Positions 1 to 64,000 of a DNA stretch of 64,000 bases are shown one piece after another. The notes under the pieces were generated by a model. That model did not search any database. It saw only the letters and a list, made by a program, of their open reading frames with translations, and was not told the DNA's origin. The stretch spans positions 19,335 through 83,334 of the forward strand of contig JAFQZL010000039.1 of NCBI GenBank assembly GCA_017405945.1. The letters are read 5' to 3'. The stretch is from Acidaminococcaceae bacterium (lineage in GTDB: Bacteria > Bacillota > Negativicutes > Acidaminococcales > Acidaminococcaceae). Numbering within the stretch: the first letter of the stretch is position 1; each line of letters begins with the position of its first letter. A program made the position numbers and the translations under genes.

Positions 1-27
1 CATTATTTTAAGCCAACCGGCAACCCT

Positions 28-1401
28 TCACACGGCTTTCTTCTTCCACGCGCCTGAATGATAAAACAACATACCCACCCACAGCGGCGTAAAGTTGGCC
101 AGCGCGTCACCCAGCCAGAAGCCCATATATTTCATGTCCAGCACAATCCCGAACAATACGGACAGCCCCAGCCGCAGAATAATCCCGTCAAACACGGCCG
201 TGACAAAATTCACACGGGAATTGCCGCTGCCGTTGATCAGCGCGTTGCTGCCGCTTCGTCCTGCGCAGCTGAAAAATGCAAGAATCGCGATGGGAATATA
301 TTCATAGCCTATCCTGATGACCGCCGGGTCATCCGTAAAAATCCCGTAAACCTGTTCCGGGAAGAAATAGATGACGAGGGAAGCAGCCACAGCCACCGCA
401 ATCATGATGCGGTACACTGCAAACACGATCTGCCGCACCCTGCCGTACTGCTCCGCACCGATATTCTGTCCCACCATGGATGCCCCTGCCGTATTAAAGG
501 AATTGGACATCATGTTGACAGACATGTTGATCTTGTTGGCCACGCCGGCGAAGGCGGAAACCGCCACACCGAAGGAATTGACCCAGGAGTTGACAAACAT
601 TTTGGAAAACTGTACCGCCGCGTTTTTAATCGCCATAGGCACGCCTAATTTCAGCAGGGATATGAGCATCTCTTTTTCCGGACAGAAAAACTGCCCCAGC
701 GTAATTGATAAATGATACCGGTCCCTGTTTTTGTATATGAACGCGGCGCACAGCAGGAAACTGACTCCCTGGCTGAGAATAGTCGCCAGCGCCGCGCCTT
801 TGGCGCCCGTGCCCATCTGCATGACAAAAATGACATCCAGCACAATATTCAGCAAAGCCGCAAGGCTGATGAAATAAAACGGATGCTTCGCATCGCCCAT
901 GCCCCTCAGAATCGCGCTCACCGCATTGTATCCGTAAACGAAAACAATGCCTGCCATGGAAATGCCGGCATAGGACAAGGCCTGCGCGAACGCTTCCGGA
1001 GGCGTATGCATCAGTTCCATGATCTCCCGGCGGAACAAAAGTCCTACCCCGGTGACGCAGCAGGCAAAGACAAACAGTGCAGCGCTCATGGTAGCGACAA
1101 AACGGCTCAGCTTGTCATGCTGCTTTGCACCGATATATTGGGCGATCAGCACCTGGCCCGCGCTGGAAAACCCCATGGCGATAAACGTCATGCAGTTCAT
1201 GATGTCCCCGCCGACCGAAATAGCGGAAAGCCCCACCTTGCCCAGTGTCTGTCCAACTATAATCATGTCCGCCATGTTGTAAACAATCTGCAGCAGGTGG
1301 GACAGGAACATCGGCATGGCAAAGGTAATAAGCTGCCGGTTCACGTTTCCTGTTGTAAAATCCGCAATCAGCGTATGCGGATGATGCTTCATGTGATGCA
1401 T
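28..1401 (-). CDS. MATE family efflux transporter
   Basis: 457 aa, about 12 hydrophobic segments; MATE motifs (LQIVYNMADMIIVG, ILRGMGDAKHP, LNIVLD, GVAVSAFAG). Confidence 0.92.
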   Translation of the reverse strand: MHHMKHHPHTLIADFTTGNVNRQLITFAMPMFLSHLLQIVYNMADMIIVGQTLGKVGLSAISVGGDIMNCMTFIAMGFSSAGQVLIAQYIGAKQHDKLSRFVATMSAALFVFACCVTGVGLLFRREIMELMHTPPEAFAQALSYAGISMAGIVFVYGYNAVSAILRGMGDAKHPFYFISLAALLNIVLDVIFVMQMGTGAKGAALATILSQGVSFLLCAAFIYKNRDRYHLSITLGQFFCPEKEMLISLLKLGVPMAIKNAAVQFSKMFVNSWVNSFGVAVSAFAGVANKINMSVNMMSNSFNTAGASMVGQNIGAEQYGRVRQIVFAVYRIMIAVAVAASLVIYFFPEQVYGIFTDDPAVIRIGYEYIPIAILAFFSCAGRSGSNALINGSGNSRVNFVTAVFDGIILRLGLSVLFGIVLDMKYMGFWLGDALANFTPLWVGMLFYHSGAWKKKAV

Positions 1402-1513
1402 AACGAGTACCCGTTATTCTCTGTGTCTCTGAAAAATCCGCTATCTCTTTTATCGAATCTTTCTTATCTAATTCTAATCTCGTTAATTTATTCTATTATA
1501 CCATTTATGCCTT

Positions 1514-2284
1514 TTAAAAATGTACAGAACCAACCCTTTTTTCCGCAAGGCTCCGTTCTGCCCATCCCGCGCAGTAAATGCTGCATTCAAACAGAAGAAT
1601 AGTCGGAACCGCCATCATGATCTGGCTCAGTACATCCGGCGGCGTTAAAAGGGCGCTGACGATAAAGCTCAATAACACAGCAAAGCGCCGGCCACGGCGC
1701 AGCGTATCCGCACGCAGCACTCCCGCCTTCGCTGCGATGGTGCAGGCTAAGGGCATTTCAAAAATCAGGCCGAAGGGAATCACAAACCCCAGCAGGAAAT
1801 TTACATAGCGGTCAATGGCAAACAGCGGCATGGCTGTTCCCGCGCCCGCATATACAAAAAAGCTCAGGGCCGATAAAAAGACGACACCATAGCCAAACGC
1901 CACGCCGGTCGCAAACAGCAGCAGGGAGAACACCGCCCAGCCAATGGCCAGTTTCCTTTCCTCCGGGTACAGCGCCGGCCGCACAAAGGCCCACATCTGC
2001 CACAGCAGCACCGGGGCCGCCAGCACCACGGCACAGAGCAACACCACCTTCAGCTGCACATACAGCGCATCCGCCAGACCCAGATAGATTAACTGCACGC
2101 CCTGTTCTTTCACCGGGGCCGCCACGGCATCCATCACCCGCTCGGGTCCGATATAAACGAGAACCGCAAATGCAAGAGCAACTGCCGCCACGCACCGGAT
2201 CAGCCGGCGGCGAAGTTCTCCTACATGTTCCCATAAGTCCATATCTATATTATTTTTCTGCAACTGCAGTTCCGGCTGGTTCAT
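1514..2284 (-). CDS. tatC: Twin-arginine translocase subunit TatC
   Basis: HVGELRRRL N-terminal motif, PALYPEER, FGLIFEMP, SALLTPPDVLSQ; adjacent to tatA; GGAG RBS upstream of 2284. Confidence 0.95.
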   Translation of the reverse strand: MNQPELQLQKNNIDMDLWEHVGELRRRLIRCVAAVALAFAVLVYIGPERVMDAVAAPVKEQGVQLIYLGLADALYVQLKVVLLCAVVLAAPVLLWQMWAFVRPALYPEERKLAIGWAVFSLLLFATGVAFGYGVVFLSALSFFVYAGAGTAMPLFAIDRYVNFLLGFVIPFGLIFEMPLACTIAAKAGVLRADTLRRGRRFAVLLSFIVSALLTPPDVLSQIMMAVPTILLFECSIYCAGWAERSLAEKRVGSVHF

Positions 2285-2435
2285 TTTCTTTCTCCGCGCC
2301 CTTATTCAGTTCCGCACGAAATTCCCGCAGGCTGGTGCCCAACGCCTTGCCTAAACCGGCCACCCGGCTGCCGCCGAATAATACCAGCGCAATCAATAAG
2401 ATAACCAGTAATTCTGTCGTTCCGATACGTCCCAT
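2250..2435 (-). CDS. tatA: Twin-arginine translocase TatA/TatE subunit
   Basis: 61 aa; IGTTELLVILLIALVLFG hinge followed by amphipathic helix (LGKALGTSLREFR); AGGAGG RBS. Confidence 0.93.
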   Translation of the reverse strand: MGRIGTTELLVILLIALVLFGGSRVAGLGKALGTSLREFRAELNKGAEKENEPAGTAVAEK

Positions 2436-2511
2436 TTTTTATTCCTCCTGTTCTTTAAACCCGGAAAGCGTCTTTCTCTTTTCGCTTAACTTTTCAATAA
2501 GTTTTCCGTCT

Positions 2512-2715
2512 TCAACTTTTTGCGGCCGGCTTATGCGCGCCGTCCTCACTGGCTTCGCCTTCTGCCAGCGCCAGCCAGTTGGTTTTCATAAATCCCCGCA
2601 GACCCACATAGGCACGGGCAGATTTTTTTGCGATACGGGGCAGATCCTTCGGTTCCAGCAGCAGAACCGCAAGAATCCCAATCATTACTATTTCGCCTAA
2701 CCCGATTTCCATCAC
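2512..2715 (-). CDS. tatB: Short TatB-like (TatA/B family) subunit
   Basis: 67 aa; EIGLGEIVMIGILAVLLLEPKDLPRIAK resembles the TatB N-terminus (DIGFxEL...GPxxLP); abuts the upstream flavoprotein gene. Confidence 0.7.
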   Translation of the reverse strand: MMEIGLGEIVMIGILAVLLLEPKDLPRIAKKSARAYVGLRGFMKTNWLALAEGEASEDGAHKPAAKS

Positions 2716-3246
2716 TCACACTTTCTTTCCTAACTCAAGGGCCTGAACCGGGTATTCCGTGCCTTCGATTGCGCTGCGGTAACCGCAGCCTGTCGCGTAG
2801 ATTTGTCCCTGGTCCTGCCACTCCATATATTGGCAAAGACGTGTATAATGCGCTTTTAACGCCGTCATCGTCCAGCTGTCGTTATTCCATGCGGTTGCCA
2901 GCAGTGCGGACTTCTTTTTATGGATGGAACCGGTACGGGAATAGAAACGGTCGATGACCGTTTTAAGCTGGGCGGAAAAGCCAAAATAATACAGAGGCGT
3001 TACCAGCACAATCATATCGCAGTCCACCAGCTTCTGAATCAGTTTCTCCTCAATGGCATCCTTCTGCACGCAGGGACCGTTCATGCCGCAGGCATCGCAG
3101 CCCCGGCAGGGATGGATGTCTTCGAAGGCAGCGTTGAAACGGAATACTTCATGCCCTTTACTTTCCGCACCTTCAATAAATTTATCTGCCAGCAGGGCCG
3201 ACGTACCGGCCTTATGCGGACTGCCTGTAACCACAACGATTTTCAT
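2716..3246 (-). CDS. Iron-sulfur flavoprotein / NADPH-dependent FMN reductase family protein, no signal peptide
   Basis: GSPHKAGTS FMN loop, CRGCDACGMNGPC (Cx2Cx2Cx5C) ISF-type motif, TPLYYFGFSAQLKTVIDR. Confidence 0.88.
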   Translation of the reverse strand: MKIVVVTGSPHKAGTSALLADKFIEGAESKGHEVFRFNAAFEDIHPCRGCDACGMNGPCVQKDAIEEKLIQKLVDCDMIVLVTPLYYFGFSAQLKTVIDRFYSRTGSIHKKKSALLATAWNNDSWTMTALKAHYTRLCQYMEWQDQGQIYATGCGYRSAIEGTEYPVQALELGKKV

Positions 3247-3260
3247 ATTCCGTATCCTCC

Positions 3261-3953
3261 TTATAAGCTCTTACCGATCCGGAAGGCCTGTTCCGGGAAT
3301 TCACTTCCTTCGATGGCAGAACGGCTGCCGCAGCCGTAGCCCAGCACCCGGCCCACATCCTGCCATTCCATGTAACGCACCAGCGTATTATAATGCTCCT
3401 GCAACGCGTTGAACGTAATATCCGAACTGTTCCAGGCGGTAGCCATCAGCATGGACTTTTTGCGATGGATGGCGCTGGTGCGGGAATAGAACCGGTCGAT
3501 TACGGTCTTGATCTGGGCGGAAAAACCGTAATAATACAGCGGCGTCACCAGAGCGACCATATCGCAGTCCACCAGCTTCTGGATCAATTTTGCCGAAATG
3601 GCATCCTGAATGACACAAGGGCCGTTCATGCCGCAGGCATCGCAGCCCCGGCAGGGGTTGATGTCTTCAAAGGCGGCATTGAAGCGGAATACTTCATGCC
3701 CCGCCGCCTGCGCCCCTTCAATGAACTTGTCCGCCAACAGGGCCGAGGTGCCGGCCTTATGCGGGCTGCCGCAAAGAACTACGATTTTCATTTTCTTTCC
3801 GTTAGACACGCCGCCGGGTTTTGCTTCCGCGCCGCCTGCTGACGGCGCCGCGCCGGCTTTCTTGTCCCCGCTGACTGCGTTGATGCCGCAGCCGCTGAGA
3901 AACAGGGTCAGCGCCCCGGCGCCGGTTACTTTCAGAAACTCTCTTCTGTCCAT
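3261..3953 (-). CDS. Tat-signal lipoprotein, iron-sulfur flavoprotein/flavodoxin family
   Basis: MDRREFLK twin-arginine motif, hydrophobic stretch, LSGC lipobox, Ala/Gly/Pro linker, then a domain closely paralogous to 2716-3246 with the same Cys motif. Confidence 0.9.
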   Translation of the reverse strand: MDRREFLKVTGAGALTLFLSGCGINAVSGDKKAGAAPSAGGAEAKPGGVSNGKKMKIVVLCGSPHKAGTSALLADKFIEGAQAAGHEVFRFNAAFEDINPCRGCDACGMNGPCVIQDAISAKLIQKLVDCDMVALVTPLYYYGFSAQIKTVIDRFYSRTSAIHRKKSMLMATAWNSSDITFNALQEHYNTLVRYMEWQDVGRVLGYGCGSRSAIEGSEFPEQAFRIGKSL

Positions 3954-3955
3954 GG

Positions 3956-4324
3956 TTAACTCCCCTTCTTCTTTGTCTGAAGTTCATAGCGCAGGTAATC
4001 AATCCGTTCCAGCGCTTTCTCTTTGCCGTGAATCGTTTCAAGTGTCCTGCCGCGTAATTTGTTCAGCATCTTCAGACAGGCTTCCGCAGAATTCTCCCCG
4101 TCCTGCCGCAGGCGCAGGTACGCAGCAATTTCTTCTTCCGCAAACCCGATTTCCTGTAACGTCATCCGTACACTCAGCTGTTCAATATCGCTGTCCGTAA
4201 ACCGGTATGCTTCCGCCTGCCTGTGCTTCCCACCCTTGCTTTCCGCATCTGCTTTTTCCGCTGCGTAGCGTTGCAGCAAGGCAAGCGGAATCTTATATTT
4301 TTCACTCACTTCCGTAATTGTCAT
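3956..4324 (-). CDS. MerR family transcriptional regulator
   Basis: MTITEVSEKY HTH start, YRFTDSDIEQL, coiled-coil C-terminus; start at 4324 chosen from the GGAGG RBS. Confidence 0.8.
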   Translation of the reverse strand: MTITEVSEKYKIPLALLQRYAAEKADAESKGGKHRQAEAYRFTDSDIEQLSVRMTLQEIGFAEEEIAAYLRLRQDGENSAEACLKMLNKLRGRTLETIHGKEKALERIDYLRYELQTKKKGS

Positions 4325-4423
4325 GCAATCCCTCCCTCTCAATACCCTTTCCAGGGTGTTTCATCTGTTATTATTGTAAGAAACTGTTGTGTGAAAGTCT
4401 AATACCGGTTTATCATTAAAAGC

Positions 4424-4440
4424 CATGCTTCCCGGGCATG
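4424..4440. promoter_or_regulatory. Putative LysR-type operator (ATGC-N7-GCAT) upstream of the merR-isf-isf-tat operon
   Basis: CATGCTTCCCGGGCATG has dyad symmetry and fits T-N11-A; a LysR gene lies immediately upstream. Confidence 0.5.
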
Positions 4441-4451
4441 ATGAGAAAAGT

Positions 4452-4482
4452 AAAAAACGCTGACAAACCGTCAGCGTTTTTT
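4452..4482. terminator. Bidirectional intrinsic terminator after the LysR gene
   Basis: AAAAAACGCTGAC-aaacc-GTCAGCGTTTTTT. Confidence 0.8.
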
Positions 4483-4541
4483 AGAACTCATATACAATTC
4501 TCTAATCATTATTAAATTTAAACAGGATATTGCATCCGTCG

Positions 4542-5420
4542 TTACAGTAACGGAGCCGTAGTACGGACATGCTCAATAAACTTTGTCACAGCCGGAGGAA
4601 ACACCTGCTCTTTCCGCCATACCAACACGCTGTTGTTGCCTATCTCCGGTGACAACGGCCGCAGGCAGAGAGCGTTACCGGGAACCTCAAAACCATGGAC
4701 CAACGCCACCCCTACATGATTTTCCACCATGATGGAACAGTTGTTGTAAGAAAGGTTCACGGTCGTTACCACATGCATACGGCGATAATAATCCCCGAAC
4801 CAGTTATCCAGTTCGTTGCGCACGGAATGGCGCCGGGCAACGATCAACGGCACCCCCACCAGATCAGGAGGCGTTATCGTTTCTTTTTCTGCCAGCGGAG
4901 AATCGCGGCGCATCAGAAGGTACCATCTTTCCCGTAACGGCATACGTACAAAATTAAACCGGCTGATCTCCACCGGTTCCAGCAACAGCCCGAAATCCAG
5001 TGTCCCGTTCTCCAGCTTTTCCTTCACATCGTCCGCATTGGCCGTGTAGATATCAAAGACCACTTCCGGATAGTGTTGCCGGAAGGATGTCATCAGGCGG
5101 GACAGACCTTCCATATTATTGGTTTCACCGCAGCCGATCCCAATGGTGCCCGTTACCGTTTCCCTGTTCAGGATGATCTCCTGTTCCGCTTTATCCGCCA
5201 GTTCCAGAATCTCCTGGGCACGACGCCGTAGAAGCCGGCCTTCTTCCGTAAGCGTAACACTGACACGGTTGCGCCGGAACAGACGGACCCCCAGTTCCTC
5301 TTCCAACTGCATCATCTGCCGGGAAAGCGTCGGCTGGGTGATGTGCAGCTGTTCCGCCGCGCGGGTAATGTTTTCTTCTCTTGCTATTGTAAGAAAATAT
5401 TTCAGTACACGGATTTCCAT
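4542..5420 (-). CDS. LysR family transcriptional regulator
   Basis: MEIRVLKYFLTIAREENITRAAEQLHITQPTLSRQ HTH; 292 aa. Confidence 0.95.
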   Translation of the reverse strand: MEIRVLKYFLTIAREENITRAAEQLHITQPTLSRQMMQLEEELGVRLFRRNRVSVTLTEEGRLLRRRAQEILELADKAEQEIILNRETVTGTIGIGCGETNNMEGLSRLMTSFRQHYPEVVFDIYTANADDVKEKLENGTLDFGLLLEPVEISRFNFVRMPLRERWYLLMRRDSPLAEKETITPPDLVGVPLIVARRHSVRNELDNWFGDYYRRMHVVTTVNLSYNNCSIMVENHVGVALVHGFEVPGNALCLRPLSPEIGNNSVLVWRKEQVFPPAVTKFIEHVRTTAPLL

Positions 5421-5542
5421 ACCTTTTCCGTTTCCTTTAGCCGTTACTCTTAACCGTTTTCTTTACGGATTTCTTTTACCTGTTTTATTATCCGGTTCAT
5501 TATCCGTTGTGCAGGCGTACTCTGGATTGAGCCCGCTTTTAG

Positions 5543-6157
5543 TTATTTTCCCAGACCGTTATCCTTAAGCCAGCCGTCGAGGCCGCCGGTGGAGTTGAGC
5601 AGGATACCGTCTTTCACCTTGGCATTGGGAAGGGTTTTCCGCAAATCATCCACGCTTCCTTCAACACCGCTGCCACCGCTGGTGGCAAAGGGCAGAATCG
5701 TTTTGCCGGACAAGTCCTGCGCTTCTACAAAGGTTTTCACAGCCATGGGTTCAATGTACCACCAGATGGGATAACCAAGAAGGATTACATCGTACTGTTT
5801 CATGTCAGGCAGCGTTCCCGCCAGTTTGGGACGGGCATTGTCTGCTTTTTCTTTTTTGCCGATGTCAATAGTGGCATGGTAATCGGTGGGATACGGCGTT
5901 GCCGTTTTGATTTCAAACAAATCGCCGCCGGTCTTTTGCTGTATGGTCTGCGCCACCTTACGGGTAGTGCCTCCCCAGGAGAAATATGCCACCAGCACTT
6001 TCCCGTTCGCCGGGGCGGGAGCCGCTTCGGCCTTCTTGGTCACAGCCGCCGGTTTCGCGTCGCTTTTGGGCGCCTCGGCTTTTTTGTCGCCGCCGCAGCC
6101 CGCAAAGGAAATGCACAGGCAAAGCGCCATCAGTGTAAACATAATTCGTTTCAGCAT
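5543..6157 (-). CDS. Flavodoxin-domain lipoprotein (Flavodoxin_4 type)
   Basis: Sec signal with FAGC lipobox; VAYFSWGGTTRKVA, LLGYPIWWY, PFATSGGSG. Confidence 0.88.
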   Translation of the reverse strand: MLKRIMFTLMALCLCISFAGCGGDKKAEAPKSDAKPAAVTKKAEAAPAPANGKVLVAYFSWGGTTRKVAQTIQQKTGGDLFEIKTATPYPTDYHATIDIGKKEKADNARPKLAGTLPDMKQYDVILLGYPIWWYIEPMAVKTFVEAQDLSGKTILPFATSGGSGVEGSVDDLRKTLPNAKVKDGILLNSTGGLDGWLKDNGLGK

Positions 6158-6244
6158 AATAACATCTCCCTTATCTTATCTTAATCTTATTTTTCTATGA
6201 ATATTGAAAATTTACGGTTTGATGTATAGATTCAATATATATTT

Positions 6245-6275
6245 ATAATAACCATTAAAGCTAACTGTAAGTCAA
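6245..6275 (-). promoter_or_regulatory. MerR-type promoter TTGACT-N19-TATTAT with operator TTACAGTTAGCTTTAA
   Basis: 19-bp spacer holding an imperfect palindrome that matches the operator at 36543-36558. Confidence 0.7.
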
Positions 6276-6373
6276 GTATAATTTTCACAGATGTAAAACG
6301 CATTTTCCGGATTTATGCTATAAAACCGAATTTGATTTTTCGCGTCCAATATTATTTTATTTCAGCGTCAATA

Positions 6374-7378
6374 TCATTTCATATACCGGTTTGCGAAATC
6401 AGCAATTTCGTCCAGTGAATCAATGCTGTCCTGCATTTCGGGAAGCAGCAGCGCAAAGTCGTGGGACATGCCGGGATAGACCGTTAATGTAACGGGAATC
6501 CCATCCGCTGCGGCCTTCTCCGCCAGCCGCACGCTTTCCGTCAGGAAGAGTTCGTTACCGCCCGCCTGGATCAGCATCGGGGGCAGGCCGGACAGGTCGG
6601 CGTATATAGGCGAGAGCCGGGGATCCTTGCGGCTCAGTTTTCCTTTGTACTTCGCATCCTTGACCGGAGTGTTCAACGGCGTCCCTTTTCCTAAAATGAC
6701 ATCCTTTTCGTCGTTGTAATACCGGGAAGTTCCCTTCTTATGTTCAAAAGTCGTCCAGGGGGAAGCCAGCGCGATGACGCCGGGCTGGGGCAGTTTATTT
6801 TCCTTTAAGTACAGTGAAAGCTCAACTGCCAGGTTCCCGCCGGCGGAGTCACCGGTCAGAATAATGTTTTTCCCTTTAATGCCACGGTTCAGCAGCTCTT
6901 TGTAAACAGCTGCCGCGTCTTCCAGTGCCGCAGGATATACATGGGCGGGCGCCAGACGGTAATTGACAAAATACACTTCTCCCGCGTCCGCCAGGGTTGC
7001 CTGACGCAATCCCAGAATGCGGTGGTTATTGCTCATGCCGCCTACATAACCGCCGCCGTGCATCTGCAGCAACACCCGGTCGCTCTTTTTCTGGTCTGCG
7101 GTCATCCGTTCCAGGGTGATGCCGTTTACCGTAACGGTTTCCATCTTCCATCCAACCGGCGCTTCAAATGGCGCAGGCGGTTTCATCTGGCTGAAAAATT
7201 TTTTCATATAATCAGCAACATACTTTTCTTTTGCCTGTCCCTGCAGCACGATTCCGTCAGAGGGAATCGTCAGAGGCTGCGGCTCCGCCCAGATGGGGGA
7301 CGCATTAACAAATAAACCAATACTAACGACTGCAGTTGCCAGTAATGCTTTTGCTTTCAGGTTCATACCAATCTTCAT
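6374..7378 (-). CDS. Secreted alpha/beta hydrolase (HSL-family esterase/lipase)
   Basis: Signal peptide; HGGG oxyanion motif, GDSAG nucleophile, HDF catalytic His. Confidence 0.9.
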   Translation of the reverse strand: MKIGMNLKAKALLATAVVSIGLFVNASPIWAEPQPLTIPSDGIVLQGQAKEKYVADYMKKFFSQMKPPAPFEAPVGWKMETVTVNGITLERMTADQKKSDRVLLQMHGGGYVGGMSNNHRILGLRQATLADAGEVYFVNYRLAPAHVYPAALEDAAAVYKELLNRGIKGKNIILTGDSAGGNLAVELSLYLKENKLPQPGVIALASPWTTFEHKKGTSRYYNDEKDVILGKGTPLNTPVKDAKYKGKLSRKDPRLSPIYADLSGLPPMLIQAGGNELFLTESVRLAEKAAADGIPVTLTVYPGMSHDFALLLPEMQDSIDSLDEIADFANRYMK

Positions 7379-7428
7379 TTTAAATAGTCTCCTTGTTTTA
7401 ATTTTTATTATTTCATTTCTTATTCTTT

Positions 7429-8193
7429 TTATTTTTTATCGTGAAAGCTTTTTTTGCTCAGCACTACATTGCCCGGCAGGTTTTCAATTTCTTTTGTGCT
7501 GTTCAGCATCTGCTGCGCTTTTTTCCAAAATGCCTGATGGGCTTTTGAATTTTTATATGCATCGCGCGCCGCATCGTCTTTAAACAACTCATACGTGTGA
7601 ATCATGTTGGCGCGTTCCTGTTCTGCCGTCGCGAACAGTCCCATAACGCCGGCGTCTTCTTTTACGCCCCGGCGCATTTCTTTAGCGATCAGTTTCTTAA
7701 ACGCGTCCAGTTTTTCCGGTTTCACGTCGTACAGGTGAAGGATTACATTGGTCCCGGTTCCTTCGGTTTTCTGTTCCAGCACAATGGGATCAACGGGAAG
7801 GATTACAAGCTTTTCCAGAATTTCTTTCCGTTCTTCTTTGTATTTGTGGAAACCGTCGCTTCCTACATGAATTTCGTAGGCGGCTTCGTCTTCGTAAATT
7901 TCCAACAGGCGCATTACATTAGGATTCTGTTTGTCGAGGCTCCCGTACAACGCGTACGTGCCGGTTTCTTTGGCTGCCAGAGGCGCCACATTCCTTGCTG
8001 CCATACCCATCATTTCGTTCATTGTGCCCGGCTTGGACTGCAGCACGGCCCAGTGGACCATTGGCATTTTCCCTTCCGGCGTGGTAATCTCTTTTGCTTC
8101 CGTAACTTGTGCTGTCATCATAACACACCCCGCTAATACTAACGCTGATAATGATTTTCCTGACATTTTCTGAATGGATACGCGCAAGATCAT
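7429..8193 (-). CDS. Putative exported double-ABM-domain (quinol monooxygenase-like) protein
   Basis: Signal-peptide-like N-terminus; two ABM-like repeats (EIYEDEAAYEIH and ELFKDDAARDAY...HQAF). Confidence 0.75.
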   Translation of the reverse strand: MILRVSIQKMSGKSLSALVLAGCVMMTAQVTEAKEITTPEGKMPMVHWAVLQSKPGTMNEMMGMAARNVAPLAAKETGTYALYGSLDKQNPNVMRLLEIYEDEAAYEIHVGSDGFHKYKEERKEILEKLVILPVDPIVLEQKTEGTGTNVILHLYDVKPEKLDAFKKLIAKEMRRGVKEDAGVMGLFATAEQERANMIHTYELFKDDAARDAYKNSKAHQAFWKKAQQMLNSTKEIENLPGNVVLSKKSFHDKK

Positions 8194-8244
8194 TTCCTCA
8201 CTTTCTATGTGTTCTATCCGCGTGCATGCGTTTTATAAAATGAA

Positions 8245-8276
8245 AATAGGAGCAGGATAGTCCTCCTGCTCCTATT
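8245..8276. terminator. Intrinsic terminator after the MATE gene
   Basis: AATAGGAGCAGGA-tagtcc-TCCTGCTCCTATT. Confidence 0.75.
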
Positions 8277-8313
8277 GTAAAAAAAACATTTTGAAATGTC
8301 TAATACTGCTTTT

Positions 8314-9777
8314 TTATGCCAAGCGATACTTTTCAGGCATGGTTGCACCCTCCCCTTTGGATGTGTGCAAGTGTTGATAAACACGGCGGTAGGCAGGGAT
8401 GAGAATCGCCAGCGATACGAGGAAGCTGACGTTATAGGCGTTATAGATGACAGCCATATCGTTCCAGTGGGGCAGTAACGCCTCGCACCACAGCACCCGG
8501 AACAAGGCGTAAGCGAAAAGCGCGGAAAACATGGGGATGCCCGTCTCGCCTAACCCTTTGAGCCCGCCGATGTACACCTGGTTCAGGGAATAGAGGAAAT
8601 AAAACGGGAATGTCCAGTATACGGCGGCAAGGGCATTCGCGTGGGTCGCCGCGTCCTCCGTGAAAAAGGCGACTAACGGCTCGGCGATCAGTATCAGACC
8701 GGCACAGACAGCCATGGTACCGTAAATCGCCGTACGCCGGCTGATGCGCATGGCTTCCTCCACGCGGTCAAGCCGTCCGGAGCCAAGATTCTGCCCGATA
8801 AAACCCGTCAGCGCCATGCCATAGGCAAAGGCCGGATAATACAGGAAACCCTCGATTTTCGCGTAGACCACCATGCCCGCCATGGCCGCGGGACCAAAAC
8901 CGTCAATACTGATCTGGATCAGCAGGGAGGAAATGCTCATAAAAGCGGCCTGCATGCCCGACGGAATACCGAGTCGCAACAGTCTGAACAGTTCGGACAT
9001 GGGCAGAAGCGTTGTATCGGCAGTAAGCCGGAAACGTTCGTCGAGCCGCGTAAGCCGCCACAGCATGGCAAGTCCCAGCGCCCACTGCGCGGACACCGTG
9101 GCCCAGGCAACGCCTTCCAGACCACAGTTCATTCCCACTGCCAGTACAAGATCAAGAACTACGTTCAAAACAGCCGAGCCTGCCAGATAACAGAGCGGTG
9201 TTTTCGTATTGCCAAGAGCACGCAAGACACCATTAGCTACATTATATACGAGCTGCGGAATCAAACCGAGAAAACAGATGCGGGCATACAAAAGCGCGTC
9301 CCCCATTGCTTCGGGCGGACAGGAGAGCCACAACAGGTAGCGCTTACTCAGCAGTTCCCCCATCAGCGTCAGAAAAATGCCTGCGGCGGTTGCAATCGCC
9401 ACCGATGTGGCAATGGCCTGGCGTAGCCTGTCATACTGCCGCGCGCCAAAGAGCCGCGAGACAGCGGAGGTGACGCCGACGCCAAAACCGATAAAGAAAT
9501 TGATATGAACCGCCAGCACCAGTCCGGCAACACCCACCGCCGCCAGGCCGAAAGCGCCGCCGAACCGCCCCACCACGGCACAGTCCGCAATATTATAAAA
9601 CTGCAGCAGAAGCTGCATAAGGAGCAGCGGCGCGGCATACGCCAGCAGTTTCCGGTGAATGGGACCTACGTCCATGCGCACCTCACCCGTGACCGCTTCT
9701 TCCGGCGACCCGGATGAATTCCCGTCTTTTATTGAGATTGATTCCTGTTTTGATTTACTGCAAGAAAAAAATTTCAT
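8314..9777 (-). CDS. MATE family efflux transporter
   Basis: QFYNIADCAVVG, VLRALGNTKTPL, LNVVLD, FIGQNLG motifs. Confidence 0.92.
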   Translation of the reverse strand: MKFFSCSKSKQESISIKDGNSSGSPEEAVTGEVRMDVGPIHRKLLAYAAPLLLMQLLLQFYNIADCAVVGRFGGAFGLAAVGVAGLVLAVHINFFIGFGVGVTSAVSRLFGARQYDRLRQAIATSVAIATAAGIFLTLMGELLSKRYLLWLSCPPEAMGDALLYARICFLGLIPQLVYNVANGVLRALGNTKTPLCYLAGSAVLNVVLDLVLAVGMNCGLEGVAWATVSAQWALGLAMLWRLTRLDERFRLTADTTLLPMSELFRLLRLGIPSGMQAAFMSISSLLIQISIDGFGPAAMAGMVVYAKIEGFLYYPAFAYGMALTGFIGQNLGSGRLDRVEEAMRISRRTAIYGTMAVCAGLILIAEPLVAFFTEDAATHANALAAVYWTFPFYFLYSLNQVYIGGLKGLGETGIPMFSALFAYALFRVLWCEALLPHWNDMAVIYNAYNVSFLVSLAILIPAYRRVYQHLHTSKGEGATMPEKYRLA

Positions 9778-9958
9778 GAAAAAAACGCCTTCCCTGCTAT
9801 CTTCTTGTTGTAAAAAAGTATAGCAAATAAGACGTGTTTTCGATATGGTGTGATTTTTATGCTTGGGTATAAGAAATCCTTATGGCTCTGCCGCTAAAAC
9901 TTTTCAAGCGCCGTTCAGTTTGTAAATGCGTTAAGAATCGGTTACTCTTATCAGTATT

Positions 9959-10903
9959 TTATCTTGCTCCCACCGCATCCGACCGTAATGTGCGATGCAG
10001 GAATGTCAGGAAGTCAGCCGTGTCCGCCCCCGGGGGCTCACCCTTACGCGAGATATAACCGAAAGCAATACGCCCCTGCATGCCCTCGACAGGAATGCGA
10101 CGGAAATCATACTGGCGATAGGTGTCCCTGAGCCAGTAGCTGCCCAGATTGCAAAGTTCTGTTTTTTCGAGCATACGGATCATCATGTGGTCGCTGTTAG
10201 TCCGCACCACGCGGCGGATGGCCAGCGTCTGTTTATTGAACGCAGGCGAGCCTGTCAAAAGATCTTCCACGGTGAAAAAATCGTCTTCCAACTGAATGAA
10301 GGAAAGCGATGCCAGTTCCTCCGGGGTTACGGAAGAACGGTTGGCCAGCGGATGACCTTTTCCTACATAAAGAACAAGATCTGTGTCAAGGAGCGGTGTA
10401 AATATGAGCTGGCGCCGGTCAATCAGATAGCGGAGCGCGGAACGTTTTGTATCCGGAACAAAGAGGAAACCCAGGTCATACTCGTTGGCGGAAAGAAGCG
10501 CTATCATCTTTTCAATGCCGCATTCCGTGAACTGCAAATAAAGCCCCGGCTCCTTTTTTTCGTTACGGGTTCGCTCGTTGTAAAACGCCGTCAGCATGAC
10601 CGCCATGTTGCTGCTGTTGTTTGTCAGCACGCGCAGCGAATGTTCCCGCTGCTCGCACCCAACGGAACGGAACAGTTCGGCATTTCGCAGCGTGTCCTGC
10701 GCATAGCCGTAGACCCGCGCACCCGCCTCCGTCAGCTCTACACCGTTAGACCGGCGCAGAAACAGGCGCGTTCCCAGTTCCTTTTCCAGTTCGCGAATGA
10801 CCATGCTGACATGGGGCTGTGTCGTATAAAGTTCCTCTGCCGCCGTTGTCAGCGACCCGCAACGCGCGCAGGTAACAAAATATAAAAGCTGGCGAAGTTC
10901 CAT
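9959..10903 (-). CDS. LysR family transcriptional regulator
   Basis: MELRQLLYFVTCARCGSLTTAAEELYTTQPHVS HTH. Confidence 0.93.
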   Translation of the reverse strand: MELRQLLYFVTCARCGSLTTAAEELYTTQPHVSMVIRELEKELGTRLFLRRSNGVELTEAGARVYGYAQDTLRNAELFRSVGCEQREHSLRVLTNNSSNMAVMLTAFYNERTRNEKKEPGLYLQFTECGIEKMIALLSANEYDLGFLFVPDTKRSALRYLIDRRQLIFTPLLDTDLVLYVGKGHPLANRSSVTPEELASLSFIQLEDDFFTVEDLLTGSPAFNKQTLAIRRVVRTNSDHMMIRMLEKTELCNLGSYWLRDTYRQYDFRRIPVEGMQGRIAFGYISRKGEPPGADTADFLTFLHRTLRSDAVGAR

Positions 10904-10972
10904 AATGAATTCCTCTCTTTTATCAAAATAGCGGATTCTTCCTAAACGACTGTTAAGAACACGACGTATTCG

Positions 10973-11575
10973 TCAACGCAGCGCTTTCATAATCAGCGGA
11001 TACGTCTTTTCATATCCTTCGAACACAATGCCCTGAAATCCGCAGGCCTGCGCCCCCTTCACATTTGCCGGAACATCGTCGGTAAAGAGACATTCTTCCG
11101 GTTTCAGGCCGAACTTTTCACAAAGGCAGCGGTAAATCTCCGGTTCCGGCTTCACAGCCTTCACCTCAAACGAAAATACGCCGCCGTCCATGTAGGGAAT
11201 AAAGTCCAATACGTCCGGATTGGCTGCAACAGAAAACGCGGAATAATTGGAAAGATAATATACGTTAAGCCCCATGCGTTTCAGTTCCTGTATCCATGGA
11301 ATCGAATACTCGAACTTATGAAAAGCATGGGCGACACTGTCCAGCGTCAATTTGATTTCTTTTTCATATTGGGGCGCAAAAGCAACAGCGCTTCGCAACG
11401 TTGCGGCGCCGTCCATCTCACCTTTGTCCATGGCGGCCCAGCAGCCGTTATGCCAGATTCCCTGGTTAATGGTCTGTATCAGTGTCTCATCTTCGCCAAA
11501 CAAAGACCGCATATACTCCTTCCAACGGAAATCCATCAGCACATTGCCAATATCAAAAACCATATTACGAATCAC
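10973..11575 (-). CDS. HAD family hydrolase/phosphatase
   Basis: FDIGNVL motif I, LSN motif II, KPEPEIY and FTDDVPANV motifs III/IV. Confidence 0.92.
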   Translation of the reverse strand: MIRNMVFDIGNVLMDFRWKEYMRSLFGEDETLIQTINQGIWHNGCWAAMDKGEMDGAATLRSAVAFAPQYEKEIKLTLDSVAHAFHKFEYSIPWIQELKRMGLNVYYLSNYSAFSVAANPDVLDFIPYMDGGVFSFEVKAVKPEPEIYRCLCEKFGLKPEECLFTDDVPANVKGAQACGFQGIVFEGYEKTYPLIMKALR

Positions 11576-11670
11576 GAAGCACCTCCGCTAACCATGTATT
11601 TTAATTTCCTTTCCTCTTCCGACAAAACAGCAAACCGTTTTACAATGCAAAAATATCACAGTTAGCAGTG

Positions 11671-12582
11671 TTATACACAAACCTTAATCCTGCTGTAAAC
11701 CCGGAGCGCGTTATCATAATAAAACCCGTCCCAGTGTTTTTCCGGAACGATCCTGCCCAGGTTGCGGATATTATCCGGAATGTTGATCAGAGGCCAGTCA
11801 CTTCCGTACATGATCTTGTCCCATATTCCGTGATAATTCAACCACATGCGCACATATCTCTGAAAGTCCTCTATTTCCTGTTCCCTTTCGGGCGTCAGCC
11901 GGTGTTCCCACAACCCGGAAAAATCCATGAAAACATTCTCGTTTTTGCTGGCAACCTCAAAGGCATCCACAATCCATGGATTGCCTGCGTGACAGATAAC
12001 AAAACGCACATCCGGATGCCGGCAGGCCGCTTCGTCCACCGTCAGCGGATGGGAATAACGCAGCCTGCCGTGATGATTTGCAGTTTCCCCGCTATGCATG
12101 GCCACGGGCACATCGCAGGCCTTCGCCAGTTCAAACAGCGGCTCATGACGCGGGTCATACAGGTACACATTCTGGTAACCCATGTAAAACTTTATGCCAA
12201 GGCAATGGGGATCGCGCTGCAGATAATACTCAAACTCCATCGCCGTTTTTTCCGCATTATCCGGGGTTATCTCTTCACTCTGCACGCCCAGGCAGTAACC
12301 CACGTTGTCCGGCTGGTTATACGGTTGCGCGCAAAAAGGCTCTCCCCCGAGGTTGATAAGCCGGGGCGTCACCCCTCCAAAACGGCAGGGCGCATCGTAA
12401 CTGTTGCCCATGGCGACAGAAAAGGCAATTTGATTTGCTTCGCAAATCTCCTGCCAGCCCCGGCGGGAGTTTTCATGCTCCGCCAGCCTGGCCAGTTCAT
12501 CGAAACCTTCAATTCTGAAATAATGCATGTGTGCGTCAATAATCATTTGCTGCTTCCTCTGCGTCTCACCGTTTTTGATCAC
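11671..12582 (-). CDS. Amidohydrolase_2 family metal-dependent hydrolase
   Basis: IIDAHMH, MHSG, VICHAGNP, MYGSDWP. Confidence 0.88.
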   Translation of the reverse strand: MIKNGETQRKQQMIIDAHMHYFRIEGFDELARLAEHENSRRGWQEICEANQIAFSVAMGNSYDAPCRFGGVTPRLINLGGEPFCAQPYNQPDNVGYCLGVQSEEITPDNAEKTAMEFEYYLQRDPHCLGIKFYMGYQNVYLYDPRHEPLFELAKACDVPVAMHSGETANHHGRLRYSHPLTVDEAACRHPDVRFVICHAGNPWIVDAFEVASKNENVFMDFSGLWEHRLTPEREQEIEDFQRYVRMWLNYHGIWDKIMYGSDWPLINIPDNIRNLGRIVPEKHWDGFYYDNALRVYSRIKVCV

Positions 12583-12626
12583 ACTTGATTATATCACGGC
12601 GTACCAAAAATCAGGACATTTATGTT

Positions 12627-13142
12627 TTAAGGCACAAAAAACGACGACATATCTACTTGTTCCAGCGCTAACAGTTTCACTTTCTTATCGATTCCTCCTG
12701 CATATCCGGTCAGGCTGCCGTTTGCTCCGACAACACGGTGGCACGGAATAATAAGCGAAATTGCGTTATGCCCCACCGCTTGGCCGACCGCCTGCGCCGA
12801 CATCCGGGATAAACCGTTTTGCCTTGCGATTCTGTCCGCAATCTCTCCATAGGTCATGGTCTTACCAAAGGGGATGGTAAGAAGAATTTCCCAAACTACC
12901 TTCCGAAACGGCGTTGTCTTCATATTGAGCGGAGGAGTAAAGCCGAGGGCTTTGCCACTGAAATAAATATCCAGCCATTGATCTGTCTGATCAAACACAG
13001 GCAGACTCTCGTCCCGGATATTATTATCCAGGCCGTTGCCAAAGTATTTCTGCCCGTCGAACCATAATCCGGTCAGGGCTTTTCCGTCGCTGGCCATGGT
13101 AATGCCGCCAAGTGGTGAATCATAATGATGAATGTACTCCAT
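12627..13142 (-). CDS. ogt: Methylated-DNA--protein-cysteine methyltransferase
   Basis: IIPCHRV active site, TYGEIA, GYAGG. Confidence 0.95.
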   Translation of the reverse strand: MEYIHHYDSPLGGITMASDGKALTGLWFDGQKYFGNGLDNNIRDESLPVFDQTDQWLDIYFSGKALGFTPPLNMKTTPFRKVVWEILLTIPFGKTMTYGEIADRIARQNGLSRMSAQAVGQAVGHNAISLIIPCHRVVGANGSLTGYAGGIDKKVKLLALEQVDMSSFFVP

Positions 13143-13228
13143 GCTCTGTCATCCTTTACTTGCTTCCTTTCAGTCAATCCGTGGGTTGTCGATAATCTAT
13201 CTGTTAAAACAACCTGACAAGCCCGGAT

Positions 13229-13885
13229 TTACGCCTCTTGCTGTACAAACGACTGAATTTCCTGCTGCAGCAGGCGATACACATTGGCAACTAAGTACCC
13301 GTCTGCTATGGCGTGATTCAGACGCACGGTTACCGGCATAAACAGCCTTCCGTTTTCCCTGCGGTATTTTCCCCAGTTGACAATCGGCGCAAAGAACAAA
13401 TAACCGTCCGGCAATTCAATATGCAGCGAATCATAGGAAAGCCACGGAATACAGGAAGCATCAAACCAGTTCGGATGATTTTCCATATCCAGTCCGTATT
13501 CCCGTGTCTTCTTTGCTTTTTCTGCATCCTGTAACGCGTTGGCATAAAACGCCGCGTAGTCCTCACAGTATTCTGTGTAAACCAGCGTGAAGGTCTCCGT
13601 GTCGTCATGGAAAACGTATTGCGTTGGATTGATTACATCATAGCAGATCAGTTCTTCCGTCTGCCAGAGATATCCCATTCTGTAATCCTCTCTCGAATTC
13701 ATCACTTTGGAGAGGATATACAGGAAATTGATATAAAACTTTGTATTCGTTTTTTGGGAATACTCCACAAGATCCGTGACATCAATCCGGGCTGTCATGG
13801 ATGTGGAACATTTGCAGTCTTTGGAAAAATGGCGAAAGACACCTTTCCGATAATACGATTCCCTGTCGATAATCCTGTAGTTCAT
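13229..13885 (-). CDS. CatA-like O-acetyltransferase (chloramphenicol acetyltransferase fold)
   Basis: 218 aa from MNYRIIDRE (GGAG RBS); SCIPWLSY, PIVNWGKY, NHAIADG (canonical HHAVCDG). Confidence 0.85.
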   Translation of the reverse strand: MNYRIIDRESYYRKGVFRHFSKDCKCSTSMTARIDVTDLVEYSQKTNTKFYINFLYILSKVMNSREDYRMGYLWQTEELICYDVINPTQYVFHDDTETFTLVYTEYCEDYAAFYANALQDAEKAKKTREYGLDMENHPNWFDASCIPWLSYDSLHIELPDGYLFFAPIVNWGKYRRENGRLFMPVTVRLNHAIADGYLVANVYRLLQQEIQSFVQQEA

Positions 13886-14010
13886 GTTACCTGGTTCTCC
13901 TTTACAAATTGGAATAACTCTTTCTGAACTCCAATTCTTTCTGAAAAAACTCTTGCCAAACATTAGCAAGATTTACTGCTTCCTCGTAGCTTCCTTTTAT
14001 CAAAGTGCCA

Positions 14011-14583
14011 TCACTCATGTTTTGCCTTGCAAATTAACTGCGTCATGGTTCCCATGGGACAATACACGCACCAGGAACGGGGCTTCCACAGCAACAGGGA
14101 ATTAATTCCCAACACCGTAGACGTAATCATGATACTGTAAAAGCCAAAGGCGAACTGCGCGACCCAGGGTGTAACCGCTCCGCTGTAGGCCCATTGCCAG
14201 GGTAATTTGAAAACCCAGAGAAGCGTCACCACCTGCCGCAGATTCTCAGCGCCACTAAACACAAGCCATGTCACGTGAAGCATGTTGCAGAACATGGCCA
14301 TGAAAAACAGCAGGAAACCGTAACGGAAGAACCGGGAGCGAAGCCAGCCCGGCACATCGCGATACCGGGAAAGTTTCAGCCTGCCGCCCAACAGGGCAAA
14401 AAGCTGGCCCCTGCCGCAATACCGGTTACAATACGTCTTGTCCCAGCCTGCCAGCGCCAAAATCAAAGGGATGAAAAACATACACAGTCCGGCCCAGGCA
14501 AAAAGGATGTTGAAGAAGCCCAGACTGAAGTAAATCAGTTCCGCAATCCATAAATAATCGTACCAGTGTTTTTCAGTTTTCAT
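14011..14583 (-). CDS. Membrane 4Fe-4S binding protein (Fer4_5, CxxxCP)
   Basis: CNRYCGRG and WCVYCPMG motifs with several TM helices. Confidence 0.8.
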   Translation of the reverse strand: MKTEKHWYDYLWIAELIYFSLGFFNILFAWAGLCMFFIPLILALAGWDKTYCNRYCGRGQLFALLGGRLKLSRYRDVPGWLRSRFFRYGFLLFFMAMFCNMLHVTWLVFSGAENLRQVVTLLWVFKLPWQWAYSGAVTPWVAQFAFGFYSIMITSTVLGINSLLLWKPRSWCVYCPMGTMTQLICKAKHE

Positions 14584-14776
14584 GCCGCGCCTCCAGCGTA
14601 ATCACAGAAGCCGGACATTCTTTTGCGCAGCGTCCGCAGCCGATGCAACGAACCTCGTCTGTTAGCGCGTACAGTCCTTTATATACGCGGATTGCTCCCA
14701 TAGGGCATACCTTCTGGCAGCTTCCACAGGCAACGCACAGTTTTCTGTTTACAACAGCGCGCTTCTTTCGCTTCAT
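14573..14776 (-). CDS. 2x[4Fe-4S] ferredoxin
   Basis: CVACGSCQKVCP and CIGCGRCAKECP; 11-nt overlap with the downstream gene. Confidence 0.9.
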   Translation of the reverse strand: MKRKKRAVVNRKLCVACGSCQKVCPMGAIRVYKGLYALTDEVRCIGCGRCAKECPASVITLEARHEN

Positions 14777-14836
14777 GCTTAATTGCCCCTTCAAACCGGA
14801 TTTCCCAAATCGCTTTAACAGTCTCATCTATAATTC

Positions 14837-14876
14837 ATTATAGCAAAACAGCCGTGGAAAATAAATTCCACAGCTG
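14837..14876 (-). repeat. Hairpin fused to extended -10 element, copy A
   Basis: Minus strand: CAGCTGTGGAA..TTCCACGGCTG-TTTTGC-TATAAT; homologous to copies at 18180, 44729 and 45527. Confidence 0.7.
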
Positions 14877-14916
14877 CTGAACTAATTATAAATAAAAACA
14901 TACCTAAAAGATTATT

Positions 14917-15669
14917 TTACTTTACTGCAACAATGCCAAATAGCGGAGCCGGATCGTAAAACTTATCTTTTTTCGGATACAGCCGCCGGCCTACCGTTGT
15001 ATCGGCAGAGCAGGCGCTAACCCCCAGTTTCCGCAATATATCCAGATCCCAGCGGGGGCGGTCAAAGATGCTGATGTCTAGCATGTGATAGATTTGGTGG
15101 CACTGTTCCACCATTTCTCTGGTTACGTCCTTGTGGGCGTAAACTGCTTCTTTTTCATAATTACCGTGATGATACTTGCCGTGTTCCGCGTCGTAATTCA
15201 GAAGCAGTCCACCCGTTTTCAGGACGCGCAGCCATTCCGCATAAGCCTTCTCCGGATGAGGCAGGTTCCATGTCACGTTGCGGGAAACAACAGCGTCAAA
15301 GGTTTCATCAGGAAAGCCCATCTTTTCCGCGTCCATTACCTGAAAGCGCGCATTGGATTTCTCTTCCGCAGCTAACGCGGCAGCTTCGTCAATCATGGAT
15401 TTTGTTAAGTCGATGCCGGTGACATCATAGCTTTTCGCAGCCAGCAGTATGGAAAAGAAACCGGCGCCGCAGCCGATGTCCAATATTTTCAGCGACTTCC
15501 CCACCGGCAGGTGACGGCAGATTTCCTCCTGCCATTGCCGCATCTTTTCACTTTGCAGCTCTTCCCGGCGCAGGCTTTTGAAACCCGGCGCGCGTTTCGT
15601 CCAGTAATCTTCTATAAATTCTTTTGCATTTTTCCTGTGAACGATACTCTTTTCGCTGATTTGTGTCAT
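14917..15669 (-). CDS. Class I SAM-dependent methyltransferase
   Basis: ILDIGCGAGFF, GIDLT, DAE, VVSRNVTWNL; start MTQIS at 15669 preferred. Confidence 0.9.
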   Translation of the reverse strand: MTQISEKSIVHRKNAKEFIEDYWTKRAPGFKSLRREELQSEKMRQWQEEICRHLPVGKSLKILDIGCGAGFFSILLAAKSYDVTGIDLTKSMIDEAAALAAEEKSNARFQVMDAEKMGFPDETFDAVVSRNVTWNLPHPEKAYAEWLRVLKTGGLLLNYDAEHGKYHHGNYEKEAVYAHKDVTREMVEQCHQIYHMLDISIFDRPRWDLDILRKLGVSACSADTTVGRRLYPKKDKFYDPAPLFGIVAVK

Positions 15670-15943
15670 GAGATGTACCCCGCTTCCCTTATTACAGTTT
15701 CTTTCAAAAAGAAAAGGCCATGAAGCCGTCTGCATTTGCGACAGTAAGCCTTCATAGCCAAATCGTTAAATATTAAATTGCTTTTCATCGCAGTTCACGA
15801 AATATGAACCGGTCTGAAAATAGTAATGTAACTTGTCTATTAAATGTAATTTGTACTTCGGGAAACGCCTGATGCGTTTCTTTTTAATCCGTAACTGTTT
15901 ACAGATTTCGCTTCTGCGAACCCCATCACTCTTGTGACAATTT

Positions 15944-15971
15944 AGTATAACACGGATTGTTTATTTTGCAA
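15944..15971 (-). promoter_or_regulatory. Putative sigma-A promoter TTGCAA-N16-TATACT (extended TG) about 270 nt upstream of the methyltransferase
   Basis: Direct motif match. Confidence 0.5.
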
Positions 15972-16032
15972 ACCGTGGTTGTAGTGAAAGTCATGAACTA
16001 ACACGTCCACTGATTTTACTGTATTCCCCGCC

Positions 16033-17064
16033 TTACTTATTCGTCTTCTCCGGTAACGTATGGGTATGGACGTGGGTGTGTGGAGCCTGCGGGACATAAT
16101 CCTCAGGCAGCTCAGCATACGCGCAGAGCACGCGGCCCGGGGTAACAGAAAACGACGGGGTCATATACAGGATCACACCGCTGAATTTAGCGTGAAACTC
16201 TTCCTGCTTCTCGTTAAAAAAGTCTGTCGTATAACCCAGCAGTTCGCCTTCTTCAATCATTTCGCCGCTGTGCTTTGCATGATACCAGCACGCCGGCGCT
16301 GTAGCTTCAAGGTACTCAATCTTGGTCAGCTCCTGGGGTGTAAATGTGTGGAAATGGCCGTGGTCATACTCCGGAATCATGCCTACATATTGCAGGACAT
16401 GCATGACATCGTCCTTGTATTCGTCGATATCCTCACGGCAGCAGAAACCGGTACCGCCCCGCTCTACAAGGATGCTGGGCACACCGTGCAGCGCCGCGCA
16501 GTTATACGCGCCCGTGGTAGCAGTCGAGCGAACCATGTATTCAACGTTGATCAGGCTGGCAAGCTCGCGGGATTTATTGTTGACCTCTTCCGAAGCGTTT
16601 CCGGGAAAGTAAGCATAGGGATGCAGATCTTCCTGAAGATCGCCGCTGTGCAGGTCCAGATAGTAGTCAGCCTTAAGGATGAATTCGTTCAGCAGGAAAT
16701 CAGCGAGTTTATAGGTGCGGCTGAAAGTAGAATTGCCGGGGAAGACGCGGTTCAGGTTCAGCCCGTCTTCAGGACAAATTTCTGCCATGCGCGCCCAAAA
16801 GGCCGAAACGTTTACAGGGTGCATGATGACAAGGCAGCCGTGGATATCTTCGGGATTTAATTCCTTGCCCAGTTCCATGGAAGCGGCAATGCCGGGATAC
16901 TCACTGCCGTGCACACCGGAGGTGACAAGCACGGTGGGACCGTCATATTTTCCGTTGATAAACGTAACGGGAATCGCGTTCAGCGTGTGCGGCACTTCAA
17001 CGAGAGTACGCAACTTGGTGCCGGGTTCAATTCGGTAATTTGCGAAGCAGACAGTGGATAACAT
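16033..17064 (-). CDS. M14 family succinylglutamate desuccinylase/aspartoacylase-like metallopeptidase
   Basis: GVHGSEY (HxxE), NLNRVFPG, DLHSG, C-terminal biotinyl-like domain. Confidence 0.9.
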   Translation of the reverse strand: MLSTVCFANYRIEPGTKLRTLVEVPHTLNAIPVTFINGKYDGPTVLVTSGVHGSEYPGIAASMELGKELNPEDIHGCLVIMHPVNVSAFWARMAEICPEDGLNLNRVFPGNSTFSRTYKLADFLLNEFILKADYYLDLHSGDLQEDLHPYAYFPGNASEEVNNKSRELASLINVEYMVRSTATTGAYNCAALHGVPSILVERGGTGFCCREDIDEYKDDVMHVLQYVGMIPEYDHGHFHTFTPQELTKIEYLEATAPACWYHAKHSGEMIEEGELLGYTTDFFNEKQEEFHAKFSGVILYMTPSFSVTPGRVLCAYAELPEDYVPQAPHTHVHTHTLPEKTNK

Positions 17065-17264
17065 AGGACCTCCTGAAAATGTTAAGTGTACGTATAGTTC
17101 AAATCTTGGTTAGCTTTTGCTAACTTGTAAATTTTAACAAATTTTTCAACAACTGTCAACGACTTTGCCAGGACCTTTCCTGCAAAAAAACAGCCGCAGG
17201 AGTTCTACGGCTTACAGGGATTTTTTAGCGTTTAGCATTAAGAAAACAAATAATTATTTCCTGC

Positions 17265-17663
17265 TCAGTACAACGGCGGTGAAATCTTTTCCGGTTTCAG
17301 TCCGGTATGAGGACTCAAATAGTATTCCAGGGTAATGTCCGGGTTTGCTTTGATAACCATGTTAAGTAGTTCTTCCGCCTTTTCTTCCTGCTCGATAACC
17401 AGAACCAAAGGTTTCTCCGCGCCATAATCCACCCTGATTTTGAAAACAGGAATGCCTATACCGCAACATCCATGCGGACGATACGCGGAAGGCTGGCTTC
17501 GCATGCTCTTAATCAGTGAAACCGGAAGATACTTCCCTTCAAAATAAATAGCGTTTTCTGAAACTTCATAACGTTCAATCCGCTTACTGTGTTTGCGGTC
17601 TTGTTTTACGTTTTCAAGTTCTTTCCCTTGAACAATGCATTCCCATCCCAAAATACCAAACAT
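17265..17663 (-). CDS. Hypothetical protein (possible PH-like fold)
   Basis: 132-aa ORF with GAGG RBS that fills the gap between genes. Confidence 0.6.
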   Translation of the reverse strand: MFGILGWECIVQGKELENVKQDRKHSKRIERYEVSENAIYFEGKYLPVSLIKSMRSQPSAYRPHGCCGIGIPVFKIRVDYGAEKPLVLVIEQEEKAEELLNMVIKANPDITLEYYLSPHTGLKPEKISPPLY

Positions 17664-17685
17664 GGTTATACCTCAAAACACCGGT

Positions 17686-18108
17686 TTATTTGTCCATTGC
17701 CCCTATGCCGCGCAGGATTCCGATCATACCTTCCGCCGCAATATCGTTACAAATTTTCCCGTCTCCATCAAAATAATAAAAGTTCATGACACAGACAGAA
17801 ATCTTTTTACCGGTAGCTTTTATGCCTAAAAAGTCACCGTCATGTGTTCCCGTCAAAGTCCAACGAACTGCAACTTTATCATCGGCAGCGACCATTTCCT
17901 CTAATTTCCACTGCACATCAGAAAAACCCTGGCGCATCCAATGCACAACAGACAAATAGCCTTTGCCGCCATACAACGGAACCGGGCTTGCCGGTGTAAA
18001 AAAAGAAGCCTTTTCGGATATCAGTTTCCGGGATAACGCTTCATCCGCCGTGTTGATCATAATCTCAAACTGTTTCATGATTGCCGTATTGCTTTCTGCC
18101 TTGTTCAT
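17686..18108 (-). CDS. SnoaL-like ester cyclase (NTF2 fold)
   Basis: EEMVAADDKVAVRWTLTGTHDGDFLGIKATGKKI; AGGAGG RBS at the MNKAES start. Confidence 0.9.
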   Translation of the reverse strand: MNKAESNTAIMKQFEIMINTADEALSRKLISEKASFFTPASPVPLYGGKGYLSVVHWMRQGFSDVQWKLEEMVAADDKVAVRWTLTGTHDGDFLGIKATGKKISVCVMNFYYFDGDGKICNDIAAEGMIGILRGIGAMDK

Positions 18109-18179
18109 GTGTCCTCCTGATCTCTCATCCGTCGAGTCAAATAAGACCCGGTTTGTATGTGTAAACATCGTTATTCTTA

Positions 18180-18216
18180 ATTATAACAAAACAGCCGCAG
18201 AAAAATCTACGGCTGT
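18180..18216 (-). repeat. Hairpin fused to extended -10 element, copy B
   Basis: ATTATAACAAAACAGCCGCAGAAAAATCTACGGCTGT; 36/37 identical to copy C. Confidence 0.85.
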
Positions 18217-18255
18217 CAGGATAAAATGCTTTTGCAAGCTTGTTTAAATATGATT

Positions 18256-18894
18256 TTACTCCCGCAGCCCTTTCAGCAGTCTCCGCAAAAACTTAACAAA
18301 CTGGGGTACAAAGCCCTTTGTGCCAAAGCCGGCATCTGGGAATATTTCAATATGATGGAACTCTTTATATTCCAGACTGGCCGGATACAACGTCATCGCA
18401 TAGCTGTTTTCGTACTCAACAAACTGATAGGCCTGTTCTTCGGAAAATTGGGGAAAGATACGCTGCACCACTGCCTTCAGCCTGTTAAACGAACGGTTCA
18501 TCTCGATACGGAAACTGCGATGCATATCGGAAGTAGCGTCTTTTAAAATGACTGTATTCACAATGCCGAACAAAGCCAGCATCCGCTGATGGCGAAGCAG
18601 CATCCCGGCCCAGGCAAGACAGAACTTCTCCTGATCTTCGACCGGTTCTGTAAACGTTTTTTCGGCATCTTCCACCATATTCTCAATATCCTGCAGCAAA
18701 AGTGTCAGAAAGATATCTTCCTTGCAACGAAAATAATTATACAGGTTACGGCGCGTAAAATTCAGCTTCCGCCCAATCTCCGAAAATGTCACTTTGTCGT
18801 ATCCGATTTCCACATACAGCTCCGCTGCCACGTTTGTAATCTGTTCTATCCTTATTCTTTTCTGCTCCCCGCTTCTCGCCCTGATAAAACCCAT
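18256..18894 (-). CDS. TetR/AcrR family regulator
   Basis: RARSGEQKRIRIEQI, VTFSEIGRKLNFTRRNLYNYFRCKEDIF. Confidence 0.9.
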   Translation of the reverse strand: MGFIRARSGEQKRIRIEQITNVAAELYVEIGYDKVTFSEIGRKLNFTRRNLYNYFRCKEDIFLTLLLQDIENMVEDAEKTFTEPVEDQEKFCLAWAGMLLRHQRMLALFGIVNTVILKDATSDMHRSFRIEMNRSFNRLKAVVQRIFPQFSEEQAYQFVEYENSYAMTLYPASLEYKEFHHIEIFPDAGFGTKGFVPQFVKFLRRLLKGLRE

Positions 18895-18965
18895 CACTGC
18901 CACATCCTGTCTGCATTTGCATTTTTATATCAAATTTCTGTTGCTCTGATTAAAATATACCATAC

Positions 18966-20333
18966 TCAGGCCGCTTTGCCCAGTTCTTCCATGTGGCGCC
19001 CGATATGCGGCTGCAGGCGCCGGACCAAAAACGTAGCACAGCCCGCGCGAATGGACTGATCCAGGAACAAGGCAATCCAGGCACCAAGCAGTCCCAGACC
19101 GGCCACGTACAGGAATAACGCAGTCAGCAACGGACGCAGCACGGCGATGGACACAAAAGAATATAACGCAACGACAGCCGTCTTCCCGCTGCCCCGCAAA
19201 ATGCCGGCGCACACCAGCCCCTGCGCTTCCGGATAACCCACAATGGCAACCACGAACATAATGATCCCGCTCATGGCCAATGCTGCCGGATCGTCTGAGT
19301 ACACCATGAAAATCGGCTTACGCAGCAGGAAAATAAATACAAAGCTGACCGTGGAAAAAATCAGGCCCCACCTGACGCCGATCTTACGGAATACATGCCA
19401 GTCCCGTTCATTCTTCGCGCCGCAGCTCTGCCCCGCCAGCACCATGCTCGCCTTGCCCAGCCCCATTGCAAAATCCCAGTAATAGTCAACCACGCTCATA
19501 CAGATGCTGTGCACCGCAAAAGGAACCGTTCCAAGACCCGCCGCCATCCGGGTGAAAAGCACCATGCCGAGACGTTCAAAGCCCTGCTCGCTTATCATAC
19601 TGCCAAAAATCGGTAAAAACTCTTTAAAATATTTTCTGTCAGGGATAAAGCTGCCGCCCTGGGAAAAGTACTTGTTGTAATTCATAACATAAACCGTAGC
19701 GCACAGCGTAAACAACGTTCCCGTCACCGTACCGATGGCTGCCCCCACAACACCCAGTTTTGGGAACGGACCCACACCGAAAATCAGCAGGGCGTTCACA
19801 ATGACATTGACAATATTGCCGGTCACGTTTGTGCGCATAATCGCGCCCGTTTCCCCAAAGCCAAGCTGGACGGCCTGCAGTACTGAAGTCATGGACGTAA
19901 CATATACCGAAAAGATGGCAATACGGCTGTACAGCAGCGCCAGGGGAAGATAATCGTTTCCGGCGCCCATCAGCAATAAGATTTTTTCCAGCAGGAAATA
20001 AAACAGGATATGAAGCAATCCCATAAAAATACCGGCAAGGAACAGCGACTTGCGCAACAGTTCCGAGACGCCCGCCACATCTTTTGCCCCTGCTTTCCTC
20101 GCAGTCAGCAACGTAACAGCGGACGCAATGGAACGGGCAAAGCAAAGAAGCACCATGCGGGGCTGCGCAAAAATGCTGACGGCGGCAATGGATACCGCGC
20201 CCAGCGAACCTACCATAATCAAATCCGCGGAAGCCAGGAAACTCATAAACACACATTCCACTGCCGCCGGCAGCGCTATGCGAAAATACTTCTGCTCATC
20301 CGCCGTTTTAAAAAGTTTATCATAAACGCTCAT
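18966..20333 (-). CDS. MATE family efflux transporter
   Basis: ADLIMVGSLG, NVIVNALLIFG, LAGQSCGA, ILRGSG; GGAGG RBS at the MSVYDKL start. Confidence 0.9.
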   Translation of the reverse strand: MSVYDKLFKTADEQKYFRIALPAAVECVFMSFLASADLIMVGSLGAVSIAAVSIFAQPRMVLLCFARSIASAVTLLTARKAGAKDVAGVSELLRKSLFLAGIFMGLLHILFYFLLEKILLLMGAGNDYLPLALLYSRIAIFSVYVTSMTSVLQAVQLGFGETGAIMRTNVTGNIVNVIVNALLIFGVGPFPKLGVVGAAIGTVTGTLFTLCATVYVMNYNKYFSQGGSFIPDRKYFKEFLPIFGSMISEQGFERLGMVLFTRMAAGLGTVPFAVHSICMSVVDYYWDFAMGLGKASMVLAGQSCGAKNERDWHVFRKIGVRWGLIFSTVSFVFIFLLRKPIFMVYSDDPAALAMSGIIMFVVAIVGYPEAQGLVCAGILRGSGKTAVVALYSFVSIAVLRPLLTALFLYVAGLGLLGAWIALFLDQSIRAGCATFLVRRLQPHIGRHMEELGKAA

Positions 20334-20528
20334 AAATCCTCCCAAGCAAACCCTTTTTTAAATAAATACCATATTGGAACTTATTACGCGGGTATTATAA
20401 CACAACCGTAATTAAATCACAAGTTGGAACTTATTTTTTGTAAAAAAATAAGTCGTGGATATTCCACGACCGTCGGGTAAAACAGAATTTTTCAGTCCAA
20501 AACTCTTACCGGATGGTAAAGCATCGCT

Positions 20529-21299
20529 TTATCTTAAAAACATGTCTTTCATTTCCACTTCCGGATGCCGGTACTGGTTTTCCTTTTTAATCTTGTGTCC
20601 GTTTACCTGCATGCCGCCATGGGGACATGCATGCACACAGGCCATACAGTACGCGCAACGTGAACCTGTTACCGCTTTTTGATTCTGCAGCGTGATATTA
20701 TGCGCCGGGCAGATACGGGTGCAAATACCGCAGCCGACACAATGAGCCGGGTCTACGGAAACGGCAAAACGTTTCATCCCCAACTTCTTAATGAAATCGC
20801 TTGCCATAATTTTTCCCACAAGCGACGGCTTCATCAGCGAGGTGTCAACCTTTCTGTATTCGACTGCCTGCACTGTTTCTTTTACCACCTTCGTCTCGCC
20901 GTCCAGCTTGCAGTAATCGTACGCCACTTCCTTTTTCCAGGTTGCCGTACTGTTGGCAATCATATAGCAGACCCGTCCGTAACTTAACTTACAGTTGCGC
21001 ACTTTCAGAATTTCCCGCAGGTGATACAGGGAAACGCCAAAAGAGCCCCCGCATGTCGCTAAGCCAAAAAAATAGGTGGAAGGATTTAGAACCGCAGTTT
21101 TCAGATAGTCCTCCACCGGTTGGGGAATATCCCCAAAGTACACGGGAAACACAATGCCGATTTTTGTTTCTTTTGTCAAATCAAATACATCCGGTTCTTC
21201 CTGCAGCCGGATCAGCGGCACCGCCCTGTCGTTCAGCGCTGCTGCCAGTTTATTTGCCACGCTGTATGAATTCCCGGTACCGGAAAAATATATAATCAT
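20529..21299 (-). CDS. EFR1-family flavodoxin-ferredoxin fusion
   Basis: YFSGTGNS, FPVY, CVGCGICTRICP, CAYCMACVHACP. Confidence 0.9.
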   Translation of the reverse strand: MIIYFSGTGNSYSVANKLAAALNDRAVPLIRLQEEPDVFDLTKETKIGIVFPVYFGDIPQPVEDYLKTAVLNPSTYFFGLATCGGSFGVSLYHLREILKVRNCKLSYGRVCYMIANSTATWKKEVAYDYCKLDGETKVVKETVQAVEYRKVDTSLMKPSLVGKIMASDFIKKLGMKRFAVSVDPAHCVGCGICTRICPAHNITLQNQKAVTGSRCAYCMACVHACPHGGMQVNGHKIKKENQYRHPEVEMKDMFLR

Positions 21300-21363
21300 A
21301 CACCCACGTCCTTTTTACATTTCACATCAGGCCGGCTTTATCAAAACGCAAAAACAATTGCTT

Positions 21364-21696
21364 TCACTTTCGGTTTTCATTTCCCCAATCACAAAGTTTA
21401 TCCAGCACTTTGACAAGAGAATGCCCCCGCTCGGTCAGCGAATACTCAACCTTAGGAGGAATCTGTGGATACACTTTACGCATGATCAGGTCATCGGCTT
21501 CCAGTTCTTTCAGGTTCTGGCTGAGGGTCTTATCCGCCACCTTTTGCAGATACCGCTGCATTTCGTTAAAGCGGACCGGTTCATACTCCATCAGGCAGTA
21601 CAGGATGACCGGTTTATACTTACCTGAAATCAGGGAAAGGGTGTAGCTGTATCCGGTTTCGTTGAAGTCAGCATCTTCAATCCGTTTTCCTTCCAT
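21364..21696 (-). CDS. HxlR family winged-helix regulator
   Basis: ISGKYK, LSQNLKELE, PPKVEYSLTERG. Confidence 0.93.
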   Translation of the reverse strand: MEGKRIEDADFNETGYSYTLSLISGKYKPVILYCLMEYEPVRFNEMQRYLQKVADKTLSQNLKELEADDLIMRKVYPQIPPKVEYSLTERGHSLVKVLDKLCDWGNENRK

Positions 21697-21711
21697 TTCT
21701 TACCTCCCGGT

Positions 21712-21738
21712 AAGTACCTAACTTAGAAGTAGGTACTT
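21712..21738. promoter_or_regulatory. Putative HxlR operator between divergent genes
   Basis: Perfect inverted repeat AAGTACCTA-N9-TAGGTACTT. Confidence 0.75.
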
Positions 21739-21805
21739 GTTACATTTCTGGTTTCATGGTATCATACCGGACAGGAAAAAGCAATACACAAAGGAGCTGA
21801 TTGAA

Positions 21806-22354
21806 ATGCCAAAAAAAATCGTAATCTTAAATGGCAGTCCCCGGAAAAACGGCAATACCGCTTCGCTGACCGCCGCTTTTAAACGGGGTGCGGAAGAAGC
21901 CGGCCATATCGTGACGGAATTTTTCCCGGCGCATATGAAAATCAACGGATGCCTCGGCTGCTGGAACGGTGGAAAAGACGCGGCGCATCCCTGTGTACAG
22001 CGCGACGACATGGAAAAAATCTATCCTCTTTACAAAGAAGCGGATGTTGTCGTTCTTGCGTCCCCACTCTATTACTGGTTTATTTCCGGGTTTTTGAAAA
22101 ACACGTTTGACCGGTTGTTTGCCATTGCAGAAGCCGATTCGAACTATGAAAATCCAAAAAAATTAACCGCGCTGATCATGGCGGCGGAAGGCGACGAATT
22201 CCAGGAAAGCGAATTCTGGTACGACCATCTGGAACGCCACATCGGATGGAAAAGCATTGGAAAGGTATTATGCGGCTATGTAGCGCAGCCCGGCGACACG
22301 AACGGGAAACCGGAGCTTGCCGAAGCATATAATCTTGGAAAATCAATTAAGTAA
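21806..22354 (+). CDS. Flavodoxin/NADPH-dependent FMN reductase family (ISF-like)
   Basis: NGSPRKNGNT, GCLGCWNG...PC, SPLYYW. Confidence 0.88.
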   Translation: MPKKIVILNGSPRKNGNTASLTAAFKRGAEEAGHIVTEFFPAHMKINGCLGCWNGGKDAAHPCVQRDDMEKIYPLYKEADVVVLASPLYYWFISGFLKNTFDRLFAIAEADSNYENPKKLTALIMAAEGDEFQESEFWYDHLERHIGWKSIGKVLCGYVAQPGDTNGKPELAEAYNLGKSIK

Positions 22355-22371
22355 AAAGGAGCCCTGAAAAA

Positions 22372-22869
22372 ATGGAAAAAATCACATTGCCCAAAGCATC
22401 GGTTCTGACCTCCCCCAATCCGGTCACGCTTGTCTGCACAAAGAAGCCGGATGGAACCACAAACCTGGCTACGGTATCCTGGTGGACTTATCTCTCCTTC
22501 AATCCGGGTATGATTGCATATGCCATGGCGAAAACATCGTACAGCGGTGAAATGGTGAGACAAAACAAAAAAGTAATCCTCACGATTCCCGGCGAAGCAA
22601 TCGCGAAAGAAGTAATTGGCTGCGGCACATCAACCGGACGTACTACCGATAAAATCGCAAAGCTCGGTATCGCGATGCAGGACTTGCCTGATGCGGATAT
22701 CCGCGTACCGCTGCACAGCCGGGTTGCAATTCAGTGCACCCTCAAAGAGTACCATGAAGCGGGTGATCATTACCTCTATATTTGTAACGTAGACCAGGTA
22801 TTTGGAAACGAAAATGAAACGGCTGTTTTTGCCTGGAATGGCTATGGGGAAATCCGTCCGGCGAAGTAG
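22372..22869 (+). CDS. Flavin reductase-like (split-barrel) protein
   Basis: PNPVTLV, NLATVSW, AGDHYLYI. Confidence 0.85.
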   Translation: MEKITLPKASVLTSPNPVTLVCTKKPDGTTNLATVSWWTYLSFNPGMIAYAMAKTSYSGEMVRQNKKVILTIPGEAIAKEVIGCGTSTGRTTDKIAKLGIAMQDLPDADIRVPLHSRVAIQCTLKEYHEAGDHYLYICNVDQVFGNENETAVFAWNGYGEIRPAK

Positions 22870-22978
22870 ATTCAAAGGAACACTCTTTCGTGACAGCAAA
22901 AGCCAGGCGCTTTTCTGTCCCAAACTTTTAGCCAAATATCCGACAATTTAAGTTAAAAAAGTATAATCTAAATCCTCT

Positions 22979-23147
22979 TTCCGGTCACTTCAGTGACCGG
23001 ATTTTTTTCACAACTCCAGTGATGGCGCGGTTTTCCAGCCTGCTTTCTGTTAATATATATAGACAATCATATTTATCTGTCTCCAGATAGTATACCTTTC
23101 GTTTATTACGATGCTTTGTCCGGGAAAGCTGCCACTGAGCCGACGCG
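22979..23147. repeat. Dispersed bipartite intergenic repeat, copy 1
   Basis: Block A 22979-23068 matches 60243-60332 at 84/90; block B 23121-23147 is identical (27/27) to 60387-60413. Confidence 0.92.
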
Positions 23148-23358
23148 TTAAAGTCAGGTTTTTTATATAAAAGTTCATACCTTACCTCCGTAGATCAGGC
23201 ATGGCAGTCTTCCTTCATCGTCATTATCAGTAACAATTATTATTAAAAGTGTTTTTTAATGATATTTACTCGTCTGTTTTGTTCTCGTCTTTAGAAATCA
23301 ATAATCAACCTTTTTTAGCGTATTTTTAAAAATTTTAAAGAGTTTTTGGCAAAACGTC

Positions 23359-23387
23359 TTGACAAGTTTATTAGTAATAATTATAAT
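23359..23387 (+). promoter_or_regulatory. Perfect sigma-A promoter TTGACA-N17-TATAAT with no downstream ORF
   Basis: TTGACA 23359-23364, TATAAT 23382-23387. Confidence 0.85.
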
Positions 23388-23393
23388 TAAATA

Positions 23394-23520
23394 AACAAAA
23401 CTAAATATGCTTTGATTTGGATTAAGCCATATTCATACCAACCCTCATCCTTCTCCTTCTTCGCCTTTTATAACGGCAAGATAAAAAGCCCGCATCTGGA
23501 CCATGCGGGCTTTTTATTTT
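23394..23520 (+). ncRNA. Candidate small regulatory RNA, about 125 nt
   Basis: Bounded by the consensus promoter and an intrinsic terminator; CU-rich tract CCCUCAUCCUUCUCCUUCUUCGCC; no RBS-led ORF. Confidence 0.55.
23484..23520. terminator. Bidirectional intrinsic terminator
   Basis: AAAAAGCCCGCAT-ctggacc-ATGCGGGCTTTTT. Confidence 0.88.
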
Positions 23521-23534
23521 TGCAGATGACACTC

Positions 23535-24947
23535 TCATCTTCCTTCCAGTTTTTGTTCAATCACTTCTTCCGGTCCGTCCGGCAGAAGCCCGTTCACCTC
23601 GTCAACATCCCCCTGTTCAACATGTTTGAAATACCGTTTTGTCTCGGCAACCACCACGCCGCTGAGCGCCAGCAGGGCGATCAGGTTCGGAATCGCCATG
23701 AGGCCGTTGACAATATCCGCCAGCACCCAGATTGCCTCTAACTTCAGGAAAGCGCCCAAGGCTACCAGCACAATAAAAATAATACGGTACGGAAGAATAG
23801 CCTTCACACCGGCCAGATAGACAATGCAGCGTTCCCCGTAATAATTCCAGCCCAAAATGGTAGTGAAGGCAAACAGCACCAGACCCACCATCAGCACGAT
23901 TTTCCCGGCTTCCGGATAGCCCTGCATGAAGGCCGCCTGGGTCAGCGCCGCCCCGTTCAGGTCGCCCTTCCACAGCCCGGATACCACCAGGGTGAGGCCG
24001 GTAAGGGTACAGATTATGATCGTGTCGATAAACGTGCCGGTCATGGAAACCAGCCCCTGCTCCGCCGGCCATTTTGTCTTAGCCGCAGCAGCCACAATAG
24101 GCGCAGAGCCCAGGCCGGACTCGTTGGAGAATACGCCGCGGGCCACGCCGGACCGCATGGCCAGCATGACGCTCGCCCCGGCAAATCCTCCGGCCGCCGC
24201 AGTCGGCGTAAACGCGCAGCGCAGCACTTCCATCACTGCGCCGGGTACTTTGTCAATGAACATGAGCAGGAAACCGACCGTCGCGACAAAATAAATCACC
24301 GCCATTGCCGGAACGATCTTGCTGGCAACCGAGGCGATGGACTGCAGGCCGCCGATGGTTACCGCGGCAACCGCCAGCGTGAGAATCACGGCCGTATACA
24401 TGGGATCGAGCCCGACAGAAAGCTTTGTAATATCCACAATGGAATTCACCTGGGCAAAGGTGCCGATGCCGAAATAGGCAACCAGCACGCCCGCCGCCGC
24501 AAAAAACACAGCCAGCGGTTTCCACTGCCTGCCCATGCCGTTTTCAATATAAAACATGGGGCCGCCCGCAATTTCGCCGTGTTCGTCCACGCCGCGGTAT
24601 TTCACAGCCAGCAATCCTTCCGCATATTTGGTCGCCATGCCGAAGAACGCAGCCACCCACATCCAGAACAGCGCGCCGGGTCCGCCGGCTTTCACAGCCG
24701 TAGCCACGCCGACGATATTACCGGTGCCGATGGTAGCGGCAAGAGCCGTGCACAACGCCCGGAACGACGAAGTGTCCCCTTCGCCCTGGCTCTTTGCTTT
24801 AAAAATAAGCCCTAACGCTTTGGGCAGCCTCGCAACCTGCAGAAAACCCAGACGCAGGCTCAGAATCACACCGGTTCCCACCAGCAGCACAAGCAGCGGC
24901 GGTCCCCAGACAAAACTGTCAATTTCGTTCAACAACTCCAGATTCAT
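23535..24947 (-). CDS. Alanine/glycine:cation symporter (AGCS family)
   Basis: LAATIGTGNIVGVA, GGPGALFWMW, GVFSNESGLGSAP, GTFIDT; glycine riboswitch upstream. Confidence 0.95.
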   Translation of the reverse strand: MNLELLNEIDSFVWGPPLLVLLVGTGVILSLRLGFLQVARLPKALGLIFKAKSQGEGDTSSFRALCTALAATIGTGNIVGVATAVKAGGPGALFWMWVAAFFGMATKYAEGLLAVKYRGVDEHGEIAGGPMFYIENGMGRQWKPLAVFFAAAGVLVAYFGIGTFAQVNSIVDITKLSVGLDPMYTAVILTLAVAAVTIGGLQSIASVASKIVPAMAVIYFVATVGFLLMFIDKVPGAVMEVLRCAFTPTAAAGGFAGASVMLAMRSGVARGVFSNESGLGSAPIVAAAAKTKWPAEQGLVSMTGTFIDTIIICTLTGLTLVVSGLWKGDLNGAALTQAAFMQGYPEAGKIVLMVGLVLFAFTTILGWNYYGERCIVYLAGVKAILPYRIIFIVLVALGAFLKLEAIWVLADIVNGLMAIPNLIALLALSGVVVAETKRYFKHVEQGDVDEVNGLLPDGPEEVIEQKLEGR

Positions 24948-25044
24948 AGTCTCTCCTCCAAGGGTACAAAATAAAAAACTTACCTCCAACTGCTCCGGAG
25001 ATAAGTTCGCAAATCAAAATAACAGGAAACATCCTGAAATCTTT

Positions 25045-25240
25045 CTCTGTCCTTTTGCCTGAGAGATAAGAAAGCCGCGTAAGCTTCCGTGCACCTTCGG
25101 CGCCCGTACCGGAAAAAGGCGAAGCCGCATCCGTACCGGGACTCTCCAGAGTCGTGTCCCCTTATGGTTCCGCTTTTTACAGCGCCTGAGAGTGTAGCTC
25201 CTTCGGCAGGCTTGCGCCGTTCTCCCACAAGATTCATCCA
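25045..25240 (-). promoter_or_regulatory. Tandem (two-aptamer) glycine riboswitch
   Basis: Minus strand: GGAUGA..GGGAGA..CCGAAGGAGC..CUCUCAGG, then CUCUGGAGAG..GCCGAAGGUGC..CUCUCAGGCAAAAGGACAGAG. Confidence 0.95.
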
Positions 25241-25478
25241 CCTTTGTTCAGTTGTACGACAGCATTTATTATATACTTTTTTTCAGCAAATGCAAGTGTT
25301 CTGCAACAATTTTCTGATCAATGACAATCCCTGAACGTGTATGGTAAAAGACTTTGCAACATTCAAGCATTATATGAAGGATGAAAAAATGATAATTTCA
25401 TAAAAAACTGAGCCACCGACCTTGCGCCGATGGCTCTTCGTATTTATTGAGATAGTTTTATTTTTTTTATTAAAACAC

Positions 25479-25868
25479 TCACTTTACATTTGCATTAATA
25501 AAATCAACAACTTTTCCGGTGGGTGTTCCGGGCGTGAATACTTCGGCAATACCCGCCGCTTTCAGACCGGGAATATCCGCATCGGGAATTACGCCGCCGC
25601 CGATTACCAGAACATCGGTCATGCCTTTTTCCTTCAGCAGTTCCACCACTTTGGGGAACAGGGTGTTATGCGCGCCGGACAGAAGGCTCAGCGCCACAAC
25701 ATTCACGTCATCCTGTAACGCAGCCTCCGCAATCTGTTCCGGTGTCAGACGGATCCCGGTGTAGATTACTTCAAATCCCGCATCACGCAATGCCCGGGCT
25801 ACAACCTTGGCGCCCCGGTCATGACCGTCCAGACCGGGTTTTGCTACTAACACTTTAATATTGGCCAT
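25479..25868 (-). CDS. B12-binding small subunit of an acyl-CoA mutase
   Basis: [12 protein letters not shown] (DxHxxG), SLLSGAH, GGVIP. Confidence 0.95.
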
Positions 25869-25897
25869 TTTCATTTCCTCCATTTATATTCTGTCAT

Positions 25898-27262
25898 TCA
25901 GTCCGCAAGACACGCTGCCAGATCTTTGGCAAAGTCTTCACATTTTTCCAGATGTTCAATCAGTTTGCAAAGCTTTTCTGCTTTTGCCTCCCCGTAAACA
26001 GGCACGGCAAGATGCATGAATTTTTCTTTTGCTTCATTCCACGTCAGCGGGTTATCCGGATCGCCCTTGGGGAAGTCCACCTGCCGTTCCAGCGTCCGCC
26101 CGTCCTTCATGACCAATACGACCTTCGAAGCAAGCTTAGCCGGGTTTTCATCGTGTACCTTCTCCATCTCCGCATCCAGAATTACCTCAGTGCGGCTCAT
26201 CAGCCCGCGAACCACCGGATCCTGGATTACATCCGGGGCAAACTCCTCGATTCCCACCACGCCGTTTTTCAGCATGGCAGAAGTGCAGTACTGAATGCTG
26301 AACTTACATCCGTACGGGTTTTTCGGAGCAGGATTATTAATCAGGTAGTTTGTTATTTCATTCACATATAGCTTCACCTGTGCCACATCATCCGGTTTGA
26401 TGTTGTTTTCAGCGCGCAGGGTCTGGATTGCGTACAGCGCCGCATGGGAATGCTTGCAGCAGGCATAGGGCTTAAAGGAATTGTCGTCAATTTTCAGACG
26501 TCCCTTTCCCAGTCCTTCCGTCAGTTTTTCCAGATGCGGCTCCGGCACCATAGCCCGGCAAAAGCCCTTTTCCCCCTCCAATATCTTACTGGCGCCGGTA
26601 AAACCTTTTTGGGAGAGATAACCGGAAAGGACAGCGGCATAAGAACTCTTCCCTGCATGAAGCACCTTGCTCATAGCGCCTTCTTTCAGGAACTCCCATA
26701 AACCGGCTGCCTGTGTCCCCGCGCTGCCGTAACAGTTTATGGTCTGTTCAAGGTTCAGATTAAGCAGGTTAGCCGCAGCCGCAGCCCCGCCAATGGTACC
26801 GGCGGTACCGGTGGTATGCCAGAAGAAATACGATTCAGGGATTACGGATTCACCGACACGGCCACCTGCTTCATAGCCGGCGCAAACGGCCGTAATCATA
26901 TCCTTGCCACTTTTATGTTCGGCCTCGCCAATGGCAAATACCGGGGGCACTACCACGCAGGCAAGATGAATTATGGAAGGATTATGCAAATCATCAAAAT
27001 CCAGGGAATGGGACGCCGCGCCATTACAAAACGCTGCGTTCAGCGCATTGGTTTTTAAATCCGAACCGGAAAACACCGTAGCATTTCCGGCGCCGGCATC
27101 TAAAATGGTCTCCCGGATGATGCGGGAGGGAGTTTCCCGGGAACCGCGGATCGCAATTCCCAGCCAGTCCAGCATGCAACGTTTTGCCATTTCCACGGAA
27201 TGGGCGGAAAGATTTTTGTATTTTAAGGCTGAGGTAAATTCAGCCAGCGCTTTGGTTGTCAT
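25898..27262 (-). CDS. MmgE/PrpD family protein
   Basis: HSLDFDDLH...H, KVLHAG, FKPYACC, PKGDPDNPL. Confidence 0.93.
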   Translation of the reverse strand: MTTKALAEFTSALKYKNLSAHSVEMAKRCMLDWLGIAIRGSRETPSRIIRETILDAGAGNATVFSGSDLKTNALNAAFCNGAASHSLDFDDLHNPSIIHLACVVVPPVFAIGEAEHKSGKDMITAVCAGYEAGGRVGESVIPESYFFWHTTGTAGTIGGAAAAANLLNLNLEQTINCYGSAGTQAAGLWEFLKEGAMSKVLHAGKSSYAAVLSGYLSQKGFTGASKILEGEKGFCRAMVPEPHLEKLTEGLGKGRLKIDDNSFKPYACCKHSHAALYAIQTLRAENNIKPDDVAQVKLYVNEITNYLINNPAPKNPYGCKFSIQYCTSAMLKNGVVGIEEFAPDVIQDPVVRGLMSRTEVILDAEMEKVHDENPAKLASKVVLVMKDGRTLERQVDFPKGDPDNPLTWNEAKEKFMHLAVPVYGEAKAEKLCKLIEHLEKCEDFAKDLAACLAD

Positions 27263-27344
27263 TTTATTTCGTTCCTTTCATAAACAAACTTCAAACAGTT
27301 CCTTATAAAAGAATTTGTACAAATTCACCAGCGTTGCCTTCTCA

Positions 27345-29012
27345 TCAGAACGCGGAACCGTCCTGTTTGTATTCGCCAAATACTTCGCGCATTACGCCGC
27401 AAATTTCGCCCAATGTCGCATAGGTTTTCACTGCAGCAATCAGATACGGCATCAGGTTTTCTTCGCCCTGGCAGGCTTCCTTCAGTTCGGCCAAAGCCTT
27501 GTCTACGGCAGCCTGATCCCGCTTTGCTTTCATGGCATCGACGCGTTTAATCTGGCGTTCGCCCACGCTCAGGTCTGCTTTCAGGGATTCGCCTTCCACA
27601 GCACCCTTATTATCCGCATATTTGTTAACGCCGATGACAGTCTTCTTACAGGTTTCAATGGCAGTCAGGTCTTCATAAGCATGGGCCGCCATTTCGCGCT
27701 GCATGTAACCCTGTTCGATTGCGGCAACCGCGCCGCCCATCTCATCGATCTTCTTAATGTATTCTTCCGCTTCCTTCTCAATCTTGTTCGTCAGGGATTC
27801 TACGTAATAAGAACCTGCCAGCGGGTCAATCGTATCAGCCACGCCGCTTTCATAAGCAATCAGCTGCTGGGTACGCAGCGCCAGTGTTGCCGATTCTTCG
27901 GTAGGCAGACACAGAGCTTCGTCATAGGCGCAGCAGGCCATGGACTGGATGCCGCCCAATACGGCAGACATTGCCTGCCAGGTAATGCGGGCCACGTTGT
28001 TCAGCGGCTGCTGTGCCGTCAGAACGGAACCGGCCGTATGCACATGGACGCGAAGCATCTGGGCCTTGGGAACCGTCGCCCCATAACGTTCTTTCATAAT
28101 ACGCGCCCACAGGCGGCGGGCCGCACGGAATTTCGCGATTTCAAAGAAGAAATCCAGGCCGGCGGTGAAAATCCAGCTGATGCCGGGGGCAAAGTCGTCT
28201 ACCTTCTGCCCTGCTTTAATCGCCGCGTCAATATAGGCGATCGCATTGGCAAACGCAAAGGCAATTTCCTGTACTTCGGAAGATCCGGCTTCACGGATAT
28301 GGTACGCGCCTACGCTGATGGTATTCCATTTTGGAATATATTTGGAACAGTACTCAAAGGTGTTGGTAATCAGCCGCATGGAAGGACGGGGCGGGAAGAT
28401 GTACGTGCCGCGGGCGATGTATTCTTTTAAGATATCGTTCTGGATGGTGCCGCGGAGCTGTTCCGGTTTAACCCCCTGTTTTTCCGCAACTGCGACATAC
28501 ATGGCCAGCAGGACCGCTGCCGGCCCGTTAATCGTCATGGAGGTGGAAACCTTGTCCAGCGGAATGCCGTCAAACAACTGCTCCATGTCAGCCAGCGAAT
28601 CAATCGCCACGCCAACCTTGCCGACTTCACCGTGGGATAATTCCGCATCGGAATCCAGACCTATCTGGGTAGGCAGGTCCATAGCAACGGAAAGGCCGGT
28701 CTGCCCTGCCTGCAGCAGGTATTTGTACCGGGCATTGGTTTCTTCCGCCGTAGCAAATCCGGCATAGGCCCGCATCGTCCACAGGCGGCCGCGGTACATG
28801 GTAGGCTGTACGCCGCGGGTGAAAGGATACTGTCCCGGGAAGCCGTCTTTTTCCAGATAGTTAAAACCGTCAATATCCAGCGGCGTATATAAGCGCTGCT
28901 TGGCATCCATATGGGGACGTTCCGGGAACTTGGCCGTTGCCTTGGCAACCTTTGCATTATAGGCATCCAGCCCCTGCTGTAACATTTCTTTATCATTCAT
29001 AATATCCGTCAT
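27345..29012 (-). CDS. Large (substrate-binding) subunit of a B12-dependent acyl-CoA mutase, methylmalonyl-CoA-mutase-like but divergent
   Basis: YPFTRGVQ, WTMRAYAGF, TIQNDILKEYIARG, YHIREAG, DEAL, DPLAGSYYVE. Confidence 0.93.
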   Translation of the reverse strand: MTDIMNDKEMLQQGLDAYNAKVAKATAKFPERPHMDAKQRLYTPLDIDGFNYLEKDGFPGQYPFTRGVQPTMYRGRLWTMRAYAGFATAEETNARYKYLLQAGQTGLSVAMDLPTQIGLDSDAELSHGEVGKVGVAIDSLADMEQLFDGIPLDKVSTSMTINGPAAVLLAMYVAVAEKQGVKPEQLRGTIQNDILKEYIARGTYIFPPRPSMRLITNTFEYCSKYIPKWNTISVGAYHIREAGSSEVQEIAFAFANAIAYIDAAIKAGQKVDDFAPGISWIFTAGLDFFFEIAKFRAARRLWARIMKERYGATVPKAQMLRVHVHTAGSVLTAQQPLNNVARITWQAMSAVLGGIQSMACCAYDEALCLPTEESATLALRTQQLIAYESGVADTIDPLAGSYYVESLTNKIEKEAEEYIKKIDEMGGAVAAIEQGYMQREMAAHAYEDLTAIETCKKTVIGVNKYADNKGAVEGESLKADLSVGERQIKRVDAMKAKRDQAAVDKALAELKEACQGEENLMPYLIAAVKTYATLGEICGVMREVFGEYKQDGSAF

Positions 29013-29096
29013 TTTCGTCTCCTCCTTAACACAGTTGTTTTTTTATAATAATAAGATTCTATCGTATCCGTTAGTGAGAGTTAGCCGATATCGATA

Positions 29097-30602
29097 TCAG
29101 TCCAGGCGCATGGTTCCATTTTTGATAAAGTTCAGCTGCATATCGAAGCAATGCGCCAGGTCAACGGGCTCATGCCCGCTCCCCTCTTTAGCTTTCCGCA
29201 GATATTCACGCAGCTGGGGCCTGTAATCCGGATGGGCGCAGTTATCAATAATCACTTTTGCCCGCTGCAGCGGATCGAGGCCCCGGACATCCGCCACGCC
29301 CTGCTCGGTAATGAACACCATGGTGTCATGTTCGGTATGATCCGCGTGGGTCACCATGGGCACAATCTTGGAAATACATCCGTCTTTTGCCGTAGACGGC
29401 GTGGAGAAAATTGTAATGTAGCCGTTCCGCATGTAATCGCCGCTGCCGCCGATGCCATTCATCATGCTGTTACCCATAATATGGGTAGAATTAGCCTGCC
29501 CGTAGATGTCAAACTCAATCGGCGTATTCATGGCAATGACTCCCAGACGCCGGATGACGCCCGGATTGTTGCTGATATCCAGCGGACGCAGCACCAGCGC
29601 TTTGCGGTACAGTTCAGGGTCTTCTTTATACATGGACCAAACCCGTGGAGACGGCGTAAATGCGCAGCCGGAAGCTTTTGTTATTTTTCCCATCTTGATA
29701 AGATCAAATACGGAGTCCTGCAAAATTTCCGAGAACATGTTCAGGTTCTCGAATTTTGATTTGGCAAGTCCGGCCAGCACGGCATTCGCAATGCTTCCTA
29801 CCCCGGACTGCATGGGCAGCATCTGTTCCGGAATCCGGCCCTGACGCTGTTCGTTTTCGAGGAAATCCACAAGGTTTTCCGCAATCTTCATACTGTTTTC
29901 ATCCGGAGGGGTCAGGTTGCGTACATGATCCAGGATGTCCGATTCCACAATGGCATCGATGCGGTCGATGCCGCAGGCCAGATACGGCGACCCTACCCTG
30001 TCTCCCGCATGGTAAATCGGAATCTCCGTCCGGAAAGGCGGCCTGTTGCAAACGTAAATATCATGCATGCCTTCCAGCGATAACGGAATGCTGGTGTTGA
30101 CTTCCACAATGATTTTCTTTGCATGCTTTGCAAAAATCGGCGTATTGCCGACACCGGGCCCCAGGACAATGTCACCGGTTTCCGTAATCGCCGCAGCTTC
30201 TATGACGGCTACGTCCACATCACCGACAAAGCCGTAATCCACCAACGGACCAAAGTGGCTCAGATGACAGTCAATATAGTGAATCGTTTCATTATTGATG
30301 CCTTTCTTTAGCGCTTTATTAGAGGCCGCATAGTACGGAGCGCGCCCGCAGATGCCGCCGACCTCGGCCAGCGCCTCTTCGATTTCCGGACCCACCGAAG
30401 CCCCGGTCCAGACGTTGATGCTGCATTTCTTTCCGTTTTTAATCTGTTCGGCCAGCGCCAATGTCGTTTTCTTGGGATAGCCGGATGGAGTAAAACCGCT
30501 GAACCCGACGTTCATGCCGTCCTTGATCAAATCCGCAGCTTTATCGGCTGTTACGATTTTGTCAAACAACGCAGGATTTCGCAGTCTTTCTGAAGTTAAC
30601 AT
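29097..30602 (-). CDS. Acetyl-CoA hydrolase/succinate CoA-transferase family (AarC/ScpC-like)
   Basis: SGFTPSGYPK, QSGVG, FSEILQD catalytic Glu, NGIGGSGD, TEQGVAD. Confidence 0.93.
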   Translation of the reverse strand: MLTSERLRNPALFDKIVTADKAADLIKDGMNVGFSGFTPSGYPKKTTLALAEQIKNGKKCSINVWTGASVGPEIEEALAEVGGICGRAPYYAASNKALKKGINNETIHYIDCHLSHFGPLVDYGFVGDVDVAVIEAAAITETGDIVLGPGVGNTPIFAKHAKKIIVEVNTSIPLSLEGMHDIYVCNRPPFRTEIPIYHAGDRVGSPYLACGIDRIDAIVESDILDHVRNLTPPDENSMKIAENLVDFLENEQRQGRIPEQMLPMQSGVGSIANAVLAGLAKSKFENLNMFSEILQDSVFDLIKMGKITKASGCAFTPSPRVWSMYKEDPELYRKALVLRPLDISNNPGVIRRLGVIAMNTPIEFDIYGQANSTHIMGNSMMNGIGGSGDYMRNGYITIFSTPSTAKDGCISKIVPMVTHADHTEHDTMVFITEQGVADVRGLDPLQRAKVIIDNCAHPDYRPQLREYLRKAKEGSGHEPVDLAHCFDMQLNFIKNGTMRLD

Positions 30603-31026
30603 TTGAAAATCCCTCTCTTTCCTGTTTATTTTCTACCGACTGCCAATGATTACTTGCTTCAATATTAGTTTAGACCACAAACAAATATAAGTAAAATATT
30701 GTTATTTGCTATTTTTTATAATAAATAATTATATTTCAATGAGTTAAACAAAACATGGAGTATACAAAAAGCCACCGTTTTATAAAACTCTCAGCCAAAA
30801 TGTAACGATACTGCGAATTAATCCTTATAATCAAAAGAATAGTTATCAATATGGTTTATAACTAATATATAATTATTATATATTTTGTCGAATTGTTTAT
30901 AAAAATTTTTAATATTATTCATGGCTAAGTTAAAAGAAACTGTGTATAATGATATAGGGTTATGGTTCCTTTCCTGCCGCGGCCCCATAAACGCGGCAGA
31001 TATTTTTTTCCGTAGCCCCGGAGGAA

Positions 31027-31914
31027 ATGAAAATGGATATTGAATATTACCGCAACTTCATCGCTATCGTGGAAGCCGGCAGTATTTTAGGCGCCTCGAA
31101 AAAACTGTCCATTGCGCAGCCGGCCCTGAGCAATCAGATTAAAGTTATGCAGCGTTTCTTTGACGCGCAGCTGATTATCGCCAAACGCGGAGGTCACCGG
31201 ATTGAACTGACCGACGCCGGCAAAGTACTGCTGAAGCAGGCAAAGACAATTGTGGAAGAGGAACGGAGCGCCATAAAAGAAATCGCCGACTGCAGCTCCG
31301 GTTTTTCCGGAACACTGCGCATCAGTTTGTCCCCCTCCATGTCAATCTGGTTCATACGCCGTTACCTAACGAAATTTTCAAAAAAGTATCCAAAAGTTAA
31401 TTTTGAATTGCATGAAGGCCCCCCATCTGTTCAGGTTGAGCAGATGCTTTCCGGCAAAACCGAGTTCTGTGTTGCCAACGCTCCATTGGAAGAGGCGTTC
31501 CGGTTTGAAACGATATACAGCCGCAAAGAGCGTCTGGTTTCGTTTTTTCATAAAAACAGTCTGTTCCTGCACGATACCAAGCCCCATATTTTGTTAGACG
31601 ATCTGGATGGCAAACCGGTCTGCCTGTCCCAGGGATGCGCCAACCTGTTTCTCTCAGTATGCGCTGACTCCCACATCCGGCCACAGGTCCTGAGCATCAG
31701 CACCACAAAGCTGTCTGCCATGCAATGGGCAAAAGAAGACGCCGGCATTTCTGTAGTTCCTGCAGAGCTGGAAGAAGGAGATACGGATAATCTGATACGG
31801 AAAATCATTATGGATGAACGTCTGTATATGGATAAAACACTCTCTATCGTTAAAGGGCGCCCTCTTTCAAACGTGGCAGAGACCTTCCTGACCTATTTCC
31901 ACGAAGAAGTTTAG
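31027..31914 (+). CDS. LysR family regulator, divergent from the mutase operon
   Basis: YYRNFIAIVEAGSILGASKKLSIAQPALSNQ HTH. Confidence 0.93.
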   Translation: MKMDIEYYRNFIAIVEAGSILGASKKLSIAQPALSNQIKVMQRFFDAQLIIAKRGGHRIELTDAGKVLLKQAKTIVEEERSAIKEIADCSSGFSGTLRISLSPSMSIWFIRRYLTKFSKKYPKVNFELHEGPPSVQVEQMLSGKTEFCVANAPLEEAFRFETIYSRKERLVSFFHKNSLFLHDTKPHILLDDLDGKPVCLSQGCANLFLSVCADSHIRPQVLSISTTKLSAMQWAKEDAGISVVPAELEEGDTDNLIRKIIMDERLYMDKTLSIVKGRPLSNVAETFLTYFHEEV

Positions 31915-32002
31915 TCAGCTATATATAATTGATACTCGTTTTTGATAATTAATTATAAATTCTATTGATAATCTGAAAACAAGGCAGAAAACGGAGGAAA
32001 AA

Positions 32003-32512
32003 ATGAATAACGAAGCAAAAAAATACATTATTGATGATTTCAAGCCTTCCAAACTGGAAAAGGATCCTGTAACCGGTTATTACAAGGATATTGAAGCGCG
32101 GATCCGTGAACTTTATTCCCAAAACTGTTTTATGATGGATTTTTTCCATGTAAACATTGATAAAATCCAATGCGGCAGCTGCCAGGTCAGTTTGCTGATT
32201 GAACACGATAAACACTCCAATCACCGTAACGTAGTTCACGGAGGCGTGCTGACTGCGCTGGCCGATGCTGTATTAGGTGTTACCGGCGCCTCCGTCGGTG
32301 AAAAAGTAATTACCGTCAGCTTTTCCATGAATTTCATCCGCAATATTGAGTTCGGCGATACAGCACGGGTCGTCAGCCAGATAAAAAGTTATCAGCCTAA
32401 ATCCATGGTGATTGAAGCGGAAATGTACGATTCGAAAGACAGACTGATGGCAACACTGTTCACCAACATGTTCAACGTAGGCCGATTTGATGGCATTCCT
32501 GCCAAATGGTAA
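32003..32512 (+). CDS. PaaI family (hotdog) acyl-CoA thioesterase
   Basis: HSNHRNVVHGGVLTALAD. Confidence 0.9.
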   Translation: MNNEAKKYIIDDFKPSKLEKDPVTGYYKDIEARIRELYSQNCFMMDFFHVNIDKIQCGSCQVSLLIEHDKHSNHRNVVHGGVLTALADAVLGVTGASVGEKVITVSFSMNFIRNIEFGDTARVVSQIKSYQPKSMVIEAEMYDSKDRLMATLFTNMFNVGRFDGIPAKW

Positions 32513-32576
32513 TGATGGAATAGCTGATAAATTAGAATTTCAAATAGATACTATTATTGTGAATAAGTATGAAAAG

Positions 32577-32612
32577 AACAGCATCGGCACATATCGTGTC
32601 GATGCTGTTTTA
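32577..32612 (+). terminator. Intrinsic terminator after the thioesterase
   Basis: AACAGCATCGGCAC-atatc-GTGTCGATGCTGTTTT. Confidence 0.8.
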
Positions 32613-32833
32613 TTTGCGACAATCCTGGCTTCCGTAACCGGAACAGCAGCAATTTATATCTAAATATAATCCGTTTTGGAGAGAATTATATGATCCAGCT
32701 CACCTTAACAGATACGTTACAGAACAAATCTCCGCCAGCATAAGGCGGAGATTTTATTGTTTGGTTATTGATTTAACAGTTTTCACATGAGATTCCGGTT
32801 TGTAACCTTAGCTTCCTTATGTTTACAAGCTTT

Positions 32834-33715
32834 TCACGTATTCTTCTTCATGCTTAACATGAACACCGTAATCATAATGAGTGCCATCCCTGCGTAATCA
32901 ACGGGAAGCAGCACGGTTCCCAAAAAGAAAACGGTGAAGAGAATTGTGGCGAGGGGTTCAAAACAGCTAATAAGGGACGCTTTCGTCGGCCCGATAAGTT
33001 TCACCCCTGCCAGAAACAGGGTAAAGGGAATGATCGTTCCCCCCAGAATAATAAACGCTACCGCGCCCGCGGCCGCAGACGTCCAGGCGCTTACGCCGGA
33101 ATCAGTGAGATTACAGAACGGCAAGAGGAACAACGAGGAAATCAGTTGCCCCCAGCCCATAATCAGCATGGTCGGAAACTGTTTCAGGATGTTTTCCGGC
33201 GCGATCATATAAATGCAAAGCGCAATGGCAGAAAGCTCTCCTGATACCAGCGCCACAGGCGAAATGACCAGATGCGACGGATCACCATGGGTGCTGATGA
33301 GGAACACGCCGGTCATGGCCAGCACAACGCCCAGCAGTTCCCGCCCTTCCGGCATGCACCTCCGGACAAAAGCCTGCCATAGAATAATGAATATCGGCGC
33401 CTGATACTGCAGGATGGTCGAGGTGGGCGCGTTGGAAACGCTGATCGTGTAATAATACATAAACTGCGCTCCCAAAAGCCCCAGGGTGAACCAAAGCATT
33501 TCCGTAATATTTTTGCGCCCGCTCCGCCACAGGGCTAACAGCGGCTCCCCTTTTATATGCATGAACAGCAGAAATAATATTCCCGCTGCCACCTGCCGCA
33601 CTGCTATCAGCCAGACCGGGTACGGATGATAATTCTCAAACAGAAACTGTCCGCATACCCCGCTGAGCCCCCACATCGCAGCGCTCAACATCACCATAAG
33701 AGTGCCCATTGTCAT
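32834..33715 (-). CDS. EamA/DMT family transporter
   Basis: MWGLSG, NAPTSTILQYQAP, GPTKASLISCFEP; 10 TM segments. Confidence 0.92.
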   Translation of the reverse strand: MTMGTLMVMLSAAMWGLSGVCGQFLFENYHPYPVWLIAVRQVAAGILFLLFMHIKGEPLLALWRSGRKNITEMLWFTLGLLGAQFMYYYTISVSNAPTSTILQYQAPIFIILWQAFVRRCMPEGRELLGVVLAMTGVFLISTHGDPSHLVISPVALVSGELSAIALCIYMIAPENILKQFPTMLIMGWGQLISSLFLLPFCNLTDSGVSAWTSAAAGAVAFIILGGTIIPFTLFLAGVKLIGPTKASLISCFEPLATILFTVFFLGTVLLPVDYAGMALIMITVFMLSMKKNT

Positions 33716-33863
33716 TGCCGTCCATTACGATTCTGAATTTATAGAGCAAAGCTGTTGTTATACGATACCCCGGCATATTCCATATATATCGCCCCTTGTT
33801 TACAAAAACATTTCATTCTCAGCACTTGCAGCGTTACTTCCGGATGCCGGTACCGGTTTTTCT

Positions 33864-33951
33864 TTCCGGGGGGTAAAAACACCCGGATTTTTTTTGCAAC
33901 TCCAGTAACAGAGCGGTTTTTACCCTACGTACTTCATTAATATATGATAGA
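33864..33951. repeat. Degenerate third copy of block A of the 22979/60243 repeat
   Basis: TTCCGG..hairpin..CCGGATTTTTTTT-GCAACTCCAGT..GCGGTTTT..TTAATATAT..TAGA in the same order and similar spacing. Confidence 0.65.
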
Positions 33952-34042
33952 TAGCGAATATGTCTGTCTATAACTCATTGTCAGACAGCAGATTCAAACT
34001 GTATGACAGAAGGGGTCATAACGTTTTGCCCGCTTTTTGCTG

Positions 34043-34603
34043 TTACTGCCTGACTGCTTCTATTTTCACTTTTCCTGTTATGTTACGAATCTGTTCCGCT
34101 CCGCTCACTGCTATGCCCATCACATATAAGCCGGAGTAGCGTGGCGCGTCACCGTAATACAGGCACACGTTGTTCCAGGGCGAGAAATAGGCAATCGTCC
34201 CCACAGGGCACGCCCCTTCCTGCGCATTCCTGCAATCCAGTTTTTTGGGAGGCTGGAAGATTTTTTCGTTGTTGCTGTAATTTTCCACAGCAACGGTTAG
34301 CGGCAGCTGCGTATAAAACGAGCGGGACACGGAAGTATCGTTCAGCGCAAATACGATTTCTTTACCGTTTGCAACCACTTTAATTTTCAGGTTTGCATCA
34401 GACATAACCGTTCCTTTTTCTCCATTTTCTTTTGTTTCCGCTGCATTCTTTTTCACGGCCCCGGATGTTTCTTCCGTTTTTTGCGGCACAGATGTATTTC
34501 CATTCTTGCCCGACGCTTTTGTGCCTGCGGACGCGCAGCCTGCAAACATCACACCCATCAACAATATTGTGAGCAGCATCTGCCAGATTTTTCTGTGTTT
34601 CAT
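34043..34603 (-). CDS. Cyclophilin-like fold lipoprotein
   Basis: FAGC lipobox; LPLTV, NEKI, GTIAYFSPWNNVCLYY. Confidence 0.85.
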   Translation of the reverse strand: MKHRKIWQMLLTILLMGVMFAGCASAGTKASGKNGNTSVPQKTEETSGAVKKNAAETKENGEKGTVMSDANLKIKVVANGKEIVFALNDTSVSRSFYTQLPLTVAVENYSNNEKIFQPPKKLDCRNAQEGACPVGTIAYFSPWNNVCLYYGDAPRYSGLYVMGIAVSGAEQIRNITGKVKIEAVRQ

Positions 34604-34677
34604 AGTGTTAGTCCTCTTTCAGTTTCTTTTGTATAAGTATAGCACAATAGCACAACGTTGTACGACGGCCTTTTCTT

Positions 34678-34872
34678 TTAATCCACGGAAACCATACGGT
34701 AATGACGTTTCCCTACATTTATCTTTTCTGCAAACTCCAGCACGTTGACGCTGTGGTGCTTTTCCCACGCAGCCCTTGTGGCATCATCCTTAGCCGCGCC
34801 GAATTCAAAATCCACACAGGCCTGGTCCAATGCTACCGGATCAGCGGAGGCAAGAATGGAAACTCTGCCGAA
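34678..34872 (-). pseudogene. C-terminal remnant of a DUF362-domain gene
   Basis: Minus frame reads ILASADPVALDQACVD...LEFAEKINVGKRHYRMVSVD*; no start codon; begins right after the upstream TGA. Confidence 0.7.
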
Positions 34873-36000
34873 TCATTTCATCTCTTTCCACCAGGAGCCG
34901 AACGTTTCATTGCTCTCCCCGATGACCGCCGCTTCCCCGATACGGGGCGTAAGCAATCGGTAGGATTTGGTTTTGCTTTCCTCCGCTAACCGGATGTAAG
35001 GTTCATCCCAGGGATGGCGGGCCATCGCAAATTTTCCCCCGTGACAGGGCAACACTGTTTTTGCTTTTAAATCTTCTCCCGCCTGCGCGGTTTCCTTCGG
35101 ATTCATGTGGATCTTCGGCCAGTCTTTGTTGTACTGCCCGTTTTCCAAAATAGCAAGGTCGAAGCCTCCAAAGGTATTGCCGAACTCTTTGAATTCTTTA
35201 GTGTAACCGCCGTCGCCGCTGTAAAACACCTTGCGTTGCGGCGTAACGAAAGCAAAGGCACAGGCTTCCGACTGGTTCGCGTTCAGGAAACGCCCGGTGA
35301 AATGCTGGGCCGGCAGGATGTGGACGGTCAGCTGCTCCGAAAGTTTAACCGGTGTGTACCAGTCTTCTTCCGTGATTGTGTCCAGGTCAAAACCCCAGTA
35401 TTCAAAATGTTCCCCGATGCCCAGAGGCACCACGATTTTTTTGATTTTCGGTTTCAGGGCCATCAGGGTGGGATAATCCAGATGATCCCAGTGGTCATGG
35501 GAAATCACCAGCAGGTCGATGTCGGGGATGTCCTCCGCTGTGTAGACGTTGCTTCCGGCAAAAACTTTATTGATGAACGGCAGCGGCGAGGCCCACTCGC
35601 TGAAGACCGGATCGATCAGAATCCTGTTGCCGGCAAGCTGCAGATAAAACGTGGAATGCCCCATCCAGACCACTGTGTCCTGTTGCAGATCCAGTTTGCG
35701 CAAGTCCGTTTTCCGGTACACCATGGGCTCCGCGGGAATCAGCCGCTCCGGCGTTTTGCCGAACAAAAATCGCATGGTCGCCTGAAACTGACTGGTTTCC
35801 ACCGGCTTTTCCACCGGAACGATCGACCAGAAGCGCCCATTGTAATAATGGGGCGACTGCTGGATACGGGCCAGCCGTTTGCCCGCAGGCGTCCGCCCGA
35901 ATTCTGGTCGCTGACTGTAAAAATACACGCCGGCCGCCAGGACCAGCACTAATGCTAATATAACTTTCAAAATAATTTTCATGGTTTTTTCTTCGTTCAC
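34873..36000 (-). CDS. MBL-fold metallo-hydrolase (RomA/NAPE-PLD-like) with N-terminal anchor
   Basis: WMGHST, SHDHWDHLD, PAQHFTGR, YSGDGGY, PCHGG. Confidence 0.9.
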   Translation of the reverse strand: MNEEKTMKIILKVILALVLVLAAGVYFYSQRPEFGRTPAGKRLARIQQSPHYYNGRFWSIVPVEKPVETSQFQATMRFLFGKTPERLIPAEPMVYRKTDLRKLDLQQDTVVWMGHSTFYLQLAGNRILIDPVFSEWASPLPFINKVFAGSNVYTAEDIPDIDLLVISHDHWDHLDYPTLMALKPKIKKIVVPLGIGEHFEYWGFDLDTITEEDWYTPVKLSEQLTVHILPAQHFTGRFLNANQSEACAFAFVTPQRKVFYSGDGGYTKEFKEFGNTFGGFDLAILENGQYNKDWPKIHMNPKETAQAGEDLKAKTVLPCHGGKFAMARHPWDEPYIRLAEESKTKSYRLLTPRIGEAAVIGESNETFGSWWKEMK

Positions 36001-36011
36001 AGTACCTGCCT

Positions 36012-36452
36012 TTAATCACGCCGGTTGGGATCGTCCGGCGCTTTCTTTCCTGTTTCCTTTTCGTAATCATCTAAATTGATCGCGCTTTCCGAACCGGCGG
36101 CCAGCGCTTTATTATAGTACCAGTCTTTAAAATCCAGTTCTTCCAGATAATACTGCAGTTGTTCGATCTGATCCAACACGAACTGACGCTGCGCCTTGAT
36201 GATTTCATAACGCTCCTGCAGGGTGTCGTCGCCTTTGGAGGTTAGCTCCACATAGTCACGGATACGCTTAATGGGCATGCCCGTATTTTTCAGGCAGGTC
36301 AGCAGGCCCATCAGCCGCAGGTCCATATCTTCAAAAACGCGGATACCGTTCTTGCGTTTGATGTTGGGCAGCAGCCCTTCTTTATCGTAAAAACGGATAG
36401 TAGAAGGCGGCAGACCGGTTTTTTGGGCAGCTTCGGAAATGGTGTAAGACAT
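36012..36452 (-). CDS. MerR family regulator (AdhR/NmlR-like)
   Basis: YTISEAAQKTGLPPSTIRFYDKEGLL; Cys in CLKNTGMPI. Confidence 0.93.
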   Translation of the reverse strand: MSYTISEAAQKTGLPPSTIRFYDKEGLLPNIKRKNGIRVFEDMDLRLMGLLTCLKNTGMPIKRIRDYVELTSKGDDTLQERYEIIKAQRQFVLDQIEQLQYYLEELDFKDWYYNKALAAGSESAINLDDYEKETGKKAPDDPNRRD

Positions 36453-36532
36453 AATGCGCAACTCCTTTTGTTGAGAAATGTAAGAAGGGATCGACAACAA
36501 TTTGCTTTTATTCTATGGCGTTTGTTACCTAT

Positions 36533-36563
36533 ATGTTATTTATTAAAGTTAACTTTAAGTCAA
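36533..36563 (-). promoter_or_regulatory. MerR-type autoregulatory promoter TTGACT-N19-TAACAT with perfect palindrome TTAAAGTTAACTTTAA
   Basis: 19-bp spacer with dyad at 36543-36558, directly upstream of a merR gene. Confidence 0.88.
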
Positions 36564-36750
36564 GGTTGAAACCGAAAATTCATAATTTATTCACATTTTA
36601 AAATCGTTTCCACGGGAATTATAAATCGGACAAGTCCGTTTAAAAAACAAAAACCGCCGGCGTATTAGTACACCGACGGTTATAACTGAAAGTGCGAACC
36701 TGTATTACAGGTGGTCAGAAGAACTCCGGCGCCCTGCCGCTCTGCCGGAT

Positions 36751-37386
36751 TTATTTCACTAGCGCCGCCCCCATCTCAAATGCCTTTTTGCATTCCTGCG
36801 GGAACACCGTTTCGTGACGCGCTTTTTTTGCTTCCGGATCAAAAAGCGTCCAGGGCCAGTCCAGCTTGCTGTAATCTTTCAATTGCAACGTGTCACCGCT
36901 GACAAGAATCTCCGTCGGACCTACCAGAAGGTTCAGGGTCTTGCGATAATTTTCCAGCAGCTGGGTATAATACGTATCCGGCGCGTTGCTGGTCATGATC
37001 AGCAGCACGGGGATCATGTGGGCATTGCAGCAATAGTTTTCCTTGTTGTACGTGAGGTTCTGGAAGGTCAGACGTTCATACAGAGCCCGGAATACCGCGG
37101 TCATTTCCGAAAGATAAACCGGCGAGCCGATGATCAGCCCGTCCGCTTCCCGGATTGCGTCCAGCACCGGGGTCAGCCCGTCACGGCAAATACAGTGGCC
37201 TTTAAACTTTTCCTTTTTGCAGCCGAAACAGGAAATACACCCGGTAAATTTTTCCAGACGGTACAAATCAAACTTCTGAATCTCTGCGCCGGCCGACTCC
37301 GCGCCTTTCGCCGCTTCCGTCACCAGCGTATCTGTATTCCACCCCTTGCGCGGGCTGGCGTTCACTGCTACAATCTTTTTGCTCAT
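36751..37386 (-). CDS. Flavodoxin/ISF-like FMN reductase
   Basis: NASPRKGWNT, CISCFGCK...C, GSPVY. Confidence 0.88.
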   Translation of the reverse strand: MSKKIVAVNASPRKGWNTDTLVTEAAKGAESAGAEIQKFDLYRLEKFTGCISCFGCKKEKFKGHCICRDGLTPVLDAIREADGLIIGSPVYLSEMTAVFRALYERLTFQNLTYNKENYCCNAHMIPVLLIMTSNAPDTYYTQLLENYRKTLNLLVGPTEILVSGDTLQLKDYSKLDWPWTLFDPEAKKARHETVFPQECKKAFEMGAALVK

Positions 37387-37422
37387 GGAACTCGCCTCCG
37401 GTAAATTCTATAATTAGTTACG

Positions 37423-37465
37423 CGCATAAAAATCCCCAACTATAAAGTCAGGGATTTTATGTGCG
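37423..37465. terminator. Intrinsic terminator after the peroxidase gene
   Basis: CGCATAAAATCCC...GGGATTTTATGTGCG. Confidence 0.7.
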
Positions 37466-37503
37466 GATTATTGTACAGTTTATAACTTTACAACTATGTC
37501 CGT

Positions 37504-38055
37504 TTACAGCAGCGCCTCGATGTCTTTCTCCATATCTTCCGGCGCCGTGGTGGGTTCAAAACGTTTTACCACATTGCCTTCTTTATCAACCAGGAATTTC
37601 GTGAAATTCCATTTAATGCCGTCCCCTTCCAGATATTCCGGGAAGTTTGCCTTGAGCACTTCTTCCAGTTTACCGGCAATAGGATGTTTCTTATCGAATC
37701 CTTCAAAACCTTTTTCTTTTGTCAGGAATTTAAACAGCGGCTGCGCTGTTTCGCCCCGTACATCGCCTTTTTCAAAGATCTGGAAGGTGACCCCGTAATT
37801 GAAGCGGCAGAACTGCTCGATAGCGCTATTTCCTTCCGGATCCTGTTCCGCGAACTGGTTGCAGGGGAACCCTAAAATTTCCAGCCCCTGCCCTTTGTAT
37901 TTCATATACAAATCCTGCAGTCCCTTGAACTGGGGAGTAAAGCCGCATTTGCTGGCAGTGTTGACGATGATCAGTACTTTTCCTTTATAATCCGCCAGCG
38001 ACTTTTCCTTACCCTGGCTGGTCTTTACCGTAAAATCATATACGCCCATAATCAT
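37504..38055 (-). CDS. Glutathione peroxidase family (Cys-type)
   Basis: NTASKCGFTPQ, FPCNQF, KWNFTKF; second Cys in FCRFNYGV. Confidence 0.95.
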   Translation of the reverse strand: MIMGVYDFTVKTSQGKEKSLADYKGKVLIIVNTASKCGFTPQFKGLQDLYMKYKGQGLEILGFPCNQFAEQDPEGNSAIEQFCRFNYGVTFQIFEKGDVRGETAQPLFKFLTKEKGFEGFDKKHPIAGKLEEVLKANFPEYLEGDGIKWNFTKFLVDKEGNVVKRFEPTTAPEDMEKDIEALL

Positions 38056-38140
38056 TCCCTCCTTTATGTGTCTTGTTTTTTCAAATTTCCGTTCCTGCAG
38101 TTTCCGACTTATTTAATAAGCGCAATTTTTTTCACTGCTT

Positions 38141-38371
38141 TTATAATCCCAGCAGCGCATCCAGCTTCGCCTTGTCAAAGCTCACCACAAAATCTTTGCC
38201 GTTCACCGTTGTTACCGGCACGATCAGATCGCCGGAAATCTTGTAGCATTCCTCCCGGTCTTCTTCGCTCAGTTCGATGTTGTGTTCTTCAAATTCCACA
38301 TTTTTGGATTTCAGATATTTTTTTACCTTCTCGCACCAGGGACAGGTCGTAATCGAATACACTTTTACCAT
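38141..38371 (-). CDS. NrdH-like glutaredoxin
   Basis: 76 aa, CPWC, VPVT. Confidence 0.9.
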   Translation of the reverse strand: MVKVYSITTCPWCEKVKKYLKSKNVEFEEHNIELSEEDREECYKISGDLIVPVTTVNGKDFVVSFDKAKLDALLGL

Positions 38372-38487
38372 TTTTTCTTTCCTCCTGATTCAATACTATC
38401 GTTTCCAATCCTTTGAAGCTGAAAAAGATTTGCTTTTTCGCTTTCTGTTTTACTCACTGAAACACTTCGGCATCACTTTGATCCGGT

Positions 38488-39423
38488 TCATTCCTGTCGC
38501 ATCCTGCTCAGGTACTGTTCCGCCAAGAGCGCCGCCGTAGTCCCGTCTGCCGCTGCCGTTGTCAGCTGACGGATCTCTTTCACCCGCACGTCCCCCGCCG
38601 CAAATACGCCCGGCAGGTTCGTCCTGCAGTCTTCGCCCGCGATGATCCGCCCGTTTTCGTCCATCTCCACCTGGCCTTTGAACAGTTCCGTGTTGGGGAT
38701 CACGCCAATGTTTACGAAGATACCGTCCACCGCCACTTCCTGTTCTTGGCCGGTAGTTTTGTCAATCACTGTCACCGTTTCCAGCTTTCCATCACCATGC
38801 AGTGATTCAATTTCCGTGTTCAGGCAGATGGTGGCTTTCTCATTCTTTTTCAGCCGTTCCTGGGAAACAGTATCCGCTTTTAACTGGGACCGGTGGATCA
38901 GCAGCAGCTTTGATGCATATTTGGTGAGGAAATTGGCCGCGTCCACGGCCGCGTTGCCGCCGCCCATCACCGCAATCACCTTGTCCTGATACATATGCCC
39001 GTCGCAGAGTTCGCAGTAATGCACACCCCGCCCGGCATATTTCGCCTCTTCCGGCAGGGGGAGCTTGCGGCGATTCATACCGGAAGCGATGATCACCACA
39101 TCCGCTTCGTAGATGCACCCTTCCGTTTCCACAATCTTCGGTGATTTGGTCAAATCTACGCGTTCAATCGGATCAAATTCATCCACCTCGGCGCCGAAAG
39201 ATTCCGCCTGCTGCTGCACCGTCGCAATGAGGTCCCCGCCGGCAATCACCTTGTGACCGGGATAATTCTCAATCCCTGTGGCATTGGCGATCTGTCCGCC
39301 CACCAGCGCGTTTTCCAATACCAGCACAGAGAGATTCATGCGCCCGGCATATAAAGCGGCCGTCAGGCCTGCCATACCCGCTCCGATAATAATAATATCC
39401 TTCTTTTTAATTTCTTTCGCCAT
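38488..39423 (-). CDS. trxB: Thioredoxin-disulfide reductase
   Basis: GAGMAG FAD motif, CELCD redox site, GGGNAA, FAAGD. Confidence 0.92.
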   Translation of the reverse strand: MAKEIKKKDIIIIGAGMAGLTAALYAGRMNLSVLVLENALVGGQIANATGIENYPGHKVIAGGDLIATVQQQAESFGAEVDEFDPIERVDLTKSPKIVETEGCIYEADVVIIASGMNRRKLPLPEEAKYAGRGVHYCELCDGHMYQDKVIAVMGGGNAAVDAANFLTKYASKLLLIHRSQLKADTVSQERLKKNEKATICLNTEIESLHGDGKLETVTVIDKTTGQEQEVAVDGIFVNIGVIPNTELFKGQVEMDENGRIIAGEDCRTNLPGVFAAGDVRVKEIRQLTTAAADGTTAALLAEQYLSRMRQE

Positions 39424-39510
39424 GGAATCCCTCCCTGCCTTTTATTCTTACATTTATTGTAACATAGTTGTCACTGTCAAATTTTGATTTTTGTATGAAA
39501 CCTTGGCTCG

Positions 39511-39852
39511 TTATTTTCTTTCCAGTTTCTCATATTTAAAGTTGCCGCCTACACCGAAATGGATCACCCATTCCGGTTTTACGGAAATCGGGATCCAGTA
39601 CCCAAAGGCAACGCCAAAGGCACCGTCATACGTAATGTAAATCGGTTCGCCCTTATCTACTGCTTCATTCAGGCGGCAGCCCCGATGGTCTGGTCTGCCC
39701 ACAGCAGAACACTTGATGCCGGGCTTTAATCCCATGGCTTCCGCTTATTTGTTTACAGCAATAATCTCCCGGCTTTTCTGGGTAATCGTTACCGGTTCGG
39801 GAAAATCCCCCCACATTAAATGGAACGCATTGATGATTTCCTGATCTGTCAT
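39511..39852 (-). pseudogene. Small hypothetical gene (possible PAS-like fold) interrupted by an in-frame TAA at 39745-39747
   Basis: AAGGAGG RBS; MTDQEIINAFHLMWGDFPEPV...VNK*AEAMGLKPGIKC... continues in the same frame to 113 codons. Confidence 0.8.
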
Positions 39853-39974
39853 TTTAGTTTCCTCCTTACGTCTTTATTCCCGTTGGTTTTTTATTTCCCG
39901 TCTTTCTTAAATTTCTTTTTTACTTCCTGCAAAGCCGTAACAAATTCCGGGGTTCTTCATTCATTTACCCTGCC

Positions 39975-40826
39975 TCACAGGAAAACATCAGGTTCCAGCC
40001 GCTCTTGTTTAAAAATATCAATAAATCCTTTCATAAACTCCGTCACCTCCGGACTGGCGACAGAGATGGCGTGCATCGGGCAGCGGTTGATGCAGCCGTA
40101 GCAGCCAATGCAGGCTTCCAGGTTAAAGGTTTTAGTTTCAATGTCAATGGCATCCGTCGGGCAGTTCCGGACGCAGGTTTTACATTTTATGCAGGCATCC
40201 GATATTTTCTTTGCCCTGAACTCCAGTGGAAAATTGTAGGGTTCTTTATTCTTCTCCCGGAAAGCGATAATCTGATTATACTGTTCAGATGACGACCAGT
40301 GGGTAACCGGCTGCTTGTGAAGGGTATAGTCTCCAGCCAGGATTTTTTCATAAGCCTTGCGCCCAAAATCCACCATGATTGCTTCATCCTTTGCGTCCGG
40401 ACGGCCGGCGCCAAGTTCCGGTGCCATGGTATGCTGGGCAATAAAAGCGCCCAGGGCGCAAACCCGGAAGCCCCTGCCTTCCGCCCGTTCTTTCATTTCC
40501 GTAAGTGCCACGCCGTAATAGGCGTTACCAAAGGACACCACGCCGATAAACGGCGTTTCGTTTCCCTGCAGACAGCCAAACAGCTCCTCAGCTTTCGTAA
40601 AAAGCATACCGGCGGAAAGGGAACCGTAAATCACCAGGTCATCCTTTCCGAAAACATATTGTTTCTTCCGTGCCGCGGAAGGCAGAAGGTTATACGTTTT
40701 TACCTCAGGCCCCTGAATACCTGATGCAATCTTGCGGACAATTTTTTCCGTAGAACCGCTGGGGCTGAAATACACGAGGTGAATACATTTGATTCCTGTT
40801 GCACTCATGATGATTCCCTTTCTCAA
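39975..40826 (-). CDS. EFR1-family flavodoxin-ferredoxin fusion
   Basis: YFSPSGST, CIKCKTCVRNCP, CIGCYGCINRCP. Confidence 0.88.
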   Translation of the reverse strand: MRKGIIMSATGIKCIHLVYFSPSGSTEKIVRKIASGIQGPEVKTYNLLPSAARKKQYVFGKDDLVIYGSLSAGMLFTKAEELFGCLQGNETPFIGVVSFGNAYYGVALTEMKERAEGRGFRVCALGAFIAQHTMAPELGAGRPDAKDEAIMVDFGRKAYEKILAGDYTLHKQPVTHWSSSEQYNQIIAFREKNKEPYNFPLEFRAKKISDACIKCKTCVRNCPTDAIDIETKTFNLEACIGCYGCINRCPMHAISVASPEVTEFMKGFIDIFKQERLEPDVFL

Positions 40827-40840
40827 AACTGAATTAATCT

Positions 40841-41599
40841 TTATCCATTTGCGTCAATGATGTCTTTCAGGCTTACATGTTCGTTGCGGAAGCGCACGGA
40901 ACTCTGTTCCACCGGTAAATGAATCGCATTTTGGGGACAGTTGTGCAGACAGGCATAGCAGACCTCACAGCTGCTGCCAAAAGTCACTTTATCCGTTACT
41001 TTTATGTTGCTTGCCGGGCAAACCCTGGCACAGATTCCGCAGCGGATGCAATTACCGTTGACAATATAGCCCTGCGCCGTATCTTTTCGTAAAATGGGAA
41101 CCGCCAGCCTTTGGGCGTACGTTGCCATCTCTGCTTCTGTTTCCTTGGTAACCGTCACAACAGTCTGCTTGCGTTCCCAGATGTCCCGGCAGACATTTTC
41201 AATCTGACCCTCCACGTTTTTTTGGGGAAGCGTGTCAATTTGGTTTTGCATTTCAAAGACAGGCAGATAATTGTCCACCATCTGCACCGCATTAATATAA
41301 CTGAGCTTCAGGCCCGCTTTGCGCGCTGCCAGCTCCACGTGGGCAAAAGCTGCCGCATAGCCCATACCAAAGGTATAGATAAAAAAGAAATACGGCGTCA
41401 CAATTTTCGCCTTCGCCATGAATTCCCGCACCATCATCGGCATTTCACAGGCATAGACAGGACAGACGATTCCCACGGCCTCGTCTTCAATTTCTATGGT
41501 ATCCTGCCGCATGAGCTGCGGAATCGAAAGAAGCGTTCCGCCAATCCGGCGGGCCACATACAGGCAGTTACCGCTTGCGGTAAAATAACATATGGTCAC
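40841..41599 (-). CDS. EFR1-family flavodoxin-ferredoxin fusion
   Basis: YFTASGNC, CIRCGICARVCP, CEVCYACLHNCP. Confidence 0.9.
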   Translation of the reverse strand: MTICYFTASGNCLYVARRIGGTLLSIPQLMRQDTIEIEDEAVGIVCPVYACEMPMMVREFMAKAKIVTPYFFFIYTFGMGYAAAFAHVELAARKAGLKLSYINAVQMVDNYLPVFEMQNQIDTLPQKNVEGQIENVCRDIWERKQTVVTVTKETEAEMATYAQRLAVPILRKDTAQGYIVNGNCIRCGICARVCPASNIKVTDKVTFGSSCEVCYACLHNCPQNAIHLPVEQSSVRFRNEHVSLKDIIDANG

Positions 41600-41673
41600 G
41601 ATTTTTCCTCCCGTTATAAAATCTGTTTTCGTTTTTCCAGTTAGTCTGTAACGTTACCAAGGCAGGCCATATC

Positions 41674-42813
41674 TTAATCGGAAACATCCACGTCCGACAA
41701 GATGAAAAGCTCGTAATCCGGATAAGCCTTTTGCACTTCGTCCCGGAGAATCTGCAGTCCTTCCTTCGGATTGATATCAAAACTCATGACCGCGTCAAAG
41801 CGCATTTTCTTTTGGGGAATATCAATATGGAAACCATGCAACTGAAGCACCCATTCATGGGCCATTACAATCTCACGGACGTAATCCCGGATTTTTGCCG
41901 CTTCGTCGTTTCCGGTATTGTAGCCGTACACGCCCACACCCACCAGGGCGATGCCTGTCTCGTTATACACTTTTCTCTCTACCCGGCGGGTCAGTTTATC
42001 CACTTCATCCACTGTCATAGTGTCGGGCAGTTCCAAATGGACTGCCGCGTAATCTTTTTCCGGCCCGTAATTGAACAGGATCAGGTCATACGCGCCCTGC
42101 ACTTCCGGCTCTTCGTTTAACAGCGCCTTCACCTTCTGCGCCGTCTCTTTATCCGCTCGGATTCCCAGTATGTCATCCAGCGTCTCCGTAATCATTTCGA
42201 TGCCGGATTTTATAATGACAATAGAAATGACAACGCCTACATACGCTTCCAGCGAAATACCGCTCTTCAGGAAAATAATGGCCGAAACCAGGACAGAAAA
42301 AGACAGCACAGCGTCAAAGGTCGCGTCGGAGCCGGACGCGATCAATGAGCCGGAGTTAACCTTCTCTCCCTTTGTCTTTACGTATTTTCCCAAAACCAGT
42401 TTTACTACAATGGCTACAGCGATGATCACCAGGGAAGTGAGACTGTAATCCGGCGTTTCCGGTTCAATAATCTTCTTTACTGATTCCACCGCTGAGGTAA
42501 TGCCGGCGTAAAGCACGATGCCGGAAACAATCATCGCGCTGAGATATTCGATCCGTCCATAGCCAAGGGGATGCTTTTTATCCGGCAGCCTGGCCGCCAG
42601 CTTCGTTCCGATAATGGTAATTACAGAAGAAAGCGCGTCGGACAGATTGTTCACTGCGTCCAGAATGACCGCGATGGAATTGGACGCAAGCCCGATGGCC
42701 GCCTTAAATCCGGCCAGGAAAATATTGGTGACAATACCGATAATACTGGTTCGGATTATAACTTTGTCACGACTGCCTTCCATTTGTTCCAACACTGTGT
42801 TATTATCGTCCAT
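41674..42813 (-). CDS. Cation diffusion facilitator family transporter
   Basis: DAVNNLSD, HPLGYGRIEY, C-terminal dimerization domain. Confidence 0.93.
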   Translation of the reverse strand: MDDNNTVLEQMEGSRDKVIIRTSIIGIVTNIFLAGFKAAIGLASNSIAVILDAVNNLSDALSSVITIIGTKLAARLPDKKHPLGYGRIEYLSAMIVSGIVLYAGITSAVESVKKIIEPETPDYSLTSLVIIAVAIVVKLVLGKYVKTKGEKVNSGSLIASGSDATFDAVLSFSVLVSAIIFLKSGISLEAYVGVVISIVIIKSGIEMITETLDDILGIRADKETAQKVKALLNEEPEVQGAYDLILFNYGPEKDYAAVHLELPDTMTVDEVDKLTRRVERKVYNETGIALVGVGVYGYNTGNDEAAKIRDYVREIVMAHEWVLQLHGFHIDIPQKKMRFDAVMSFDINPKEGLQILRDEVQKAYPDYELFILSDVDVSD

Positions 42814-42852
42814 TTGATTATTAGAGTCCTTTACGTAAACGTATCTTTTAAA

Positions 42853-42880
42853 AAATCCCTGACAGATCCGTCAGGGATTT
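42853..42880. terminator. Intrinsic terminator
   Basis: AAATCCCTGAC-agatcc-GTCAGGGATTT. Confidence 0.75.
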
Positions 42881-42896
42881 CACAATTCACAACATC

Positions 42897-43859
42897 TCAT
42901 GCCTTATTATATTTGTCTTTTCCCTGACGGCAGCGCGGGCACTTCCAGTCCGCCGGCAGGTCTTCAAATTTCGTTCCGGGCGGGAAGCCGCGGTCGGGGT
43001 CGCCGATTTCCGGATCATAAATGTAACCGCAGATAGAGCAGATCCATTTGCCGGTAGCCTGCGCCGAAGCGATTTCATAATCCACAGGCAGCGACTCCGT
43101 GGGATAATCCAAATCACAGACCCGTTTGGCTTCCAGATTTTCGTAACCCAGCGGCGTATGGGTAGAGCAATAGACGGTGGGATTCTTGCGGATAAACGCG
43201 CGCACCCGGTTCAGGGTATCCCGCGCCGCATCTTTATCTTCATACACTACGGACAGTTTGTTTTCATACAGGGCTTCATCCGTATACGTCACGTCGCCGT
43301 GCATCATATAAAACAGTCCGCCGGCTTCCGCCACGATGATGCTGTTGCCCAGGGTATGCCCTTTGGCGGGAAGCAGATACACGCCTTCCGCTATTTTCTC
43401 CGAAGCATCAAATGTGTAATACGGACCGTCTTTGTATTCCACTCTAACAATATTGTCGCCTTTCAGACCCAGCGCATCCGCTTCTTCCGGCGCCATGTAA
43501 ATCTTAGCCTGGGGGAAACTGCGCAGCTCGCCGGTGTGGTCTTCATGCTTGTGGGTCACAAGGATTTTCGTAACCTGTTCCGGCTGATAGCCCAGTTCTT
43601 TCAGGGCGGAAACATAATCTTTGATTCTCGAGCCGATATAAATCTGCGTGGTTTCATCCACAACCATGTCCGGCGCTTCCAGGGGCATGCCCGTGTCCAC
43701 CAGGATGACTTCACTGCCGGTGTCAATCAGATAGTTCTGCAGTGTTGAACGGTAAACCACCTCAGGGTCAAATTTGTCCACGCCATCTTCGCCGCCCAAT
43801 GCGAAAGGTCGTTTCATAAAACCTTTTTCGTAAAGTTTGACTGCCTTAATTTCCAACAT
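42897..43859 (-). CDS. MBL-fold hydrolase fused to a C-terminal rubredoxin
   Basis: LVDTG, THKHEDH, GHTLG, HGD; [14 protein letters not shown]...DWKCPRC. Confidence 0.9.
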
Positions 43860-44138
43860 GATTCCCCCTTCCGGTCACAATAGCATAAATTATTAAAGTG
43901 TTGTATTGAGTACCTTATTTAGTTCTTTAATCGTTCGGGTCGTCCACGTAATCTACCTCGGAATACCCTGCGCAGAAAAACGTTTTACTCTGATTCTATC
44001 TTATCAGAAGCAGGATTATGAAAGAAAGTTTTAAAAAGGCCAATTCAAAAATAAACTTTACGATTTCTTTGTTTTGTAAACTTTTCGTGTTCGCACATTT
44101 TGCCGGCCACTCTGTAAAAGAAACCATACACACGGAAA

Positions 44139-44693
44139 TCAGCGTTTCCTTAAATACGGTTTCAACGGTTCCGGCATCGCTGCGTCAATCCGCGCCGCCA
44201 ATTCCTCCACAGGCATTTTTTCCCCATCCAGGAACCAGTCGTTAATGGCTTCGGACAAAGCCCGCATGTAAAACCGGAAATAGAAACTTATTTCGTCAGG
44301 AACTTCCTGCCAGCATTCCCGCTTACGGATATATTCCATCCATAGAGCAATAGCGTAATCGTTGGTCTGGTATCGGAATGATGTCTGGCCAGCGGTATTT
44401 TTCAGTACATTTTTATAAAAAGCGCGGTTTTCCTGCAACGGGGTGCAGCAGGCAATCAGCGCAGCCTGCCAGTTTATCGGAGATTTAGTGTCCGCAAGCA
44501 ACTCCTCTATGTTACGGTTGTAAATCCAGGCCAGCAGCTGGTATTTATCCTGAAAATGATTATAAAACGTGGTTGCCGTCAGCCCGCAGTTCTTCACAAT
44601 TTCTTTTACCGAAATTTTATCAACCGATTTGGTTTTGGCCAGCTCCATCATGGAAGCCGCCAGCACTTCCTTCGTCGTCTGGCGAATAATCAT
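44139..44693 (-). CDS. TetR family regulator (TetR_C_8 type)
   Basis: ISVKEIVKNCGLTATTFYNHFQDKYQL. Confidence 0.92.
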   Translation of the reverse strand: MIIRQTTKEVLAASMMELAKTKSVDKISVKEIVKNCGLTATTFYNHFQDKYQLLAWIYNRNIEELLADTKSPINWQAALIACCTPLQENRAFYKNVLKNTAGQTSFRYQTNDYAIALWMEYIRKRECWQEVPDEISFYFRFYMRALSEAINDWFLDGEKMPVEELAARIDAAMPEPLKPYLRKR

Positions 44694-44728
44694 GCCTTCA
44701 CCTTCTTTTATGAAAATTCTTTGTTTAA

Positions 44729-44765
44729 ATTATAACAAAACAGCCGCAGAAAAATCTACGACTGT
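44729..44765 (-). repeat. Hairpin fused to extended -10 element, copy C
   Basis: ATTATAACAAAACAGCCGCAGAAAAATCTACGACTGT. Confidence 0.85.
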
Positions 44766-44800
44766 TCCTGTACTTTTTCTTTCAGATGTTTTCGGATAAT

Positions 44801-45511
44801 TTAAACCAGCACTTCTTCTTTTTGAACGGCGCGGCCCGGTTCGAGAACCAAGAACTGATCGTCCCACATTCCCCTAAACAGTTTTTCCAGAAGATAGGTG
44901 CCGGCCTCCACGTATTCCATCTTCGCGCCAAGCCAGTCCGCATCCTTTTTTACAACAGCCGCGTATTCCGGCCGGCGGCACTGGTTGATGCCCGTGTCCA
45001 TAACGGATATGGTATTATATAAATCCATCCATTCCTTATGCCGCTTTTTCGCAGTCTCCTCGTCTACATTGTATGCTTTTACCAATCTTTCAAAAATGGC
45101 CTTAAAGGATTCCGTGGAAGGATCCATAGCCCGCACATAAAGATGACCGGGCGTTTTCAGGTTGCTGACAGGATCATCCTTTGTCTGCAGCAAAAGCGAT
45201 ACGCAGTCATCCACACGCGGAATGACTAGGCGGTAACGGGACTGCACCTGATTCCAGGAACCGCCGCAAAATCCCATGCAGACCAGAACCGTATCAATCC
45301 CCTCCGGCATCCGTTCCAGTTCCGCTTTGATATGTTCCTGCATTTCAACGGGGTCCCTATGATAGATGCGGTTCAGGTATCTGACCTGCATCTTTGTTCC
45401 CGCTCTGGCCTGCGCCGCTTCCACATATTCCGTAAGTGAACTGCAGGCCAATATGATTGTCTTATCCTGATTCATGATTGTTATATCCTGATTCATCGTA
45501 TCGCCTCGCAA
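44801..45511 (-). CDS. DUF1638 domain-containing protein
   Basis: IILAC, YHRDP, MGFCGG, PRVDDCVSLLL. Confidence 0.8.
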   Translation of the reverse strand: MRGDTMNQDITIMNQDKTIILACSSLTEYVEAAQARAGTKMQVRYLNRIYHRDPVEMQEHIKAELERMPEGIDTVLVCMGFCGGSWNQVQSRYRLVIPRVDDCVSLLLQTKDDPVSNLKTPGHLYVRAMDPSTESFKAIFERLVKAYNVDEETAKKRHKEWMDLYNTISVMDTGINQCRRPEYAAVVKKDADWLGAKMEYVEAGTYLLEKLFRGMWDDQFLVLEPGRAVQKEEVLV

Positions 45512-45526
45512 ATACTATTTTTGTTT

Positions 45527-45562
45527 ATTATAACAAAACAGCTGCAGAAAAACCACAGCTGT
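45527..45562 (-). repeat. Hairpin fused to extended -10 element, copy D
   Basis: ATTATAACAAAACAGCTGCAGAAAAACCACAGCTGT. Confidence 0.78.
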
Positions 45563-45668
45563 CAAAGTTACTGCGAGTTTTAATAATTATTTCACAATCC
45601 TTGTGTTGCGGGGCTGTCCGTATGGTATAATTGATTGAGATGAAAATACTGAAAAAGGTGGAATCAAA

Positions 45669-46160
45669 ATGAACAGCAAAAATATGAAACGGGTTTTCAT
45701 GCTCCTGTTAGCAGCCGCAGCAATGATGGCATTTCCGTCTGTTTCACACATGTTTGGCATGGGAAAACCGACGGAAAAGATTACGTCTTTTGAGATTGTC
45801 AAGCTTCGTCTGAGCGGTATGCGATTCACCACAGAGTACGAAATTGTAATGAAAGACAAGGAAGCCGAAGTAGTTGAATACGCGATTCGATATGAAAAAA
45901 ATGAGGATAAGCGCATTCCTCAGAGACAAACGGTATGCAGCGCTGACAGGATACTGAAGCTGTTGAACGACTGCGAACTGGTTTCCTGGGACGGTTTCCA
46001 CGGTAAGCACCCGAAAAACGTTAAGGACGGTATCATGTTCTCCCTCAATGCCACCGTCAACGGCGACAGGAAAATACGGGCGGAAGGCTCGGAGAATTTT
46101 CCGAAACATTTCAGGGAACTGAGGGACGGACTGCACGCCATCCTCAGTCAAAAGGATTAA
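45669..46160 (+). CDS. Hypothetical exported protein
   Basis: 163 aa with signal peptide; upstream TATAAT and a downstream terminator-like hairpin. Confidence 0.75.
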   Translation: MNSKNMKRVFMLLLAAAAMMAFPSVSHMFGMGKPTEKITSFEIVKLRLSGMRFTTEYEIVMKDKEAEVVEYAIRYEKNEDKRIPQRQTVCSADRILKLLNDCELVSWDGFHGKHPKNVKDGIMFSLNATVNGDRKIRAEGSENFPKHFRELRDGLHAILSQKD

Positions 46161-46304
46161 TTCCGCAGTTTGCCGGGTAACCTGTTTAGTTTCATAATCT
46201 TTGCGCCGGCGGTTCAGATAGACCGCCGGTTTTTTGTTTTTAGAAGAACTTTTTTTGCCTGCGCCGAAAACCACAGCCGGTTTATCAGAGCGCACGCCGC
46301 TTTA

Positions 46305-47009
46305 TTATAACTTCCCGCCAAGATTTTCCAGGGAATCGATTACGATCAGGCAGTTGGGCTGCACATGTTTCATCACGAAACGCATCTTATCCTTGGGAAC
46401 AGCGACGCAGCCGCCGGTAAACGGTTTATTGGGACCGAAGCAGTGCATGAAGAGCGCCGAGCCAAGACCGGGTGTATGCAGCCTGTTGTAGTTTATGTTC
46501 AGGCAGTACTGATAATGCTCCGTGTAATCTATGATATGCTCGCTGTCCTCTTTGTTCAGGTCCGGATACTTGCGGATATCCACCATGCGGTCATACTGCA
46601 TGCCGGGGCGCTGATCCCCCGACCAGTACATATTATTGTCGACTTTTGTGTAGGGTATGGCGCAGCCCGGATCCGACGCTATGCCAAAAGCCCTGTTAAG
46701 CCGGAAAGTTCCCACGGGAGACTTGGCGTCGCCTTCCTTTTCTTTTCCAAGGCCTGCTTTGCCTATAAAACCGGGCGTCGTCATAATCTGATGCCAGTTG
46801 CCCTTGTTATCTTTCCGGTGCATGGATACCCAGGCAGTAGTCTGCCCTACGCCGCCAACCACTATAAGCTGCTCCGTCTTTGCGGCGGCAGGCAGCGCCG
46901 AAACCCATGCGGGAGACAACGTTTCTTTGGCAGATCCGGCTTCTCCCGCAGCGGGCAGAAGCATCAGTACAGCCAGCGCCGCTACGCCAAATGCATGTAT
47001 CCGTTTCAT
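46305..47009 (-). CDS. L,D-transpeptidase (YkuD) family secreted protein
   Basis: EGDAKSPVG, GSALFMHC...TGGCV. Confidence 0.87.
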   Translation of the reverse strand: MKRIHAFGVAALAVLMLLPAAGEAGSAKETLSPAWVSALPAAAKTEQLIVVGGVGQTTAWVSMHRKDNKGNWHQIMTTPGFIGKAGLGKEKEGDAKSPVGTFRLNRAFGIASDPGCAIPYTKVDNNMYWSGDQRPGMQYDRMVDIRKYPDLNKEDSEHIIDYTEHYQYCLNINYNRLHTPGLGSALFMHCFGPNKPFTGGCVAVPKDKMRFVMKHVQPNCLIVIDSLENLGGKL

Positions 47010-47085
47010 GTTTCAGTTACCTCCTTCAATGAATTGCATTTCCTGTGTTTAATTTAATATTTTACTTGGTTTTCTGTTCGACATT

Positions 47086-47925
47086 TTATCTGGTTTTCAA
47101 TTCTGTTTTCTGTACGCTGTTCTGCTTTTTTTCCCATCCGAAGCGGACAGCCCCAAACTTGCAGGCCGCCTTGCAGTCGCCGCAGGAGATGCACTCACAG
47201 TCTCCCACTTTTCTGATATCCATTTTGCAGGTCCGCAGGCAGGCGTTGCAGTGCACGCACTTGCTTTCGTCCAGCTTGACGGAAAGCAGCGCGATCCTGT
47301 TAAACAGTCCGTAGAACGCGCCTAACGGACAGATGAAACGGCAGAAGGGCCGGAACAGGAACACAGATAATACAATCACCGCTGCCAGAATGGCGAAGCG
47401 GCAATTAAGAAACATATACGGACGGATACTTCCCCCTGAAGATAAGGTCATGAGGAAATTGGAAAAAGGCAGATTGGGGCACACCCAGTGGCAAAAGGCC
47501 ACAAAACGTTTTCCCGCAAGCTGGTACCCGATGGGAACCGCCACGACGAAAACCGCAAGGAATACATATTTAAGATAACTGAGCCGGCGCGTCCATTCAT
47601 TCTTTTTGATTTTCGGCGCCGGAATTTTGTCCAGCAGGTCCTGCACCAACCCGAAGGGACAGAGCCAGCCGCAGATGAACCGCCCGAAAGCCAGCGCCAG
47701 CAACAGCAGCCAGCATAAAACCCGCAGGGGCAGATGGGCCAGACCGTCCACAAACAGCCGCTGCATAAAATGCAGCGGGCAGCCTGCCACCGACGCCGGA
47801 CAGTAACGGCAGTTCAGCCCCGGCACGCAGAATTCACTGTTGATATACTTCGCAGGGATATCGCTGATTAAATTACAGTTGTATAAAATGGCGGAACAGA
47901 GTTGCAGAAGACGGCGGGTAACCAT
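47086..47925 (-). CDS. Membrane 4Fe-4S binding protein (NapH/MauN-like)
   Basis: CGWLCPFG, CHWVCP, CRFICPLG, CVHCNACLRTC, CISCGDCKAAC. Confidence 0.88.
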   Translation of the reverse strand: MVTRRLLQLCSAILYNCNLISDIPAKYINSEFCVPGLNCRYCPASVAGCPLHFMQRLFVDGLAHLPLRVLCWLLLLALAFGRFICGWLCPFGLVQDLLDKIPAPKIKKNEWTRRLSYLKYVFLAVFVVAVPIGYQLAGKRFVAFCHWVCPNLPFSNFLMTLSSGGSIRPYMFLNCRFAILAAVIVLSVFLFRPFCRFICPLGAFYGLFNRIALLSVKLDESKCVHCNACLRTCKMDIRKVGDCECISCGDCKAACKFGAVRFGWEKKQNSVQKTELKTR

Positions 47926-47960
47926 GATAATCTGTTTCTCCTTTACAGTTTTGTAGTTTA

Positions 47961-47991
47961 ATCATATACGATAAAGCCCGCTCTAAGTCAA
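47961..47991 (-). promoter_or_regulatory. MerR-type promoter TTGACT-N19-TATGAT with operator TTAGAGCGGGCTTTAT
   Basis: Same architecture as 6245-6275 and 36533-36563. Confidence 0.7.
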
Positions 47992-48007
47992 GTGGGATTC
48001 CTCCACA

Positions 48008-48664
48008 TTATTCACCGAATCCGAAGAACTCTTTCAGGCCTTTCTTCTCCAGCAATATTTCAGCAGTAAATCCATAATGAGACGCCGCCGCAAGAGTCAC
48101 TACTTTCTCCAGAAAATCTTCGTAGGGCAAATCAAACCATTCCTCCGGTATCTCGCGGTGGATGGTGCCGCCGTCATTGTGGCCGCCGCCCCACCACCAG
48201 GCTTCGTCCAGTTCCGCTTCATAGGTTCCGTCATCCATCTTGTTGAAAGCGTACCAGGAAGCCCATTCGCGCATTCCTTCCGGGGTTTTCGGCCCTTCAT
48301 AATGCGGCGCATCGTGTGAAAGCGGCGAATACTCCGGCGTCCCTTTCCTGGCACCGCGCCGGTAGACTGTAAACCGTTCCCCTGTATCCATGGGGTAACG
48401 TTCCAGCAGCAGGGGTCCCTTCTGATACAGGATTCGCCTTCTTCCCGGAACCCGGTTTGTGTCATTGATCAAATCGGTGAACACCTTCAGGGGTTTTGTT
48501 TCCTGCAATTCCTTTTCGAGCCCCAGTCCCTTCAACTTGTCTTCCATATCCCAGGGACAGCCCCATTCTGTGTAATACGTTGCCTTATGGTTGCTGTAGA
48601 TATAGTAGTAACCGATCACCTTATCATTATAAAACACCTTGTACTTGTCCAGAATAGAACTCAT
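48008..48664 (-). CDS. Hypothetical protein
   Basis: 218 aa, GGGAGG RBS, 42 bp downstream of the uvrA-like gene; no family confidently recognised. Confidence 0.75.
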   Translation of the reverse strand: MSSILDKYKVFYNDKVIGYYYIYSNHKATYYTEWGCPWDMEDKLKGLGLEKELQETKPLKVFTDLINDTNRVPGRRRILYQKGPLLLERYPMDTGERFTVYRRGARKGTPEYSPLSHDAPHYEGPKTPEGMREWASWYAFNKMDDGTYEAELDEAWWWGGGHNDGGTIHREIPEEWFDLPYEDFLEKVVTLAAASHYGFTAEILLEKKGLKEFFGFGE

Positions 48665-48706
48665 GGCCTTCCCTCCTGTTCTCCCTGACTTTCTTATCAG
48701 CTCTTT

Positions 48707-51205
48707 TTACAGATACCGGCCGGTAACGCTTTCTTTGGACTGCCGGATCTGCTCCGGCGTTCCGCAGGCCACGATACGCCCGCCCTGCTCGCCGCCGCCC
48801 GGTCCCATGTCGATGACATAGTCCGCGTTGGCAATCACATCCAGATCGTGTTCAATCACAAGGACGGTAGCGCCTGCTTCCACCAGACGGTCAAACACGC
48901 CCAGCAGTACCTTAACATCCAGCGGGTGAAGGCCGATTGTCGGCTCATCAAATACGAACACGGAATCTTCCTGGGTCCGTCCCATCTCGCTGGCCAGTTT
49001 CAGCCGCTGGGCCTCACCGCCGGAAAGTGCGGGAGTGTCTTCGCCGAGGGTAAGATAGCCCAGGCCGAGATCGTGCAGCACTTTCAGCTTTTCGTATATT
49101 TTCTTCCTGTCCTTAAACAGTTCCAGTGTGTCGTCCACAGTCATCGCCATCAGTGCGGGCAGGGAAAACGTTTCTTCGGTTCCCTCCGGCTTCCAGAGGA
49201 TTTTCTCCGCATCCCCGCTGTAGCGCTTTCCGCCGCACTCCGGGCAGGTTATGGTAACATCCGGCAAAAACTGCACGTCAAGAGAAATCTGTCCGGTTCC
49301 GTCGCAGACCGGACAACGCAGGGAACCGGTGTTGTAGGAGAAATCGCCGGCTTTCAGTTTTCTGTCCTTCGCGGTTTCTGTCCCGGCATATAGTTTACGC
49401 AGTTCATCCAGGATACCGCTGTAGGTTGCAACCGTGGACCGGATATTGATGCCGATGGGCGATGCGTCAATCAGGTTGGCGCGGCGGATGCCCTCCGCCT
49501 CAACAGTTTTCACCGGAAAAGGCAGTTTCTCCCCTGCGCAGTGTGCCGCCAGCCCGGGAATCAGGCTCTCCAGCACCAGCGTCGTTTTCCCGGAACCGGA
49601 CACGCCCGTCACCGCCGTCAGCCTGCCTTTGGGGATTGCAACATTCAGCGCGTGCACGGTGTGGATCGGGCAAGTCTCCATGCGGATCGTTCCCAGGCGG
49701 AACACGTCCGCCGCTTTGACGTGTCTGCGTATCTTCATATGCCCGGTATCTGCCAGAAAAGGCGCAATTTTGGATGCGCCGGTTTCCAGAATCTCTTCAA
49801 TGCTGCCCTGAGCCAGAACGGTTCCGCCCTGGGTACCTGCCAGCGGCCCCAGCTCGATCATATGGTCTGCCTGTTTCAGCACCCGGACATCGTGGTCCAC
49901 CAGCACCACGGAGTTGCCGTCGGCAATCAGGCTGTCCACCACGTTCATCAGGCCGTCAATGTTAGACGGATGAAGCCCGATGCTGGGCTCGTCCAGTACA
50001 TATAAAACGCCCGTCGTTTCGTTGCGGACGGCGCGGGCCAGCTGCACCCGCTGCCGTTCACCGGTAGAGAGGGTATTGCTGGCCCGGTCAAGGGTCAGAT
50101 ACCCGAGGCCGAGGTCAATTAACCGTTTTGCATTGTCCAAAAACGACTGGATGATACTCTCCGCCATAGGGCGCATCTCTTCCGGCAGCGTTTCCGGTAC
50201 AGACTGCACCCACGGAATCAGATCCGCCAGCGTCATAGCTGTCGCTTCCGCCAGATTCTTTCCCGCCAGCGTTGTGGATCTCACTTTCGCTGAGAGCCTG
50301 GTGCCGCCGCAATCAGGACAAACGGACTCGTGCAGGAATTTTTCCACCCGTTTCATTCCTTTTTCGTCTTTGACTTTGGCCAGCGCATTCTCCACTGTAT
50401 AGACAGCATTATAATAAGTAAAATCCATTTCCCCCGCCATGTTCGTCTTCTCGTTCATATAGAGAAGATGGTGTTTTTTAGCCGGGCCGTGGAACACGAT
50501 TTCCTTTTCTTCCGGCGTCAGGTCGCGGAATGGGACATCGGTGCGCACGCCCAGGTCACGGGCAATATCCTTCATCAGGGACCACATCAGGGTCTGCCAG
50601 GGCGCCACAGCTCCTTCGTCGATGGTCAGGGAGTCGTCAGGCACCAGCGCATCCTCGTTCACGGTGCGGATCACACCCGTTCCCGAGCAGGAGGGGCAGG
50701 CCCCTTCCGAATTAAAGGCCATCGCTTCCGCGCCGGGACCGTAAAACTCTTCACCGCAGACGGGACATTTTGTCGGCAGCATCAGTGCCACGTTCATGTC
50801 CGGCGGGCAGGGATGCCCGTTGGGGCAGCAATGACTGCCCAGCCGGGAGAACAGCAGGCGCAGGCTGTTCAGCAGTTCCGATGCGGTTCCGAAAGTACTG
50901 CGGATGCCGGGAATGCCCGGACGCTGGTGCAGGGCCAGCGCAGCCGGAACATGTTTGATTTCGTCTACCTCAGCCCGGCCTGCCTGGGTAATGCGGCGCC
51001 GGGTGTAGGTGGAAAGGGCTTCCAGATACCGCCGCGACCCTTCCGCATACAACGTGCCCAGCGCCAGTGAGGATTTTCCGGATCCGGAAACGCCCGCTAT
51101 GGCCACCAGCTTGCCGAGAGGAATGTCCACGTCAATGTTTTTCAGATTATGTACCTTTGCCCCGCGGACGATGATGTGCTGCGGGGCCGTTCTTTTATTA
51201 TTCAT
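48707..51205 (-). CDS. uvrA: UvrA-like ABC ATPase (class II, short form)
   Basis: Two Walker A motifs ([16 protein letters not shown]), LSTGE/LSGGE signatures, Cys zinc fingers; 832 aa. Confidence 0.9.
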
Positions 51206-51322
51206 GCTTCTTTTCTCTTCACCTGATCTGCCGCTTAAACGCTTATTGCGTTAATAAATTCCGCATGGCCGGCATAATCATTATCCGGAATTTCAAAAAC
51301 CATTTATTACAGTCAACTATCT

Positions 51323-52267
51323 TCATTCTTGTTTCTGAACGGGCTCCTGCCTGCCGGAAAGATAATTCGCTGCCAGAGAGCCGGAAATGTTGTGCCAGAC
51401 GCTGAATATTGCGCCGGGAATTGCGGCGGCTGCACCGAAATGCAGCAATGACAGAGACGCGGCAAGCCCGGAGTTTTGCATGCCTACTTCTATAGCGACT
51501 GCTTTCGCCTTGGCCATATCCATATGTAATGCTTTGGAAAGGGCAAAACCGATAGCGTAGCCCAGTAAATTGTGGCAAATCACCACTAACGCGACCAGTA
51601 TCCCCGTTTCCCTGATCCGTCCGGCGCTTGCGGCAACCACTCCGCCCACAATGAGGATAATAGCCATAATAGACACCAGCGGCAGCACCTTCACAACACG
51701 CCGGACAAAACCTTCAAAAAAAGCGTTCATCGCAAAGCCGGCAGCAATCGGCAATATCACTACCTTAAGGATCGATAGCATCATGGCAGTGAAAGAAACC
51801 TCAATCCACGCTCCCGCCAGCTGCCAAGTGAGAAACGGTGTTACAATAGGCGCCAGAAGAGTAGTCGTCATGGTCATGGACACAGAAAGGGCCACGTCAC
51901 CCCGGGCCAGATAGGTCATCACATTGGATGATGTCCCACCGGGGCAGGTTCCCACAAGGATAACTCCCACAGCAAGATCCGGCGGCAGGCCAAAGCCTTT
52001 TGCCAGCAGCCATGCCAGCAGGGGCATGACGGTAAACTGTGCCAGCACACCGATGCATACATCTCCCGGATGTTCCAGGATGCGCCGGAAATCTTTCACA
52101 TGGAGAGTCATACCCATACCGAACATGACAATCCCCAGCAACAACGTAACATACGAAGCGATTCCGGCAAATGTTTCAGGCGAAACCATGGCTGCCCCGG
52201 CCATCAAAATAACCAATAATGCCATATGCTTTGATATTGAATTTCCGATTATTGCTAAAATTTTCAT
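51323..52267 (-). CDS. Bile acid:sodium symporter family (PanS-like)
   Basis: MFGMG, GTCPGGTSSN, EVGMQNSG. Confidence 0.92.
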   Translation of the reverse strand: MKILAIIGNSISKHMALLVILMAGAAMVSPETFAGIASYVTLLLGIVMFGMGMTLHVKDFRRILEHPGDVCIGVLAQFTVMPLLAWLLAKGFGLPPDLAVGVILVGTCPGGTSSNVMTYLARGDVALSVSMTMTTTLLAPIVTPFLTWQLAGAWIEVSFTAMMLSILKVVILPIAAGFAMNAFFEGFVRRVVKVLPLVSIMAIILIVGGVVAASAGRIRETGILVALVVICHNLLGYAIGFALSKALHMDMAKAKAVAIEVGMQNSGLAASLSLLHFGAAAAIPGAIFSVWHNISGSLAANYLSGRQEPVQKQE

Positions 52268-52396
52268 ATCAGTATTTCCCGGATCGCTTCTTTCCCCCAG
52301 GCTTTACGGTTTTAAGAAAGGCGCTCATTCTTTTATCGATAAATTACTATTATTTGTTTATCATATACCATTTTGCCGAATAAAAAAAGTTTTTCG

Positions 52397-53311
52397 TCAC
52401 GCTTTCCCAATTCTGCCATTGGTCGTTTCCTGCATCTTTACGAACTCCTGCCGGGCAATGGACAGGAAACGTTCCGCAATAGGCGTGAACACCTGATATC
52501 TTCGCCAGATCAGATACATGGGCGTTTCCAGGACCGGTGAAAGCGGCCGCGCGATCAGGCCTCTGCCGGGAGAGGTATCGATCAGTTTATCGAAGGTCAG
52601 CAGATAACCCAGCCCTTCCCTGGCAAAAACAGAGCCGTTGTAGGCAAGCCGGAAAGAACCTTCAAACTGCAACTCTTTCACCCGTTCCCCGCACCAGCGG
52701 GGCAGGTCGTTCCGGACGGACTGTTCCGAACAATACAGCGGCAGCCCCAACAAATCTTCAAATACAATTTTATCTTTCTTCGCCAGTGCGCAGTGTTCCG
52801 GCATCACAAGCATCCACCTGTCAGCCTCCGGAAAGGCAAGGGCATGATATTTTTCCCGGTTGGGTTCTTCCACGACGATGCCGAAATCCAGAAGTCCCTT
52901 GTCCAGTTTTTCCGTAACCTGTTCCGTGTCGCCGCTTGTAATATGGTAATGCAGTCCCGGGTATTGCTCCCGGCAAAGCCGGATCATACGGGCAAGGTAA
53001 CAGATCTGGAATGATTCGGCACATCCGAAATAAATGTCGCCGCCCAGAATATCATCCATGGATTTAAACTCTTCCGTAATTTTATCCGCCATGGAAAGCA
53101 GGTCTTCTGCATGCTTGCGCAGCAGCATCCCCTCCTCTGTCAGTTCGATGGAAAAGCTGTGGCGGATGAACAGCTTCTTCCCCAGTTCTTCTTCCAGCCC
53201 CTTTAACTGCTTGGACAAGGTAGACTGGGAAACAGCCAAACGCTCGGAAGCCCGGGTCATATTCCCTTCCCGGGCCGTCTCCAGAAAATAACGAAGTGTA
53301 CGAATTTCCAT
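52397..53311 (-). CDS. LysR family regulator
   Basis: MEIRTLRYFLETAREGNMTRASERLAVSQSTLSKQ. Confidence 0.94.
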   Translation of the reverse strand: MEIRTLRYFLETAREGNMTRASERLAVSQSTLSKQLKGLEEELGKKLFIRHSFSIELTEEGMLLRKHAEDLLSMADKITEEFKSMDDILGGDIYFGCAESFQICYLARMIRLCREQYPGLHYHITSGDTEQVTEKLDKGLLDFGIVVEEPNREKYHALAFPEADRWMLVMPEHCALAKKDKIVFEDLLGLPLYCSEQSVRNDLPRWCGERVKELQFEGSFRLAYNGSVFAREGLGYLLTFDKLIDTSPGRGLIARPLSPVLETPMYLIWRRYQVFTPIAERFLSIARQEFVKMQETTNGRIGKA

Positions 53312-53508
53312 AACCGGATCCTCCCTTACTTTATTATACACTGAAATGGAAAAAAATCATATCATGTTTTGAAATATAACCATTAGCGAATTCAACACAA
53401 ACATGATATGATACCCGCAGAGATCAAATATAACCGACAAAGTACCCGCTTTCAGATTCGATGTACAAGGAAATACTGATTCAAACAGGAATAAGGAAGG
53501 AGACGGAG

Positions 53509-54603
53509 ATGAAGTTAAACAAAAAACTGCTGGCAGCCGTATTAATCGGACTCATGACCATGACCGGAAGCGCGCTGGCCGCTGAAAACGTTACCGCAAA
53601 AGACGCAGGAATCACGAAAGGAACCGCTATGCAGACAGAACAGAAACTTCAGTTAGAAGAAAAATGGGACAAGGTTTTCCCAAAAAGCAAAAAGGTCGAA
53701 CACAAGAAAGTTACATTCCATAACCGTTACGGAATCACTCTGGCAGCGGATATGTACGTTCCGAAAAACAGCAGCGGCAAAAAATTCCCGGCGCTGGCCG
53801 TGGCGGGACCTTTCGGCGCAGTTAAGGAACAGTGCAGCGGTCTGTACGCCCAGACTATGGCGGAGCGCGGGTTCCTCACCATCGCCTTCGACCCGTCCTT
53901 CACCGGCGAAAGCGGCGGCAATGTGCGGTATGTAGCGTCCCCGGACATTAATACGGAAGATTTTTCAGCCGCGGTTGATTACCTGTCCACATTGGATAAC
54001 GTTGATCCCGGACACATAGGCATCATCGGCATCTGCGGCTGGGGCGGCCTGGCCATGAATGCGGCGGCCATGGACACCCGTATCAAAGCCACGGTTATTT
54101 CAACTATGTACGATATGAGCCGTGTCACTGCAAACGGTTACTTTGACGCCATGGATGAAGGCGCCCGCTACAAAGCAAGAGAAGCCATGAACGCGCAACG
54201 CACGGAAGATTACAAAAACGGTAGTTATAAACTGGCAGGCGGTCTGCCTGACGAACGCCCGGCAGAACCGAAGTTCTTCAGTGATTACTGGGATTATTAC
54301 AAAACGCCCCGGGGCTATCACAAACGTTCGCTGAACTCCAACGGCGGCTGGAACGTAACCAGCGCCTTGTCCTTCATGAACATGCCCCAGCTGAGTTACG
54401 CCGGTGAAATCCGCAATGCGGTTCTGGTAATTCACGGAGAAAAGGCCCATTCTCGGTACTTTGGTGAAGACGCCTTCAAAAAATTGAAAGGCGGCAATAA
54501 GGAGCTTATGATTATTCCAGGCGCCTCCCATACCGACCTGTACGATCAGGTAAACATCATCCCCTTCGATAAGATTGAAAGTTTCTTCCACAAATATCTG
54601 TAA
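53509..54603 (+). CDS. Secreted alpha/beta hydrolase (YcjY-like, Cys nucleophile)
   Basis: Signal peptide; GPFGAVKEQ, FDPSFTGES, GICGWGG, HTDLYD. Confidence 0.9.
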   Translation: MKLNKKLLAAVLIGLMTMTGSALAAENVTAKDAGITKGTAMQTEQKLQLEEKWDKVFPKSKKVEHKKVTFHNRYGITLAADMYVPKNSSGKKFPALAVAGPFGAVKEQCSGLYAQTMAERGFLTIAFDPSFTGESGGNVRYVASPDINTEDFSAAVDYLSTLDNVDPGHIGIIGICGWGGLAMNAAAMDTRIKATVISTMYDMSRVTANGYFDAMDEGARYKAREAMNAQRTEDYKNGSYKLAGGLPDERPAEPKFFSDYWDYYKTPRGYHKRSLNSNGGWNVTSALSFMNMPQLSYAGEIRNAVLVIHGEKAHSRYFGEDAFKKLKGGNKELMIIPGASHTDLYDQVNIIPFDKIESFFHKYL

Positions 54604-54715
54604 TAAACCAAACAGGCCGGAATAAAAAAGCGGCAATAAAAACAGGACGCGTTTCAACTCAAACAAGTTGAAGCCGTCCTGTTTGTTTATGCGTTCCGGG
54701 AGAAACGGTTTTCTG

Positions 54716-55477
54716 TTACTTGCTTTCTTTCCCAAACCATTTTTCGTAAATCTTGTCGTACTCCCCGCTGTTCTTCAGTTCAGCGAGAGCTTTGTTGACT
54801 TTCGGTGTCAGTTCCCCGTGCCGGCGCATCACGATGCCATACGCTTCTTTTTCAAAGGCAGCGCCCGCAATCACTGCATCCGGATGATGCTTGTTAATGA
54901 AATATTGGGCAACGGGTTTGTCAATGATGATGGCTTCTGCCGTTTTTTCCTTCAGCGCGTTGAACACCTCTTCATTGGTCTTAAACCCCAGAACCTTTTC
55001 TCCGGCCAGCTGTTTCGCCTTCGCCTCGCCGGTAGTCCCGATCTGTACCGCCACAGCCTTCCCTTTCAGGTCTTCCGGTTTCTGAACAGCCGTGTTTCCT
55101 TTACCAACTACAATAACTAGTCCCGAAGTGTAATATGGATCGCTCATATCTACGATTTTTTGCCGGTCCTTCGTAATCGTCATACCGGCAATGACCAGGT
55201 TCAGGTTCCCCCGTTTGACAGCGGGGATCAGCGCCTCAAAGTCCATATCCAGAATCTCAACTTGCATGTCCAGTTTTTTCCCGATCGCGCGGATCAGATC
55301 CATATCAAAACCGGTAATCTCCTTACTGCCCTGCTCCCTGAACTCAAAAGGCGGGAATGTAACTTCCGTCCCGACTTTCAACACCTTCGGGCCTTCTGCT
55401 TTTTTTTCAATGCTGCAACCGGCAGTAACGCAAAGTGCTATCAGGATGCTGACAAGGCATAGTAAATATTTTTTCAT
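54716..55477 (-). CDS. Basic amino acid ABC transporter substrate-binding lipoprotein (orphan)
   Basis: TAGC lipobox, FPPFEF, GFDMDL, MTITKDRQK, AVQIGTTG. Confidence 0.9.
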   Translation of the reverse strand: MKKYLLCLVSILIALCVTAGCSIEKKAEGPKVLKVGTEVTFPPFEFREQGSKEITGFDMDLIRAIGKKLDMQVEILDMDFEALIPAVKRGNLNLVIAGMTITKDRQKIVDMSDPYYTSGLVIVVGKGNTAVQKPEDLKGKAVAVQIGTTGEAKAKQLAGEKVLGFKTNEEVFNALKEKTAEAIIIDKPVAQYFINKHHPDAVIAGAAFEKEAYGIVMRRHGELTPKVNKALAELKNSGEYDKIYEKWFGKESK

Positions 55478-55822
55478 TTTCCCTGTATATGATCCAGCCC
55501 CATGAAACAGTGACAGGATCTTCCTTTCTCCGGATTTGTCCGGGTATTTTACAGCCATAAACAACAGTGGCCTGACGGGTTTCGGCCGTTTTTCCGTTTC
55601 GCTTTCCACAAGTAAAATTTATCACAGTTTTGGCAGAAACACAATGAAGAAGTTTTTATTTTATCATTTTGTTATTTTAACTTTTTCGATTTAGTGTTAT
55701 AGTTATCGTAAACAAACCGCATCGCATTTCCAAAAAGCGTAAAGCCTGACAAAGGACAATTTAGCGGAACTGACCAATCAACCCGGATAACCGGGGGAAA
55801 GGAAAATCCGGTCTCACTGACC

Positions 55823-57214
55823 GTGAACCGGATTATAAACAAGTTTATGAAAACAAGAAACGGGAAACTTATGGCAGGGTTCCTGATCCCCTCACTGCTC
55901 GGCATCCTTTTATTTATGGTGCCCATCAAATACAATGACAACTGGACTATCGTGGTAAAAATTATGGCCGATATAATCGGCACGGCATTGGGCGATTACC
56001 TTCCTCTGCTGTGCGTTGCCATCGTAACCATTTCAGCCATTTTGGGGGTAATCTCCCTGAAACGTCCCAGTTTCATCACAACCTACCCAGTCGTGGACAA
56101 GACCTTTTCCGCCACGCCCGTCTGGGCCCTGATCCGGGTCATCGGCGCCATTTTTATCTGGCTGACGTATCTGAAGATTGACGCCGGCGAAAACAATACC
56201 GGCATTATCCATATGATTACCATGGCAGATGCCGGTGGCTTCGTCCTCACCGAACTGTTATCCGTCCTTGTCATCATCTTCCTGCTGGCCGGACTGTTGC
56301 TTCCGTTCCTTCTGGATTTCGGCCTGCTGGAATTTATCGGAGCCCTGCTGACAAAAGTCATGCGCCCCCTTTTCACCATTCCGGGCCGTGCGGCGGTAGA
56401 CTGCATCACCTCCTGGATTGGTGACGGCACTCTGGGCGTCATGCTCACCGCAAACCAGTACGAAGACGGTTACTATTCCGAGCGGGAAGCAGCCATTGTG
56501 GCCACTACCTTTTCCGCCGTTTCCATCACCTTCAGCATTGTGGTACTGGCCCAGGTCAAGCTGATGGATTATTTCGGGATTTATTACCTCGTGGTCTGCG
56601 TCATCGGAATCGTCTGCGCCCTGGTATTGCCCCGCATCCCTCCCCTGTCTTTGAAAAAGGATACGTTCCTTGTGCCCGGCAAAGCCATGGGGGAAGAGCT
56701 TCCCGAAGGCTATACCTCTTCCTGGGATTACGGCCTGGACCTGGCCTGCAAACGTGTCGCGGAGTATAAAGGAATTGAGCAGTTCCTGGAAAGCAGCCTG
56801 AAAAATGCCGCTGGCATGTGGTTCGGCGTGCTGCCTGTCGTCATGTGCATCGGAACTCTGGCGCTGGTACTGGCGCTGAATACCACCGTATTTGAAACCC
56901 TGGGGCTTCCCTTCATGCCCCTTCTCAACCTGCTTGACATTCCGGAAGCCGCAGCGGCCTCCAAAACAATGGTGGTCGGATTCACCGACATGTTTACCCC
57001 GTCCATCCTGGCGGCGAGCACCATCACCAGCAACATGACACGCTTTATCGTTGCGGTGGTTTCCGTAACCCAATTGATTTACCTTTCCGAAGTAGGCGGC
57101 CTGATCCTGGGTTCCAAAATCCCGGTAAACCTGCCGGAGCTTTTCGTCCTGTTTTTAGAACGGACTGTGATCAGCCTTGTCATCGCTTCCGCTTTTGCGC
57201 ATATGATCTTTTAG
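55823..57214 (+). CDS. YjiH family membrane transporter (GATE domain)
   Basis: GLLEFIG, RPLFTIPGRAAVD, SWIGDG, FSAVSITF, IYLSEVG; start may be ATG 55847. Confidence 0.85.
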   Translation: MNRIINKFMKTRNGKLMAGFLIPSLLGILLFMVPIKYNDNWTIVVKIMADIIGTALGDYLPLLCVAIVTISAILGVISLKRPSFITTYPVVDKTFSATPVWALIRVIGAIFIWLTYLKIDAGENNTGIIHMITMADAGGFVLTELLSVLVIIFLLAGLLLPFLLDFGLLEFIGALLTKVMRPLFTIPGRAAVDCITSWIGDGTLGVMLTANQYEDGYYSEREAAIVATTFSAVSITFSIVVLAQVKLMDYFGIYYLVVCVIGIVCALVLPRIPPLSLKKDTFLVPGKAMGEELPEGYTSSWDYGLDLACKRVAEYKGIEQFLESSLKNAAGMWFGVLPVVMCIGTLALVLALNTTVFETLGLPFMPLLNLLDIPEAAAASKTMVVGFTDMFTPSILAASTITSNMTRFIVAVVSVTQLIYLSEVGGLILGSKIPVNLPELFVLFLERTVISLVIASAFAHMIF

Positions 57215-58186
57215 TTCCGGGTTATTCGTCAGCCCCAGTCTCTTTAACATCTGCATATCGCTGGAAATCGTCGCAGCGCCGGCAGTAGTCAGCATGTTGC
57301 CGGTAATGGAAGCGGAAGCCCCCCGGCCGATAACCGTCTCCCCGGACTTCGGCAGAATGCCGCGACCCGCTCCCAGGCGGATGTTCGCCGTTGGATTGAT
57401 GAAGCGGAAAATCGCAACCGTGCGGGCTACATCTTCCGCGGAAATCTGCGGCGTATCCTGCAACGGTGTCCCTTTAATCGGCATCAGCGCGTTCAGCGGG
57501 ATGGACTGAATATCAAGTTCGGCTAACGTCAGCGCCATATCGATGCGGTCGTCCCAGGTTTCCCCCATGCCGATGATACCGCCGGAGCATACACACAAGC
57601 CTTCATTTTGGGCGATCTTTATCGTGCGGATTTTATCTTCGAAGGTGTGGGTAGTACAGATATTCGGGAAATTGCGGCGCGATGTTTCAATATTGTGATG
57701 GTAGCTGGTAACGCCCGCTTCCTTCAGGCGGCGGAACTGTTCCGCGTCAATAAACCCCATGGAAGCGCAAAGCTGAATCTTCAGCTTTGCGTTCATTTCT
57801 TTATAGGCTTCAATGGCTTTGTCAAAATCCTTTCCCTTTAACGCCCGGCCCGCCGTGACGATGGCAAAGCGGTTCACCCCTGCGTCCTGGTTCGCTTTCG
57901 CAGCCGCAAAGATTTTCTCTTTCGGCAGAAATCCGTATTCATCGATGCCGGTATGGTTACAGGCAGCCTGGGCGCAATACTTGCAGTCTTCGCTGCAGCG
58001 TCCGCTTCTCCCGTTGATGATGGAGCAAAAATCGACAAGATTTCCGCAGAAATGCTTCTGCAGTTTGCCGGCGCAATCCAGCATTTCTTCCAGATCCGCC
58101 GTTAACAGTAATTCTTTGTCCAGATTTTCACGGGTAATACGGTAGCCTTCTTTTACTATTTTTTCAGTAAGCTCTGAAATCGTCAT
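57155..58186 (-). CDS. bioB: Biotin synthase
   Basis: CSEDCKYCAQ radical-SAM motif, YHHNIETS, CSGGIIGMGE, SIPLN; BirA site upstream. Confidence 0.96.
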   Translation of the reverse strand: MTISELTEKIVKEGYRITRENLDKELLLTADLEEMLDCAGKLQKHFCGNLVDFCSIINGRSGRCSEDCKYCAQAACNHTGIDEYGFLPKEKIFAAAKANQDAGVNRFAIVTAGRALKGKDFDKAIEAYKEMNAKLKIQLCASMGFIDAEQFRRLKEAGVTSYHHNIETSRRNFPNICTTHTFEDKIRTIKIAQNEGLCVCSGGIIGMGETWDDRIDMALTLAELDIQSIPLNALMPIKGTPLQDTPQISAEDVARTVAIFRFINPTANIRLGAGRGILPKSGETVIGRGASASITGNMLTTAGAATISSDMQMLKRLGLTNNPELKDHMRKSGSDDKADHSPF

Positions 58187-58212
58187 ACAGGATGCCTCTT
58201 TTCTCTGATTTT

Positions 58213-58257
58213 AGTTAACTCATTTTATTGTTAACGTTAACACAATTATAGTTAACT
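58213..58257. promoter_or_regulatory. BirA operator(s) upstream of bioB
   Basis: AGTTAAC-N16-GTTAACA at 58213-58242 fits the Firmicute bioO architecture; overlapping TGTTAAC-N15-GTTAACT at 58229-58257. Confidence 0.85.
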
Positions 58258-58313
58258 TTGTGGAATTAGTCAACCAAAAATATAAAGAGTTAAGAACAAG
58301 CAACGTATATAGA

Positions 58314-58342
58314 AAAAGCGCCTCTTCTACAGAAAAGGCGCG
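58314..58342. terminator. Intrinsic terminator
   Basis: AAAAAGCGCCTCTTCT-ac-AGAAAAGGCGC. Confidence 0.7.
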
Positions 58343-58385
58343 CATTGATGAATTATAAAACAGTCACTCCCACCCTGGGCTTTCT

Positions 58386-58463
58386 TTATTTCATAAGCCA
58401 CAGGAAACCCCAAAACATAAATGAATTATCATATTCAAAACCGTATCTTTTACTGAAGCTCAT
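58386..58463 (-). CDS. Candidate 25-aa microprotein MSFSKRYGFEYDNSFMFWGFLWLMK
   Basis: GGGAGG RBS 7 nt before ATG; the only RBS-led ORF between a consensus promoter and a terminator. Confidence 0.5.
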   Translation of the reverse strand: MSFSKRYGFEYDNSFMFWGFLWLMK

Positions 58464-58534
58464 CTTTATACCTCCCTTCCTCTCACACACAATACTGCCG
58501 ACAAATCAGTGGTTCCAATATTTTGATATCGTAT

Positions 58535-58598
58535 ATACCTATACGGGTATTTGTATTGTCTTTATTGGTATTATACCCATAGGGGTATATGTTGTCAA
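58535..58598 (-). promoter_or_regulatory. Perfect sigma-A promoter with two CsoR-type operators
   Basis: TTGACA(58598-58593)-N17-TATAAT(58575-58570); ATACCCATAGGGGTAT 58573-58588 and ATACCTATACGGGTAT 58535-58550. Confidence 0.82.
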
Positions 58599-58712
58599 GA
58601 GGTGAAAATGGATTTTACAATTATTTCAAATACAAATATAAAACAGCGGAAAAACCCCTGTTGCGGGGCTCCGCTGTTGTACTAATCTGGTTCTTTTTTG
58701 GTGGGTAATTCC

Positions 58713-58988
58713 TTATTTCATATTGGCAAACCGTTCCACGGCTTTTGTAAAGCGGGCAATGGTTTTGTCCGCATCCCCTTTTTCAATGCCTTCCCGGACA
58801 CAGTGCTGGATGTGGCCTTCCAGAACGACCTGCCCCGCCTTATGCAGCGCGGACTTGGCCGCATTAATCTGTGCCAGGATATCTTCACAGGGAATGTCTT
58901 CATCAACCATCCGGTCAATGGCCTGAATCTGGCCGATAATTTTCTTAAACCGGCGGTGCAGATTTTCCGAATCCATACATTGAATCAT
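58713..58988 (-). CDS. CsoR/RcnR family metal- or persulfide-sensing repressor
   Basis: HRRFKKIIGQ, PCEDILAQ, EGHIQHC (C-H-C fingerprint). Confidence 0.92.
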   Translation of the reverse strand: MIQCMDSENLHRRFKKIIGQIQAIDRMVDEDIPCEDILAQINAAKSALHKAGQVVLEGHIQHCVREGIEKGDADKTIARFTKAVERFANMK

Positions 58989-59140
58989 ATAATAAACCTC
59001 CTGTTGCAGGGCATACCCCCATACCTATTATTTTAAATTATAAGGTAATTCTACTGATTGTCAAGACGGGTTCCTGCCTGTCACAGTTAAGCAACCGCAT
59101 TTAAGGAAACACGGATTAATCAGCGTATCCTTAGCAAAAA

Positions 59141-60136
59141 TCAAAACAGTCTTTGAATCTCTTTTATGTTATTTGTTTGCGTCAACGCAAGCTGCAACAA
59201 AATTTTTGCTTTTTGCGGATTCAACAGGCCGCTGGCGATAAAGCCATTCGTTACCGTCATGATTTCAGACAAAACCACGATACCGCCGCCGCAACGGGTG
59301 GCAATCACTACAGGCACGCCGGATGCAGCCGTTTCCTTTAACAGGTCTGTCAGTTTTTCCGGCACGCTGCCGTTACCGCAGGCTGCATACACAAGTCCCC
59401 TGGCTCCGTCCTGCAGGGCAGCTTTCACAAACAGTCCGTCGTCGCCGCCTACATACCCGTAGATGATTCTCACTTTAGGAAGCTGCGTGAGATTCTTTAT
59501 GGTAAATTTTAATTTGTTCGCAGTTAATACGCCTGCAATACCCTGAGACTGCCAGAAAATCTTTCCGTCCACGATAACGCCCATCGGTCCCCTTCCCGGA
59601 GACTGGAACGCTTCCAGGGCATTGACGTTGACTTTTGTAACGGTTTCCGTCCCGTTGATCTGCCCGTTCATCACCACCAGCACGCCACGCCCTGTTGCGC
59701 TCGGATCTGCCGCCACCTGCACAGACTGCCAGATGTTCATCGGACCGTCCGCGCTGATGGCCGTAGCCGGACGCATTGCGCCGGTCAACACGATGGGTTT
59801 GTCCGTCTTCACCGTCAGCTGCAGGAAATAGGCCGTTTCTTCCAGGGTATCCGTACCGTGGGTGATGACGATGCCATCCACATCCTTCCGTTCCGCCGCG
59901 GCCTCCACACGCTCCGCCAGCTGCAGCCAGATTGTTTCCTGCATATCTTTACTGTCGATATTGCAAAGCTGCTCGCCGGAAAGATTCGCCAGCTTATCCA
60001 ATCCCGGCACGGAAGCAATCAGTTGCCCGACTGTCAGTTCCCCTGCTTTGTAGCTTACGGTGGCGGCCGTCGAATCCGCCCGCCCGGCGATGGTACCGCC
60101 GGTTGCGATGATATGCACATTTGCTTTTTGTTCCAT
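59141..60136 (-). CDS. L-asparaginase (no signal peptide)
   Basis: ATGGTIAG, HGTDTLEE, TGAMRP, LNPQKAKILL. Confidence 0.95.
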   Translation of the reverse strand: MEQKANVHIIATGGTIAGRADSTAATVSYKAGELTVGQLIASVPGLDKLANLSGEQLCNIDSKDMQETIWLQLAERVEAAAERKDVDGIVITHGTDTLEETAYFLQLTVKTDKPIVLTGAMRPATAISADGPMNIWQSVQVAADPSATGRGVLVVMNGQINGTETVTKVNVNALEAFQSPGRGPMGVIVDGKIFWQSQGIAGVLTANKLKFTIKNLTQLPKVRIIYGYVGGDDGLFVKAALQDGARGLVYAACGNGSVPEKLTDLLKETAASGVPVVIATRCGGGIVVLSEIMTVTNGFIASGLLNPQKAKILLQLALTQTNNIKEIQRLF

Positions 60137-60242
60137 AGTGTTTCAACCTCTTCCAAAATCAACTGTAAAGTTCCCAATGGTTTTACGTCTGTTTTATTAT
60201 ACCATATGCCAATCTGATTTAAAAACACTCTTACTATTCTCC

Positions 60243-60413
60243 TTCCGGTCACTTCAGTGACCGGATTTTTTTCGCAACTCCAGTCATGACGCGGCTTTTG
60301 AGCCTGCTTTCTGTTAATATATATAGACAATCTTATTATGTCTTGTTTTCAGGTAACATTTCATACCTGCATTCCATCGCTCTGTTCGGGAAAGCTGCCA
60401 CTGAGCCGACGCG
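60243..60413. repeat. Dispersed bipartite intergenic repeat, copy 2
   Basis: See copy 1; same orientation, about 37.3 kb away. Confidence 0.92.
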
Positions 60414-60426
60414 CAAAAATCCGAAA

Positions 60427-60463
60427 AAACCGGTATCAGCCTGCTTCTGACTGATACCGGTTT
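60427..60463. terminator. Terminator of the suf-peptidase operon
   Basis: AAACCGGTATCAG...CTGATACCGGTTT. Confidence 0.8.
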
Positions 60464-60477
60464 GTATGATTACTTTT

Positions 60478-61098
60478 TTAAATGAAATACTCGATAGCTT
60501 TTTCTTCCGTCAGCTTCGTGCGCGTATCAAACAGCAGAACCGCTTCCCGTTCTTCTTCACTGCCCAACGCATAGGTTGCCTGCGCTTCCCGGTTAAAATA
60601 CGAAAAGGGCACAATACGGTTGTAATGGAACGGGTGGTCCGGCGTGTTTTCAATGTCCGTTTCGGCCAGCCCGTCAGGCAGGTAGTAAGGGTCGAACAGG
60701 TAAATGCGTCCCGCCTTTTCCCCGGTGAGCAGCACATAGTGCTCCCCGTCCAGATACAGCCGTACAACCGCCACGCCGTTCCGGTGCAGCGCGTCCACAA
60801 GGGAACTGTGAGCATCCATGCGCACATCTTTGCCGGAAAGGTAACGGCTTTCTACCGGCAGAATACCCGTCTTGCCCACGCCATCCAGCCAGTTGCTGAG
60901 AAACATCATGGCCATGCGGGAGGTACCGCGCTTCCCCGGCGCGCCGCCGCTGCCGTAGCAATCAAGCGAGTACAGCATGATGTTGCGGATCAGTTCCGGC
61001 GAGATTTCCTCCCGCTGGAACAGATAATTCAGTGCGTTCAGCAGGGACGTTGGCCCGCAGTCGTATTCCGAAACCTGGTAACGCAATGGGATTTTCAT
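60478..61098 (-). CDS. Stand-alone peptidase C39-like (papain-fold) protein
   Basis: YQVSEYDCGPTS (Q..C), GEHYV, FDPY. Confidence 0.82.
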   Translation of the reverse strand: MKIPLRYQVSEYDCGPTSLLNALNYLFQREEISPELIRNIMLYSLDCYGSGGAPGKRGTSRMAMMFLSNWLDGVGKTGILPVESRYLSGKDVRMDAHSSLVDALHRNGVAVVRLYLDGEHYVLLTGEKAGRIYLFDPYYLPDGLAETDIENTPDHPFHYNRIVPFSYFNREAQATYALGSEEEREAVLLFDTRTKLTEEKAIEYFI

Positions 61099-61100
61099 AT

Positions 61101-61541
61101 TTATTCCCTCCCGGGTTTATCCAGCGCTTTTTCCAATGTACGCCAGGAAAGCAACGCGCACTTTACCCGCGCCGGCATATGGGAAATGCTTTGCAGCGCC
61201 GCTGCGTCCTCCAGTTCTTCCAATTCGCCGGTATCCGCAACCTCACCCTTGATCATACGCTGGAACAGCGCGATCAGGCTTTCCGCTTTTTCCACAGACT
61301 GCCCTTTGATCAGATTGATCATCAGGGACGCAGATGCCTGGGAAATGGCGCAGCCGTTCCCGGTGAAGGACGCATCTGCGATCCGGCCGTCCTGCACTTC
61401 CAGTTCCAGTGTGATCTCATCGCCGCAGCTGGGGTTATGCCCCTTTTCACAGCAGGTGGGGTGCGGCAAATGACGCCGGTTTTCCGGGTTGCGGCTTTCC
61501 TCAGCAATCAGTTCCGTGTAAATCTCCGATAAGCCGTTCAC
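61101..61541 (-). CDS. sufU: SUF system SufU (NifU-like)
   Basis: HNPSCGD, GNGCAISQAS, PARVKCA. Confidence 0.95.
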   Translation of the reverse strand: MNGLSEIYTELIAEESRNPENRRHLPHPTCCEKGHNPSCGDEITLELEVQDGRIADASFTGNGCAISQASASLMINLIKGQSVEKAESLIALFQRMIKGEVADTGELEELEDAAALQSISHMPARVKCALLSWRTLEKALDKPGRE

Positions 61542-62764
61542 AGTCGCATCACCTTCCTCACCTGTTGTAACGCTTCGATCCAGCGGTCGATATCCTCCCG
61601 GGTATTATACAGGTAAAAGCTGGCCCGGCAGGTTGCGTTCTGCCCCAGGTAACGCATCAACGGCTGGGCGCAGTGATGCCCCGCCCGGATCGCCACACCC
61701 TGCGCATCCAGAATCGTTGCCACGTCGTGGGGATGCACATCCTTAACATTAAAGGTGATGATCCCCGTTTTATTGTTTCGCCGCGTATCGCAGCCGTACA
61801 GTTCAATGAACGGCAATTCCCGTAAACGGAGCAAAGCGTAATCCAGCAGTTCCTTTTCAATCTGTTCGATCCTGGCAAAGGTAAACTGTTCCAGATAATC
61901 AATGGCAGCCGTCAGTCCGGCCGCCCCGCCCACGTTTTGGGTTCCCGCTTCAAACTTGGCAGGCAGTTCCGCAAACGTGGTGTCCTGTTCCTCCACGTAT
62001 TCGATCATGTCCCCGCCCATAAGGAAGGGCGGCATCTTTTCCAGCAGTTCTTTTCTTCCGTACAGCACGCCGATGCCCATGGGGCTCAGCAGTTTGTGCC
62101 CGCTGAACGCGAAAAAGTCCGCGCCCAGCTGCTGCACGTCTACCTGCATGTGCGCGGTGCTCTGGGCGCCATCCACCACACAGACCGCGCCCACGCCGTG
62201 CGCTTTGTCCGCAACACGCCGCACGTCGTTCACCAGACCCAGCACGTTTGATACATGGGTTACTGCGACAATTTTGGTTTTCTCCGTTATTTTGGTCTCT
62301 ATATCGTCTTCGGAAAGGTTTCCGTCCTCTTCCAGATAGATATATTTCAGTGTTGCGCCTCTTTGTTTTGCCACCCGCTGCCAGGGCACAAGATTACTGT
62401 GATGCTCCGCGACGGAAATCACGATCTCATCCCCGGGCTGCACAAAGTTCAGGCCATAACTGTAAGCAACAAGGTTCAAAGCCTCAGTGGCATTTTTGGT
62501 GAAAATGATTTCTTCCGGTCTGGCTGCATGAATGAAACGCTGTACCTGCGCCCGGGCCTGTTCGTAAATTTCCGTAGCTTTCACACTGAGTTCGTAGGCG
62601 CCCCGGTGGGGGTTGGCATTGCAGCCTCCGTAATACCCGCAAAGCGCCCGCACCACATGCTCCGGTTTCTGGGTCGTGGCACCGTTGTCCAGGTACACCA
62701 GCGGCTGCCCGTTCATTTTTCGGTTCAATATCGGAAAATCTTTCCGGAATTCAACGCTGTCCAT
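61538..62764 (-). CDS. sufS: Cysteine desulfurase SufS
   Basis: YLDNGATTQKP, EHHSNLVPW, FSGHK, RAGHHCA. Confidence 0.96.
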   Translation of the reverse strand: MDSVEFRKDFPILNRKMNGQPLVYLDNGATTQKPEHVVRALCGYYGGCNANPHRGAYELSVKATEIYEQARAQVQRFIHAARPEEIIFTKNATEALNLVAYSYGLNFVQPGDEIVISVAEHHSNLVPWQRVAKQRGATLKYIYLEEDGNLSEDDIETKITEKTKIVAVTHVSNVLGLVNDVRRVADKAHGVGAVCVVDGAQSTAHMQVDVQQLGADFFAFSGHKLLSPMGIGVLYGRKELLEKMPPFLMGGDMIEYVEEQDTTFAELPAKFEAGTQNVGGAAGLTAAIDYLEQFTFARIEQIEKELLDYALLRLRELPFIELYGCDTRRNNKTGIITFNVKDVHPHDVATILDAQGVAIRAGHHCAQPLMRYLGQNATCRASFYLYNTREDIDRWIEALQQVRKVMRL

Positions 62765-63599
62765 GTTCGATCCGCTCCTCAACCTCTCTGCTGATTTTCT
62801 CTCTCAGCTCCGCATCGGGAACCCGTTCCAGTACCGTGGCGAACAAAGCGCCCACCACCAGCTTCCGGGCTTCCTTCTCATCCAGGCCGCGGCTCATCAG
62901 GTAGAACAGCCTGGAGTTGTCCAGCCTGCCTGCGCTCACTGCGTGCTGCCCGTTCACATCCTCTTCGGCGGAAAGCATCAGCGGCACGCTGCGGTTACGA
63001 ATCCCTTCGTTTAGCAATACGACCTCTTCCTTTTCACGGCCGGTACTGTCCTTGCTGCCAGCTTTAAAATCCAGGGTACCGCGGAATATTTTCGCCGCGC
63101 TGTCCTGCAACGCGCCCCGCACCTGCATGTTGGCTTCCGTCTTCTTCCCTGTCTGGGTAATTACATAATTCAAGTCTATACTGCGTGTGCCGTCCCCGAA
63201 ATACAGGGCTGCCATATCGGCTTTGGAGCCATCGCCTGCCAGGTCGATCTTCACCTGTGCAAGCACACGGGATGCTCCGATCTCCGCTGTCGTGTAATAC
63301 ACCTGCGCGTCCTTTTCAGCCGTAACTTCTACATTGCAGGTTCCGGCCTTATCCGGGGGAAGCAACTGCAATTGTACCATCTGCAATGTACCGCCTTCCG
63401 CCACGTGGGCTGTGATTTCCGTCCGCTGTTCCGTACGGTTGGCAATCACCTGAGTAACATGTTGCCCTGCCGGAACGTCAATCTGGATTTTACGGACCGG
63501 CGTTGGCAACGTCTGTAATTCTTCCGGCAGATACACTTCGTTGACCCCAAGCCAGCGCCATGTGGGCACAGGAAGGGTACTGAATAGTTCTTTTTCCAT
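62751..63599 (-). CDS. sufD: Fe-S cluster assembly protein SufD (short form)
   Basis: IFRGTLDF, VPLMLSAEEDVNGQHAVSAG, LFYLMSRGL. Confidence 0.9.
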   Translation of the reverse strand: MEKELFSTLPVPTWRWLGVNEVYLPEELQTLPTPVRKIQIDVPAGQHVTQVIANRTEQRTEITAHVAEGGTLQMVQLQLLPPDKAGTCNVEVTAEKDAQVYYTTAEIGASRVLAQVKIDLAGDGSKADMAALYFGDGTRSIDLNYVITQTGKKTEANMQVRGALQDSAAKIFRGTLDFKAGSKDSTGREKEEVVLLNEGIRNRSVPLMLSAEEDVNGQHAVSAGRLDNSRLFYLMSRGLDEKEARKLVVGALFATVLERVPDAELREKISREVEERIEHGQR

Positions 63600-63609
63600 G
63601 TCTGCTACC

Positions 63610-64000
63610 TCATCCCATGCTGCCAACCAGTTCCATGTTGATCAGGTTGTTCATTTCCACGGCATACTCCAGCGGCAGCGCTTTGGCTACCGGTTCTACG
63701 AATCCGCGCACGATCATGGCCTGGGCTTCTTCTTCCGCAATACCCCGGCTGGTCAGGTAAAAAATCGCTTCATCGCTGATGCGCCCGATTTTCGCTTCAT
63801 GTCCGATTTCCACATCGTCGGTTTCAATATCCATCACGGGCAGCGTATCACTGCGGCTCTTTTCATCCAGCAACAGCGATTCGCAATTGACCAGGCACTT
63901 CGCCCCTTTGGCTCCGGGGGTCACCTTTACGGCGCTGCGGTAGGTAGCCGCGCCGCCGGATTTGGAAATTGTCCGGGTATTGATATTGGCGCTTGTATTG
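63610..64000 (-). CDS. sufB: Fe-S cluster assembly protein SufB (partial; 5' end outside the window)
   Basis: CESLLLD, HEAKIGRISDEAIFYLTSRG, ALPLEYAVE. Confidence 0.93.
   Translation of the reverse strand, partial: NTSANINTRTISKSGGAATYRSAVKVTPGAKGAKCLVNCESLLLDEKSRSDTLPVMDIETDDVEIGHEAKIGRISDEAIFYLTSRGIAEEEAQAMIVRGFVEPVAKALPLEYAVEMNNLINMELVGSMG

Follow-up and report, generated by a model that had tools for sequence, protein, structure and literature searches.

A Tat gene cluster linked to a predicted twin-arginine Fe-S flavoprotein lipoprotein in a Succiniclasticum ruminis-like rumen bacterium

The window analysed here is the whole stretch of 64,000 nucleotides from an Acidaminococcaceae bacterium (GCA_017405945.1; JAFQZL010000039.1:19335-83334), the host genome being that of a Succiniclasticum ruminis-like rumen bacterium (2.46 Mb, 99% complete). 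Six ORFs, all on the minus strand, follow one another in the order merR, RR-ISF, ISF2, tatB-like, tatA and tatC (Table 1). RR-ISF and ISF2 encode two paralogous proteins resembling iron-sulfur flavoproteins (ISFs), and the first of these carries a twin-arginine (RR) signal. A base-for-base check of the window reproduced the tight packing of these genes on one strand reported in the initial annotation, with intergenic gaps of 2, 14, 0 and 76 nt, followed by a 35-nt overlap between tatA and tatC. Shine-Dalgarno-like purine runs precede RR-ISF, ISF2, tatA and tatC. No terminator was detected from merR to tatC, and this lack of terminators, together with the gene spacing, suggests that the six genes are co-transcribed. 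The interval between tatC and the MATE transporter gene likewise contained no detectable terminator, and the MATE gene at the tat locus is syntenic in Succiniclasticum. An upstream TTG provides an alternative start for merR (position 4342). The merR product, which contains only one Cys, matched MerR_1 (PF13411) above the cut-off (24.9 bits vs 21.6); its similarity to NmlR is weak, and the NmlR equivalog was not reached (28.8 vs a cut-off of 175). LysR-type genes, such as the one upstream of the operon, recur near the RR-ISF genes of other Negativicutes.

Table 1. Positions of the genes and other features at the merR–tatC locus, counted from the first nucleotide of the window
Feature	Position	Strand	Evidence or remark
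MATE efflux transporter, directly 3' of tatC	28..1401	-	Context; module membership uncertain
tatC, 256 aa, only TatC of the genome	1514..2284	-	PF00902, E 1.9e-62; TIGR00945
tatA, 61 aa	2250..2435	-	PF02416, E 6e-15, 54.7 bits (cut-off 21)
tatB-like, small membrane protein, 67 aa, TatA/B family, E-P-x-x-L-P hinge	2512..2715	-	Sub-threshold TatB models
ISF2, signal-less paralog, 176 aa, Cys motif intact	2716..3246	-	PF03358, E 3.2e-19
RR-ISF, mature ISF-like flavodoxin-fold domain (FMN_red), including stop codon	3261..3791	-	Pfam, model and Foldseek
RR-ISF, four-Cys motif C101-x2-C104-x2-C107-x5-C113	3615..3653	-	Presumed [4Fe-4S] ligands; invariant in 74 homologs
RR-ISF, Gly/Ala/Lys low-complexity linker, aa 23-54	3792..3887	-	Species-variable; modelled as disordered; presumably a flexible tether
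RR-ISF, twin-arginine lipoprotein signal, aa 1-22 (MDRREFLKVTGAGALTLFLSG-C22)	3888..3953	-	TIGR01409, 19.4 bits (cut-off 16.7)
merR, MerR-family regulator, first gene of the operon	3956..4324	-	ATG start; 2 nt ahead of RR-ISF
Candidate sigma-70-like promoter, TAGACT-17-TACAAT, 5' of merR	4373..4401	-	Consensus match only
Intrinsic-terminator-like hairpin, 15-bp stem and T run	4451..4483	-	Ends the upstream lysR unit; 5' boundary of the operon
LysR-family regulator, upstream context	4542..5420	-	Family match
Sec-type lipoprotein flavodoxin, Flavodoxin_4 (PF12682)	5543..6157	-	Possible periplasmic partner

The RR-ISF gene (3261-3953) encodes a product of 230 aa, with the N-terminus MDRREFLKVTGAGALTLFLSGC. 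The RR motif, the LSGC lipobox and the Cx2Cx2Cx5C motif initially ascribed to this product were all present in the translation. The n-region carries the Tat motif MD-RR-E-F-L-K and the N-terminus scored above the TIGR01409 cut-off, as expected for a signal of the (S/T)-R-R-x-F-L-K type. The h-region ends in a canonical lipobox (L-S-G-C22), as in lipoproteins processed by signal peptidase II (SPII), and the genome encodes Lgt (PF01790) and LspA (PF01252), all of which is in line with a Tat/SPII signal. Twin-arginine signals ending in a lipobox are likewise found in the Tat-dependent lipoproteins of Streptomyces and haloarchaea.

The remainder of RR-ISF matched FMN_red (PF03358, E 2.6e-18), and in the AF2 model (pLDDT 83) the core is flavodoxin-like and the linker disordered, with pLDDT values below 50 over residues 17-47. 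Foldseek searches with this model retrieved azoreductases, quinone reductases, WrbA and flavone reductase (E about 1e-9, TM 0.5-0.7). RR-ISF has the same fold as the AzoR/WrbA/NQO-type reductases (PDB 3lt5, 4r81, 1rli) and conserves their FMN-binding motifs, but these enzymes are cytoplasmic, use NAD(P)H and have neither an Fe-S cluster nor a signal. No AzoR/WrbA/MdaB-type equivalog was reached by RR-ISF, the best NCBIfam match being PRK09739 (25 bits vs a cut-off of 162), and, with scores so far below the cut-offs, the likeness to azo and quinone reductases is at the level of the fold only. The closest solved sequence relative was the flavone reductase 7d38 (profile E 1e-9). According to PMC7862272, this enzyme (FLR/Cd1) is a dimer that uses FMNH2 and does not depend on NAD(P)H. 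RR-ISF aligns with the N-terminal flavodoxin-like domain of FLR through the Cys-rich loop. However, FLR is a cytoplasmic protein of about 310 aa that cannot bind flavone without its C-terminal tail, whereas the mature domain of RR-ISF is 176 aa long and has no such tail; an assignment of RR-ISF as a flavone reductase was therefore rejected.

The motif that defines Isf is a compact CX2CX2CX5-7C (PMC3164229). In the account of the Methanosarcina thermophila Isf family given there (citing Latimer 1996, Zhao 2001 and Andrade 2005), these proteins belong to anaerobes and are assigned roles in O2/H2O2 reduction. RR-ISF resembles Methanosarcina Isf, as portrayed in that account, in being a small flavodoxin-like protein of the FMN type with the compact Cys motif at the equivalent position of the fold. 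In contrast to RR-ISF, the ISFs described in the same source (PMC3164229) have no export signal and are fed by ferredoxin in the cytoplasm. No chain named ISF appeared among the PDB profile matches (to E 10) or in the Foldseek top 50. In public annotations, RR-ISF-type proteins bear no more specific names than "NADPH-dependent FMN reductase" or "flavodoxin family protein".

Among the tat genes, the tatC product scored well above the cut-offs of PF00902 (211 bits vs 25.1) and TIGR00945 (188 bits vs 132.7), and the tatA product slightly below that of TIGR01411 (48.1 bits vs 53.9). The tatB-like gene starts with GTG, with an ATG 3 nt further in. Its product did not reach the TatB equivalog (TIGR01410, 27.3 bits vs 56.5) and had no Pfam match at E values up to 0.01. 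On sequence grounds, we refer to it as TatB-like and consider it a TatA/B-family paralog. A search for another tat locus found none, leaving a single TatC in this 99%-complete genome. RR-ISF was the sole TIGR01409 match above the cut-off in the 2.46 Mb, no other canonical RRxFLK N-terminus was recovered by an RR-motif scan of the genome, and no Tat redox enzyme other than RR-ISF was found in it. Both types of scan (HMM and regex) are blind to atypical signals and to hitchhiking cargo. With one TatC, one detectable cargo and one operon, this genome is an unusually clean case. An exported protein of 365 aa encoded on C11, with an RRR start and a very hydrophobic h-region, is a weak additional Tat candidate.

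The conservation of the signal was assessed in 80 species-level Negativicutes RR-ISF loci. A signal of the MNRREFLK…LSGC type was kept in about 77 of these loci and the lipobox Cys in about 75, and the full Tat consensus, (N/D)-R-R-E-F-L-K, occurred in at least 73 distinct sequences. Across homologs, the RR pair was encoded by all six Arg codons, and the entropy was 0.88, 0.31 and 1.39 at codon positions 1, 2 and 3, respectively, so that third positions varied far more than second positions. The signal of RR-ISF is under protein-level selection. This codon-position pattern and the conservation over 80 loci indicate that the initial observation is more than a product of chance. They also dispose of a doubt raised in the initial annotation, that the N-terminal extension might be absent from homologs: it is present and conserved.

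TatC was detected in 39 of the 70 Acidaminococcaceae genomes sampled, and in all 19 RR-ISF genomes of this family that were tested at a completeness of at least 90% (17, plus G304 and G326); the relatives G328 and G329 were also TatC-positive. No intact RR-ISF without TatC was found among the family-sample genomes at least 90% complete. In further RR-ISF genomes, including MAGs, TatC was present in 47 of 50. The ortholog in G015, the sole Tat-less genome of the sample to have one, begins with MNRHDF… (RR replaced with RH), has lost the lipobox Cys and contains a frameshift, and it is decaying. Two loci from which tatBAC has been deleted (L003 and L007) were considered as natural cases of RR-ISF without Tat, but were rejected, since an orthologous tatC was found on another contig in both.

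The isf-isf-tatBAC synteny, for which a search in other genomes had been proposed, was recovered in Succiniclasticum and near relatives but was confined to them. Seven loci of Succiniclasticum or its relatives had the tat genes directly downstream of isf, and at four other loci they were adjacent or near. At the locus described here, tat adjoins the cargo gene on one strand with no intervening terminator; adjacency was also seen in L002, L004, L005, L008, L009, L012 and L039. Most Selenomonadaceae RR-ISF loci had no tat gene within 8 kb, and G328 and G329 keep RR-ISF with an orthologous tatC (67-70% identical) at an unrelated locus. The claim that the translocase is dedicated to this cargo may hold for this genome, with its one TatC and one detectable signal, but does not hold for the lineage, because many TatC-positive relatives have no RR-ISF and use Tat for other cargo. 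The tatC genes of sister species each adjoin a gene with a Tat signal, encoding, for example, an MBL-fold protein or a DUF362 protein. The product of one such gene, a 361-aa Tat-signal protein, was considered as an NrfC-like ferredoxin, an assignment rejected on the basis of its Pfam match (MBL-fold).

Tat genes lie beside cargo genes in phoD-tatAd-tatCd and tatAy-tatCy/EfeB (YwbN) of Bacillus subtilis and in fepABC-tatAC of Staphylococcus aureus. The locus described here resembles these arrangements in that tat is encoded with or beside the cargo and there are very few cargos per genome. As in B. subtilis, parallel cargo-linked TatC copies occur in sister strains, with two copies each in G174 and in the close strain G225, in which the second tatC is accompanied by a second cargo. 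It differs from both in its cargo, an FMN_red/ISF-like Fe-S lipoprotein rather than a phosphodiesterase or a DyP peroxidase, in its host, a diderm Firmicute, and in the presence of a TatB-like component and a MerR regulator in the operon.

We consider it likely that this locus is a Tat module linked to its cargo, by which an FMN/[4Fe-4S] reductase, already loaded with its cofactors, is delivered to the periplasmic side of the inner membrane. The 230-aa ISF-like protein would fold in the cytoplasm and be loaded there with FMN and, at its four-Cys motif, with a [4Fe-4S] cluster. TatC would recognise the RREFLK signal, and a translocase composed of the TatB-like protein, TatA and TatC would carry the folded protein across the inner membrane, after which Cys22 would be lipidated by Lgt and the signal cleaved by LspA. 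The cell is diderm (Omp85 is encoded in the genome), so the compartment reached would be the periplasm. Negativicutes have no LolA/LolB (PMC5007114), and RR-ISF would therefore most likely stay at the periplasmic inner-membrane face, a flexible linker of about 32 residues tethering its catalytic domain. Under MerR-type control, it would most likely act as a stress-inducible reductase. Quinones, azo and nitro compounds, O2/H2O2 and similar redox-active electrophiles or oxidants would be its candidate substrates; of the example functions given in the initial annotation, electron transfer outside the cell is the least likely. Candidate electron donors would be reduced free flavins, environmental hydroquinones and the neighbouring lipoprotein flavodoxins, rather than NAD(P)H or self-made quinol. 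Quinol is disfavoured because neither a UbiA/MenA-family gene nor cytochrome bd was found in the 99%-complete genome.

The N-terminus of RR-ISF might instead be a Sec/SPII signal that merely contains RR, or an uncleaved anchor, in which case the protein would either be exported unfolded and cofactor-free or face the cytoplasm. Basic n-regions are common among lipoprotein signals, and the neighbouring flavodoxin lipoproteins bear plain Sec-type signals. Nevertheless, this explanation is highly improbable in the face of the Tat consensus kept throughout the homologs, the strict co-occurrence with TatC in family genomes at least 90% complete, the gene decay in G015 and the only moderate hydrophobicity of the h-region (mean Kyte-Doolittle value of 1.7 vs 2.5-3.3 for Sec-like candidates in the RR-motif scan). 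Furthermore, the periplasm is not known to possess an Fe-S assembly system, so a protein that crossed the membrane unfolded would have no use for a four-Cys cluster site, yet this site is invariant in 74 homologs. A general-purpose Tat system, several cargos of which escaped the scans and for which the adjacency of tat and isf is a neutral rearrangement, would account for the orthologous tatC located elsewhere in G328 and G329 despite the presence of RR-ISF, and for the unlinked tat genes of most Negativicutes; atypical signals and hitchhikers would indeed be invisible to the scans. We find it unlikely, since only a single signal exceeded the model cut-off in 2.46 Mb and about half of the family has lost Tat, with RR-ISF never kept intact there (family sample, genomes at least 90% complete). 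The recurrence of cargo-linked tat genes in sister species, beside genes for MBL-fold or DUF362 proteins, also argues against an incidental linkage.

The preferred reading, in which RR-ISF is exported by the linked translocase, may be extended to ISF2, which could form a heterodimer with RR-ISF in the cytoplasm and be exported with it on one Tat signal and one anchor. Such an arrangement would recall the Escherichia coli Tat hitchhikers HybOC, DmsAB and PaoABC (PMC4273604), in which a signal-less partner gene adjoins the signal-bearing gene, although the putative partner, ISF2, is not a different subunit but a recent paralog of the cargo itself. ISF2 is 74% identical to mature RR-ISF, a gap of 14 nt separates the two genes, and the solved relatives are dimeric, with FMN at the interface (PMC7862272). 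A signal-less copy comes next after most Acidaminococcaceae RR-ISF genes, and the tandem of an RR copy and a signal-less copy arose independently at least twice, in the Succiniclasticum clade and in the Phascolarctobacterium/Megamonas clade. L007 encodes a fusion of the RR signal with an ISF2-type body, suggesting that such a body is compatible with export. However, most Selenomonadaceae and Megasphaera RR-ISFs have no signal-less partner, and the Tat-less genomes G127 and G032 each retain just one homolog, which has no signal but an intact Cys motif, so a signal-less ISF can presumably work alone in the cytoplasm. We therefore regard the co-export of ISF2 as possible but rather doubtful.

The literature searched (full text) contained nothing relevant on Tat-exported ISF or FMN reductases or on Tat in Negativicutes. 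ISF-type and FMN_red flavoproteins have been treated as cytoplasmic proteins that receive their electrons from ferredoxin or NAD(P)H, and we describe here a whole clade, spread over rumen and gut Negativicutes, with a conserved Tat-lipoprotein signal. Our findings suggest a previously undescribed periplasmic redox enzyme in Negativicutes. The family also offers natural experiments: Tat has been lost repeatedly, the cargo gene is decaying in a genome without Tat, and tat has been relocated. The electron source for a periplasmic Fe-S flavoprotein in a fermenter with no quinone synthesis and no further exported redox enzyme could bear on how strict rumen and gut anaerobes tolerate oxygen, plant quinones and phenolics, and redox drugs at the cell envelope. 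A broader scheme, which we advance as speculation with the odds against it, is that Negativicutes possess an extracytoplasmic flavoprotein network comprising RR-ISF, lipoprotein flavodoxins that leave the cytoplasm by Sec or Tat, and aldo/keto reductase and ABM proteins that are likewise exported. This network would be fed by reduced shuttles from the environment (free flavins, hydroquinones) rather than by NAD(P)H or quinol, with ISF2 as a possible hitchhiker, and in S. ruminis it would constitute a periplasmic redox shield, for which alone the entire Tat system would be kept. A Flavodoxin_4 homolog was located at most 2.5 kb from RR-ISF in 35 of the 80 loci.

The window (19335-83334 of its contig) comes from a 2.46-Mb genome that is 99% complete. 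The product of RR-ISF, the gene for a 230-aa flavoprotein resembling the iron-sulfur flavoproteins (ISF) and bearing a twin-arginine lipoprotein signal, is 100% identical to that of Succiniclasticum ruminis DSM 9236 (L039), which places the host among the rumen Negativicutes, in the family Acidaminococcaceae; three Omp85-family genes identify its cell as diderm. Gene order, strand and spacing in the operon agreed exactly with the initial annotation: the gaps from merR to tatA are 2, 14, 0 and 76 nt, and tatA and tatC overlap by 35 nt. Shine-Dalgarno-like purine runs precede RR-ISF, its signal-less paralog ISF2, tatA and the upstream start of tatC. No terminator-like sites were found between merR and tatC, and co-transcription from merR to tatC is plausible.

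Features of the operon and its surroundings (window coordinates unless stated)
Feature	Position	Strand	Remarks
merR	3956-4324	-	MerR family by Pfam/NCBIfam
RR-ISF	3261-3953	-	FMN_red by Pfam/NCBIfam
ISF2	2716-3246	-	FMN_red by Pfam/NCBIfam
tatB-like gene	2512-2715	-	67-aa product, named TatB-like because TatB scores are only sub-threshold
tatA	2250-2435	-	TatA by Pfam/NCBIfam
tatC	1514-2284	-	TatC by Pfam/NCBIfam
MATE efflux transporter gene	28-1401		downstream of tatC
Promoter-like site	4373-4401		upstream of merR
Strong terminator-like hairpin	4451-4483		closes the lysR gene upstream of the operon
Exported redox-enzyme island	L093:13072-16738 and window 5543-8193		L093 is the host contig (G000:C33) just upstream of the window

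The N-terminus of the RR-ISF product, MDRREFLKVTGAGALTLFLSGC, scored above the curated cut-off of the Tat-signal model TIGR01409, bearing out the Tat-type signal initially read there. Full-length homologs, with 56-98% identity at 100% coverage, are numerous among Negativicutes genera (Succiniclasticum, Phascolarctobacterium, Megasphaera, Selenomonas, Pectinatus, Mitsuokella, Anaerovibrio, Schwartzia and Megamonas), and 77 of 80 species-level loci have RR at the same position, the lipobox cysteine being retained in about 75. Over the first 24 codons of 73 distinct DNA sequences, codon positions 1, 2 and 3 had entropies of 0.88, 0.31 and 1.39, respectively, and the RR pair was encoded by all six arginine codons. 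These codon patterns indicate that the extension is translated and under purifying selection; the main objection foreseen in the initial annotation, an extension absent from homologs or untranslated, therefore does not hold. Linker residues 23-54 are species-variable and disordered in the AF2 model, in which the mature domain is folded confidently (pLDDT >90). A Megasphaera sp. MAG (L013:8001-8651), TatC-positive, has an ortholog with QR for RR (MDQREFLK), possibly an inactivating change, possibly a sequencing variant. The ortholog from Phascolarctobacterium sp. (L071:8001-8672) has RR and lacks the lipobox cysteine (…LLVSGIGM…), and the protein of this subclade may be soluble in the periplasm or signal-anchored.

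In the mature domain, a flavodoxin-like FMN_red protein, the FMN-binding motifs GSPHxxGTS and TPLYYxxxSAQxK and residues C101, C104, C107 and C113 are invariant in 74 homologs. The closest solved structures by sequence were flavone reductase Cd1/FLR (7d38) and 1rli from B. subtilis (both E ~1e-9), and those closest by fold were azoreductases, quinone reductases, WrbA and ArsH. FLR is FMNH2-driven and explicitly not NAD(P)H-dependent (PMC7862272), a property relevant to an enzyme sited where NAD(P)H is absent. We label the protein ISF-like rather than an ISF of the Methanosarcina type.

The host genome encodes a single TatC, a single clear TatA and the TatB-like protein, and thus has no further tat locus. 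RR-ISF provides the only N-terminus above the TIGR01409 cut-off, and when every possible start was scanned for an RR motif with an uncharged hydrophobic stretch behind it, no second canonical Tat signal emerged, the next-best candidates having very hydrophobic, Sec-like h-regions. The sole other RR-containing signal-like N-terminus of note, (L/M)RRRFFAFLVLAICLL…, starts an exported protein (365-aa ORF, contig C11, minus strand), which is probably Sec-dependent, since its h-region is very hydrophobic. With one TatC, one signal passing the model and no second canonical signal, the simplest reading is that Tat is dedicated to RR-ISF in this strain, although atypical or hitchhiking cargo is conceivable. 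The dedication initially proposed is thus likely for the host strain, but does not extend across relatives, in which tatC also lies beside other cargo.

TatC is near-universal in the other Negativicutes families and was found in 39 of 70 sampled Acidaminococcaceae, and in three of six congeners. It was present in all 19 tested Acidaminococcaceae genomes with a full-length RR-ISF and at least 90% completeness (17 plus G304 and G326), and in 47 of 50 further genomes with RR-ISF, a set that included MAGs. Only one Tat-less, 100%-complete Acidaminococcaceae genome (G015) has an N-terminally matching ortholog (L094:1810-2476, minus strand); it begins MNRHDFIRLAVAGFGTMLASGAAINF, with RR changed to RH and the lipobox cysteine gone, and a frameshift divides it into 197-aa and 73-aa pieces. 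This apparent pseudogene, left after Tat loss, fits the expectation for a protein that is of no use in the absence of Tat. Roughly 22 relatives that have TatC lack RR-ISF, and their tatC adjoins other Tat-signal genes, for an MBL-fold protein and a membrane partner or for a DUF362 protein. Three loci (L088:5398-7933, L087:5606-6682 and L091:4572-6182) show this different Tat-signal cargo: in other Succiniclasticum species, tatC is linked to an MBL-fold protein of 361 aa, accompanied by a membrane protein of 476 aa with no Pfam match, or to a 358-aa DUF362 protein, and in G328 a Tat-signal FAD oxidoreductase (PF12831) is encoded ~5 kb from RR-ISF. In G225, a DSM 9236-like genome, there are two tatC genes, one for each cargo. 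A rule that recurs in the genus is that a cargo operon comes with tat genes of its own or draws them to it, as in the cargo-linked tat operons of B. subtilis.

The isf-tat synteny sought in other genomes was recovered in part: seven loci (L002, L004, L005, L008, L009, L012 and L039) have tat(B)AC immediately 3' of the isf genes, but around RR-ISF in most Selenomonadaceae loci no tat gene occurs within 8 kb. The tatC gene is immediately upstream of isf in L021, and tatA or tatC is no more than a few kb away in L052, L071, L078 and a number of Megasphaera loci. In two close relatives (L003 and L007), the locus reads merR-isf…MATE without tat, and an orthologous tatC (67-70% identical) is on another contig.

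ISF2 has no signal and is 74% identical to mature RR-ISF. It might be exported by hitchhiking on the RR-ISF signal, a possibility we consider rather doubtful. In the maximum-likelihood tree, Succiniclasticum ISF2 is a lineage-specific duplicate of RR-ISF (support 98/94), and the signal-less partners from Phascolarctobacterium and Megamonas branch more deeply, as a clade of their own (99/99); the tandem of RR and signal-less copies therefore arose at least twice, which fits hitchhiking. Also on its side is L007:8001-8690, a single gene in which the RR-lipoprotein signal is fused to an ISF2-type body (95% identical to ISF2, 80% to RR-ISF), at a locus without a second isf gene or tat genes; recombination between the tandem paralogs is the probable cause. 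However, Tat-less genomes retain lone signal-less homologs with intact Cys motifs, and a purely cytoplasmic role for ISF2 is therefore equally possible.

Lgt and LspA are encoded in the host genome and Negativicutes have no LolA/LolB (PMC5007114), so the RR-ISF lipoprotein most likely remains on the periplasmic face of the inner membrane, as initially proposed. Electron transfer outside the cell, also suggested then, would lie beyond the outer membrane and is unlikely.

The operon lies in a minus-strand gene series that encodes exported counterparts of enzymes normally at work in the cytoplasm: two Flavodoxin_4 proteins (one lipoprotein, one anchored); two further lipoproteins, namely a DUF362 protein and a DkgA-like aldo/keto reductase, the latter an NADPH enzyme that here has a lipobox; and two secreted proteins, one with tandem ABM domains and one an α/β-hydrolase. 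Three MATE pumps and LysR and MerR regulators are interleaved. From this context, the fold and the weak NmlR similarity of the MerR-type regulator, we infer that RR-ISF is probably an inducible periplasmic reductase for redox-active electrophiles or oxidants; its acceptors could include quinones and azo/nitro compounds, or O2/H2O2, as shown for ISF. As to the electron donor, neither a UbiA/MenA-family prenyltransferase gene nor cytochrome bd was found in the 99%-complete host genome, nor were other Tat-exported redox enzymes, and the host apparently makes no respiratory quinone. Candidate donors would be free flavins in reduced form, hydroquinones from the environment and the flavodoxins encoded nearby.

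The export logic follows precedents, namely cargo-linked Tat operons, Tat lipoproteins and, possibly, hitchhiking. Judged by the literature searched, the cargo class and setting are new: an ISF-like Fe-S flavoprotein clade predicted to be exported throughout a bacterial class, and here the sole detectable Tat cargo of an apparently quinone-less fermenter.

Of the 80 loci, 35 have a Flavodoxin_4 lipoprotein gene within 2.5 kb of RR-ISF, in many cases only 15-130 nt downstream of it. In Mitsuokella multacida (L079), the Flavodoxin_4 protein ~2.5 kb away has its own twin-arginine lipoprotein signal (MNRREFLKMGG…LGGCG); the other family members have Sec-type lipoprotein signals. MATE-family flavin exporters (Bfe) are known from Shewanella, and it is conceivable, as pure speculation, that MATE supplies periplasmic flavin to Sec-exported flavodoxins. 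In Succiniclasticum, the MATE transporter gene is always 3' of the isf(-tat) genes (the window, L002, L003, L007, L012 and L039).

Follow-up and report, generated by a model that had tools for sequence, protein, structure and literature searches.

The window, the whole stretch of 64,000 nucleotides of Acidaminococcaceae DNA to which all positions refer, contains a minus-strand operon at 30602-25479. It encodes, in order, a succinate-type CoA-transferase, the large subunit of a split acyl-CoA mutase, an MmgE/PrpD protein and a B12-binding small subunit. This order had been proposed in the first-pass annotation and was borne out by open reading frames and family profiles; the reported lack of MeaB, epimerase and decarboxylase genes within the four-gene operon was likewise confirmed. 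The features are as follows:

32003..32512, plus strand: PaaI-like hotdog (4HBT) thioesterase, accessory gene of the module (PF03061 and TIGR00369)
31027..31914, plus strand: LysR-family regulator, divergent from the operon (PF00126 and PF03466)
30864..30903, minus strand: candidate sigma-70 promoters upstream of the CoA-transferase gene (consensus pattern matches only)
29097..30602, minus strand: Class I (acetyl-CoA hydrolase/transferase family) dicarboxylate CoA-transferase, YgfH/ScpC subfamily (family scores)
27345..29012, minus strand: variant acyl-CoA mutase large subunit, substrate barrel (P0002; PF01642, 726 bits)
25898..27262, minus strand: MmgE/PrpD-family protein (P0003), candidate 2-substituted-succinate (methylsuccinate) isomerase (PF03972 and PF19305)
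25479..25883, minus strand: B12-binding small subunit of the mutase (P0004; TIGR00640, 174 bits), with the DxHxxG base-off/His-on motif as DGHDRG
25410..25436, minus strand: intrinsic terminator closing the operon (11-pair stem with 7 G-C pairs, then a T run)

The candidate promoter sites are located at 30903-30875 and 30891-30864, each with a consensus score of 10/12, and the terminator lies 42 nt past the small-subunit stop codon. The operon is flanked by the LysR and thioesterase genes on one side and by a glycine riboswitch and a Na:Ala symporter on the other. Contigs from ruminant-gut RNA libraries span all four operon genes, one of them corresponding to 30324-30627 in the region of the CoA-transferase start, and the LysR side is near zero. 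An ortholog of the divergent LysR gene adjoins the CoA-transferase gene in 17 of 18 family loci and in most named loci, and is replaced by a sigma-54 activator in other lineages. Such a divergent gene would fit an inducible operon, as had been suggested at first pass. Regarding the CoA-transferase itself, it scores above the cut-offs for succinate CoA-transferases of the YgfH/ScpC type (TIGR03458, 672 bits with a cut-off of 658.7; ScpC equivalog NF053853, 622 bits with a cut-off of 500), and its best PDB matches are 2G39 and AarC 4EU3.

P0002 and P0004 fall within the acyl-CoA mutase superfamily (PF01642, 726 bits; TIGR00641, 729 bits; TIGR00640, 174 bits), and the AF2 model of P0002 (pLDDT 93.4) gives a TM of 0.95 to HcmA 4R3U and of 0.91-0.92 to methylmalonyl-CoA mutase (MCM). 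The carboxylate- and thioester-binding set of MCM is kept, in agreement with the first-pass annotation: Y83, Q191, R201, Y237 and H238 correspond to Tyr89, Gln197, Arg207, Tyr243 and His244 in alignment A1 and in the 1REQ alignment, where the 1REQ chain index equals the paper numbering minus 1. By contrast, the MCM pattern of barrel strands 5-8 (ISISGYH, SFF[FW], HxQT, SLHTN) is replaced by ISVGAYH, SWIF, HVHT and SMACC. Seven barrel replacements are invariant in the variant, S241G, G242A, F286W, F287I, Q330H, H364A and N366C in MutB numbering, represented in P0002 by G235, A236, W280, I281, H325, A359 and C361. Both alignments match H325, A359 and C361 to MutB Q330, H364 and N366, so that the first-pass equivalence with Q330 and N366 was numbered correctly. 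Positions 330, 364 and 366 are presumably in contact with the substrate or 5'-deoxyadenosine, which we take from MCM structures and from strand position in the model. The six motif differences listed at first pass are all present, but only four define the clade: ISVGAYH, ISWIF, HxHT and S[LM]AxCA are invariant in 63 variant sequences and differ in 16 canonical ones, whereas RAYAG and VAMD are merely lineage-specific, since RQY[AS]G and VAFD are also found inside the variant clade; the canonical paralog of this genome has RMYAG. The clade-defining substitutions are absent from P. shermanii 1REQ, human MCM and S. meliloti BhbA, so that they are not common in verified MCMs, and also from ICM, HCM and both canonical paralogs of the genome. 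The difference is far beyond chance: only 9 of 555 alignment columns separate the variant and canonical groups, and 7 of these lie within barrel strands 5-8 of the model or immediately behind them. With NCBIfam NF006944, P0002 scores 619 bits for a cut-off of 876; this profile represents the fused form, and the split canonical paralog scores below the cut-off as well (668.5 bits). The signature shows a changed pocket and says nothing on what it now binds.

HcmA (PDB 4R3U) is the best PDB match of P0002 by sequence and by structure (528 bits, TM 0.95), with a split large subunit of equal length. However, HcmA has Ile 89, Asp117 and Gln 207, corresponding to an uncharged hydroxy-acyl substrate, and keeps HxQT and SLHTN, a pattern opposite to that of P0002. 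MCM, ICM and HCM, all acting on C4 skeletons, retain HxQT and S[LI]HTN, whereas ECM (Ecm/MeaA; Ruegeria sp. TM1040 WP_011536726.1, annotated 'protein meaA'), which acts on a C5 skeleton, is changed on barrel strands 5, 7 and 8 (NVCSYH, H328G, H364Q, N366P). Tyr89 and Arg207 are kept in ECM, and positions 364 and 366 are altered in both enzymes. By analogy, these altered strands would support a methyl-substituted succinate as substrate, but the analogy is only positional because the replacements differ: the variant has C rather than P at 366 and retains H328, while ECM keeps Q330 and F286/F287. Membership of the variant in the ECM clade was considered and rejected, as it groups with canonical split MCM, the signature residues differ and the B12 domain of ECM is fused. 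ECM is a single chain of 661 aa on a long separate branch, and the variant is unrelated to it by descent.

The variant clade is monophyletic (99 SH-aLRT), with the canonical split MCM of Negativicutes as its sister; the grouping of the two received 93 and 99 SH-aLRT, with Ruegeria MeaA elsewhere on a long branch. The genome itself carries two canonical MCMs, one as mutA-mutB-meaB on contig C57 and one as CoA-transferase, split MCM and B12 subunit on contig C29, which settles the first-pass question of a separate canonical mutase. Compared with the canonical split, heterotetrameric MCM (the C29 paralog and the main cluster of P. faecium), the variant shares the fold, the subunit organization, 63% identity, the carboxylate and thioester residues, the small-subunit protein sequence and a YgfH-type CoA-transferase gene upstream, the two transferases of this genome being 48% identical. 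Contig C29 ends in the second small-subunit copy, in which 72/72 residues match at only 79% DNA identity. The variant differs by its seven barrel residues, by the lack of MeaB in its cluster, by the MmgE/PrpD gene between or beside the subunit genes, and by a LysR or sigma-54 regulator of its own.

A canonical copy was found beside the variant in every genome checked, and the variant is missing from many succinate-pathway genomes. Its cluster occurs in only about half of the sampled family genomes: of 101, the variant is present in 49 and the MmgE/PrpD ortholog in 51, with the two together in 48, as counted from match lists. The CoA-transferase, variant mutase and MmgE/PrpD genes are linked in most loci searched, spanning Acidaminococcaceae, Negativicoccus, Dialister, Veillonellaceae, Selenomonadales and two Alphaproteobacteria. 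The variant mutase adjoins the same MmgE/PrpD gene at most loci, in hosts that range from Phascolarctobacterium and Succiniclasticum to an alphaproteobacterium, and the trees of the two proteins are largely congruent. The canonical cluster runs CoA-transferase, large subunit, B12 subunit, MeaB, epimerase, carboxyltransferase. That of the variant in one Phascolarctobacterium MAG runs CoA-transferase, variant large subunit, PrpD-like gene, B12 subunit, epimerase, carboxyltransferase, with a similar layout plus a TRAP transporter in two other genomes. This parallel architecture was counted for a design like that of the succinate pathway.

The nearest characterized relative of P0003 is (S)-(R)-methylsuccinate isomerase (Msi), with 35% identity to the PA0881 ortholog (249 bits, E 1e-82); weaker matches are bsIRG1 (133 bits), IDS epimerase (126 bits) and CAD (115 bits). 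All seven positions of the Msi active-site set are occupied, six by identical residues and Glu91 by Asp as in IDS epimerase: H85, D88, H99, Y145, H149, K199 and K264 of P0003 align with H88, E91, H102, Y148, H152, K202 and K266 of Msi. These seven residues are invariant in 11 orthologs. Moreover, P0003 and Msi (PA0881; C. necator Q0K3E6; PMC12290011) share the MmgE/PrpD fold and the block GSAGTQAAGLWEFL, and both are encoded beside a dicarboxylate CoA-transferase under a LysR-type regulator. For PA0881 and its C. necator homolog, methylsuccinate isomerase activity is proven, on the free acid only, and PaMsi does not act on citramalate, malate, itaconate or aconitates (PMC12290011). However, P0003 lies outside the Msi clade: the tree places it as a subfamily of its own, in an unresolved polytomy with that clade. 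It is partnered by a B12 mutase and a transferase of class I, whereas the partners of Msi are a family III transferase, methylsuccinyl-CoA dehydrogenase, a hydratase and a lyase; its hosts are anaerobic Negativicutes, whereas those of Msi are aerobic Pseudomonadota, which hold 96% of the Msi found by Gonner et al. (PMC12290011). No acyl-CoA dehydrogenase gene is found in the variant cluster, while a neighboring (RS)-methylsuccinyl-CoA dehydrogenase gene defines Msi for Gonner et al. 2025 (PMC12290011). Less close relatives of P0003 are encoded next to dicarboxylate transporters, CoA-transferases or ligases, acyl-CoA dehydrogenases and a fumarate-reductase-like flavoprotein. P0003 is consequently regarded as a candidate 2-substituted-succinate (methylsuccinate) isomerase. 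Two other assignments were rejected: CAD/IRG1, at 115 bits only and with the second catalytic base Tyr145 present where CAD has no Tyr, and 2-methylcitrate dehydratase PrpD, at about 50 bits compared with NCBIfam cut-offs of 458-950 and with E. coli PrpD a very long outgroup branch.

What is observed is the gene content and its conserved linkage, the signature of the active site, the similarity to Msi and the paralogy to canonical MCM. From these it is suggested, with evenly balanced confidence, that the operon serves the inducible breakdown of a 2-substituted succinate, with 2-methylsuccinate the likeliest, by a route that would parallel succinate-to-propionate conversion and yield a C4 acid and CO2; substrate, products and direction are all predicted. 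The MmgE/PrpD protein would interconvert (S)- and (R)-methylsuccinate as free acids, and the CoA-transferase would convert the accepted isomer to methylsuccinyl-CoA, with the CoA ester of the end product as donor. The variant mutase with its small subunit would then shift the thioester group to give ethylmalonyl-CoA or, less likely, convert the C4 ester to dimethylmalonyl-CoA. An epimerase and a Na+-pumping biotin decarboxylase, the genes of which lie elsewhere in this genome and within the variant cluster in some relatives, would release CO2 and butyryl-CoA (or isobutyryl-CoA), which would return its CoA to the transferase. The predicted mutase reaction, methylsuccinyl-CoA to ethylmalonyl-CoA, is that of ECM in the catabolic direction; ECM works with Ccr and Mcd in acetate assimilation, whereas both lie outside the variant module. 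The first-pass proposal of a substituted dicarboxyl-CoA is strengthened in its methyl-succinate form because the MmgE/PrpD partner is nearest to Msi and ECM is altered on strands 5, 7 and 8, but its methylene (itaconyl) form is chemically unlikely. RNA-library cover of the four genes was counted in favor of methylsuccinate. Counted against it were the CoA-transferase scores above the succinate cut-offs, the description of known isolates such as P. faecium as succinate specialists (PMC7568257), the decay of the variant cluster in some lineages, and the thioesterase, which is left without a role; in many Phascolarctobacterium loci its ortholog immediately follows the MmgE/PrpD gene in the same orientation, and many variant loci are without it.

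It is possible, though on the unlikely side, that the same pathway logic serves another substituted di- or tricarboxylate, such as malate, another alkylsuccinate or a tricarballylate-type acid, with the MmgE/PrpD protein an epimerase, dehydratase or decarboxylase of the free acid. The signature denotes an altered pocket rather than a bound ligand, a 1,4-dicarboxylate core is common to all MmgE/PrpD substrates, the family includes dehydratases and decarboxylases, and P0003 is not within the strict Msi clade. The Msi pocket model is also said to accommodate larger C3-substituted substrates (PMC12290011), and one variant host, Oleispirillum naphthae, is not gut-dwelling. However, the epimerase-typical His/Tyr two-base pair, lacking in CAD, is retained in P0003, and the inactivity of PaMsi on citramalate, malate, itaconate and aconitates narrows the choice, although it need not apply to P0003. 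Itaconyl-, mesaconyl- and aconityl-CoA are excluded from the 1,2-shift, because the MCM mechanism requires an sp3 carbon that these unsaturated acyl-CoAs lack. That the variant is instead an ordinary MCM isozyme of succinate-to-propionate fermentation, serving, for instance, different conditions or cobamides, with the MmgE/PrpD gene an unrelated passenger, appears distinctly unlikely. None of the 16 canonical sequences departs from Q330, H364, N366, S241, G242, F286 and F287, all of which are replaced in 63/63 variants; the presence of a canonical copy in every genome checked, the absence from many succinate-pathway genomes, the MmgE/PrpD linkage persisting across phyla and the separate regulator also argue against it. 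It does agree with the retained Y89, Q197, R207, Y243 and H244, the succinate-type CoA-transferase, the small-subunit protein identical to that of the canonical cluster, and the epimerase and carboxyltransferase inside some variant clusters. Furthermore, the orthologous genes of P. faecium were listed under the succinate pathway (PMC7568257).

Protection from itaconate, in which an itaconyl-CoA-tolerant mutase would be combined with a thioesterase and an MmgE/PrpD protein clearing the inhibitor, is considered very improbable. Itaconyl-CoA is a suicide inactivator of MCM, and the succinate pathway relies on B12 mutases; the module includes a thioesterase, and the changed residues probably lie where the adenosyl radical works. 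Itaconate is also present in the gut (bioRxiv 10.1101/2022.12.26.521950). Mtb MCM entries 6OXC/6OXD are among the structure and sequence matches of the variant mutase. On the other hand, the pocket changes amount to more than plain narrowing, the transferase of the cluster would itself produce the inhibitor, and many loci are without the thioesterase. To our knowledge, no MmgE/PrpD enzyme removes itaconate, on which PaMsi is inactive.

Returning to methylsuccinate, the operon most likely permits this succinate-fermenting gut or rumen bacterium to ferment 2-methylsuccinate in the manner of succinate. Phascolarctobacterium, Succiniclasticum, Dialister and Negativicoccus are considered narrowly specialized on succinate and shape propionate output in the human gut and rumen, and a second regulated module of CoA-transferase, B12 mutase and isomerase would mean an additional substrate for them. 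Itaconate is an immune metabolite. If the substrate is methylsuccinate, a link would be closed from host or fungal itaconate, through its reduction to 2-methylsuccinate by gut bacteria, to an anaerobic consumer; a new source of C4 short-chain fatty acid and a seventh, independently evolved acyl-CoA mutase specificity class would also be predicted. 2-Methylsuccinate occurs in nearly all healthy human feces, and gut bacteria make it from itaconate (bioRxiv 10.1101/2022.12.26.521950). In the literature searched, neither an anaerobic methylsuccinate consumer nor the proposed CoA-transferase/B12 mutase/isomerase pathway was found described. A bolder version appears improbable, namely that the mutase reaction lies beyond those described (methylsuccinyl-C4-CoA to 2,2-dimethylmalonyl-CoA and on to isobutyrate, or another substituted succinyl-CoA) and, with the Msi-like isomerase, would constitute the first energy-conserving anaerobic fermentation of 2-methylsuccinate, carried out by abundant commensals of humans and ruminants, Phascolarctobacterium among them.

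The E. coli sbm operon (scpA-argK-scpB-scpC) likewise pairs a YgfH/ScpC-type CoA-transferase with a B12 acyl-CoA mutase. It encodes a fused canonical MCM, MeaB/ArgK and a crotonase-type decarboxylase for succinate-to-propionate conversion, and differs in having neither an MmgE/PrpD gene nor a remodelled pocket. If methylsuccinate is the substrate, the short signature of seven residues would also help annotation and enzyme engineering; gut metagenomics currently annotates and counts the variant genes as methylmalonyl-CoA mutase.

The four genes of the operon are read from the minus strand behind a divergent regulator, as listed here by window position.

29097-30602, minus strand: class I CoA-transferase of the YgfH/ScpC succinate CoA-transferase subfamily
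27345-29012, minus strand: acyl-CoA mutase large subunit, 555 aa, without a B12 domain
25898-27262, minus strand: MmgE/PrpD-family protein, 454 aa
25479-25883, minus strand: B12-binding small subunit, 134 aa, with the motif DGHDRG
30903-30864, minus strand: candidate promoter-like sites (pattern matches)
25436-25410, minus strand: strong terminator with an 11-pair stem and a T run
31027-31914, divergent, upstream of the operon: LysR regulator
32003-32512, after the LysR gene: PaaI-like hotdog thioesterase

Intergenic gaps within the operon are 84, 82 and 14 nt, in that order, and genes for MeaB, an epimerase or a decarboxylase are absent from it. No B12 riboswitch was found in 22000-34000, where the sole riboswitch is of the glycine type and belongs to the next gene. 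This aptamer (RF00504, 25037-25159, minus strand, 51 bits, E 3e-8) is located upstream of a Na:Ala symporter gene (23535-24989), with which it forms a separate unit downstream of the operon. Weak Thr_leader-like Rfam matches (36 and 28 bits, under the gathering score) at 23460-23538, a bidirectional terminator region, are probably just the terminator hairpin. The LysR protein displays 25% identity to its counterpart in the itaconate/methylsuccinate cluster of P. aeruginosa, a generic kinship from which its effector is therefore not inferable.

By the names on near-identical proteins, the organism belongs to the Acidaminococcaceae and is a near relation of Succiniclasticum. It should be noted that the genome (2.46 Mb, 99% complete) yielded four PF01642 matches. 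A separate canonical mutase was found both as mutA-mutB-meaB on contig C57, the MutB of which passes the NF006944 equivalog at 1227 bits, and on contig C29, where a second CoA-transferase accompanies a split large subunit with fully canonical motifs and a B12 small-subunit gene at the contig end. As the first-pass annotation had inferred, the large subunit of the operon is a paralog and not the housekeeping enzyme. The small-subunit fragment on C29 (C29:20516-20731) is identical to the small subunit of the operon at 72 of 72 residues, at a DNA identity of 79% with all differences synonymous. These are therefore two genes under extreme protein-level constraint, and an assembly repeat or mis-join is ruled out. 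Judged from the sequences, such identity would reflect either unusually strong constraint on the protein or small subunits that are exchangeable between the two mutase types, canonical and variant. A PF01039 carboxyltransferase and a true methylmalonyl-CoA epimerase are absent from the 99% complete assembly. Decarboxylase beta-subunit fragments occur at contig ends (the end of C29, the start of C39 and the end of C12), so that the canonical decarboxylase operon and the rest of the canonical pathway are probably unassembled rather than missing.

Alignment of the variant large subunit with the fused MutB of the same genome reproduced every motif difference previously quoted, and alignment of that MutB to 1REQ, in which the chain index runs one below the published numbering, showed the P. 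shermanii numbering to have been right. Residues Y83, Q191, R201, Y237 and H238, equivalent to Tyr89, Gln197, Arg207, Tyr243 and His244, are kept, as are H323 and E365 (His328 and Glu370). In turn, G235, A236, W280, I281, H325, A359 and C361 replace Ser241, Gly242, Phe286, Phe287, Gln330, His364 and Asn366, respectively. A canonical set of 16 (12 split, 4 fused; S. meliloti BhbA was among them) was set against 63 variant sequences; just 9 of the 555 columns separated the groups cleanly, and the seven changed positions did so at 100% versus 100%. Of the six motifs that the first-pass annotation took as marks of remodelling, those of strands 5-8 hold; RAYAG and VAMD do not, since RQY[AS]G and VAFD occur in other members. 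The canonical paralog of the same genome has RMYAG. In the AlphaFold2 model (pLDDT 93.4; TM 0.95 to HcmA 4R3U and 0.91-0.92 to methylmalonyl-CoA mutase, MCM), the seven changed residues lie on or directly after barrel strands 5 (232-235), 6 (278-284), 7 (322-326) and 8 (357-359). They are predicted to sit at the barrel mouth facing the cofactor and, from barrel geometry and the MCM structures, may contact the acyl group or 5'-deoxyadenosine.

The other mutases were represented by annotated records, namely Ruegeria MeaA (ethylmalonyl-CoA mutase, ECM), Priestia IcmF, an HcmA-like protein of Mycobacterium sp. ELW1 and S. meliloti BhbA. The C4 skeleton is rearranged by MCM, isobutyryl-CoA mutase (ICM) and 2-hydroxyisobutyryl-CoA mutase (HCM) alike, while the ECM substrate has one carbon more. 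MCM, ICM and HCM differ at positions 89, 117 and 207 but have the strand 7 motif HxQT and the strand 8 motif S[LI]HTN in common. In ECM, Tyr89 and Arg207 are kept, with changes on strands 5, 7 and 8 (NVCSYH; H328G; H364Q; N366P). The variant likewise keeps Tyr89 and Arg207 but, unlike ECM, is altered on strands 5, 6, 7 and 8, with other residues. This pattern suggests a pocket such as would be expected for a substituted succinyl/malonyl-CoA pair, arrived at independently of ECM.

Among 101 sampled genomes of the family, the variant mutase (counted at at least 76% identity) was present in 49, the MmgE/PrpD ortholog in 51 and both in 48, as tallied from match lists. Nearly all of these genomes, and additional genera as well, have the canonical split MCM (61-64% identical); one genus, with 14 genomes, has none. 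In 18 family loci (the window and 17 fetched) the core consists of the divergent LysR, CoA-transferase, variant mutase and MmgE/PrpD genes, followed by the thioesterase in 7 and by the small-subunit gene in 4. The cluster is found in Phascolarctobacterium faecium DSM 14760, P. succinatutens, Succiniclasticum, Negativicoccus succinicivorans and Dialister, and also in Veillonellaceae, Selenomonadales and Eubacteriales MAGs. Outside these, the alphaproteobacterium Oleispirillum naphthae carries the four genes in the order of the window, and one further alphaproteobacterial MAG has the cluster; the signature is invariant across all named cluster-bearing genomes. The canonical type is also present in P. 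faecium, in two Acidaminococcales MAGs and, as a contig-start fragment, in one Phascolarctobacterium MAG. In Oleispirillum the canonical MutB is a fused one, and the split form of the canonical type is absent.

In the phylogeny, the variant forms its own monophyletic clade (SH-aLRT 99), whose sister group (93) is the canonical split MCM found in Negativicutes, with the ECM, ICM and HCM-like references elsewhere. Branching in the MmgE/PrpD tree largely matches that in the mutase tree, a Phascolarctobacterium paralog (L093) placed differently in each being the exception; the genes therefore travel as a module. This module is dispensable. One complete Acidaminococcaceae genome (L035/L114) has its MmgE/PrpD gene broken by TAA and TAG stops, and P. 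succinatutens YIT 12067 (L064) has lost the mutase and retains a CoA-transferase truncated to 312 aa, with half gone. Among the best 150 of the representatives at 50% identity, no second member of the variant type was found, the best match being 55% identical. Dozens of uncharacterised types that keep the Tyr and Arg with remodelled strands 5-8 are included there, so a remodelled mutase is not rare in itself; what is notable in the variant type is its tight signature, its partner enzyme and its hosts. A split mutase of Oleispirillum naphthae (L137, G105:C25:181662-183209) that keeps Tyr89 and Arg207, with IAVSGYH, IYFFLA, KIFVYT and TLASSSFDE, appears from its motifs to be a further uncharacterised specificity type.

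The partner is the MmgE/PrpD protein. Its identity as PrpD was rejected at about 50 bits against cut-offs of 458-950, and PrpD falls apart from it in the tree. The best PDB matches were B. subtilis 'IRG1' (133 bits), IDS epimerase (126) and cis-aconitate decarboxylase (115); the last was rejected given its weak match and its lack of the second base Tyr, which the protein of the operon has. Activity as (S)-(R)-methylsuccinate isomerase (Msi) has been shown for two members of the MmgE/PrpD family, PA0881 and C. necator Q0K3E6, which accept the free acid alone; His102 and Tyr148 were proposed as catalytic residues and His88, Glu91, His152, Lys202 and Lys266 as binding residues (Gonner et al., PMC12290011). 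The Msi reference was the ortholog of PA0881 encoded in a P. aeruginosa record, where its cluster is as expected (hydratase, acyl-CoA dehydrogenase, VOC protein, MmgE/PrpD, family III transferase and lyase). The protein of the operon is 35% identical to it (249 bits, E 1e-82) and identical at six of the seven active-site positions, Glu91 being Asp as in IDS epimerase. An ungapped GSAGTQAAGLWEFL block is common to both, where the PDB relatives show a two-residue gap.

In the tree, the mutase-linked proteins form one group (support 85), which shares a polytomy with the Msi clade and with relatives from a number of further lineages; PrpD and other paralogs lie apart. The protein is therefore predicted to represent a new subfamily of Msi-like enzymes rather than an ortholog of Msi itself. 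In Roseibium, the neighbouring genes of the relative encode acyl-CoA dehydrogenases, a lyase and a MaoC hydratase; in Deinococcus, they encode a family III transferase together with an acyl-CoA dehydrogenase. Two relatives of 41% identity may belong to other unexplored dicarboxylate modules. The one in a Syntrophobacteraceae MAG (L110, 3320-8341) neighbours a family III CoA-transferase gene and one for a fumarate-reductase-like flavoprotein, and the one in Brevibacillus massiliensis (L118, 2697-8344) neighbours genes for a TRAP transporter and for a ligase resembling succinyl-CoA synthetase.

Canonical clusters (P. faecium and two Acidaminococcales MAGs) comprise CoA-transferase, MutL, B12S, MeaB, epimerase and carboxyltransferase. 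A second, variant cluster in one Phascolarctobacterium MAG comprises CoA-transferase, variant MutL, MmgE/PrpD, B12S, epimerase and carboxyltransferase, and two MAGs have a sigma-54 activator, transferase, variant MutL, MmgE/PrpD, B12S, carboxyltransferase and TRAP permeases. The epimerase and carboxyltransferase imply that the variant product would need the downstream steps of methylmalonyl-CoA, and the epimerase favours a malonyl-CoA derivative still bearing a C2 hydrogen, e.g. ethylmalonyl-CoA. In the proposed pathway, the isomerase would interconvert free (R)- and (S)-methylsuccinate, the CoA-transferase would form methylsuccinyl-CoA and the variant mutase would convert this to ethylmalonyl-CoA. 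An epimerase, followed by a Na+-pumping decarboxylase, would then yield butyryl-CoA, which would return to the CoA-transferase. The net conversion would be methylsuccinate to butyrate and CO2, with energetics like those of succinate to propionate. With the alternative regiochemistry, the C4 ester would give dimethylmalonyl-CoA and then isobutyrate. 2-Methylsuccinate occurs in nearly all healthy human faecal samples and arises from itaconate via Eggerthella lenta IrdA (bioRxiv 10.1101/2022.12.26.521950); no itaconate-fermenting bacteria are known, according to Gonner et al. (PMC12290011). In the paper library searched, no account turned up of methylsuccinate being used anaerobically, of any methylsuccinyl-CoA mutase besides ECM, of this gene combination or of Phascolarctobacterium with itaconate.

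The proposal of a substituted dicarboxyl-CoA substrate in the first-pass annotation is thus supported, by the signature and the Msi-like partner, and narrowed to one specific pathway. Its methylene example fails on mechanistic grounds: itaconyl-CoA, like mesaconyl- and aconityl-CoA, has no sp3 carbon for hydrogen abstraction or migration. The pocket is seen to be changed, which does not specify what it binds, and a substituted dicarboxylate other than methylsuccinate is quite possible, if less probable than methylsuccinate. That the variant is a plain MCM isozyme is less probable still, as seven invariant replacements fall at positions fixed in every verified MCM, a canonical copy co-occurs in every genome checked, and linkage to the isomerase gene holds across phyla. 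A role in protection against itaconate is speculative and very improbable. The thioesterase in the module is left unexplained by the readings so far.

In ruminant gut RNA libraries, contigs cover all four genes at a depth of about 1-6, some of them spanning the mutase/PrpD-like junction, and the LysR side has near-zero depth. This suggests that the operon is modestly transcribed in vivo, although the contigs may represent DNA carry-over. In a transcriptome paper on P. faecium, the orthologs RS03730 and RS03735 are listed as succinate-pathway genes, with expression lower than that of the main cluster (PMC7568257). At the glycine riboswitch, RNA-library depth is several times that of the mutase operon.
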